Positions 1-41,441 of a DNA stretch of 41,441 bases are shown in pieces. Source of the DNA: a bacterium (GTDB lineage Bacteria; Babelota; Babeliae; Babelales; CAIQNR01); the NCBI GenBank assembly GCA_947505805.1, contig CANNMA010000003.1, positions 1-41,441 of the forward strand, given 5' to 3'. Made by a program: the position numbers and the translations under genes. Numbering within the stretch: the first letter of the stretch is position 1; the number at the start of each line of letters is the position of its first letter. The notes below the pieces were generated by a model that saw only the letters and a program-made list of their open reading frames with translations, was not told where the DNA came from and did no database searches.

Positions 1-102
1 CCACCATGACCACCATGACCACCATGACCATCGTGACCACCATGACCACCATGACCATCGTGACCATCGTGACCACCGTGACCATCGTGACCATCGTGAC
101 CA
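1..102 (-). repeat. 9-nt tandem repeat GGTCA(C/T)G(A/G)T encoding GHG/GHD
   Basis: Visible on + strand as repeated accatgacc / atcgtgacc / accgtgacc units. Confidence 0.9.
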
Positions 103-347
103 CCGCCATGACCAGCGTGACTTCCACCGCCGTGTCCGTGAGCTGCACCGCCACCGTGACCTCCATGAGCTGCAGCAGCATGACCACCACCGCCACCCAT
201 TCCGCGTCCACCGCCACCGCGTCCACCGCCACCGTGACCACCGCCACCGCCATGACCACCGCCTCCGTGACCTATAAGATCATTATTCATTAATCCAATT
301 GATGTCAGCAGAACGAGAAGAAAGGGTATATTTTTTTGTAACTTCAT
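1..347 (-). CDS. Exported His/Gly-rich repeat protein (3' end runs off the window)
   Basis: Manual translation of the minus strand from ATG at 347 (GGAGA SD just upstream): MKLQKNIPFLLVLLTSIGLMNNDLIGHGGGGHGGGGGHGGGGRGGGGRGMGGGGGHAAAAHGGHGGGAAHGHGGGSHAGHGGGHDGHDGHGGHDGHDGHGGHGGHDGHGGHGGHG..., open to the edge; signal-peptide-like N-terminus. Confidence 0.85.
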   Translation of the reverse strand, partial: MKLQKNIPFLLVLLTSIGLMNNDLIGHGGGGHGGGGGHGGGGRGGGGRGMGGGGGHAAAAHGGHGGGAAHGHGGGSHAGHGGGHDGHDGHGGHDGHDGHGGHGGHDGHGGHGGHG

Positions 348-468
348 GACTGTTCTCCATTAAATTAGGCAAGCAGAAAGAGGGTATACGCGGGGTTCTT
401 TCTGCTTTAGTTTTTCTCCATTTCCCCAAATTAATCCGCCATAGCGTTATGCGATGTTGGATTGACTG

Positions 469-990
469 TTATAAATCTTTTTCGATATTCATAATATCTT
501 GATCAACATCAGTTTCTACGCGTTGCATTAACGATTTGTTTTTCATAGAACCTTGATTCATAGTTTTATTAGACGACTGTGAAGATGATTTTTTGAGTTG
601 TCCTTGTAATGTTTGAACGTTAGTTTCTAAATTTTTAATTTCTTTGCGTGCCATTCTCAATTGCTCATTGAGGCTATCTTCTTTTTTCTTGAGTGCTTGT
701 ACTTGGTCTTCTAGTGAATCAATCATGTCATAAGCTTTTTTTAATTTTTTATTAAGACGATCATTTTCAAGATCAAGGTTTCTGTAAGCAGCATTATCAT
801 TATCAGCAGAAGCAGACGACGATGAATTGTTATTTGAGGAATTTGCTACACTTGATCCGATGTAAGAACCTAAAAATGAACCCCCAAGAGAAGCACCAAA
901 GGTTTTACCTCCTCCTTTTGCATTAACGTTTCCGGCTCCAGTTATTGAAAGTAAAATAATCGTAAATAAACCTATTGATATTTTCTTCAT
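469..990 (-). CDS. Hypothetical exported protein with glycine-zipper segment and coiled coil
   Basis: Signal peptide MKKISIGLFTIILLSITGAGNVNA; GASLGGSFLGSYIG; Ser/Asn linker; heptad-rich region; AAGGAG SD. Confidence 0.8.
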   Translation of the reverse strand: MKKISIGLFTIILLSITGAGNVNAKGGGKTFGASLGGSFLGSYIGSSVANSSNNNSSSSASADNDNAAYRNLDLENDRLNKKLKKAYDMIDSLEDQVQALKKKEDSLNEQLRMARKEIKNLETNVQTLQGQLKKSSSQSSNKTMNQGSMKNKSLMQRVETDVDQDIMNIEKDL

Positions 991-1136
991 ATAATCTCCT
1001 TTGGTCTAAAAGACCTGTATTTAAAGAATTTTAGGCTCAATTACATTAATTGAGACTTCTAATATAAATATACAAATAGAAAATATGTAAAATCAAGAAA
1101 ATAGAGGTGAGAGGATTTTTTTACTAAAAAATAAGC

Positions 1137-2531
1137 TTATTTTAAAGAGGTCAGTAGTTTAGAAGCAAGTTTATTAATATTTCCGGCTCCTTGCAGCAAA
1201 ATAAGGTCTCCTTCACATACCAGTGAAGCAAGATGTTGCTGGAGCAAAGTAAAATCAGAATCATAAGAAATATAGAAAACTGGTGCATGTGGATTGAGCT
1301 TAAGAGCGTCACTATAAAGATTGTGACCAGTTATATCATCAACGGGATTTTCACTTGAAGCGTAAATATCGGTTACAATGATGTGATCAGCTTGAACTGT
1401 TGCAAGAAGTTGAACAAAATCATTCCAGAGTGTTTTTGTTCGGCTGTAGCGATGGGGTTGAAATACCAGAATTAATTTATTTTTTACTCGTTTACGCGCA
1501 ACAGCAACAGTACATTGAATTTCAGTAGGGTGATGGCCGTAATCATCAAAAATTTCAGCACCTTGAAATGTTCCTTTAAGGGTGAATCGACGATCTACTC
1601 CTGTAAATGTTTGTAAAGCATGTGCAATTATTTCTAATGAAATTCCCGCTTTGTAGGCAGCAGCACATGCAGCAAGACTGTTTAAAACATTATGTATTCC
1701 AGGGATAGATAGTGTAATAAGTCCCAAAGGAAGATTTTTGTGTAGTAATTGGTAACAAGAATGATCAGATTCAAGTGATAGATTGTTAAAGCTCCAATCT
1801 GCATCAGGTGATGATCCATAAGTAGTTGTTGAAACTGATTCTAACGGTAAAAGAGATCTAATTTGTGCGTCATCGATACAAACTATGGCATTTCCATAAA
1901 AGGGTGTTTTTTGTAAAAATTGACGGAATGTTTCAGTGACATCATGTAAATTTTTATAGGTTCCTAAATGTTCTCTATCGATGTTGGTAAGTATGGATAG
2001 TGTTGGAAATAGGTGAAGAAGTGATCGGTCGCTTTCATCAGTTTCTGTTATTAAAAATTGCCCATTACCATTACGGGCGTTCGATTCTATACTATGTAAA
2101 TAGCCACCAATTACAATAGTGGGGTCTTGTTTAGCAGTTATGAAAATATGGGAGAGTAAAGATGTTGTCGTTGTTTTGCCATGAGATCCAGCAACTGCGA
2201 TGGTGTAGGCTGTTCGGGTCAGTTCGGCGAGCATAACGCCACGAGTTATGGTGGTAATACCGCGAGTACGAGCTCGTACTAATTCAGGGTGAGAAGTTGG
2301 TACGTCGGATGAGTATACAACGGTATCAATAGTTTGATCGTGGCATAAAGAACCATTGTTACCGACTTCTATAAGACAGCCTATTTTTTGCAAATCAAGA
2401 ATACTTTTTTGTGTGCATTGTGGATCGCAACCAGAAATGATATAGCCACGTTCTGAAAGTATTTTTGCGATTCCACTCATTCCTATGCCGCCTATTCCGA
2501 CAAAATGAATATGTTTTTCCTTGGTATACAT
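1137..2531 (-). CDS. murC: UDP-N-acetylmuramate--L-alanine ligase
   Basis: IHFVGIGGIGMSGIA, GSHGKTTT, ETDESD, DDYGHHPTEI, FQPHRYSRT motifs. Confidence 0.97.
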   Translation of the reverse strand: MYTKEKHIHFVGIGGIGMSGIAKILSERGYIISGCDPQCTQKSILDLQKIGCLIEVGNNGSLCHDQTIDTVVYSSDVPTSHPELVRARTRGITTITRGVMLAELTRTAYTIAVAGSHGKTTTTSLLSHIFITAKQDPTIVIGGYLHSIESNARNGNGQFLITETDESDRSLLHLFPTLSILTNIDREHLGTYKNLHDVTETFRQFLQKTPFYGNAIVCIDDAQIRSLLPLESVSTTTYGSSPDADWSFNNLSLESDHSCYQLLHKNLPLGLITLSIPGIHNVLNSLAACAAAYKAGISLEIIAHALQTFTGVDRRFTLKGTFQGAEIFDDYGHHPTEIQCTVAVARKRVKNKLILVFQPHRYSRTKTLWNDFVQLLATVQADHIIVTDIYASSENPVDDITGHNLYSDALKLNPHAPVFYISYDSDFTLLQQHLASLVCEGDLILLQGAGNINKLASKLLTSLK

Positions 2532-2602
2532 AGTTTTGCGACCATCTTATAAAATTAATCAATACGCTATTGTATAGCAAAAATAACGATAGATGTAAAA
2601 AT

Positions 2603-2968
2603 TCAAGCTGAAAGAATCTCTTTTAAAGAGATGATTTTTTCACGTAAAGAAAGAATTTTTTGTAACTGAATTTTTGAAGTAGATGAAGGTTTTTTTTCTT
2701 CAATAACAGTTCGATGTGACCCAATGATAGAAGTGTCATTTTTTTTGAACTGCTTTTTTGCTCCAGCAATAGTAAAACCTTGTTCATAGAGTAATGTTTT
2801 TATGGATTGAAATTTTTCTAAATCTTTTTTTTCATAAAATCTTTGGCCTCCTTCAGAGCGGCTTCCGGTAACATTAAATTCTTTTTCCCAGAATCTAATA
2901 ACAAACTGTTCAACCCCAAGATTTTTTGCAAGTTCACCAATGCGAAACTGTTTTTTTTGCATTTTCAT
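2603..2968 (-). CDS. MerR-family HTH transcriptional regulator
   Basis: FRIGELA...VIRFWEKEF...RSEGGQRFY...LLYEQGFTIAGAK MerR HTH pattern; AAGGAG SD. Confidence 0.9.
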   Translation of the reverse strand: MKMQKKQFRIGELAKNLGVEQFVIRFWEKEFNVTGSRSEGGQRFYEKKDLEKFQSIKTLLYEQGFTIAGAKKQFKKNDTSIIGSHRTVIEEKKPSSTSKIQLQKILSLREKIISLKEILSA

Positions 2969-3146
2969 CTCTTATTCTCCTTTAAAAATAACCTGTAAAA
3001 GCTTCTGCTTTGTTATAGCTGAACTGTTACTTTATGTAAATTTTTACAAAATAAGCTCTATAATATGGTAGCGGAGATAGATCTTTAGTGGTATTCTTGA
3101 GCATCTAAAGTCTATAAATTATGATTCGTAAGTTGAGGAATTGTGC

Positions 3147-4625
3147 ATGAATAAGCCATTATTGTTTGGATTAATACTTTTTTCATTGGGAGTTCAAATT
3201 GGGTTACAGATGTATCTTTCAAATCGAAAAGTTCAGATTAAGGAGGAGCAACAGGAGCTGCATCTAGAAGTTCTTTTTGCACAGGAGCATGATCATAAAG
3301 AAGAGATAACATCTTTGAAGTTGCCGTACGCTCATATGAAATTTAGTAATAAAGGTGGAGCGCTTTCAGATCTTACGTATCTTAGAAATATGGATGGAGA
3401 TATGCAGGAGTTTGTTATTCTTGCAGCAGATAATGCTCAAGAGCGCGAACAGCAAGCATTTTTGGTAGCACTTGATGATAAGACCCCTTACCATTATGAA
3501 CTTGCAGGAGTTGAAGAAACAGAGATAGGGCATACTATTTCTTACCAACATGTTGGTCATGGTGCGGATATTCAAAAGCAATTTTTTGTACATAAAGATA
3601 AACAACAAATTGATTTGAAATTAACGGTTAAACCTCATGCAACGACAAAAGTGCGGTTGCTTTGGCCTTCACCAGTTTTAAAGGGCCTTGGTGAAGATGA
3701 GGTTCTTGATGGATTTGCTTTGAGTAAAAAAGATGATTTTTCTAAGATTACTCAGAAAAAAATTAATTCGATGCAGTATGCACAGCCAATTTTGTTTGGG
3801 GTTGAAGATAAGTATTTTGTGTATGCAATGACTGCTGACCCTCAGCATTTTACTCAACGTGGGTATTTCAAAGACGTTGATAAGCGGTTGCTTGCTATTC
3901 TAGAAAGTGGTGAAATTCAAGAAGAAACGACCTGGTCAGTATCATTTTATTGCGGTCCAAAACAGGCTGCTGCAATGGGACTTGTTGATTCGCGTTTAGA
4001 GAAAGTTTTTGATTATGGATTTTTTGGTTTTATAGCAAAACCGTTACTCAAATTTTTGAGATGGGTTAATGGAATTGTTCATAATTATGGTTTTGCAATT
4101 TTGCTTGTTACTTTGCTTTTAAAGCTTATTTTATTGCCATTTACTTGGAGTAGTGCTCGAAAAATGAAGCGTCTTCAAGAATATCAACGCAAGATGGAAT
4201 ATCTTCAACAAAAATATAAACATAACAAAGAGGCTCTTGATGCTGCTCGTATGGAGCTTATGCAAAAAGATGGGCTTCCTCTTGGTGGCTGTTTAACAGC
4301 ACTTTTACCGATTCCATTTTTAGTTGCATTGCAAAGTGGGCTTAGTAATTCATTAGAGCTGTATAGAGCGCCATTTGTTTTTTGGATAAAAGATTTATCT
4401 GCAGCAGACCCTTATTATGTACTACCATTTTTGATGACAGTATTTTTCTTGTTGAGTGGTGCCATGGGTGGTAAATCTGCTAGACAAAATATTGGAGCAT
4501 TTATTATGGCAATTGTGATGTTTGCACTTACTTCTAATTTGGCAGCAGGATTATGTCTTTGTATTGTTGCTAATATTGGTCTTCACGTGCTTCAGACAGC
4601 ATTGCAAAAAGCGATTGATGCATGA
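3147..4625 (+). CDS. yidC: Membrane protein insertase YidC
   Basis: N-terminal TM, periplasmic domain, DYGFFG, NYGFAI, PLGGCL, FWIKDLSAADPYYVLP; ATG 3147 preferred to TTG 3141 by SD (GAGG) spacing. Confidence 0.93.
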   Translation: MNKPLLFGLILFSLGVQIGLQMYLSNRKVQIKEEQQELHLEVLFAQEHDHKEEITSLKLPYAHMKFSNKGGALSDLTYLRNMDGDMQEFVILAADNAQEREQQAFLVALDDKTPYHYELAGVEETEIGHTISYQHVGHGADIQKQFFVHKDKQQIDLKLTVKPHATTKVRLLWPSPVLKGLGEDEVLDGFALSKKDDFSKITQKKINSMQYAQPILFGVEDKYFVYAMTADPQHFTQRGYFKDVDKRLLAILESGEIQEETTWSVSFYCGPKQAAAMGLVDSRLEKVFDYGFFGFIAKPLLKFLRWVNGIVHNYGFAILLVTLLLKLILLPFTWSSARKMKRLQEYQRKMEYLQQKYKHNKEALDAARMELMQKDGLPLGGCLTALLPIPFLVALQSGLSNSLELYRAPFVFWIKDLSAADPYYVLPFLMTVFFLLSGAMGGKSARQNIGAFIMAIVMFALTSNLAAGLCLCIVANIGLHVLQTALQKAIDA

Positions 4626-5224
4626 TTCATAAACTTCCAACGTTAGCTCATTTATGCAAGGCATTGCAGCAGGTTCCGTATCTTGCTTCTAAAAATTTGT
4701 ATCGGGTGGCAACCTATTTTTTGTTGAGTGATCAAAAAAAAATAGATTCATTTTGTTTAGCCCTCTTGGCAGCAAAACGAAATATCATTCTTTGCCCAAT
4801 TTGTTGTGTATGGAAAGAACGTGAAAAACCTTGTGTTTTTTGTGATGATCAGTCTCGTGATCATGCATTGATCTGCGTGGTTGAAACTTGGCAAGAACTT
4901 ATGGCAATTGAAAAAACAGAAGGATACAAGGGATTGTATCATGTTCTTGGCGGAACAATTTGCCCACTTGAAGGTGTTGGGCCAGAAGATCTTTCAATAG
5001 ATGCTTTGGTTAAAAGAGTTCAGGGTAGTACGGTAACCGAAATTATTTTAGCAACTAATCAGACTCCTGAAGGTGAAGCAACTGCGATGTATGTTGCTCG
5101 CAAACTCAAAGAAACTGGTATAAAAGTGTCTTGCCTAGCTCGTGGAATGCCAGTAGGAGCGGTACTTGAAGGCTTAGATAAGTTGACAGTATATAAGGCT
5201 CTTGCAGAGCGACGCCTTTTTTAA
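4622..5224 (+). CDS. recR: Recombination mediator RecR
   Basis: C4 zinc finger CPIC...CVFC, ICVVE, YHVLGG, TPEGEATA TOPRIM motifs. Confidence 0.96.
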   Translation: MIHKLPTLAHLCKALQQVPYLASKNLYRVATYFLLSDQKKIDSFCLALLAAKRNIILCPICCVWKEREKPCVFCDDQSRDHALICVVETWQELMAIEKTEGYKGLYHVLGGTICPLEGVGPEDLSIDALVKRVQGSTVTEIILATNQTPEGEATAMYVARKLKETGIKVSCLARGMPVGAVLEGLDKLTVYKALAERRLF

Positions 5225-5245
5225 ATTATAAAGAAAGGATCTTAG

Positions 5246-6541
5246 ATGAATAGTAAGATGTTGGAAGAACTGATGGTGCGACCGGTGCGTCGTAAAGAAC
5301 TTATTGAAAAGATAGTTCATACGTATCCAGGTAAAAAAGGTACGATTTTGTTTTCAGCAGGTTTTGAGCGCGATCGTGAGCCTTTTTTTCAAGATAGTTC
5401 GTTTTATTACTTTGTAGGAATTTTAGAACCAGCGATCATTTTTATGCAGCCATTAGATGGTGTTCCTGTGTTGTATGAACCTTGTTATACGGTTAAACGA
5501 TCTGTTTGGTTGCCTAATAAAAAAACAAAAGAAACGATGGAAGCTGTTGGTGTTTCTGAAGTTGTACTCATGGGGAAAGAGGTTTCTGGGTATTCTTTTG
5601 GGCCATTTTTTACTAAAGAATCGGTTGAAAAGGTTGTTGCTCAATTGCAAAAATTGGTGAGTTCTGGTCAGTATCTTTTTACTCCTCTTTCGTCAATTGA
5701 TAATGAGTGTTTATGGGTTATCAGACAACTTTGTCAGTATGTTCCGGGTTTAGAAGAGCAACTGATAGATATTTCTTACTTAATTGGAGAGATACGTAGA
5801 AAAAAATCAATGCAAGAACTTGAACATATGTATCGTGCAATTGAGATTACTGCAGCGGCTCAGGAAGCGGCAGTAGAAACAATAGAGCCAGGAGTTGAAG
5901 AAGCATTAGTTCAAGCATCAATTGATTATATTTTTACACAGGGTAAAGCGGTTAATGCCTTTCCAAGCATTGTTGGTAGTGGCAAAAATAGTACTGTGTT
6001 GCATTATGTTGATAATGCAGATGTTATGAAAGCGGGCGATCTGGTTGTTGTTGATATTGGGGCTTCGTATAGTCATTATGCAGCCGATGTTACGAGAACT
6101 TATCCTGTTTCAGGAACATACAGCAAACGTCAAAAACAAGTGTATACGATGGTTCTTGAAGCTCAGGCTCATGTGGCAGATCATGCAAGGCCGGGTATGT
6201 ATTTAAATAATTCAGATTATCCAAAGAGATCATTGCATCATATAGCAAAGGCATTTTTTGCTGAGCATGGAGTTTCAGACTATTTTCCGCATGGAATAGG
6301 TCATTTTGTGGGGCTTGATGTCCATGATGTTGGTGACGTTAAAAAACCTCTTCAGGTGGGTGATGTGATTACTATTGAACCAGGGCTTTATTTTTCAGAA
6401 GAAAACCTTGGTATTAGAATTGAGGATATGTACTGGATAGTGGAAGAGGGTTCTATGTGCTTAACTGATGGAATTACAAAAGATAGTACGGAGATTGAGG
6501 CTATTATGGCGGCAGCTCAAAGAGATGATGACGAGCTATAA
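5246..6541 (+). CDS. pepP: Xaa-Pro aminopeptidase (M24B)
   Basis: QDSSFYYF N-domain; LHY, DIGA, DVTRT, HGIGH..GLDVHD, TIEPGLY, GIRIED metal-ligand motifs. Confidence 0.92.
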   Translation: MNSKMLEELMVRPVRRKELIEKIVHTYPGKKGTILFSAGFERDREPFFQDSSFYYFVGILEPAIIFMQPLDGVPVLYEPCYTVKRSVWLPNKKTKETMEAVGVSEVVLMGKEVSGYSFGPFFTKESVEKVVAQLQKLVSSGQYLFTPLSSIDNECLWVIRQLCQYVPGLEEQLIDISYLIGEIRRKKSMQELEHMYRAIEITAAAQEAAVETIEPGVEEALVQASIDYIFTQGKAVNAFPSIVGSGKNSTVLHYVDNADVMKAGDLVVVDIGASYSHYAADVTRTYPVSGTYSKRQKQVYTMVLEAQAHVADHARPGMYLNNSDYPKRSLHHIAKAFFAEHGVSDYFPHGIGHFVGLDVHDVGDVKKPLQVGDVITIEPGLYFSEENLGIRIEDMYWIVEEGSMCLTDGITKDSTEIEAIMAAAQRDDDEL

Positions 6542-6566
6542 AAGCTACTGGGAAAGGTTTTTGGAT

Positions 6567-6595
6567 TTGACCGTATTGTAGTTTTCGCGTATTGT
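6567..6595 (+). promoter_or_regulatory. Putative sigma70 promoter of rplM
   Basis: TTGACC-17 nt-TATTGT about 65 nt upstream of the ATG. Confidence 0.5.
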
Positions 6596-6660
6596 ATAAG
6601 AATCCGTTCATTTTGTATAAATAAGATAGTTTCGAAAAATTAAAGTTTAAGGGTAATGGT

Positions 6661-7107
6661 ATGTCTATCGACATGAATAAAATGTTCAATTTGCGCAAAG
6701 AAGATGCAGAACCTCGTTGGCATTTAATCGATGCTAAAGGTAAAATTCTAGGAAGATTAGCGACTGAAGTGGCAGATCTTTTGCGTGGCAAGGGCAAACC
6801 GACCTATACGCCTCACTCAGCTGATGGTGACTATGTTGTTATTATCAATGCTGAAAAAGTTGTTCTTACCGGAAATAAGCTTGAAGGTAAGATCTATCAA
6901 CGTGTGACTGGTTGGATGGGTGGTAAAAAAGAAGTTACAGCAAAGCATGTAATGTCGACGTTTCCAACTCGTATTATTACGCATGCTGTTGAAGGCATGA
7001 TGGCTGATAACATCTTGAATGCTCGCATGATCAGAAATTTGAAAGTGTATGTTGGGACAGAACACCCACATGCAGCTCAATTTACAACGGCAAATTCAGC
7101 TGTTTAG
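6661..7107 (+). CDS. rplM: 50S ribosomal protein L13
   Basis: WHLIDA, LGRLA, LRGKGKPTYTPH, DGDYVVIINAEKV, HPHAAQ. Confidence 0.97.
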   Translation: MSIDMNKMFNLRKEDAEPRWHLIDAKGKILGRLATEVADLLRGKGKPTYTPHSADGDYVVIINAEKVVLTGNKLEGKIYQRVTGWMGGKKEVTAKHVMSTFPTRIITHAVEGMMADNILNARMIRNLKVYVGTEHPHAAQFTTANSAV

Positions 7108-7129
7108 TTTTGAACTACATTTTTAATAA

Positions 7130-7162
7130 AATAAAGCCCCGAGTTTTCGGGGCTTATTTTTT
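7130..7162. terminator. Bidirectional intrinsic terminator between rplM and rseP
   Basis: aataaAGCCCCGAgtttTCGGGGCTtatttttt between convergent genes. Confidence 0.85.
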
Positions 7163-7190
7163 AGTTAAAATACTTAGTTGAGAAAATCAA

Positions 7191-8276
7191 TTAAAAGAAG
7201 AGATTTCCTAGGTCTTTGATAGTTAGGTATACAAAGAGAAAAATCATTAATATCCAGCTGAAATAATGCATTCCAACGTTAAATTGTTCAGGGAGTGGTC
7301 GTTGAATAATTGCTTCCAAAGTATAAGTGAAAATTCTTCCCCCATCTAAAATAGGAAGAGGAATAACATTAATAACGGCAAGGGTGATGCTGATTAGGGT
7401 TAAAAATATAAGAAATAGTTTGATGCCTTGCCCTGCGCTGGCAATTGTCAAAGATATCATCATTAAGGGGCCTGCAAGATTTTGAGTGCTTTTTTTCTTA
7501 AAGGCTTGCATAAGACCTGTTACCGTTGCGTTAATAAGTTCTAATGTTAGTTTAAAGCTCTGTTTAATTGCTCCTACAAATGAAATTGGAGCAAGTGATG
7601 GAAATGAAAATTCTTCAATACCAAGAATTCCCTGAGTTTTTCCTTTTGCGTCTCGTGAACCAATTATGGTGGAAGTTGATTGTTCAATTCCATTTCGCTT
7701 AAAAGTAATAATGGCTTCTTTTTCAGCCAAAGGAGCGAGTGCTTCAAATAATTTGTTGATGTGGCCAGTAACGGAAATACCATTAATTGTTAAAAGCTCG
7801 TCTCCCGATTCAAGATGAGCTTTTTGTGCGGGCGAATCGAGCATAATTTTTTTAATGGTGTAAGAGCCATTGTGTATTAAAAAAGGGTTTGCAGGAATGC
7901 CTGAAAGTGACAGGCCAAAAAGAATTACAAAGCCAAAAATAAGGTTAAAAAATATTCCACCGCACGCTATAAACATTTTTTGCCAATAGGGCTTAGAGTC
8001 CATATATCGGTCTTTTGAAATTGATTCAGTTTGTCCCATTTCTGCTTCTACATATCCTCCTATAGGGATAAGTGATAAAGTGAAAGTGGTTTCGCCCCAT
8101 TTCTTTTTTATAATTTGTGGTCCAAATCCAATAGAAAAAGTGGGTACATGGACGTTAAAGAGTTTGCAGAAAATAAAGTGCCCAAGTTCATGAAATGCGA
8201 TGACGCTTCCTAGTCCTGTAATTCCTGCTATAATAAAAGGAAGATTTTGGAAAAACCATGTTCCCTGTGGTAGCAT
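7191..8276 (-). CDS. rseP: RseP-like M50 intramembrane zinc metalloprotease with PDZ domain
   Basis: HELGH, FSIGFGP, IPIGGYV, NVIPLPILDGG; start moved to ATG 8276 behind AAGGAG SD. Confidence 0.92.
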   Translation of the reverse strand: MLPQGTWFFQNLPFIIAGITGLGSVIAFHELGHFIFCKLFNVHVPTFSIGFGPQIIKKKWGETTFTLSLIPIGGYVEAEMGQTESISKDRYMDSKPYWQKMFIACGGIFFNLIFGFVILFGLSLSGIPANPFLIHNGSYTIKKIMLDSPAQKAHLESGDELLTINGISVTGHINKLFEALAPLAEKEAIITFKRNGIEQSTSTIIGSRDAKGKTQGILGIEEFSFPSLAPISFVGAIKQSFKLTLELINATVTGLMQAFKKKSTQNLAGPLMMISLTIASAGQGIKLFLIFLTLISITLAVINVIPLPILDGGRIFTYTLEAIIQRPLPEQFNVGMHYFSWILMIFLFVYLTIKDLGNLFF

Positions 8277-8474
8277 AATAAGCTCCTTTGTGGCTGATAA
8301 AATAGATATATACACTATGACAGTCATTACTCTAGCAAGGAACATTCGACCCGTCTATGATGGATGGGGGGTTGCGAAGCTTGTTTTTTTTGAAAATAAG
8401 CCGTAAATCAGTAGTTAGCGAAATTAATGTTTAAATTGGTTGACAGAGAGTTTTCTTTGTCTGCGTTGTTTCCC

Positions 8475-8502
8475 TTGAAAAAAATTACAGAGAGGGTAAA
8501 CT
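8475..8502 (+). promoter_or_regulatory. Putative sigma70 promoter of the ribosomal superoperon
   Basis: TTGAAA-16 nt-TAAACT upstream of rpsL. Confidence 0.45.
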
Positions 8503-8633
8503 ATCGACAGACCTTTAAATGAAATCCCGTTAAAATCTACTGTATGAGTGGTTTCTCTCAGAAAAATATGCGGGGAAAGCCAAGGGAAAAGTTTTGTCCT
8601 TTATTAATCTGTAACTATTAGGAATAAGAAGGT

Positions 8634-9017
8634 ATGCCTACAATAAATCAACTCTGTCGTTTTGGGCGGAAGAAAAGTAAAGATAAGTCCAAAAGCCCTG
8701 CATTGCGTAGCTGTCCTCAGTTGCGAGGAGTTTGTACGCGTGTGTTTACTACAACACCTAAAAAACCAAACTCTGCGTTACGAAAAGTTGCGCGTGTTAA
8801 ATTGTCAACAGGAATGGAAGTAACAGCTTATATTCCTGGAGAAGGACACAATCTTCAAGAACACTCTGTAGTGCTTATACGGGGTGGTAAGGTAAAAGAT
8901 TTACCTGGTGTTAAATATCATATTGTCCGTGGGGCACTTGATACTGCTGGAGTTGCAAACAGAAAGCAGTCTCGTTCCTTGTACGGTGCTAAACGTCCAA
9001 AAAGTACTACTAAATAA
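8634..9017 (+). CDS. rpsL: 30S ribosomal protein S12
   Basis: [29 protein letters not shown]. Confidence 0.99.
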
Positions 9018-9027
9018 GGATTGAGCT

Positions 9028-9510
9028 ATGCCTCGTAGAAAATCAGTTAATCTCAAAAGAGAAATCGGCGTCGACTTGAAGTTTGGTTCACCTTTGATCC
9101 AAAAATTTATCAATGTTGTTATGAAGCAAGGTAAAAAGAGTATCGCTCGCACAATAGTGTATGATGCGCTTGATGTTTTGGTTAAAAAAAATAATGGCGA
9201 TAAGGAAAAAGGACTTAAAATGTTTGAACGTGCGTTTGAAAACGTCGTTCCAGTTATTGAAGTTCGTCCTCGTCGTGTGGGTGGTAGTGTTTATCAGATT
9301 CCTGTAGAAGTTCGACCAGATCGTGCTAATGCTCTTGGAATTCGTTGGCTTATTACGGCCGCTCAATCTCGTTCGGATAAAACAATGGGGCTTCGTTTGG
9401 CTCAAGAATTACTTGAAGCTCATGATGGTCGTGGCGTTGCTGTTAAGAAAAAAGCTGATGTTCATCGTATGGCAGAAGCAAACCGTGCGTTTTCACATTA
9501 CGTTTGGTAA
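9028..9510 (+). CDS. rpsG: 30S ribosomal protein S7
   Basis: [21 protein letters not shown]. Confidence 0.99.
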
Positions 9511-9526
9511 TTAAGGGGAATAAGTA

Positions 9527-11596
9527 ATGGCACTGGATTTAAAAAAACATAGAAATATTGGTATCGCCGCGCATATTGATGCGGGTAAGACTACGGTTAC
9601 TGAGCGTATTCTGTTTTATACTGGTATTTCTCACAAAATTGGTGAAGTTCATGAAGGCGAAGCTATCATGGACTGGATGGAGCAAGAAAAAGAGCGTGGA
9701 ATTACGATTCAAGCCGCTGCTATTACTTGTAACTGGAGAGGTTATAGTGTCAACATTATTGATACGCCGGGTCACGTAGATTTTACTATTGAAGTTGGGC
9801 GTTCATTGCGTGTTTTAGACGGTATGATTTCTGTCTTTTGTGGTGTTGCTGGTGTTCAGCCTCAATCCGAAACGGTTTGGCGGCAAGCAACTCGTTATAA
9901 TGTTCCCTCTATTGTTTTTGTTAACAAGATGGATCGTGTTGGCGCAGATTTTTTCCGCGTTGTTGAAGATATTAATGGTCGTTTGAATGGTCATGCTATT
10001 GCAATGCAAATTCCTATTGGTTCTTCTGAAAATTTTAGGGGCATTGTTGATGTATTAACTTCAACAATGGCTATTTTTAAAGAAGAAGATAGAGGAACAT
10101 TGGTAGAATGGGTTCCTGCGTCTCCAGAGTATGCTGATCAAATAGCTGAATTGCGTATAAAAATTATTGAACGTGCATGTGATTTTGATGATAATTTAGC
10201 TGAACGTTACCTTGATGGAAAAGATCTTGATATCGAAGAAATCAAAACAGCTTTGAGAAAAGGTGTTATTAAGCGTGAAGTTTTCCCTGCATTTTGTGGT
10301 TCAGCTTTTAAAAATAAAGGCGTTCAGGCTATGCTTGATGCTGTGCTTGATTATTTGCCGTCTCCTTTAGATGTTCCTGCTATTGTTGGAAAAGATCCTA
10401 TCTCTGATCAAGAACTGATCAGAAAAGCTGATATTAGTGAGCCGTTTTCGGGATTGGCGTTTAAGATTATGACAGATCCATTTGTTGGAACACTTTCATT
10501 CGTAAGGGTGTATTCTGGAACTCTGAAGTCAGGTTCATACGTTAAAAATGTAACCACTGGTACTAAAGAACGTGTAAGTCGTTTGATTAGAATGCATTCT
10601 AATAAGCGTGAAGAAATTGAGTCAGTTGATGCAGGTGATATTGCGGCGTTTGTAGGTTTGAAAGATATCAAAACAGGTGATTCTTTGGCTGATGAAAAAC
10701 ATCCAATTTTGCTTGAAAAAATTGACGTTCCTGTAGCAGTTATTTCATCTTCAGTTGAGCCAAAAAATAAGGGCGATTATGAAAAAATGATCTTAGCTCT
10801 TCGTAAAATGGCTCAGGAAGATCCTTCATTCAGATTGGCTTATAACGAAGAAACGGGTCAAACTGTTATTGCTGGTATGGGTGAGTTGCATCTTGAAATT
10901 CAAATTGATCGTCTTCGTCGTGAGCATAAAATTGAAGTTGAGCCTGGTAAACTACAAGTTGCTTATAAGGAAACCATTCAAAAACCTGTTGAAGTTGAAG
11001 GAAAATATATCAAACAATCAGGTGGTCGTGGTCAATATGGTCACGTGTGGTTAAAACTTGAGCCTCGTGAAAGGGGTCAAGGTTTTTTATTTGAAAACAA
11101 ACTCGTTGGTGGTTCTATTCCTAGAGAATTTGTTCCTGCAATTGAAAAAGGTCTTTTAGAGGCAGTTTCAAATGGTGCACTTGGTGGATATCCTGTAGTT
11201 GATGTTAAGGCTATAGCTTTTGATGGTTCGTATCATGACGTCGATTCTTCTGAAATTGCATTTAAAATAGCGGCAGCAATGGCATTTAAAGATGGCATGA
11301 AAAAAGCTTCTCCTGTTTTACTTGAACCAATAATGAAGGTTGAAGTTGAGACTCCAGAAGATTATCTAGGCGACGTAATGGGTGATTTAAATTCTCGTCG
11401 TGGTAGAATATTGGGAATGGAAGAAAAAAATAAAATTCAAATGATTCGTGCAGAAGTTCCTCTTAGAGAAATGTTGGGTGGTTATGCAACAACTCTTCGT
11501 TCGATGAGTAAGGGTCGTGCAAGTTATTCAATGGAATTTGAATGTTATCGTGAGATGCCAAAGAACGTTGAAGAAGAAGTTTTGGGTAAGAAATAA
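9527..11596 (+). CDS. fusA: Elongation factor G
   Basis: [34 protein letters not shown]. Confidence 0.99.
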
Positions 11597-11631
11597 AGTA
11601 GGTAAATTTAAGAAATTGTCAGGAGTTAGAC

Positions 11632-12816
11632 ATGGCAAGAGATATATTTGAACGTAAAAAACCGCATATTAATATCGGTACAATTGGTCACGTTGATCAT
11701 GGTAAAACAACTTTAACTGCAGCTATAACAAAAGTTTTAGCTGATCGTGGTATGGCAAAATTCAAAGCATTTGATGAAATTGATAATGCTCCAGAAGAAA
11801 AAGCACGTGGTATTACCATTGCAACATCTCACGTGGAATATGAAACTGTAAATCGTCATTATGCCCATGTTGACTGTCCAGGTCACGCTGACTATGTTAA
11901 AAACATGATCACAGGTGCAGCTCAAATGGATGGCGCAATTCTCGTTGTTTCAGCAGCAGATGGTGCTATGCCTCAAACAAAAGAACACGTCTTATTGGCA
12001 AAAAATATTGGTGTTCCAGCCCTTGTCGTATTCTTGAATAAAGTTGATATGGTTGATGATCCTGACATGGTTGATATGGTTGAAGAAGAAATCAGAGAAC
12101 TTTTGACTAAGTATGATTTTCCTGGCGCAACTATTCCAGTTGTTCGTGGTTCAGCATTAAAAGCGTTGAGCGGTGAACAAGCAGGCGTTGATTCAATTTT
12201 AAAACTAATGGAAGCTGTTGATACCGCTATTCCTACACCTGCTCGTGATATTGACAAAGATTTCTTAATGCCTATTGAAGGTGTGTTTACTATTTCTGGT
12301 CGTGGAACAGTAGCAACTGGTCGAATTGAACGTGGTAAAGTTAAAATTGGTGAAGAAATTGAGCTTATTGGTTTAGGTAAACTTTTCAAAACAACTGTTA
12401 CAGGTGTTGAAATGTTTAAAAAAACAATGACTGAAGGACTTGCTGGTGAAAACGTTGGTATTCTTCTTCGTGGTATTAAGAAAGAAGATATTGAACGTGG
12501 TATGGTTGCTGCAAAACCTGGCAGTATTAAGCCACATAAAAAATTCAAGGCTCAAATTTATGTTTTGAGTAAAGAAGAAGGTGGTCGTCATAGTCCATTT
12601 TTTACAGGATATCGTCCTCAGTTCTATTTTAGAACGACAGACGTTACTGGCGTAGTAACACTTGAAGCTGGCAGAGAAATGGTTATGCCTGGTGATAACG
12701 TTACTATTTCTGTTGAATTGATTACATCAATTGCAATGGAAAAAGATTTGCATTTTGCAATTCGTGAAGGTGGTAGAACAGTTGGGTCCGGTGTTGTAAC
12801 TGAGATCATTGCGTAG
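11632..12816 (+). CDS. tuf: Elongation factor Tu
   Basis: [39 protein letters not shown]. Confidence 0.99.
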
Positions 12817-12825
12817 GAACTGCAA

Positions 12826-13131
12826 ATGAAAAAAACAAAAATACGTTTAACGCTTAAATCATATGATCATCAGTTACTAGATAAGGCAGTTAAGACTATC
12901 TGTTTGACAGCAAAGAGGACTGGCGCATTGCTCGTTGGTCCTGTTCCAATGCCGAATAGAAAACGTTGTTTTACTGTGTTACGTTCTCCTCATATTGACA
13001 AAAAGTCTCGTGAGCAGTTTGAATTGACCACTCATCGACGTATTCTTGATATTGTTTCTCCATCAGATCAAACGATGGACGCTTTAATGAAGCTAACAAT
13101 ATCATCTGGTGTTGATGTTGAAATTAAATAG
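12826..13131 (+). CDS. rpsJ: 30S ribosomal protein S10
   Basis: [20 protein letters not shown]. Confidence 0.99.
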
Positions 13132-13171
13132 TTGTGAGTGATTAAATTTAAGAAATAGAGGAAGGTTCACC

Positions 13172-13795
13172 ATGGTAAGTGGTTTTTATGGGAAAAAAAT
13201 TGGGATGACTCAGCTTTTTTCCGAGAACCAAGTTATTCCTGTAACAATAATCGATGTTTCGTCTTGGTATGTTATTGATATTAAGACTCAAGAACGTGAT
13301 GGTTATTGTGCTGTTCAGCTTGCAAAAACAAGAAAACGTTTTGAGGGTGAAGTATTTGCCCCAGAATGGTTGAAAAATAAAAAGCATTACTTCTTGTATG
13401 TACGAGAAGTTCGTTTAACACAAGCTCCTGAAGGAGTTATTGTTGGCGCAGCTGTTGATTTTTTCAAGTCTTTTGCATCAGGAGAATTTGTTGATGTTAC
13501 TGGCGTAACAAAAGGATGTGGTTTTGCGGGTGTTATGCGTAAGCATAATTATGCTGGTGGTGGTAATAGTCATGGTAACATGATGGGAAGACGCCCAGGA
13601 TCGATTGGATCGCTCACAAAAAGTGGACACGTTATTAAGGGAAAAGGACTTCCTGGACATATGGGTGTTGATAAGCGAACAATTCAAAATCTTGAAGTGA
13701 TAAAAGTAATTACAGAAAGTAACGCTATTGCGATCAAAGGTTCGGTACCGGGCAAATCAGGATCCTTAGTGTTTGTTCGCAAAAGGTTGGGGTAA
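13172..13795 (+). CDS. rplC: 50S ribosomal protein L3
   Basis: GKKIGMTQ, RRPGSIG, PGHMG; operon position. Confidence 0.98.
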   Translation: MVSGFYGKKIGMTQLFSENQVIPVTIIDVSSWYVIDIKTQERDGYCAVQLAKTRKRFEGEVFAPEWLKNKKHYFLYVREVRLTQAPEGVIVGAAVDFFKSFASGEFVDVTGVTKGCGFAGVMRKHNYAGGGNSHGNMMGRRPGSIGSLTKSGHVIKGKGLPGHMGVDKRTIQNLEVIKVITESNAIAIKGSVPGKSGSLVFVRKRLG

Positions 13796-13798
13796 GAC

Positions 13799-14458
13799 AT
13801 GAGTGACCGAAAAGTTGCATCAAAAAATCAAGAACAAATAGTAGGGGCTAAATTTATAACTCCAGCTGATTTGGGTCTTGACATAGAGGTGCAGGATGTA
13901 CTTGCTCCAGAAGCGTTTGCAACATGCGTTAGAGGTTTCTTGCAAAATAATAGGCAAGGAACTGTGGGTTGTAAAACTCGTGCAGAAGTAAGTGGTTCTA
14001 ATAAGAAGCCATGGAAACAAAAAGGAACAGGACGAGCTCGTGCTGGTGCTAGAACTTCTCCATTATGGCGTGGCGGTGGTATTATTTTTGGACCACAATC
14101 TCGTGATAGAAAGATTAAAATTACAAAAAGTTTAAGAAGAGCTGTTGCAAGGGATTTATTAAAAACTGTACTTCAAGAACAAAGACTTGTGCTTTTGGAT
14201 TGGGAAATGTCTAATTCTATTCCAAAAACAAGAGAAGCTTTTGCTGTATTGCGTGAAAGAAATTTACATACTGCAATTGTGAATGTTTTTCTTTCTGCTG
14301 CAGATGTTTTGACTATTGCTTCATTTGCTAACATTCCTTCAGTCAGAATAATTTATTTCGATGCTCCAAATGTATATGCTTTGGCGGATGCTCAGTATTG
14401 GGTTGTTTGCAAAAAAGATATTGATGCATTTAAGAGTATGTCAGAGCAATGGAAGTAA
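13799..14458 (+). CDS. rplD: 50S ribosomal protein L4
   Basis: KPWKQKGTGRARAG, SPLWRGGG. Confidence 0.98.
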   Translation: MSDRKVASKNQEQIVGAKFITPADLGLDIEVQDVLAPEAFATCVRGFLQNNRQGTVGCKTRAEVSGSNKKPWKQKGTGRARAGARTSPLWRGGGIIFGPQSRDRKIKITKSLRRAVARDLLKTVLQEQRLVLLDWEMSNSIPKTREAFAVLRERNLHTAIVNVFLSAADVLTIASFANIPSVRIIYFDAPNVYALADAQYWVVCKKDIDAFKSMSEQWK

Positions 14459-14473
14459 TGGGAGGCGAATATT

Positions 14474-14821
14474 ATGAAATTAACAGTTTATGACGTTATT
14501 ATGGGGCCTGTAATTACAGAAAAAGCTCATAAGATGAATAGTCTTTTGCAGCAATTGGTAATACGTGTACATGTACATGCAAATAAACCAATGGTTCGTG
14601 AAGCATTAGAGAAAATTTTTAACGTAAAAGTTGAAAAAGTCCGTATTATAATACGTAAACCAAAAGCTCGCATTGTCAATCGTTATCCAGTAAAAGGCCG
14701 TACTATGAAAAAAGCTATCATTACGCTTAAACAGGGATACTCTATCGATGCATTTGGGCAAGCGGGCGGTGGCACAGTGGTTTTAGATAAACAACAACGT
14801 GAACATGCGGCTCAGGAGTAA
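14474..14821 (+). CDS. rplW: 50S ribosomal protein L23
   Basis: PVITEKA, ANK, KKAIITL; C-terminal extension. Confidence 0.96.
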   Translation: MKLTVYDVIMGPVITEKAHKMNSLLQQLVIRVHVHANKPMVREALEKIFNVKVEKVRIIIRKPKARIVNRYPVKGRTMKKAIITLKQGYSIDAFGQAGGGTVVLDKQQREHAAQE

Positions 14822-14826
14822 GAAAC

Positions 14827-15657
14827 ATGACGATTATAAAAAGAAAACCTAGAAATCCTTCACTTCGTTTCCAAACATTTTTGTCATCAGCTGATATTAC
14901 AACAACTACACCAGAAAAAAGTTTAGTTGTTGGATTAAAAAGAAAAGCTGGTCGTAATGCGTATGGAAGAATTACAGTAAGACATCGCGGGGGCGGAGCT
15001 CAAAAAAGTTATCGAGTTATTGATTTTAAAAGATCTGTTCGAGATGTGGAAGGAACGGTTACCACTGTTGAGTATGATCCAAATCGTAATGTTCGTATTG
15101 GATTAGTTGTTTACAGGAATGGTGTTAAAGCTTATATTTTGCTGCCAGAAACAGTAAAAGTTGGTTCTTCTATACAATCCGGACAAGATGTTGAAGCAAA
15201 GCCTGGAAATGCTATGCCATTGAGAAAAATTCCAGTTGGTTTCACTATTCATAATATTGAAGTGCGGCCTGGAGAAGGTGGAACGTTTGCTCGTAGTGCT
15301 GGTACATCAGCACAGTTGATGGCTAAATCTGGTGAATATGCTACATTGAAAATGCCATCAGGTGAAATTAGATTAGTTCATCTTGATTGTTGGGCTACAA
15401 TTGGTGTTTTGGGTAATGCAGATTACAAAAATATTTGTTGGGGTAAAGCAGGACGTACTCGTCAGCGTGGTTTTAGGCCATCTGTTCGTGGTATGGCTAT
15501 GAACCCTGTTGATCATCCTCACGGTGGTGGTGAAGGTCGTTCAAAATCTGGTTCTCATCCTCAAACTCCTTGGGGTAAAGGATGTAAGGGTACTCGAACA
15601 CGTAAAAAGGTTAATCCTTGTATTTTAAGAAGACGTAAGTCGAGAAAAGAAAAATAA
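14827..15657 (+). CDS. rplB: 50S ribosomal protein L2
   Basis: GRITVRHRGGG, EYDPNR, AMNPVDHPHGGGEG. Confidence 0.99.
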   Translation: MTIIKRKPRNPSLRFQTFLSSADITTTTPEKSLVVGLKRKAGRNAYGRITVRHRGGGAQKSYRVIDFKRSVRDVEGTVTTVEYDPNRNVRIGLVVYRNGVKAYILLPETVKVGSSIQSGQDVEAKPGNAMPLRKIPVGFTIHNIEVRPGEGGTFARSAGTSAQLMAKSGEYATLKMPSGEIRLVHLDCWATIGVLGNADYKNICWGKAGRTRQRGFRPSVRGMAMNPVDHPHGGGEGRSKSGSHPQTPWGKGCKGTRTRKKVNPCILRRRKSRKEK

Positions 15658-15685
15658 CGTAACTCATTACGAATAGAGAAAGATT

Positions 15686-15973
15686 ATGAGCCGATCTACG
15701 AGAAAAGGTCCTTTTGTTGATGCAACACTTTTAGAAAAAGTGCTTGCGGCAAAAACCGATAAAAAAAGTGAACCAATAAAAACATGGTCACGCAGAAGTA
15801 TGGTAACTCCAGAATTTGTTGGAATGACGATTGCTGTGCATAATGGTAAAAAGTTTATTTCGGTTTTTGTTACTGAAGATATGGTTGGGCATTATTTGGG
15901 TGAATTTTCACCTACAAGAACATTTCGTTTGCATAGCGGTCAGCGTAAAGCTGGGGTTGCTGCAAAGGAATAA
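15686..15973 (+). CDS. rpsS: 30S ribosomal protein S19
   Basis: KGPFVD, KTWSRRS, HNGK, GEFSPTR. Confidence 0.99.
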
Positions 15974-16018
15974 TTTAGGTACACTAATAAGCACCAATAC
16001 AGTGAATTTGAGGCAATT

Positions 16019-16372
16019 ATGCAATTTAAAGCGTTAGTAAAACAGATACCAATTTCTCCTTATAAGCTTCGACCATACGTTGAAGGTGTTCGTGGGAAAG
16101 ATGTATCGTATGCAATACAGTTATTGATGACACAAGCCCTTAAGCGGGTTGTGCCTATCAGAAAGCTTATTCAGTCAGCTGCTGCCAATGCAAAAAACAG
16201 GCAGGGGATTGAAATAGGAGATCTTTTTGTTAGAGAAATCAGGGTTGATCAAGGTAAAATTTTTAAATACTTCAAACCTGGTTCTATGGGAAGAGCGGCT
16301 GCTCAGCGTAAGCGGTTTAGCCATATAAGTGTTGTTTTAGAAGTTAAAAACAGTTTGAGTAAAGAGGCTTAG
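16019..16372 (+). CDS. rplV: 50S ribosomal protein L22
   Basis: ISPYKLR, SAAANA, SHISVV; operon position. Confidence 0.97.
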   Translation: MQFKALVKQIPISPYKLRPYVEGVRGKDVSYAIQLLMTQALKRVVPIRKLIQSAAANAKNRQGIEIGDLFVREIRVDQGKIFKYFKPGSMGRAAAQRKRFSHISVVLEVKNSLSKEA

Positions 16373-16373
16373 T

Positions 16374-17009
16374 GTGGGACAAAAAGTTAACCCTCGCGGG
16401 TTTCGAGTAGGTGTATATAGTGATTGGTATGGGCGTTGGTTTGCTCGTGGCAATAATTATGGAGATCAACTCTTAGAAGATGTGCAAATAAGAAAGTATA
16501 TTACTACTGAGCTTAAGCATGCTGAAGTTGCTCGCGTTGAAATTGAAAAAGCTGGAGATAATGTTCGCGTTATTTTGCATTCTGCTCGTCCTGGTCTTAT
16601 TATTGGAAAAAAGGGACAAGAGATTGATGGATTGCGTAAAGGTATTGCGAAACTTATTAAAAAAAATGGTATAGAAATTTCTGTTCAAGAAGTGAAAACT
16701 CCTGAATTAGATGCAATGCTTGTAGCTAAAAGTATAGCTGAACAATTAGAAAAACGTTCTAGTTATAAAAAAGTTATGAAACGTTCATCCGCTTTAGCTT
16801 TAAGAGCTGGTGCTAAAGGTATTAAAATTTGTTGTTCTGGCCGTTTAAATGGTGCCGAAATTGCTCGTCGTGAATGGGTTAGAATAGGATCAGTTCCTCT
16901 TCATACTCTGAGAGCTGACATCGATTATGGTGTTGCAAGAGCCAATACAACATTCGGAGTTATTGGCGTTAAAGTTTGGATCAGTAAGGGTGAATACAGC
17001 TTTGTTTAA
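16374..17009 (+). CDS. rpsC: 30S ribosomal protein S3
   Basis: GQKVNP, RPGLIIGKKG, PLHTLRADIDY; GTG start. Confidence 0.99.
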   Translation: MGQKVNPRGFRVGVYSDWYGRWFARGNNYGDQLLEDVQIRKYITTELKHAEVARVEIEKAGDNVRVILHSARPGLIIGKKGQEIDGLRKGIAKLIKKNGIEISVQEVKTPELDAMLVAKSIAEQLEKRSSYKKVMKRSSALALRAGAKGIKICCSGRLNGAEIARREWVRIGSVPLHTLRADIDYGVARANTTFGVIGVKVWISKGEYSFV

Positions 17010-17027
17010 AGTAGTAGAGAGATTATT

Positions 17028-17492
17028 ATGTTAATGCCTAAAAAAACAAAGTACCGTAAGGTACAGAGAGGTACCATGAAGGGGCTCTCAAAAGGCTGCA
17101 GAACAGTTGATTTTGGTGATTTTGGATTAGAAGCCATTGAGCCTGCTTGGGTCACTGCGCAGCAAATAGAAGCTATTCGTGTGTCTATGTCTCGTAAGCT
17201 AAAAAAAGAAGGTAAGTTTTTTATCCGTCTTTTTCCGGATAAGCCTGTTACAAAAAAACCAGCTGAAACACGTATGGGTAAGGGTAAGGGTAATCCAGAG
17301 CTTTGGGTTGCGGTTGTTAAAAGAGGGCGTGTAATTTGTGAAATTAGCGGTGTCACTGAAAGTCGTGCTCGTGAAGTTTTCAAAACAGCGTCATCAAAGC
17401 TTCCTTTAAAGACAAAATTTGTTAAAAAAATTACAGAGCAACAATCGGTAGTTAAAGAAATAACCAACGAGGGGCAAACCAATGAAGCATAA
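17028..17492 (+). CDS. rplP: 50S ribosomal protein L16
   Basis: [18 protein letters not shown]; C-terminal extension overlaps rpmC. Confidence 0.99.
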
Positions 17493-17703
17493 TTTTGCTC
17501 AAGTGTTGCGAGACATGAAGATTGAGGAATTGCAAAAACATATTGATGAGCTTCGTCAAGCGTTGTTTAGTCTTCGTTTGAATTTAGTTACATCTCATGT
17601 AAAAGATGTTTCTCAATTTAAAAAGTTACGTCGTACCATTGCTCGTGGGTTGACTGTTTTAGGTGAAAAGCAAAATGCATCATCTAGCGAAAGAGTACAA
17701 TAA
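17482..17703 (+). CDS. rpmC: 50S ribosomal protein L29
   Basis: LFSLRL...RRTIARGLT; operon position. Confidence 0.95.
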
Positions 17704-18008
17704 TGAGTAAAGATGTCGTAGCAAAAAAAATAAAAACTCAAAAACTATTTGTTGGGGAAGTGGTTTCTGACAAAATGGACAAGACTGTTGTTGTTACAAC
17801 AACTCGTACAGTTAAGCATCCAGTTTTTGGTAAAGTTTTGAAAAAGACAAAAAAGTATAAAGTGCATGATCCTCTTCAACAAGCTCATGTAGGTGATGTT
17901 GTTGAATTTTTCGAAGGTCGTCCTGTTTCTAAAACAAAATATATGTATTTAGCTCGAATTATTGAAAGAGTTGGTTCAGATATTATTATTAAACAAGACT
18001 TGGAGTAA
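17703..18008 (+). CDS. rpsQ: 30S ribosomal protein S17
   Basis: GEVVSDKMDKTVVV, HPVFGK, RPVSKTK. Confidence 0.98.
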   Translation: MSKDVVAKKIKTQKLFVGEVVSDKMDKTVVVTTTRTVKHPVFGKVLKKTKKYKVHDPLQQAHVGDVVEFFEGRPVSKTKYMYLARIIERVGSDIIIKQDLE

Positions 18009-18014
18009 GCAGCT

Positions 18015-18392
18015 ATGTTACAGAAACAATCCTATTTAGAAGTTGCCGATAATTCAGGGGCAAAACTTTTGCAATGCATCCATGTTATTGGAAGTACAAG
18101 AAAGCGTTATGCGTACTTAGGTGATATGATTAAATGCGCTGTTAAAAGTGCAATTCCTGGCGGTATAGTAAAAAAGAGTGATGTTGTTACAGTAGTTATT
18201 GTTCGGACTAGAAAAGAATTTAGACGTGATGATGGTAGTTATATCCGATTTGGTGAAAACGCTGGCGTTATCATTAAAGATGGTGAGCCATTAGCGTCGC
18301 GTATTTTCGGTCCTGTTGCTCGAGAACTTCGTCCTCGTCCTGGTTATAAGGGGTATCCGAAGATCGTTTCTTTAGCTGCAGAAGTTGTGTAG
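18015..18392 (+). CDS. rplN: 50S ribosomal protein L14
   Basis: [25 protein letters not shown]. Confidence 0.99.
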
Positions 18393-18410
18393 GTTGGGGG
18401 TCGATTAATT

Positions 18411-18722
18411 ATGATGCGCATTAGAAAAAATGACACGGTTCGTGTAATGTCTGGCAAAGACAAAGGTAAAGAAGGTATTGTTCTTACCGTTTTGCCTAAA
18501 AAAGAAAAAGTAAAAGTGGCGGGAGTGGCGATTGTTACTCGTCATTTAAAAGCTCGTAAGCAAGGGGAAGTTTCTCGAATTAAAAAAGAAGAAGCTTTCA
18601 TTTATCTTTCAAAGATTATGCCTGTTTGTGGCTCTTGCAAAAAAGCATGTCGCGTTGGAATAAAAACTTTAGAAAATGGATCATCTGCTCGTGTATGCAT
18701 GCGTTGCAAAGAGATTATGTAA
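18411..18722 (+). CDS. rplX: 50S ribosomal protein L24
   Basis: KOW motif DTVRVMSGKDKGKEG; C-terminal CxxC...CxxC. Confidence 0.97.
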   Translation: MMRIRKNDTVRVMSGKDKGKEGIVLTVLPKKEKVKVAGVAIVTRHLKARKQGEVSRIKKEEAFIYLSKIMPVCGSCKKACRVGIKTLENGSSARVCMRCKEIM

Positions 18723-18743
18723 AGGTGATGCAAGGGAATAATA

Positions 18744-19301
18744 ATGGCAAAATCTAGATTTGATGAAAAATATTATACAACATTACGTGCTGATTTACAG
18801 AAAAAATTAGCGCTTAAAAATATTATGGAAGTTCCAAAAATTTCTAAAATAGTTTTGAATGTTGGTGTAAAAGAAGCTGTAAATGATAGCCGTATACTAC
18901 AACATGTAAGTAAGATTCTTGCTTCTATTTCTGGGCAGGCTCCTGTCATAACAAAAGCAAGAAAATCAATTGCTGGTTTTAAAATTCGCGAAGGCATGCC
19001 TATTGGTGTGATGGTAACATTACGTCGAAGAGTTATGTATGAATTTTTAGATCGCTTGATTAATGTCGCATTACCAAATGTCCGTGATTTTCGTGGTGTA
19101 AAAACTACATTTGATTCCTCAGGAAACTATAATCTTGGTATTAAGGAATGGTCAGTTTTCCCAGAAGCTCAAGCAGTTTCTTTTGATAAAGTGCATGGTA
19201 TGAACATTACAATTTGTACTTCTGCAGCAAATGGTGAGCAGACACAAGCGCTACTTACGGGATTTAACATGCCGTTTGCTCTGAAAACAAATAAAAAATA
19301 G
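18744..19301 (+). CDS. rplE: 50S ribosomal protein L5
   Basis: KIVLNVG, SIAGFKIREG, LPNVRDFRG. Confidence 0.98.
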   Translation: MAKSRFDEKYYTTLRADLQKKLALKNIMEVPKISKIVLNVGVKEAVNDSRILQHVSKILASISGQAPVITKARKSIAGFKIREGMPIGVMVTLRRRVMYEFLDRLINVALPNVRDFRGVKTTFDSSGNYNLGIKEWSVFPEAQAVSFDKVHGMNITICTSAANGEQTQALLTGFNMPFALKTNKK

Positions 19302-19313
19302 GTATTAAGACAC

Positions 19314-19619
19314 ATGGCAAAAAAATCTTCTGTTGAAAAAAATAATAGGCGTCGTTTATTAGTTGATCGCTATAAAGAAAAAAGAGCAGCATTGAAAGCG
19401 ATTATAAAAAGTCAAAGTTCATCTATGCAGCAACGTTTGGAAGCTCAAGATCAACTTTCCGCTTTGCCTCGTAATTCGAGTGCTGTTCGTGTTCGTAATC
19501 GATGTGCGTTAACTGGTCGTGCTCGTGCATATATGGGATTCTTTAAGCTTTCACGTATTATGTTTAGAGAATTGGCCTTACAGGGTGTATTGCCTGGTGT
19601 TAAGAAAACAAGCTGGTAG
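19314..19619 (+). CDS. rpsN: 30S ribosomal protein S14 (long, zinc-independent type)
   Basis: 101 aa, RNRCALTGRAR, LPGVKKTSW; no four-Cys ribbon. Confidence 0.98.
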   Translation: MAKKSSVEKNNRRRLLVDRYKEKRAALKAIIKSQSSSMQQRLEAQDQLSALPRNSSAVRVRNRCALTGRARAYMGFFKLSRIMFRELALQGVLPGVKKTSW

Positions 19620-19634
19620 TGAGAGGGGTCTACA

Positions 19635-20045
19635 ATGTCAATAGATACAATTGGAAATTTTCTTACAGTTTTACGCAATAGAATTATGGTCTCAAGTCCT
19701 TATGCTGTTGCTGATTACTCAAAGATGAATGCGGAAATAGCACGTATTTTAAAAGAAGAAGGCTTTGTCAAAGATGTACAAGTATTTGAAGAGCAAGAGG
19801 GTAGGCTTTTAAAGAAGTCGCTGAAAGTTTTTTTTAAATATGTTCAAGGTGAGTCTGTGATGCATGAAATTACGCGAGTAAGTAAGCCAAGCAGACGCAT
19901 GTATGCTAAAGTAAAAAATTTAAAACCAGTAATCAATGGATTAGGGATTGTTATTCTTTCTACTAATCGCGGTATTATGACTGATAAACAAGCAAAAGCG
20001 AGTAATCTTCGTGTAGGCGGGGAAGTACTTTGTACCGTTTGGTAG
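19635..20045 (+). CDS. rpsH: 30S ribosomal protein S8
   Basis: ILKEEGF, VSKPSRR, LSTNRGIMTD, GGEVLC. Confidence 0.98.
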   Translation: MSIDTIGNFLTVLRNRIMVSSPYAVADYSKMNAEIARILKEEGFVKDVQVFEEQEGRLLKKSLKVFFKYVQGESVMHEITRVSKPSRRMYAKVKNLKPVINGLGIVILSTNRGIMTDKQAKASNLRVGGEVLCTVW

Positions 20046-20054
20046 AGGAAGCAT

Positions 20055-20594
20055 ATGTCAAAAGTTGGAAGAAGACCGATAAAATTGAACGATGTTAAAA
20101 TTCAAATTGATGGTCAAGAAATTAAATATACAGGTAAATGTGCTTCTGGTACTCATCTAATACCGGACGTATTAGAAATTAAATATGAAAACAATGAGGT
20201 ATCGCTTGTTCCTCGTAAAATAACTCGAGAAAGCAAATGTTTCTGGGGATTGCATAGAGCTTTACTTGCAAATAAAATTGAAGGTGCTCAAAAGCCGTTT
20301 GAAAAACAAGTTCAAATAGTTGGTCTTGGTTATAAAGCGATTCCTAAAGGAAGTATCGTTGAATTTTCGCTTGGGTATAGTCATAAAATTGATTTTGATT
20401 TACCTAAGGGAGTTACGCTTGAAGTTGATAAAGTAGGTCAATTGTTAACTCTCAAGTCTACGGATAAAGAGCTTTTGGGGCAAACTTGTGGACAGTTGCG
20501 TTTTTTACGTCCAGTTGAACCGTACAAGGGTACAGGAATTCGTCTTACTACTGATGTTGTAATTCGTAAAACTGGTAAAACTAAAGCTGGATGA
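20055..20594 (+). CDS. rplF: 50S ribosomal protein L6
   Basis: MSKVGRRP, LGYSH, EPYKGTGI. Confidence 0.98.
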   Translation: MSKVGRRPIKLNDVKIQIDGQEIKYTGKCASGTHLIPDVLEIKYENNEVSLVPRKITRESKCFWGLHRALLANKIEGAQKPFEKQVQIVGLGYKAIPKGSIVEFSLGYSHKIDFDLPKGVTLEVDKVGQLLTLKSTDKELLGQTCGQLRFLRPVEPYKGTGIRLTTDVVIRKTGKTKAG

Positions 20595-20630
20595 TAAAAG
20601 AATCTCATTAGTAACAATAAGGATTAAAAC

Positions 20631-20984
20631 GTGTCTATTCACCGTAAAATTAAAAATAGTAAAAAGCGAAGAGCTTTGCATGTACGTAATCGTTTACGTC
20701 AGGATAGCACTCTTCCACGTATTTCGATATTTAGAAGTTTGCGTTATGTTTATGCGCAAATTATTGATGATGTTCAGCAACATACACTGGTTAGTTATTC
20801 ATCCTTAGAGGTGGATGCGAAGGTTAAAAAAACTGAAATCGCAAAGATTGTGGGTAAAGAATTAGCTAAGCGTGCTCTTGAAAAGGGTATTAAGCAGGTC
20901 TGTTTTGATAGAGGTAGATTTCTTTATCACGGTCGTGTGAAAGCGCTTGCTGAAGGGGCTCGTGAAGGCGGCTTACAATTTTAG
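20631..20984 (+). CDS. rplR: 50S ribosomal protein L18
   Basis: YAQIIDD, FDRGRFLYHGRVKALAEGAREGGL; GTG start. Confidence 0.98.
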   Translation: MSIHRKIKNSKKRRALHVRNRLRQDSTLPRISIFRSLRYVYAQIIDDVQQHTLVSYSSLEVDAKVKKTEIAKIVGKELAKRALEKGIKQVCFDRGRFLYHGRVKALAEGAREGGLQF

Positions 20985-21015
20985 GATTAGTATAATCTAG
21001 TAAGGAATAAAAAGA

Positions 21016-21555
21016 ATGGCTGAACAGTTAAAAGAAGAAATAACAAAAGATACTCCTACGATGGTTGATTACGTTGTAAACGTACGTCGTGTGACTAAAG
21101 TTACCAAAGGTGGTAAACGGTTTGCTTTTTCAGCACTTGTTGTCGTTGGTGATAAGTCTGGTAGGGTGGGTATAGCTCAGGGTAAGAGTCGTGAAGTTAC
21201 TGCTGCTATTGCAAAAGCAACTAATCGCGCTCAGAAAAATTTAGTTCAAATTCCTTTGCGTGGAGCAACTGTTCCCTACAATGTGATTGGAAAGCATGGC
21301 TCAAGTACAGTTCTTATTCGGCCTGCATATAAAGGAACGGGTGTTATTGCTGGTGGAGCTGTTCGTTCAATTATGGAAGCACTTGGAGTAAAAGATGTTC
21401 TTGCAAAGTCTATGGGTTCATCTAATCGAATGAATGTGGTCAAAGCAACATTAAATGCGCTTGCCAAACTTCGTTCTTTGAAGCATATTGCAGCAACAAG
21501 GGGTAAATCTGCGGAACAAATTGTAAAGGGAAGTCATGGAAACTCTATTAAGTAA
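21016..21555 (+). CDS. rpsE: 30S ribosomal protein S5
   Basis: [30 protein letters not shown]. Confidence 0.99.
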
Positions 21556-21988
21556 TCGAATTTCGATTTGTCGTAAGCGTAAACGTGTTGGTCGTGGTGG
21601 TTGTAGAGGTGGTACATCTGGTAAGGGAACTAAGGGTCAAAAAGCTCGTTCAGGTGCTGGAAGAAAACTGCGTCCTGCTTTTGAAGGTGGACAAATGCCT
21701 ATACACCGTCGTTTACCAAAACGCGGCTTTAATAACACTCAATTTAAAAAAGTCTTTGATTTAATTACATTGGCTCAGTTAGAACATTCTTTTGAAATTG
21801 GACAACAGGTAACAAAAGAATTACTTGTTGTTAAAGGTTTAGTAAAAAGTACTCGTGTATTAATTAAAGTATTGGGAACCGGCGTCTTATCAAAAAAATT
21901 GCATGTTTTTGCTGATGCTTATAGCGCTTCAGCTGCACAAGCAATAGCGGCATGTGGTGGAGAGGCTCGATTCACAAAAGAAGGATAA
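21536..21988 (+). CDS. rplO: 50S ribosomal protein L15
   Basis: [29 protein letters not shown]. Confidence 0.98.
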
Positions 21989-21992
21989 AGTA

Positions 21993-23312
21993 GTGATCAT
22001 TTTTAGGAATTTTGGGAATATGTTTCGTATTCCTGAGCTCAGAAAAAAACTGTTGTTTACACTTGGAGTGTTGGTAGTTTTTCGTTTAGGACAGTACATT
22101 CCTGTAATTGGGGTGAATGTTAATAAATTGCAAGAATTTATGCATCAATCCACTGCGTTAAGTGGTTTGCTTTCATATTTGGATGTTTTTTCTGCAGGTG
22201 CGCTTTCGCAATGTACTTTGTTTGCATTGGGTATCGGGCCTTATATTACGGCTTCAATTATGATGCAGATTTTGGGCTTCACAATTCCTGAATTTGAGCG
22301 TTTGCTTAAAGAAGGAGAGTATGGAAGAAAGCTTATTAATCAATATACAAAGTATCTTGCTTTGGGATTGAGTGTCGTTTGGGGCACAATGTATGCTTTA
22401 GGACTGGAATCATATGGATTAGTGGTAGAACCAGGATGGATGTTTAGATTCATGTTTATTCTTTCTTTGTCTGCTGGTTCTATGGTTGTCATGTGGTTGG
22501 GTGATCAAATTTCATTATTTGGAATTGGTAGTGGCGGTTCGATGATTATCTTTGCAGGTATAGTTGCTCGTTTTCCTGATTATGTTATTAGAACCATTCA
22601 TGCAGTTCAAATTGGAAAGCTAGATACAATTGTAGCTATTCTAATTTTATTGATTTTTATGGCGATTACTTCGTGTATTATTTTTCTTGAAAAAGGTGAA
22701 CGTAAGATTCCAGTTCAATATGCTCGTCGTGTTGTTGGTAATCGTGTTTATGGTGGACAAAGTACTTATATTCCATTTAAGATCAATAATGCTTCTGTTA
22801 TGCCTGTAATTTTTGCTTCTACAGTTTTAAATGCTTTTATTGGTGTGCCTGGTTTGTTTGCTAATAAATATAAATTTTGTTCTATGATTGTTCAAAAATT
22901 TTCTTATTCAGGTTTTTTGTTTAATGCAATTCAGTTCGCTTTAATTGTTTTCTTCTACTATATCTATACTGCGCTTGTTTTTAATCCTGATGAATTAGCT
23001 GATAATATTAAAAAAAGTGGTGGTTTTATTCCAAATGTTAGGCCTGGAAAAAGTACAGCCGAGTTTTTTAATGATATTTTAACAAAACTTGGATTAGTTG
23101 GTGCAATTTATTTGGCTATTTTAGCAATATTGCCAAACGCATTAAGTGCGCTTATTACGATGCCTTTTTATCTGGGCGGAACTGCTTTATTGATTGTGGT
23201 TGGGGTTGCTTTGGAAACATCGACTCAAATAGAATCGTATTTGATTGAAAGAAATTATGAGGGTTTTTTAACCTCAGGTAGGCTTAAATATTCAAGAGGA
23301 ACTCCACGTTGA
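21993..23312 (+). CDS. secY: Preprotein translocase subunit SecY
   Basis: FALGIGPYITASI, VMPVIFAS, GGFIPNVRPG, GGTALLIVVGV; GTG 21993 behind AAGGA preferred as start. Confidence 0.98.
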   Translation: MIIFRNFGNMFRIPELRKKLLFTLGVLVVFRLGQYIPVIGVNVNKLQEFMHQSTALSGLLSYLDVFSAGALSQCTLFALGIGPYITASIMMQILGFTIPEFERLLKEGEYGRKLINQYTKYLALGLSVVWGTMYALGLESYGLVVEPGWMFRFMFILSLSAGSMVVMWLGDQISLFGIGSGGSMIIFAGIVARFPDYVIRTIHAVQIGKLDTIVAILILLIFMAITSCIIFLEKGERKIPVQYARRVVGNRVYGGQSTYIPFKINNASVMPVIFASTVLNAFIGVPGLFANKYKFCSMIVQKFSYSGFLFNAIQFALIVFFYYIYTALVFNPDELADNIKKSGGFIPNVRPGKSTAEFFNDILTKLGLVGAIYLAILAILPNALSALITMPFYLGGTALLIVVGVALETSTQIESYLIERNYEGFLTSGRLKYSRGTPR

Positions 23313-23986
23313 ACGCGAAGCAAATTATTATTTTTCTCGGAGCTCCTGGTTCAGGCAAAGGAGCTCTTTCACGTCTGTGTGTTTCAAGCTTCGGCTGGGC
23401 TCAACTTTCTACTGGTAATTTGTGTAGAAAACATGTTGCAGAGGGAACTGAGCTTGGTAAACAAATAGATTTTGCTATGAAATCTGGTACACTTGTCCCA
23501 GATGAAGTGATCATTGAAATTGGTACGCGCTGGATTGACGATGAAGCTTGTAAAAGCGAATCTCTAATACTTGATGGATTTCCTCGTACGGTTGTCCAGG
23601 CTCGTGGAGTTTTAGATTTTCTTGTAAAGAAATATCCATACTTAAGAGTTGTAATTATTGAGCTTAGAGTTCCTGATCATGAAATTATTGAACGATTGAG
23701 TTCTCGATTGATTTGTACTGATAAAAGTTGTCAGGCAGTATTTTCGAGTAGAATTGAAAATTTGATGCCAAAAACGCAAGGAATATGTGATCTTTGTAGT
23801 TCAGTCTTATTTAGACGTGAAGATGATTCATCAGACGTTATTCGAGGTCGTTTAGCGACTTATCATCAACATTGTGGAAATCTTACAGCTTTTTATAAAA
23901 ATGCTGGGTATGTAGTTCATGTTATTGATGGTAACAGGGGAAGTGCAGAGGTTTTTGAAAATTTTCTTAGGCATGTGAGCGATTGA
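23309..23986 (+). CDS. adk: Adenylate kinase (long, Cys-containing LID)
   Basis: GAPGSGKG P-loop, LVPDE, LDGFPRT, RREDD; position after secY. Confidence 0.93.
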   Translation: MNAKQIIIFLGAPGSGKGALSRLCVSSFGWAQLSTGNLCRKHVAEGTELGKQIDFAMKSGTLVPDEVIIEIGTRWIDDEACKSESLILDGFPRTVVQARGVLDFLVKKYPYLRVVIIELRVPDHEIIERLSSRLICTDKSCQAVFSSRIENLMPKTQGICDLCSSVLFRREDDSSDVIRGRLATYHQHCGNLTAFYKNAGYVVHVIDGNRGSAEVFENFLRHVSD

Positions 23987-24738
23987 TGATTGTTATTAAA
24001 AATAAAATAGCAATCGGAAAGATGGCTACAGCAGGTAAATTTTTGGCAGAAATTTGTGAAAAAATTGTTTTACAGGTGCAGCCTGGTGTAACAACGTTAC
24101 AGTTAGATGATTATATAAGTATGCAGCTTTTGAAAAATGGTCTTGTATCAGCAACAAAAGGGTATGTTGGATATAAGCATTCTAGTTGTGTATCAGTTAA
24201 TGATGAAGTTGTTCATGGTGTGCCGAGTAAAGAAAAAAAATTAGCATCTGGTGACTTGGTTAAAATTGATATTTGTGCATCTTGGAATGGGTATTGTGCT
24301 GATATGGCGCGTTGTTATTTTGTGGGGGAAGCTCCTCATAATAATGCTAAAGCGTTGGTTCAAGCGGCTCAAGAATCTCTTGATAAAGGGATTGCTCAAA
24401 TGAAGGTAGGCAATCGATTAACTGACATTTCTTCGGCTATTCAACAGAGTGTTGAGTCAAAGGGTTTTGGAGTTATTAGAGATTTTGCTGGGCATGGTAT
24501 CGGAAAGCGTATGCATGAAGATCCAGAAATTTTAAATTATGGAGAGCCGGGAAAAGGTCCAGTATTACAGGTAGGTATGGCGTTTGCTATAGAACCTATG
24601 ATTACTGCTGGTTCTTATGAAGTGTATGTGACCAAAGACGGTTGGACTGTTAAAACTAAAGATAAAAGTTTGGCAGCACATGTTGAGGACACGGTTGTTT
24701 TGACAGAAAACGGACCTGAAATCCTAACACGGTTATAG
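23986..24738 (+). CDS. map: Methionine aminopeptidase type I
   Basis: [31 protein letters not shown]; TGATG coupling to adk. Confidence 0.97.
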
Positions 24739-24761
24739 GGTTAGGGAGCTTGAAGGGTTGT

Positions 24762-24992
24762 ATGGAAAAGAAACAAAAAGAAGAGGTAATTAGAGTTGAT
24801 GGTGTCGTTAAAGAGACACTGCCAAATGCTATGTTTAGGGTAGAAATAGAAGGTGGACATCTGGTATTGGGACATGTTTCAGGTAAAATGCGCATGAACT
24901 ATATCAAAATATTGCCTGGTGACAAAGTTGCTTTGGAGTTATCTCCTTACGATTTAACCCGGGGAAGAATTGTTTTGCGTTATAAAAACTAG
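24762..24992 (+). CDS. infA: Translation initiation factor IF-1
   Basis: [30 protein letters not shown]. Confidence 0.98.
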
Positions 24993-25015
24993 TCTGAAAA
25001 GAGAAAGTGGACGCT

Positions 25016-25132
25016 ATGAAAGTAAGAACAGCGGTTAAAAAGATTTGTAATGATTGTTGTATTGTCAAACGTGGTCGAGTGGTTCGTGTTATTTGCAAAA
25101 AAAATCCGCGACATAAACAAAGACAAGGGTAA
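25016..25132 (+). CDS. rpmJ: 50S ribosomal protein L36 (zinc-binding type; absent from ORF track)
   Basis: Manual translation [38 protein letters not shown], 38 aa, between infA and rpsM. Confidence 0.98.
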
Positions 25133-25149
25133 TTCAGGAGTATTGTGCT

Positions 25150-25539
25150 ATGGCACGTATAGAAGGTGTAACATTACCGTATAATAAACGAATAGAATAT
25201 GGATTAACCTATGTATTCGGTATTGGTATTAAAAGCTCTCGTGATATTTTAACTAAACTTAAAATAGATATAAACACGCGAGTAAAAGATTTATCTGATG
25301 ATCAAGTTGGTGCTATTCAAAAAGAAATAACACAGGCTTATAAGACCGAAGGTGAGTTGCGTAAAGCCATTTCTTTGGACATTCGCCGCTTGCAAGAAAT
25401 TGGTTCATATCGTGGGCTTCGTCATAAGAAGGGGTTACCTGTAAGAGGACAGCGTACAAAAACAAATGCGCGTACTCGTAAAGGGCCACGTCGATCAACA
25501 AATATTATTGCATTAAAACGCAAAGTAGCTAAGAAGTAA
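25150..25539 (+). CDS. rpsM: 30S ribosomal protein S13
   Basis: MARIEG, YRGLRH, LPVRGQRTKTNARTRKG. Confidence 0.99.
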   Translation: MARIEGVTLPYNKRIEYGLTYVFGIGIKSSRDILTKLKIDINTRVKDLSDDQVGAIQKEITQAYKTEGELRKAISLDIRRLQEIGSYRGLRHKKGLPVRGQRTKTNARTRKGPRRSTNIIALKRKVAKK

Positions 25540-25549
25540 GGTGTAACTA

Positions 25550-25936
25550 ATGGCATATAAGCAAAAATCAAAAAAACAGAAGAAAACACGTGTTGAAACT
25601 GCTATTGTTCACGTTAAGTCTTCTTTTAATAATACGTTGGTTTCTATAACTGATCCAGAAGGAAACGTTCTTTTGCGTTGTAGTTCAGGTAGGTTGGGTT
25701 TTAAAGGAGCTCGTAAAGGAACTCCTTTTGCAGCAACTCAAATTGGTACAACGCTTGCAAAAGATATGGCAAATTTTGGGATTCGTGTGCTTGAAGTTAA
25801 CCTTCAAGGTCCTGGTTCTGGAAGAGATTCTATTGTAAGGGCATTCCAATCATCTGGTTTTTCTATTTCCGTTTTGCGCGATGTTACTCCATTGCCTCAT
25901 AATGGATGTCGCGCACCAAAAAAACGTAGAGTATAG
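25550..25936 (+). CDS. rpsK: 30S ribosomal protein S11
   Basis: SFNNT, GPGSGR, DVTPLPHNGCR. Confidence 0.99.
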   Translation: MAYKQKSKKQKKTRVETAIVHVKSSFNNTLVSITDPEGNVLLRCSSGRLGFKGARKGTPFAATQIGTTLAKDMANFGIRVLEVNLQGPGSGRDSIVRAFQSSGFSISVLRDVTPLPHNGCRAPKKRRV

Positions 25937-25967
25937 GTATTTCAGGCAGGTTAAGTGAGAACATTCT

Positions 25968-26552
25968 ATGAATAAAAAAAATATTAAAATGACACCCGGT
26001 GGTAAAGATAATAAATCAGATCAACAAGGTGGTAGTGAACAAAAGCGTCCACAACGTAAAATGTCTGAATACGGTAAACAGTTAAAAGAAAAACAAAAAG
26101 TAAAAGAAATGTACGGAATGCGTGAAAAACAGTTTCGTCGTTTTTTTAAAAATGCATTAGCTTCAAAGCAAGGTGCTCCTGGTGAAAATCTTCTTAACAT
26201 GCTTGAACGCCGTCTTGACAATGTCATTTATCGTTTGAAATTATCTGTAACTCGTCGACAAGCACGTCAAATTATTGCTCATGGGCATATTTTGGTTAAT
26301 GGTGGGCATGTTTATTCACCATCATTTTTGGTTTCTGTAGGAGACGTTGTTTCGTTGATGGATTCAGTTGCAGGAAAAGAAAAATTTCTTGAACAAGTTA
26401 TCGATAAACGTTTGAATATTGGTATTAAGGTTCCAGAATGGCTTGAACTAAACAAGAAAGATCGCAAAGGTCAAATTCTTCGTTTTCCAGTTAGAGCTGA
26501 TATTCAAGTGCCAATTGAAGAGCATTTGATTGTTGAGTTGTACTCAAAGTAA
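25968..26552 (+). CDS. rpsD: 30S ribosomal protein S4
   Basis: SEYGKQLKEKQK, LERRLDNV, ARQIIAHGHI, LIVELYSK; atypical N-terminus. Confidence 0.97.
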   Translation: MNKKNIKMTPGGKDNKSDQQGGSEQKRPQRKMSEYGKQLKEKQKVKEMYGMREKQFRRFFKNALASKQGAPGENLLNMLERRLDNVIYRLKLSVTRRQARQIIAHGHILVNGGHVYSPSFLVSVGDVVSLMDSVAGKEKFLEQVIDKRLNIGIKVPEWLELNKKDRKGQILRFPVRADIQVPIEEHLIVELYSK

Positions 26553-26593
26553 TCGTAAATAAGAATAATAGGTAAAATGTGTGGGGACTATAC

Positions 26594-27664
26594 ATGAGTA
26601 AAGAATATCAACCATTAACAATTCCTCGTTTAACGTGGGACAAAAAGTCTTTAACAACAATGAACGGAGAGTTAATTGCTCAACCGTTGGAACCAGGTTT
26701 TGGGATAACCTTGGGTAATGCGCTTCGTCGTGTACTCCTTGGTGGTATTGAAGGTGCTGCGGTAACTTCTGTTATTATCAAAGGTGTTAATAATGAGTTT
26801 GCTGTTTTACCAGGTGTTGTAGAAGACGTAATGCAGCTTTGTTTGAATATTAAACAAATTGTCGTTCGTTCAAAAGATGGAAAATCAGGAAAAATGACCC
26901 TGAGCGTTCAACAAGAAGGAACTGTTCGAGTATCTGATATTAAAGCAGATAGTAATCTTGAATTGATTAATGGTGATCATATTCTTGCTCATATCGCTCC
27001 AGCAGGTTCATTAGATATTGAATTTTTTGTTGAGTCAGGTCGTGGCTATAGACGTGCTCAGTGGCCTGAAGGGGTTACTTTGCAAGAAGACGATCGTATT
27101 TATCTTGATTCAATGTTTTCACCAGTAGCTAAAGTTGCTTTTGATATTCAAAAGACTCGTGTTGGTAAAGAGATTGATTATGATAAATTGATTTTGTTTG
27201 TGACTACAAATGGTGCAATTAATCCGCTTGAAGCATTAAATTATGCAGTTTCTGTGCTCCGTACTCAATTAGAACAATTTTTGGTCGATACAGAGATTCC
27301 ATTTAATGAAATTTCAGCTCCTGTTAAAGAAGAAGTAACTATTGTTCCTGAAACGAATAAAGAGTTGGTTCTTAAGGGTGTTCCTGTTGAACTTTTGCTT
27401 AAGCAGATTGATGAACTTGAACTTTCTGTTCGCGCACATAATTGTTTGATGAATGCAGGTATTAAGCGTGTTCTTGATTTGGTTAATTTGAGTGAAGAAC
27501 AAGGTTTGTGCATTAAGAATTTTGGTCTTAAGTCATTGAATGAAGTTAAAGACAGTATGAAGGCATTCGGTCTTTCTTTTGGTATGAATATTAGCGAAGC
27601 TGATTTGGAAAAGATCATGAGAGAACAAGGACCTGTCCTGCCAATTGAAGATGAGCAGTACTAA
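26594..27664 (+). CDS. rpoA: RNA polymerase alpha subunit
   Basis: PLEPGFGITLGNALRRVLL, DYDKL, LELSVRAHNCL; ATG 26594 preferred as start. Confidence 0.99.
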   Translation: MSKEYQPLTIPRLTWDKKSLTTMNGELIAQPLEPGFGITLGNALRRVLLGGIEGAAVTSVIIKGVNNEFAVLPGVVEDVMQLCLNIKQIVVRSKDGKSGKMTLSVQQEGTVRVSDIKADSNLELINGDHILAHIAPAGSLDIEFFVESGRGYRRAQWPEGVTLQEDDRIYLDSMFSPVAKVAFDIQKTRVGKEIDYDKLILFVTTNGAINPLEALNYAVSVLRTQLEQFLVDTEIPFNEISAPVKEEVTIVPETNKELVLKGVPVELLLKQIDELELSVRAHNCLMNAGIKRVLDLVNLSEEQGLCIKNFGLKSLNEVKDSMKAFGLSFGMNISEADLEKIMREQGPVLPIEDEQY

Positions 27665-27683
27665 CTGATAGAGGAATAGATCG

Positions 27684-28040
27684 ATGAAACATCAATCAGG
27701 TAAAGTAAAATTAAACGTTAAAGAGTCGCACAAACGATCCCTTTTACGTAACCAAGTAATTCATTTGATTACTTACGGACATTTGACAACAACTAAAGCA
27801 CAAGCTCGTCAAGTAAAGCGATTGGCTGAAAAGGTAGTTACTCTTGCTCGCAAGGGTCCTGACTTTAACACCAAACGCCGTGTTCGCTCATTGCTTCCTT
27901 ATAAACTTGAAGCATTGAAAACATTGTTTGTTGATATTGCGCCACGTTATACCGAACGTCCAGGTGGGTACACAAGACTTATTTCATTAGGTCGTCGCCC
28001 TAGCGATACAGCATCAATTGCACGTCTTGAATGGGTATAA
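27684..28040 (+). CDS. rplQ: 50S ribosomal protein L17
   Basis: MKH, TTTKAQA, RPGGYTR; last gene of the alpha operon. Confidence 0.98.
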   Translation: MKHQSGKVKLNVKESHKRSLLRNQVIHLITYGHLTTTKAQARQVKRLAEKVVTLARKGPDFNTKRRVRSLLPYKLEALKTLFVDIAPRYTERPGGYTRLISLGRRPSDTASIARLEWV

Positions 28041-28056
28041 ATCGTACCTAAACGTT

Positions 28057-28100
28057 AAAAATTAAAAAGAGCTGCGGAGAAATTCGCGGCTTTTTTTTTT
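28057..28100 (+). terminator. Intrinsic terminator of the ribosomal superoperon (copy 1 of a direct repeat)
   Basis: aaaaaGAGCTGCGGAgaaaTTCGCGGCTT followed by a T run. Confidence 0.9.
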
Positions 28101-28182
28101 GATAATTTTAGGCGGTACTTAAAAAGTAAAAATATAATTTGAAAGAAAAATTATGGAATAAAAAACAACTCAGTTATCGCAA

Positions 28183-28656
28183 ATGAAACTAGTTGGCCTT
28201 ACAGTGCGAACGAACAACGCTGTAGAAGCAGGAGAAAAAATCTATACAACAGGTGGTAAGATTCTGCCTTTAATTAGACGGTATTATCAAGATGGTGTAG
28301 CTGAAAAGATAGCTAATCGTAAGACTCCAGGAACAATTTATTGTGCTTATACAGAGTACGAGTCTGACTACACGGGTGATTATACCTATTTTATTGGTGA
28401 AGAAGTAACTTCTTTTGATATTGTTCCTGAAGAATTTTTTACTTTAGTTGTGCCAGCTCAAGAATACGTAAAATTTACTAATGGACCAGCAGCAATGCCT
28501 CAAGTATGTTCTGATGTCTGGGAAAAAATTTGGAAATCAACCGATCCTGAATTAGGTGGAAAACGTAGTTACAAGGTTGATTTTGAGGTTTATGATCAAC
28601 GTGCTACTGACCATCAAAACATTGTTCTTGATGTGTTTGTAGGTATCGAAGAATAA
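28183..28656 (+). CDS. GyrI-like / AraC effector-binding domain protein, probably N-terminally disrupted
   Basis: KLVGLTVRTNN, YTEYESDYTGDYTYFIG, W..IW, R.Y..DFEVYD pattern; upstream in-frame ATG 28153 is followed by TAA. Confidence 0.8.
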   Translation: MKLVGLTVRTNNAVEAGEKIYTTGGKILPLIRRYYQDGVAEKIANRKTPGTIYCAYTEYESDYTGDYTYFIGEEVTSFDIVPEEFFTLVVPAQEYVKFTNGPAAMPQVCSDVWEKIWKSTDPELGGKRSYKVDFEVYDQRATDHQNIVLDVFVGIEE

Positions 28657-28668
28657 CTTTTAGTTTTA

Positions 28669-28712
28669 AAAAATTAAAAAGAGCTGCGGAAAAATTCGCA
28701 GCTCTTTTTTTT
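28669..28712. terminator. Bidirectional intrinsic terminator (copy 2 of a direct repeat)
   Basis: aaaaaGAGCTGCGgaaaaattCGCAGCTCtttttttt between convergent genes. Confidence 0.9.
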
Positions 28713-28744
28713 AAAAAAATTTTGAATAGTTTAAGTACTGTTTT

Positions 28745-29701
28745 TTACAGAAATTTGTGCATACCAATTGATCCGTGCTTGCTTGGACAGGTTGATTTTT
28801 CTGCTGCTGCAAGTTCTTCGTAGCCCTGTTTTTTATAAAATAGTTTTTCTGATGGACAAGCCTGTAATGAAAGTTCGGTACATTCTTTTTGCTCTTTCAG
28901 CCATTGTTCAATAGTAGTTAAAAATTGACCCCGTAAATTATGGCAGTGAATGTCGAACTCCATGATATGGAGAACGGCAGTTTTTTCGGGAAATAGTTGA
29001 AGATGGCCATATCCAATAATGTTTGGTCCTTGATAGAAACAAAAATGAATATGTTCAGGGTGGTTAAAAGTCCATGTTAGCGGGTCAAAGAGAATATCTT
29101 TTTTTGCAAAATAGTTTTTTCTAAACTGTTTTGCTTGCTGCCACTCATGCGGATGAGCACAATGCATAAGTCGTATTTTATTGAAACCAGCTAGTGATGT
29201 GATTTTACGAATAAAACAGTCTTTACCTGAGCTATATCCAGTAAACATGCGATCTTTTTGAATTTCAAAAGAACTTTTTTGGGTTAAAAGGCCAGCTTTT
29301 AATTGTGCATATTCAACAACTGCATCCAAATGGGTTCGTAAATAATCTCTGAATCCAAGATTAAGGTCTATTTCTGGGTTTCCTGGTTTATACATATGAA
29401 GGTTGATTTTAGGTTTAGAATCTTTATTGAAATAAAATCGAAAGGGAATATTGTATTCCCCTTTGTACGTGTATTCCAGTGATTCTAAAAGTGTGATTGT
29501 GCGCGCAGGATCTTGTGCAACTACGATGATATCAAGAATAGGTTTTGCTGCTAATCCTGGTACTGATGTTGAACCGATATGATGAACTTCAAGACAATGT
29601 TGGCCAAGTTTTTTTTTGATAAGTGCGGCTTCTTTGCTAAAAAGTTCAGGCCATTGAGGATCGTAGGGCATAACTTCTATCTGTTTGATTTGCACGGTCA
29701 T
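28745..29701 (-). CDS. GrpB/UPF0157 nucleotidyltransferase-fold domain fused to a GNAT-like domain
   Basis: YDPQWP, HIGSTSVPGLAAKPILDI, FRDYLR, Y..LK; C-terminal IIGYGHLQ...FYKKQGY GNAT-like pattern. Confidence 0.85.
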   Translation of the reverse strand: MTVQIKQIEVMPYDPQWPELFSKEAALIKKKLGQHCLEVHHIGSTSVPGLAAKPILDIIVVAQDPARTITLLESLEYTYKGEYNIPFRFYFNKDSKPKINLHMYKPGNPEIDLNLGFRDYLRTHLDAVVEYAQLKAGLLTQKSSFEIQKDRMFTGYSSGKDCFIRKITSLAGFNKIRLMHCAHPHEWQQAKQFRKNYFAKKDILFDPLTWTFNHPEHIHFCFYQGPNIIGYGHLQLFPEKTAVLHIMEFDIHCHNLRGQFLTTIEQWLKEQKECTELSLQACPSEKLFYKKQGYEELAAAEKSTCPSKHGSIGMHKFL

Positions 29702-29770
29702 AGGTATTCCTCAATGGTAAAGGGGTGCGAACGAAATTTAAAAGTTTTAAAGAAGTTAGTCTAATTGATA

Positions 29771-29862
29771 CTGTAGATGTTCACAAATTAAGATTTTTTT
29801 CATTTTTTAGCACAAGACGTAGGTGTGCACTATGCGTGCAGCACCAAAGGGGTTGCTCACCC
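29771..29862 (+). repeat. Left arm of a 92-bp imperfect inverted repeat
   Basis: Reverse complement of 30245-30336; core 29810-29862 matches at 48/53 positions by manual alignment. Confidence 0.95.
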
Positions 29863-30244
29863 AACCCCTTTGGAAACAAGGGTGCAAACATGCTGTTTGA
29901 GCGCCTGTCGGCTACAACCTTCGTTGCGCCCTAATGGACGACAACTCAGTTCCGCCTGATACGGATTTTTTATAGAAGATTTACCATTTTTCAGAAGGTT
30001 ATTTTGGTGTGTTGTGTATTTATTATTAAGGAAAGGGACCTTCTCCGTCGTCCACAACGATATGAGATCGCGGCTGAGTGCGTAGCACACTGACAGATCG
30101 AATGAGTGTCGGGGATCCAGGCGTAACAAGAAAAAATCATATTTTATGTAATCTTTTATTTTTATAAAGACTTTTACAAAGTAACGTGCCCGACTTCGCT
30201 CGAAGAGCTATATCGTGGCACCACGCCTTAGCCTTGGCGTCGGC

Positions 30245-30336
30245 GGGTGAGCAACCTCTTTGGTGCTGCCCGCAGAGGGCACACCTGCGTCTTGTGCAAA
30301 AGAATAAAAAATCCTTCTATTTATGAACTTCTACAG
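30245..30336 (-). repeat. Right arm of a 92-bp imperfect inverted repeat
   Basis: gggtgagcaacctctttggtgctgcccgcagagggcacacctgcgtcttgtgc...ttatgaacttctacag pairs with 29771-29862. Confidence 0.95.
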
Positions 30337-30463
30337 AGATGACGAATAAAAAGTTCGTTTTTGAGCAACTAATCTTAAAAAAATGATAAATCATAAAAAA
30401 ATAGCTTCAATCTGAAAATAAATATAGGGTTAAATCTTTTTGATAAGCTCATTAGGAGGGCTT

Positions 30464-30491
30464 TTGCGATTACTTGAATTGTAAGTATACT
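30464..30491 (+). promoter_or_regulatory. Putative sigma70 promoter
   Basis: TTGCGA-16 nt-TATACT; mirrored upstream of the next gene. Confidence 0.55.
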
Positions 30492-30572
30492 CAATAGCAA
30501 TTACTTGTTTTTTTAAATGGAAAACAGTACAAAAGTGTGGGTTTTTTTAATTAATTCATGGAGGATATAATC

Positions 30573-31370
30573 ATGAATAAACGTTTATCATTGTTTTTAC
30601 TTACTGCGCTGTGTGCATCTGCACCGGTAGTAACTAAGGCTTCAGCGGATTCAATAGCGGATGAAATGGTCAGACATGTTGCAGATAAAGGGATGTCTGT
30701 TGTTGCAGATAAAATGCCCAAGTTTCTTGCAAATTACATAGTTACTGGTGTTACATCATTAGCTCTTGCTGGTATTGCAAATCATTATGAAAAAGCCAAA
30801 AAGAAAGCAATTAAGGCAGCAGTTGTAGTTGGAACAGTTAGTGCGCTTGCGTACTGGTATGTTAACAATCCTGAATCATTCAATGCTGCTATGATAATTA
30901 CTGTTAAAATTGGTAGTAGAGTTGCTGATGCGATTGCGCCCTATATTCCAACTAAAGAAGTTGTTAAGGATACTTTAGTAACTACTGCATCTGCTGTAGC
31001 TGATAAAGCTAAGGTAGCAGGTTCGGTTGCTCTTATTGAAGGTCAAAAACTTGCAAACCAAGCGTTTGAAGCTTTGCCAAGTAAAGAAACAATTATAGAG
31101 AATGCTTCTGTACTATCTGCAACTATCGGTGCAAAAATATCTTCAATTGCTCAACAAGTTATTGATTATGCTCAACCTAAGATTGCTTCAGCTGCTCATC
31201 AAGCTTCAGCCTATGCACAACCTTACATTGATGTGTTACAAGAAAAAGCAGTAACAGCTGTTAATGCTCTTGCTGAACATGAAAACATTATGAGAGTAGC
31301 ACATGGAATTAATGATTATTTGGCAGCTCCGGTTATAAATTCAACCATTAATTCGGTTATGGTTCATTAA
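30573..31370 (+). CDS. Hypothetical exported Ala/Val-rich protein
   Basis: GGAGG SD, then MNKRLSLFLLTALCASA signal peptide; two hydrophobic segments; (YI/AL)P(T/S)KE motif twice. Confidence 0.85.
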   Translation: MNKRLSLFLLTALCASAPVVTKASADSIADEMVRHVADKGMSVVADKMPKFLANYIVTGVTSLALAGIANHYEKAKKKAIKAAVVVGTVSALAYWYVNNPESFNAAMIITVKIGSRVADAIAPYIPTKEVVKDTLVTTASAVADKAKVAGSVALIEGQKLANQAFEALPSKETIIENASVLSATIGAKISSIAQQVIDYAQPKIASAAHQASAYAQPYIDVLQEKAVTAVNALAEHENIMRVAHGINDYLAAPVINSTINSVMVH

Positions 31371-31431
31371 AAACTAAATGTGATCCCTTGAATATTCAGA
31401 AATGGGACTACTGTTTTTGGATATTTTAGAT

Positions 31432-31463
31432 AAGGGTCTTAAGAAATTGGGACCCTTTTCCTT
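31432..31463 (+). terminator. Intrinsic terminator
   Basis: AAGGGTCTTAA-gaaa-TTGGGACCCTT followed by ttccttt. Confidence 0.7.
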
Positions 31464-31526
31464 TAAAAAGGTATTAAAAAAAATAAGCCTAATGATTGAG
31501 TGTTAAGCTTGGTCTTTAGGGGGCGT

Positions 31527-31554
31527 TTGCACAGATTAGAAGGGGTGCTAGAAT
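31527..31554 (+). promoter_or_regulatory. Putative sigma70 promoter with extended -10
   Basis: TTGCAC-16 nt-TAGAAT, with TGn directly before the -10. Confidence 0.55.
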
Positions 31555-31642
31555 GAATGGTAGCTGATTTTAGTTGTTCTGAACACAAATCAGCAGACAA
31601 AATGTGAGGTTTAATAGTTAGTTCTATTCATGGAGGTTAATC

Positions 31643-33130
31643 ATGAATAAAAAATTTTTATCAATAGTTATATTGACATCAACATTTGCGCTTTCTGCGG
31701 CAGATGGTGGAAATCAAGTTTCTGTAGTTCCAACAACTACATCATCATGGAGTGATGTGCCGGTACTTGGTGTAGCGGTTAGGTTTTGGTCATATACAGC
31801 TACAGGGTTCTCTAATGCGCTAAAATCAGTTTTAGCAACTCAGACTACTCAACAACCAGCAGCATCAACAGAACCAATACAAACAGCAGCTGAGTATAAT
31901 GAATCATCTTTAGCTGAAGTAAAAAGATTAGAAGTAGATTATGAAGCATTAGAACAAGCAAAAACTCAAGGCTTTGTTGAAAGATTTACTCCTTCATTAG
32001 AAACAGGGTTCTGTGTCGCTGGTGGTGCAGCAGTTGGTGGACTAATTGGAAATCAATTTGTAAAAGAAGGTGATAACTTGATTGGTCAAAAAGGTTTAAA
32101 AATAGGCCTTCCAGCAGCTGCCGGAGCAGGTCTCGGAGGCTACTTCCGTAATGGAATACAAGTAGGAGCTTCAGCATTTACAGCAAAAGCAGTTTCTTAT
32201 ATTCCATCAAAAGAAGCTTCTGTTAATGCACTTTGTTTAGTAAAAGATGCAGTTGTTAGCGCAGGATCATCTGTTGTTACTTCTGTGAGTGAACATCCAG
32301 TTATAGCAACAACAGCCGCAGTTGCAGCAGTAGTTACTGGTTATGGTGTTTACTATAACAGTAGAGCTAAAGAAGCTCTTGTTGAAGATGCAAAAGAAGC
32401 TGTAAATGCTTTAGAGCTACCAGCATCATCAGAAAAAGGTGCAGAACAATCACTTTCAATACCAGAAAAAGCTGAAGTATTGGCACAAATTGCTCCTGAA
32501 AGATTGCATGATGAAAATCTAGTTGATGAACAAGTTGCAGCTCAAGAAGAAAATCTTCCAGCAGCACAACAACTAGTAGTAGAACCAGCAGTTATTTCAG
32601 CACCAGCTCGAGCAGTAACTGTTGAAGTAGAACACTCAGTAGTAAAACCAGTTCTAGCTCCAGCACCAGTACAAGAACCAGTTCTAGCTCCAGCACCAGT
32701 ACAAGAACCATTAGCAACAGTTGCAGCGGTACGAGCTTCTTTAAGAAAGCCTAAAGCTGTTACTGCAACCAATGTTGATAAATCTACCTTGCGCAATATT
32801 ATTGATGCAACTAAAATTCTTGCACAGCAGATGACTCCTGGAAACAACTTCAAACATTTCAACATCAATCTTGCTGATGACTTAAGTTTGCCAACAGTTA
32901 GACAGATTGCTGGGGTTCACCAATATGCATTAGAAACTATTCCCGCACATGTTGTTGAACTTGCTGATACTATTATTTCTTATTCAGCATTCTTGAATTA
33001 TGTTGCTGCAAAACGTGGTGGTAATCAGTATGGTTCAATGAGTCAAACTCATTTACGCAACATTCAACAAGCGATTGCTCAAGCAATAACTGACTTTGAT
33101 AATGCTACTCAAGAATTACTACACAGCTAA
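31643..33130 (+). CDS. Hypothetical exported protein with glycine-zipper segments and Pro/Ala/Glu linker
   Basis: GGAGG SD; MNKKFLSIVILTSTFALSA signal; GGAAVGGLIG, AAAGAGLGG; YIPSKE; PVLAPAPVQE twice. Confidence 0.88.
   Translation: MNKKFLSIVILTSTFALSAADGGNQVSVVPTTTSSWSDVPVLGVAVRFWSYTATGFSNALKSVLATQTTQQPAASTEPIQTAAEYNESSLAEVKRLEVDYEALEQAKTQGFVERFTPSLETGFCVAGGAAVGGLIGNQFVKEGDNLIGQKGLKIGLPAAAGAGLGGYFRNGIQVGASAFTAKAVSYIPSKEASVNALCLVKDAVVSAGSSVVTSVSEHPVIATTAAVAAVVTGYGVYYNSRAKEALVEDAKEAVNALELPASSEKGAEQSLSIPEKAEVLAQIAPERLHDENLVDEQVAAQEENLPAAQQLVVEPAVISAPARAVTVEVEHSVVKPVLAPAPVQEPVLAPAPVQEPLATVAAVRASLRKPKAVTATNVDKSTLRNIIDATKILAQQMTPGNNFKHFNINLADDLSLPTVRQIAGVHQYALETIPAHVVELADTIISYSAFLNYVAAKRGGNQYGSMSQTHLRNIQQAIAQAITDFDNATQELLHS
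32646..32710 (+). repeat. Perfect 30-nt tandem repeat (about 2.2 copies)
   Basis: aaccagttctagctccagcaccagtacaag twice, plus aacca. Confidence 0.95.
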
Positions 33131-33175
33131 GTTTTTTATGTACAACTGATACACATCCTGACGTACATAAGGTTC

Positions 33176-33211
33176 AAGAGGTGTCCTTTTTTAAGGGCGC
33201 CTCTTTTTTTT
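33176..33211. terminator. Intrinsic terminator between convergent genes
   Basis: AAGAGGTGTCCTT-loop-AAGGGCGCCTCTT then T run abutting the sbcC stop. Confidence 0.8.
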
Positions 33212-35894
33212 ACCCCTGTTCTCGTACCGATGAACGTGAGCCATTTGGGCTTTTTTCGATCAAAAATTGTACCGGAAACTGGTCCTTCATTGCTGAAAGA
33301 TGGGAAACAATAATAATCTTTTCAAAATCGGTTTGAATCTTATAGATCGCATCCATAATCCGCGAAAGACCTTCTTCATCCTGAGAGCCAAATCCTTCAT
33401 CAATAATAAGTGTTTGTAGCGATGTTCCTGCACGGCGTGCAAGTAGTTTTGAAATAGCGATTCGTAAAGAAAAATCTATCCTAAATGCCTCTCCTCCTGA
33501 AAACATTTCATAGGGACGAATTCCCGTTGCATCTGAGATATTAATATCGAGGGTTTCTTTAACTCCCCCTTTTTTTAAATCTCGTAACGATTCGATAAAA
33601 ATATGTGCCTGATTATCTGTAAGCCGAGACAGCAGATCATTTGCTTCTTGTTCTATTTCAGGCAGTGCATCTTCGATTAACAGTGCTTGAATACCATCTT
33701 TTCCAAAAGCTTGAGCGAGCATCTGATACTCTTGCAGTTCTTGCGTAATACTTTTGATTTGAGTATCAAATTCTTTGCACTGTTCAAGTTGTTGTTCAAG
33801 TTTTTTATGTTCAGCTTCAAAGGTTCCTTGTTCTTTAAGGGCCTGTTCTTTTGTTAATGTTAATTCAAGTGCTGTTTGCTTGTAGGCTCTTTCGTCTTCA
33901 GAAAGCTGTTGAGCGTCTTGTGGAACTGTTTTAAAAAGAAGTAGTTGTGCACTACTACTTTTTTCTTGTAGCCAGATCTGACGTATAGAACAAGCAATTT
34001 TATGAGCATTGTTTTTTCGTTCTTGTTGAAGGCTTCTATCTTCATCTTTGTTATTCCATTGGACCATCTGTTTTTCAAGAAGGCTGAGTTGCTCTGTTAT
34101 TGATTTTAAACGAGTTGGAATAAGTCCATGCTGATTGATAATCAGTTCACACTGCTTTTGAGCTTGTTTGTTTTTGATGAATAATTCTGATTCGGTAAAG
34201 CTGAGCATCGCAGTTTTTTCTGCTTCAAGCATTGTTTTTTGAAGTTGATCAATTTCGTCTTTAAAGACTTCACTTTTGTTTTTACTAAGGGTAATAAATT
34301 GGTGCTGTTGGGTGAGCGCATGAGTCAGAGTTGTTTGTTTTTGAAGGAGTTCGTCAATTTGTTTACTAACAAAAATAGCTTGTTTTTGTTTTTCTATTTG
34401 TTCTTTGAGTGTGGCAAGGGCTTGTTTTAATCGGGTAATTCGGTGACTAAAAAAAGCTTCTTGGTCTTCAAATTTTTTTGCTAAAAATCGCTTTCGGGCA
34501 AGAGATAAATTTTGTTCACATAAGGGACAGCTTGGATTATCGGGAGTATGAGCAAGTTGTTTTTTATGCCCCAGACTTTGGAGTTCTTGTGTTGCTCGTT
34601 TACCTTTTTCAATCCAGGTTAAATAGAATGTTTTTTGTCGTTCAAACTGTTTTTCTAGAGCTGCAGTATCATTAATAAGCAGGGTAGGGTCACTATTTTT
34701 TTGACTGATTGCAAGTTGCTCAGAACAATCATGTAATTCAAGCGTGAATTTTTGGAGTTCTAAAGAAAGTTCATGCTGCTTTCTTGTTTCAAGTGCATAG
34801 TTGGTTGCAATGTGTTCAAGGGTACGTTTTGTTTGATTGGTGCTTTCTTCATATTGTTTTTTATGTTGAGTGATCAATAACTGTTCTTGTTCTTTATAGA
34901 GTAAAAGATTTTCTTTGGATTCTAAAAGTTCTTGATAGTGATTTTGGCATTGCGAAAAATCTTCTAAAAGAGCAGCTTTTTTAGCTTCTAATTTTTTTCT
35001 ATCAGGGAGAATTAGATGTTCTTTGTGTGTTTGTTTCCATTCTTTAACACTCGCACGAAAAGCAGCTTCAGCCTCGTTTTTTTGTTTAAGAATTTGTTCA
35101 TATTCAAAATGAAGTAATGCAGCAGAAGATTGTTTTTGTATGAGATTGTTTTTACGGCTTTCAAGATCTGCTTTGGTTATTGCTAGTTTTTGTTCTTCTG
35201 TACTAACTGTTTTAAGCGTAGTTGAAAGTATTGATAATTTTTCTTTGACCGCTGGTAGTTGTTCAATTTCACGGCTTAAATGTTCGCTAATTTTTGTCGA
35301 CTTTTCTTTTTCCTGAGTTAAAAGTTTTATTTTTTCAAGCGCATATTTTTTTGCTTTTTCATAACGATTAAGGCCTAAAATATTTGCTAAAATATCTTTA
35401 CGTTCCTTAGGGAGTTTTTTTGAAAACTCATTTGCTTGGCCTTGGCGCAAAAAAGATGAATTGATAAATGCTTCATAATCAAGGCCAACCGTTTGTTCAA
35501 TTTTTTCTTGAGTACGGCGAATTGTTTTTTCAGTAAGGGATCGGTATCCCGCTTCTTCTTGGCAGTAGATACCAAAATCAACATGGCTAGTAGGTTTGCC
35601 ATATTTTGTAGTGAACATGCGACGAATACGATATTGCTGACCATTAAAAATAAAATCGAGAATAACAATCATATCCGTTTGTCCAAGGCGTAATAAACCC
35701 TGATCAGGTTTTCCTGTTGTTGATACTTTGCGTGCTTGTCCCCAGATCGCCCAAGTTAATGCATCAAGAAGAGCTGATTTTCCGTGTCCATTTTTTCCGG
35801 ATAAGCAGATAAGTTTATAGGGAGTAAAATCTATTACTTGTGGTACTGATCCGTAGCTTAAAAAATTTTGTATTGAAAGTTTTAATGGGATCAT
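33210..35894 (-). CDS. sbcC: SbcC/Rad50-like SMC ATPase
   Basis: Walker A GKNGHGKS, Q-loop LRQG, central zinc hook CPLC, signature FSGGE, Walker B IIDEGFG, long coiled coils. Confidence 0.9.
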   Translation of the reverse strand: MIPLKLSIQNFLSYGSVPQVIDFTPYKLICLSGKNGHGKSALLDALTWAIWGQARKVSTTGKPDQGLLRLGQTDMIVILDFIFNGQQYRIRRMFTTKYGKPTSHVDFGIYCQEEAGYRSLTEKTIRRTQEKIEQTVGLDYEAFINSSFLRQGQANEFSKKLPKERKDILANILGLNRYEKAKKYALEKIKLLTQEKEKSTKISEHLSREIEQLPAVKEKLSILSTTLKTVSTEEQKLAITKADLESRKNNLIQKQSSAALLHFEYEQILKQKNEAEAAFRASVKEWKQTHKEHLILPDRKKLEAKKAALLEDFSQCQNHYQELLESKENLLLYKEQEQLLITQHKKQYEESTNQTKRTLEHIATNYALETRKQHELSLELQKFTLELHDCSEQLAISQKNSDPTLLINDTAALEKQFERQKTFYLTWIEKGKRATQELQSLGHKKQLAHTPDNPSCPLCEQNLSLARKRFLAKKFEDQEAFFSHRITRLKQALATLKEQIEKQKQAIFVSKQIDELLQKQTTLTHALTQQHQFITLSKNKSEVFKDEIDQLQKTMLEAEKTAMLSFTESELFIKNKQAQKQCELIINQHGLIPTRLKSITEQLSLLEKQMVQWNNKDEDRSLQQERKNNAHKIACSIRQIWLQEKSSSAQLLLFKTVPQDAQQLSEDERAYKQTALELTLTKEQALKEQGTFEAEHKKLEQQLEQCKEFDTQIKSITQELQEYQMLAQAFGKDGIQALLIEDALPEIEQEANDLLSRLTDNQAHIFIESLRDLKKGGVKETLDINISDATGIRPYEMFSGGEAFRIDFSLRIAISKLLARRAGTSLQTLIIDEGFGSQDEEGLSRIMDAIYKIQTDFEKIIIVSHLSAMKDQFPVQFLIEKSPNGSRSSVREQG

Positions 35895-35980
35895 AGGGTG
35901 GCTCTCCTTGCATTTTTAGATATTCTATACTACAACCCTTTCCAGGAACTGATATTGTAACAAAGAATAGCGGAGTTTTC

Positions 35981-37384
35981 ATGCAAGATCATATTTTTCG
36001 TATGTATGATATTCGAGGTATTGTGGGTGAAGAGCTTTTTATTGATCAAGTGTATGATTGTGCGCGTGCGTGTGCGCTTTTAATGCTTACGCGTGATGCA
36101 ACTATTAAGACTGTCGCTGTTGGGATGGATGGTAGAGTGCATTCGCCAGCTATAAAAGATGAATGGGTTAGAGGACTGCGTGATAGTGGTCTTGATATTG
36201 TTTTTATTGGAGTGTGTCCAACGCCCCTTGTTTCATTTTCTGAATATTTTTTATCAGTTGATGCCGCTTGCATGATTACCGCGTCTCATAATCCTAAAGA
36301 GTACAATGGCATAAAATTATTTTTACGAAAAAAACCTCTTTTTAGTGATGATCTTCAAACTCTTAAAACGTTATTTAAAAAACAACAGCATGTTGTTCCA
36401 GCAGTTACAGGTTCTTATACAAAGATTTTTTTAATTCCTGACTATATAGCATTACTGACTCGCTTGTTTCCTCATCTTATGGATATCGATTTACCTATTG
36501 TCTTTGATTGTGGCAATGGAGCGGTGGGTGCGGTGTTGCCTCAACTGTGCAAAGCTTTTCGTTGGAAACAGGTAACGCTTTTATATGATGATGTGGATGG
36601 GTCTTATCCAAATCATGAAGCGGACCCTTCAGTAGAGCACAACATGTATGATCTAAAAAACATGGTCCAACAAAAACAGGCAGTAGTAGGCATCGCTTTT
36701 GATGGCGATGGAGATCGCATGGGAGCGGTTACTGAATCAGGGATTATGGTTTTTGGAGATCAGTTATTATCGTTATTTAGTCAGTATGTTCTTGCTTCTA
36801 TGCCTGGAGCTGTAATTGTTTGTGATGCTAAATGTTCAAGTGCTCTTACTGAAACAGTTGAAAAATCAGGTGGTACTTTAACTTTTTCACCATCAGGCCA
36901 TGCATTTTTACGAAAAGCTATGGCTGAAAAAAAAGCTGTTCTTGCAGGTGAGTTGAGTTGTCATTTTTTCTTTCATGATCGTTATTTTGGTTATGATGAT
37001 GGAATCTATGCTGCTTTGCGTTTGATTGAACTTTTGTTACACTCAAAAGAGTCATTTGATCAGTTATTACAGAAGCTTCCGCAACGAAAAAGTTCTCCTG
37101 AAATGAGGTTTACGTGTGCTCAAGGAGCAGGTCCTAGTATCATTCAGTCGATTCTTGAAAAAGTAACCATAATTCCTGGAATAAAAATTTCTACTATTGA
37201 TGGAGTTAGAATTGATACGGGAAAGGGCTGGGGGCTCATTAGGGCATCAAACACTCAGCCGGTTATTTGTTTACGATGTGAATCAGATTCAAATGAAGGG
37301 TTGCAAGAGATACAACGTTTTTTTGTAGACTTGCTGGAGCAGTGGTATGACCGTGATACGTTAAAAACAATAGTACGTTGGTAA
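35981..37384 (+). CDS. Phosphomannomutase/phosphoglucomutase
   Basis: FRMYDIRG, ITASHNP, FDGDGDR, GELSCH, RASNTQP. Confidence 0.95.
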   Translation: MQDHIFRMYDIRGIVGEELFIDQVYDCARACALLMLTRDATIKTVAVGMDGRVHSPAIKDEWVRGLRDSGLDIVFIGVCPTPLVSFSEYFLSVDAACMITASHNPKEYNGIKLFLRKKPLFSDDLQTLKTLFKKQQHVVPAVTGSYTKIFLIPDYIALLTRLFPHLMDIDLPIVFDCGNGAVGAVLPQLCKAFRWKQVTLLYDDVDGSYPNHEADPSVEHNMYDLKNMVQQKQAVVGIAFDGDGDRMGAVTESGIMVFGDQLLSLFSQYVLASMPGAVIVCDAKCSSALTETVEKSGGTLTFSPSGHAFLRKAMAEKKAVLAGELSCHFFFHDRYFGYDDGIYAALRLIELLLHSKESFDQLLQKLPQRKSSPEMRFTCAQGAGPSIIQSILEKVTIIPGIKISTIDGVRIDTGKGWGLIRASNTQPVICLRCESDSNEGLQEIQRFFVDLLEQWYDRDTLKTIVRW

Positions 37385-37393
37385 GGAGAGTAC

Positions 37394-38221
37394 GTGAGAC
37401 GCATAGGATTACATTTTCGTTTGATAACAACGCTTTCTGAGCTACTTGATAAAGCCTATGCAGCTGGAAGTCCGATTGTGCAATGTTTTTTAATTCCTCA
37501 GGGAGCAAGCACTTATTTGGAGTTTACCCCTGAAGAAAAAGCTCTTTGCTTAGAAAAGAGTAAACGTTTTGGGCAATTGTTTTTGCATGCTTCGTATTGG
37601 GTGAACTTAGCTGGTCGCTATAAAAATGGATGGAAGCCTTTTAATAGAGAGCTTGAACTTGCAAAAGAACTTGGTTTTACTCATATCGTTATTCATCCTG
37701 GTTCAGCAACTGGCTGTCTTTCTAAAGATGATGGCATTTATTATCTGGCTAGAGCTCTTAATAAGATTTTAGAAACGGAACATACGATTACTATTGTTCT
37801 TGAAAATACTGCTCATGCAAATAAAACAGTTGGTGGAGACATTCTTGATTTTGGAGCGCTTCTTAAATTGGTTGATAATCCTGACAGAATAGCATTTTGT
37901 CTTGATTCTGCGCATGCTTATTCATATGGATATGATCTTTCGACCATTGATCAAGTTGACGAGTTTGTTGAGCTTGTTGATAAAGAGATTGGGGCACAAC
38001 GTGTTGTTGCTTTGCATTTAAATGATGCTGCTGAAAAATGTGGTTCTCGGATTGATAAACATGCAATTCCAGGGCAGGGGAATATTGGGAAAGAAAGTTT
38101 ACAGCGATTTATGAATCATCCAAAGCTTGCTCATGCATCGGTTATTCTTGAAATGCCTGTTATATCCGATCAAGAGGAGTCTGAAATTTTCAAAGAGGTC
38201 CAGGGGTGGGATCGTTCTTAA
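37394..38221 (+). CDS. nfo: Endonuclease IV
   Basis: HASYWVNL, HPG, LENTA, CLDSAH, LHLND, DKH, ILEMP zinc ligands; GTG start with AAGGAG SD. Confidence 0.95.
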   Translation: MRRIGLHFRLITTLSELLDKAYAAGSPIVQCFLIPQGASTYLEFTPEEKALCLEKSKRFGQLFLHASYWVNLAGRYKNGWKPFNRELELAKELGFTHIVIHPGSATGCLSKDDGIYYLARALNKILETEHTITIVLENTAHANKTVGGDILDFGALLKLVDNPDRIAFCLDSAHAYSYGYDLSTIDQVDEFVELVDKEIGAQRVVALHLNDAAEKCGSRIDKHAIPGQGNIGKESLQRFMNHPKLAHASVILEMPVISDQEESEIFKEVQGWDRS

Positions 38222-38240
38222 GTGATTCTGCTTTTAGATC

Positions 38241-38268
38241 TTGCATTAAACTGAAAAATATTTACTCT
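38241..38268 (+). promoter_or_regulatory. Putative tRNA promoter
   Basis: TTGCAT-16 nt-TACTCT about 40 nt before the tRNA. Confidence 0.45.
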
Positions 38269-38307
38269 TAAAGGCGATACTCTTATAGCACGCGCATCAA
38301 AAAGGTG

Positions 38308-38384
38308 GGGCCCATAGCTCAGCTGGTCAGAGCAATCGGCTCATAACCGAGAGGTCCCAGGTTCAAGCCCTGGTGGGCCCACCA
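38308..38384 (+). tRNA. tRNA with CAU anticodon, most likely tRNA-Ile2 (lysidine-modified)
   Basis: Cloverleaf GGGCCCA/TGGGCCC, D arm GCTC/GAGC, loop CTCATAA, T arm CCAGG-TTCAAGC-CCTGG, encoded CCA; C4:G69, C5:G68, A73; lacks initiator features. Confidence 0.93.
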
Positions 38385-38426
38385 TCTTTTCAACCCCCCG
38401 CGCTACTTTAGAAAAGGATCTGTAGC

Positions 38427-39161
38427 ATGAAAACAACTCCTTTCTCTCGCTTTATACGTCTTATAGAATTTGATCAATCAGTTATTACTCTTGAAAAAGA
38501 GTTAGCCATTGCCGATAACGCTTTTGAGCAATTAAGGCAGACTTTAGAAACTCTTACTTCTGATATTGAAAAAGAACGAGCACATGTGCGTGATTTACGT
38601 AAAAATGTTGATGCACAAGAATTACATATGAAGACTCTTGATCAAGATGAAAAAGTTGCTCGTGAACGCGCTACTCTTGCACTTACTCCTCGTGAATATC
38701 AAGGTTTAAAAAAAGAGTCTGATAATTTAAAACAACAGCAGCATGAACATGAAGAAGTTCTTATGGCCGCTTGGAATAGTTTGGAACAAGCACAAAAAAT
38801 GCTTGTGGTAAAAGAACAGACGGTCAAAGAGCAACAACGTCTTTTACAAGAACAGATGAATCAACTTGATGAAACTCAAAAAAAATTGCTTGATCAGATT
38901 GATGAACATGATCAAGGACGCAAAGAGTATCAGCAGGATATCCCCCAAGATTGGCTCGATAAATATGGGCGTATGCGCAACACGGTTAAAAATCCAGTTG
39001 TTCCTTTGGTGGCAGGTACCTGTGGCGCATGTTCATGTACTATTACCAGCCAAGTAATGATGCAGCTAGATCAAAATAAAATGATTACCTGTAGTAGTTG
39101 TTATCGTTTGATCTACAAAAACTTTGAAGATAATTCTTCTCATTCAGAGAAAAAGCAATGA
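38427..39161 (+). CDS. Coiled-coil protein with C-terminal C4 zinc ribbon (DUF164 / CT398 / HP0958-like)
   Basis: Long coiled coil, then CGAC...CSSCYRLIY; sits before RNase HI. Confidence 0.88.
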   Translation: MKTTPFSRFIRLIEFDQSVITLEKELAIADNAFEQLRQTLETLTSDIEKERAHVRDLRKNVDAQELHMKTLDQDEKVARERATLALTPREYQGLKKESDNLKQQQHEHEEVLMAAWNSLEQAQKMLVVKEQTVKEQQRLLQEQMNQLDETQKKLLDQIDEHDQGRKEYQQDIPQDWLDKYGRMRNTVKNPVVPLVAGTCGACSCTITSQVMMQLDQNKMITCSSCYRLIYKNFEDNSSHSEKKQ

Positions 39162-39622
39162 CAAAATCAAAAGGTTGGTGCTTGTTTGTTGATGGTGCAT
39201 CACGCGGCAATCCAGGATTAAGTGGCGCAGGAATTTATCTTACGCATAATGGTGAAGCTGTTGCCAAGCGTGGGTATTTTATTGGAAGACACACCAATAA
39301 CGAAGCTGAGTATCTTGCCCTTTTGATCGGTGTTTTTATAGCAAAAAAACATATGAAAGAAGCATGCGAGCTGCGTGTATTTTCAGATTCACTCCTTTTA
39401 ATGAAACAGATGATTGGTGAATATCGTGTCAGAAAGCCAGAACTTATAGTACTCCATCAACTAGTTACAAAACATCTTGATGGATTTTCTTGCACATTTG
39501 CTCATGTCTATCGTGAGCAAAACGTTGATGCTGATGCGCTTGCTAATACAGGAATCGATACAAAAACAACTCTTCCTGTTTCTTTTATTTCATTATTACG
39601 AACTCATGGAATTCATGTTTAG
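39158..39622 (+). CDS. rnhA: Ribonuclease HI family protein
   Basis: FVDGASRGNPG, TNNEAEY, SDS.L, HVYREQN..ADALAN. Confidence 0.92.
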   Translation: MTKSKGWCLFVDGASRGNPGLSGAGIYLTHNGEAVAKRGYFIGRHTNNEAEYLALLIGVFIAKKHMKEACELRVFSDSLLLMKQMIGEYRVRKPELIVLHQLVTKHLDGFSCTFAHVYREQNVDADALANTGIDTKTTLPVSFISLLRTHGIHV

Positions 39623-40793
39623 AAAAATAAATGGGTTCTGGTGTTTAAAACTAGTACTCACGCTCCTTTCAAATACTTGTCTAAAAGCTGTTCATGTGCG
39701 TGTTTTATTAAGTGACAGTTTAGAAAATAAGTGGGAAGTTTCTTCATCCCGTGGAGTTTTGTTAACGAATGCAAAAACTCAAAGGACGTATCCTGATTCT
39801 GGTACGTGTGGCACTTTTTTACTAGACCAAAAAAATGGTTCATTGTCTGTTAATGGAAAAAAAATGGCAGCAAAGGAAGCTTGGATTAGTCCATTAGAAG
39901 GAACCCTAACGTTTAATGGTACCGAGTATGATGGTCAGTTTTTTGTTACGCAAGTTAAAGATAAATGGCTACTCATTAATGTTTTGGATGTTGAAGAATA
40001 CGTGTACTCGGTTGTTCGGTTTGAAAGTTGGCCAGGGTGGCCTCTTGAGGTAAATAAAGCATTTGCGATTGTGTGCCGAAGTTACATGCTTCATCAGTTA
40101 TTACATTCTCGTGAGCGTGATGCAGTCTATCACATTAAAAGTACCAATTATCATCAAACCTATAAGGGTATGCATCAAGATACGGTCATTCGGCAGGCGG
40201 TTGAAGAAACGCGCGGTATTTTTGTTGCCTACAAAGATTATCCTATTTTAGCGATGTTTGATTGTTGTTGTGGGGGAGTTATTCCGGCCCATATCGTGGG
40301 TGAAATAGATTTTGTTAAAGCTCCTTACCTTGCACGTACTTACGCTTGCACTCATTGTAAAGATGCAAAAGTTTTTTCTTGGTCAATGTCTTGTTCCGTT
40401 GATCAATTTACTACCGCTTTGCAGGATGTTCGTTCATCCATTGTGCATTCAATAAAAGATATAAAAATTGCTCAAAAAGATAAGGCGGGCCTTGTTAAAA
40501 AAGTGACCGTAACTACAAAAAAAGATTCGTTTTCTTTAAACGCACGGGAGCTCTATCGTTTGTTTAAAGATGTAAAAAGTTACTGTTTTTCCGTTTTAAA
40601 AAGAGGAGCAACGATCACCGTAACTGGTAAAGGGGTTGGCCATCATTTAGGAATGTGCCAATGGGGAGCGCGAGAAATGGTTCGTTCAGGGGCAACGCAT
40701 CGGGAAGTTCTTGCATTTTATTATCCAGAAACTCATTTGATGCAGTTAGCATCTACAGAAAACAAGCAAACTATAACTACTGTAGTGACGTAA
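39615..40793 (+). CDS. SpoIID/LytB domain protein (peptidoglycan lytic transglycosylase-like)
   Basis: INVLDVEEYVYSVV..E, KAFAI..RSY, Q.Y.G, PYL, GKGVGHHLGMCQWGA, LAFYYP; start moved from 39477 to remove overlap with rnhA. Confidence 0.9.
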   Translation: MFRKINGFWCLKLVLTLLSNTCLKAVHVRVLLSDSLENKWEVSSSRGVLLTNAKTQRTYPDSGTCGTFLLDQKNGSLSVNGKKMAAKEAWISPLEGTLTFNGTEYDGQFFVTQVKDKWLLINVLDVEEYVYSVVRFESWPGWPLEVNKAFAIVCRSYMLHQLLHSRERDAVYHIKSTNYHQTYKGMHQDTVIRQAVEETRGIFVAYKDYPILAMFDCCCGGVIPAHIVGEIDFVKAPYLARTYACTHCKDAKVFSWSMSCSVDQFTTALQDVRSSIVHSIKDIKIAQKDKAGLVKKVTVTTKKDSFSLNARELYRLFKDVKSYCFSVLKRGATITVTGKGVGHHLGMCQWGAREMVRSGATHREVLAFYYPETHLMQLASTENKQTITTVVT

Positions 40794-40801
40794 GGTGTGC
40801 T

Positions 40802-41245
40802 ATGCCAGGATATAGAGGTCATATTCTTGGAGGGGTTGGAGCATTTGTTTGTGTCTATTTCTTACTTTCGTACTGGTACCATCCCTCTGCTGTTACAGCT
40901 TTACAGTGGTTAGGGATTACTCTTTTAGGCTCGCTGTTTCCTGATGTTGATGTTAAAAGCAAGGGACAGGGTATCTTTTATAAAATGATGCTTGTGTGTC
41001 TTTTAATACTTTTGTGGCGTCGGCAGATACAGCTTTTTGTTATGGCCAGTTTTGTAGCACTTTTGCCTGTTCTTGCTCGTCATCGTGGACTGTTTCATAG
41101 AGCATGGTTTTTAATTGCTATCCCTTTTGGAGTTGCAGTCGCGGCAGGAGCTTCATTTCCAGCGTATAAAGAATCGTTTATTGTAGCAGCGAGCTTTTTT
41201 GTCGCTGGTGCACTCTCTCATATTTTACTGGATCGTATTTTTTAA
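40802..41245 (+). CDS. YdjM-like inner-membrane metal-dependent hydrolase
   Basis: MPGYRGH, GSLFPDVD, HRGLFH, SHILLD; start moved to ATG 40802. Confidence 0.85.
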   Translation: MPGYRGHILGGVGAFVCVYFLLSYWYHPSAVTALQWLGITLLGSLFPDVDVKSKGQGIFYKMMLVCLLILLWRRQIQLFVMASFVALLPVLARHRGLFHRAWFLIAIPFGVAVAAGASFPAYKESFIVAASFFVAGALSHILLDRIF

Positions 41246-41271
41246 AATGAACGTTTTGTTTATGTACATAG

Positions 41272-41312
41272 ATAAGCCCTTATTTTAGATTGCTCTTAGT
41301 ATAAGGGCTTAT
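41272..41312. terminator. 12-bp perfect inverted repeat, possible terminator or operator
   Basis: ATAAGCCCTTAT-17 nt-ATAAGGGCTTAT just after the hydrolase stop. Confidence 0.5.
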
Positions 41313-41413
41313 TATTAGAGCTTATACGAAAATTAATTTGTAAATAAACAAGCGTCCTTTTTTAGAGTAGTTTTGATTTTGATAAAACTAAAAACCATAA
41401 AAAAAGGACGCTG

Positions 41414-41441
41414 ATGAACAGAATACCAGAACGTATTTTAG
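41414..41441 (+). CDS. Start of a gene truncated by the window edge (MNRIPERIL...)
   Basis: AAAGGA SD followed by ATG 41414, frame open to the edge; only 9 codons visible. Confidence 0.4.

Follow-up and report, generated by a model that had tools for sequence, protein, structure and literature searches.

What is a 566-bp stretch bounded by long inverted arms, and how did it come to lie between two divergent bacterial genes? The element spans positions 29771..30336 of the window, which is the whole 41,441-base stretch of DNA analysed here and the frame for all coordinates. It occupies most of the gap between a GrpB-family gene on the minus strand and a gene for a protein with a signal-peptide-like N-terminus on the plus strand. 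The two flanking genes and the parts of the element are, from left to right:

28745-29701, minus strand, starting at 29701: GrpB-family gene
29771..29862, plus strand: left arm, 92 nt (repeat search, sequence)
29771..29788, plus strand: left terminus, 18 nt, CTGTAGATGTTCACAAAT, matching the right terminus at 16/18 positions; candidate binding end for a transposase
29810..29862, plus strand: left GC-rich core, 53 nt, 48/53 identical to the right core
29822..29845, no strand assigned: left copy of the arm-internal hairpin, with 9 bp, a single bulged G and a loop of 5 nt
29844..29873, no strand assigned: perfect 12-bp palindrome around a 6-nt loop, at the left arm's inner edge, with no sequence counterpart in the right arm
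29863..29911, plus strand: left extension of the inverted homology, gapped, ending at GTCGG (alignment)
29951..29971, plus strand: weak terminator-like site, a 4-bp hairpin and then T6, about 180-200 nt inside the left end
30036..30125, no strand assigned: GC-rich block in the centre, 57% GC, its fold unremarkable (z +0.55 and +0.85 for 30030-30135)
30131..30148, minus strand: weak terminator-like site, a 4-bp AT hairpin and then T6, roughly as far inside the right end
30190..30244, minus strand: right extension of the inverted homology, gapped (alignment)
30223..30240, no strand assigned: short hairpin ACGCC / GGCGT, of unrelated sequence, at the corresponding site inside the right arm
30245..30336, minus strand: right arm, 92 nt, reverse complement of the left, 76/92 ungapped (repeat search, sequence)
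30245..30297, minus strand: right GC-rich core
30262..30285, no strand assigned: arm-internal hairpin, right copy, the same 9 pairs with one pair changed from A-T to C-G by a double change
30319..30336, minus strand: right terminal 18 nt, counterpart of 29771-29788
30573-31370, plus strand, start at 30558/30573: 265-aa protein with a signal-peptide-like N-terminus

The repeat search found the two 92-nt arms to be 83% complementary and separated by 382 nt. Aligned without gaps, they differ at 16/92 positions. No other inverted repeat in the window comes near them in length, the runner-up being 42 nt long at 71%. The inverted arms are real and far beyond chance. When the 856-bp intergenic region was aligned to its reverse complement, the best local score was 53, against 12.6 +/- 2.2 (maximum 24) for 300 dinucleotide-preserving shuffles. 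When the left half was globally aligned with the reverse-complemented right half, the inverted homology was seen to extend past 92 nt, with indels, to about 29911 on the left and 30190 on the right. The extended homology reads GGTGC..A.AT.GCT.TT.GAGCG..GTCGG.

The identity between the arms is uneven. The terminal 18 nt (arm positions 1-18) match at 16/18 positions, an AT-rich linker (19-39) at 12/21 without gaps, and the GC-rich core (40-92) at 48/53. At the outer ends the homology stops abruptly at CTGTAG. Five differences separate the two cores. Those at arm positions 59 and 67 together convert one A-T pair of the arm-internal hairpin to C-G, and that at position 62 falls in the hairpin loop. 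The remaining two, at positions 50 and 80, are transitions that are G-U compatible on the plus strand. The compensatory double change is suggestive; it comes from two sequences only and is not significant. Between the core and the extension about 20 nt have been replaced, with the perfect palindrome on the left and the unrelated short hairpin on the right. Farther in, each half has its weak hairpin and T6, and neither of these sites was called by a terminator scan of 29500-30700, which found 0 sites.

No target-site duplication was found. The best direct repeat flanking the element is 3 nt long, even when the boundaries are shifted by +/-3, and direct repeats of that length were found at 52% of 2000 random position pairs. 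The first-pass annotation had described equal-length reverse-complement arms with a 48/53 core and CTGTAG...CTACAG ends, lying in a large gap between divergent genes, together with further hairpins, two core mismatches compatible with G-U pairing on the plus strand and no clear target duplication. Repeat search and alignment reproduced the arms, their ends and their core, and the other four points held as well.

The element is made of alternating AT-rich and GC-rich blocks. Along its length the GC content of seven consecutive blocks is 21, 55, 27, 57, 17, 63 and 23%; the value is 37.4% for the whole window and 26-32% for the flanking intergenic DNA. The blocks of 55%, 57% and 63% are three of the six GC-richest non-overlapping 100-nt windows in the 41 kb. 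When folded, the full 566 nt gave z = -13.9 on the plus strand and -13.3 on the minus strand, a trivial consequence of the arms. The interior without the arms folds at -108.6 and -108.9 kcal/mol on the two strands (z -1.9 and -2.8), little better than shuffles. It folds equally on both strands and therefore gives no strand-specific signal. Each half of the element, taken separately, folds somewhat better than shuffles, with z of -2.3 and -3.3. The GC-rich centre has no unusual fold and therefore looks imported rather than like a structured RNA. Six promoter-like sites lie in 29500-30700, where 3.0 +/- 1.5 are expected, and such matches in the region do not exceed chance. They include TTGATA-18-TAAGAT at 29765-29794 on the plus strand, which has no counterpart at the right arm. 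One consensus-like site, 30168-30141 on the minus strand, is inside the element.

By these searches the element does not look coding. Of 22 stop-to-stop frames of at least 25 aa in 29702-30557, 17 were scanned with Pfam and the five omitted are wholly or almost wholly outside the element. The scan gave one sub-threshold match (zf-C17orf113, E 0.013, 15.7 bits against a cutoff of 29.5). There is no transposase ORF between the inverted repeats as judged by Pfam domains in these 17 frames. The 69-aa and 46-aa ORFs of the arms found no homologues in large protein sets, not even themselves. The longest ORF in the element, 90 aa in the interior, has no real homologue among 1.84 billion representatives. 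Its single match, over 24 residues of a 425-aa tandem-repeat ORF, is a spurious tandem-repeat artefact.

Coding arms were also considered and rejected. Read inward, both arms would encode the Cys-rich peptide TRRRCALC(V/G)QHQRGCSP, and 4/5 core differences are at synonymous third positions. The right copy, however, has a TAG 7 codons upstream of the peptide and no ATG, GTG or TTG after it, and the extended homology shifts the frame. By our own calculation, 4/5 differences in one phase are expected in about 14% of cases over three phases, so this periodicity is not significant.

Known RNA families and other kinds of non-coding site gave no identity either. At the gathering score the only Rfam match in the whole window is a tRNA-Met at 38308-38381; at permissive thresholds the best match in 29650-30600 has an E value of 2.2, and all are far below gathering. 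A replication origin or terminus was rejected. The relaxed DnaA-box pattern occurs 5 times in the window against 9.45 expected, once in the element, and GC skew is positive in 18/20 2-kb windows with no turn of the cumulative curve at the element. An attC-like site was rejected by eye: the left palindrome carries GTT...AAC in its stem, which is not the order of R''/R' in the consensus.

The element is an orphan, with no second copy or relative in the collections searched. In the 41-kb window blastn-short found only the two arms. A covariance model of the arms, run over the whole window with filters off, scored them at 122 bits, and the next match at 13.5 bits with E about 1. A 22-mer from the core with one free position had 0 exact matches in 185,579 species-representative genomes (one genome per species). 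Blastn found no match in 72,556 plasmid or 50,697 phage records, at E-value limits that a short terminal inverted repeat (TIR) match would fail.

Nor was an enzyme found that could have moved the element. Among 25 of the 55 ORFs of at least 100 aa in the window, none has a recombinase, transposase (including Y1/HUH) or reverse transcriptase domain. The other 30 are taken to be ribosomal-cluster genes or antisense overlaps, by order and size only. The first-pass annotation had seen the element as non-coding and as having no transposase or reverse transcriptase. The frame scan and the homologue searches bear out the first statement, and the second holds for the 25/55 ORFs and the 17 element frames. 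That annotation had also proposed a comparison with Rfam, which matched no family to the element, and a search for further copies of the arms; as far as the 41-kb window and the 22-mer search of the 185,579 genomes reach, that search returned none.

What kind of element would leave such a trace? Our preference, a tentative one held at rather less than even confidence, is a foldback-type DNA transposon, foreign in origin and non-autonomous, that is solitary or a relic. According to this model only the two transposon ends would remain, each about 145 nt long and inverted around a short non-coding centre. Its source would have been richer in GC, and its landing site the AT-rich promoter region that separates the GrpB-family and secreted-protein genes. 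The well-conserved termini of 18 nt (CTGTAGAWGTTCAYAAAT), the hairpin-bearing GC-rich subterminal block, or both would be bound by a transposase supplied from elsewhere, which would then cut at CTGTAG and paste the element. The present copy is probably immobile, and the locus has no sign of present transposition activity. The mobility, the trans-acting enzyme and the foreign origin are what we infer.

Several observations argue for a transposon relic. First, the arms are far beyond chance. Second, the termini and the subterminal core are better kept than the linker, and the homology has a sharp end at CTGTAG. Uneven conservation of this sort is typical of transposon ends and is not expected of a neutrally decaying duplication. 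Third, GC-rich blocks stand in an AT-rich window, and they include a centre that has no special fold. Fourth, the element is non-coding and belongs to no Rfam family. Against the same reading stand the lack of a target-site duplication, of a second copy in the window, of a 22-mer match in the 185,579 genomes and of a plasmid or phage match. No transposase occurs among the 25/55 scanned ORFs and no parent element was found. Size, arm length and GC content are also outside the range typical of prokaryotic miniature elements (MITEs).

The comparison with MITEs shows both sides. One account describes those of prokaryotes as typically <500 bp and AT-rich, with TIRs of about 4-30 bp (PMC10969869). 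Among the examples it gives of MITEs and of deletion derivatives of insertion sequences (IS) are QMITE1/2 of Coxiella, Chunjie, Correia and ERIC (PMC10969869). Like them, the element is non-coding, has terminal inverted repeats and sits at an AT-rich intergenic site; its predicted transcript forms a very stable stem-loop, and its termini are better kept than the adjoining sequence. Unlike them, it is 566 bp long with arms of 92 to about 145 nt, has GC-rich blocks and lacks direct repeats at its ends, and neither a second copy nor a related IS was seen. The same account notes that the direct repeats flanking MITEs wane with age (PMC10969869).

The total size and arm length of the element are within the usual range of the foldback or long-TIR non-autonomous DNA transposons of eukaryotes. 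MITEs are reportedly present in amoebal giant viruses as well. The likely host of this bacterial lineage is a protist, so exposure to such elements is conceivable; the likeness is a pure analogy, and unlike eukaryotic foldback transposons the element has no TA or other target duplication.

Next to the transposon relic, the reading that survives best is an inert one, which we consider unlikely. Here the element would be an old local inverted duplication or a horizontally acquired scrap, with no function and no transposition history, and its hairpins would be by-products of GC-rich palindromic sequence. The single locus in the window, the missing target-site duplication and the lack of relatives in the collections searched are consistent with it. 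So are the centre without an unusual fold and the arms, which are 17% diverged and carry indels beyond 92 nt. What speaks against it is the pattern of that divergence, with 48/53 in the core and 16/18 at the termini set against 12/21 in the linker. In addition, two of the five core changes together preserve a base pair, the second making good the first, and a third lies in the loop. Finally, GC-rich blocks persist in an AT-rich genome, and these count against a local duplication because duplicated native DNA would be AT-rich.

A structured RNA is less probable, and we regard it as improbable overall. The locus could be transcribed into one long fold-back RNA, or it could hold two convergent paralogous small RNA genes of about 170-200 nt. 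In the two-gene version each would read inward from its AT-rich end through the conserved hairpin block to the weak hairpin and T6. The GC-rich islands in an AT-rich intergenic region would fit such genes, as would halves that fold better than shuffles, and both halves contain GATTTTTT about equally far in. A double change leaves the 9-bp hairpin intact, next to it one hairpin has given way to another in the same position, and the promoter-like TTGATA-18-TAAGAT stands at the left end. That site, however, is not common to both arms and comes from a set of six where 3.0 +/- 1.5 are expected. There is no Rfam match, the terminator scan is empty, the fold has no strand asymmetry once the arms are removed, and the covariation is drawn from only two sequences. 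A helix of at least 92 bp is unlike known functional RNAs. It would also be a substrate of RNase III, which counts further against this reading.

There is only a slim chance that the element is an inverton, in which a site-specific recombinase would flip the 382-bp interior, so that transcription would switch between the GrpB-family gene on one side and, on the other, two signal-peptide proteins encoded downstream. As in fimS- and hin-like switches, inverted repeats bracket a few hundred bp upstream of exported-protein genes, here between divergent genes, and genes of this kind are often under phase variation. The two downstream proteins have signal-peptide-like N-termini and no known family, and the interior holds one promoter-like site, 30168-30141. 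Set against this, promoter-like matches are not above chance, no recombinase is found among the 25/55 ORFs scanned in the 41-kb window, and the arms are far longer and less perfect than the usual invertase sites. In one survey more than 75% of 10,983 PhaseFinder invertons were <300 bases (PMC11602134), and at 566 bp the element is longer than most.

A broader proposal joins mobility and switching, and to us it is a long shot. The arms would be recognition modules of an undescribed mobile or recombination system of Dependentiae. A tagged DNA hairpin of conserved structure within each arm of about 145 nt would be read by a single-strand-specific (HUH-type) or site-specific recombinase encoded elsewhere in the genome, which would move the element or flip its interior, thereby switching the adjacent secreted proteins in an obligate intracellular symbiont. 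The first-pass annotation had singled out the element as a candidate for an undescribed system, reading it as REPIN/MITE-like and mobilised in trans, as an invertible segment or as a long fold-back ncRNA. The tests lean away from an undescribed system: a single locus in 41 kb, no Rfam match, no strand-specific fold without the arms and no recombinase or HUH transposase among the 25/55 ORFs. As far as the evidence goes, the inverted-repeat element is unclassified but of a general kind already known, and not a demonstrable new system.

A further reading is very doubtful. It takes the element as a REP/REPIN- or TIRtron-like substrate of an HUH tyrosine transposase (RAYT/TIRYT), with tagged arm hairpins recognised as single-stranded DNA. 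The element would then be a tail-to-tail pair of hairpins or a TIRtron shell that has lost its gene. REPs have been described as 20-40-bp imperfect palindromes with an unpaired GTAG-type tag at one end (PMC3733652). The same source mentions REPs with a GTAG tag, dimers in inverted orientation that can form larger hairpins, and tyrosine transposase genes flanked by long TIRs, and gives dimer spacers of mostly 20-100 bp (PMC3733652). The likeness is there: each arm has an imperfect palindrome of about 24 nt, the two are an inverted pair, and they could fold each by itself or together into a single large hairpin. GTAG in the left arm (29819-22) stands at the 5' foot of the palindrome, overlapping the first stem base by 1 nt, and the palindrome is kept in the right arm by the compensatory change. 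The right arm, however, has GCAG, so only the left arm is tagged. From 29845 to 30262 the hairpins are separated by 416 nt rather than 20-100 bp, and about 70 more nt around the hairpin are conserved. There is no high copy number, with no other copy in the 41 kb. No RAYT gene was seen in the window, and no Y1 transposase domain in the scanned ORFs or the 17 element frames.

The last alternative, a chimeric fold-back junction made during assembly or during multiple-displacement amplification (a method common for uncultured lineages and known for such artefacts), is scarcely credible: chimeras of this type give exact inverted copies, and the arms, whose sequence occurs nowhere else in the window, differ by 16/92 substitutions and by indels and are therefore unlikely to be an assembly or amplification chimera.

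The importance of the locus depends on which of these readings applies and on the host. The host is probably a member of Babeliales (Dependentiae), judging by the relatives of its RpoA. Of 7,999 entries scored, 7,400 are relatives of this protein at E <= 1e-20; the best is 93% identical, and two of the 120 matches listed, both at 70% identity, are named 'Candidatus Babeliales bacterium'. The host is likely amoeba-associated. The genome of Babela massiliensis, the one described cultured genome of the lineage, is reported to carry only one transposase, of the IS4 family, and to lack phage and plasmid genes (PMC4378268). Neither 'inverted' nor 'palindrom' occurs in the available part of the text of that genome paper (PMC4378268). 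A literature search on Dependentiae and inverted repeats found nothing relevant.

If further copies or both orientations exist, the element would matter more, since no phase switch or repeat family would have been described in Dependentiae before it. If only a stranded transposon remnant is present, it would have little importance beyond annotation, as a horizontal-transfer scar in a poorly known, uncultured lineage. In either case the element sits directly upstream of two exported proteins of unknown family with signal-peptide-like N-termini. These are the consecutive 265-aa and 495-aa products of 30573-31370 and 31643-33130, both on the plus strand, and they gave no lead in Pfam, NCBIfam, PADLOC or the ESM Atlas. 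The 495-aa protein carries a short PVLAPAPVQEP tandem repeat. On the other side, the GrpB domain of the neighbouring 318-aa protein spans only residues 7-168, and about 150 aa at its C-terminus have no family. This neighbour gave 41 pattern matches in the species-representative genome collection, none of them a relative by tblastn.

Beyond the secreted-protein genes lies an 894-aa SbcC/Rad50-like ATPase (33210-35894, minus strand), with no adjoining SbcD-like nuclease gene. It has sub-cutoff SbcC/Rad50 matches in NCBIfam and an LmuB-like match in PADLOC (E 2.8e-20). Across seven neighbours PADLOC gave only generic SMC/Rad50-type matches for this protein and weak ones for a 173-aa ORF. SbcCD is described as cutting DNA hairpins (PMC3733652). 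The closeness of the gene to a long inverted repeat is probably a coincidence.

The scanned ORFs of the window include L13, adenylate kinase, methionine aminopeptidase, S4, RpoA and L17, and the RVT_3/RNase H protein at 39158-39622 is of the RNase HI type. The first six lie among a run of small plus-strand ORFs, which is taken to be the str-S10-spc-alpha ribosomal cluster, by order and size only. The segment 21954-28040 begins with a 452-aa ORF (21954-23312), taken as secY by order and size only, followed by the genes for adenylate kinase, methionine aminopeptidase, S4, RpoA and L17, a gene order unlike that of gamma-proteobacteria.

Two other repeat features were seen in the window. At its left edge a 9-bp-period array (repeats at 1-278) encodes a Gly/His-rich tract (GHGG/GHDGH) in a minus-strand ORF at 3-347. 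This ORF has a hydrophobic N-terminus and no Pfam family, and it runs off the window. Nearer to the element, two 49-nt direct repeats (28057-28105 and 28669-28717) are 90% identical, and each is a terminator-like hairpin between A- and T-runs. They flank a Cass2/GyrI-like gene at 28183-28656, which looks as if it had been inserted downstream of rplQ together with a duplicated bidirectional terminator.
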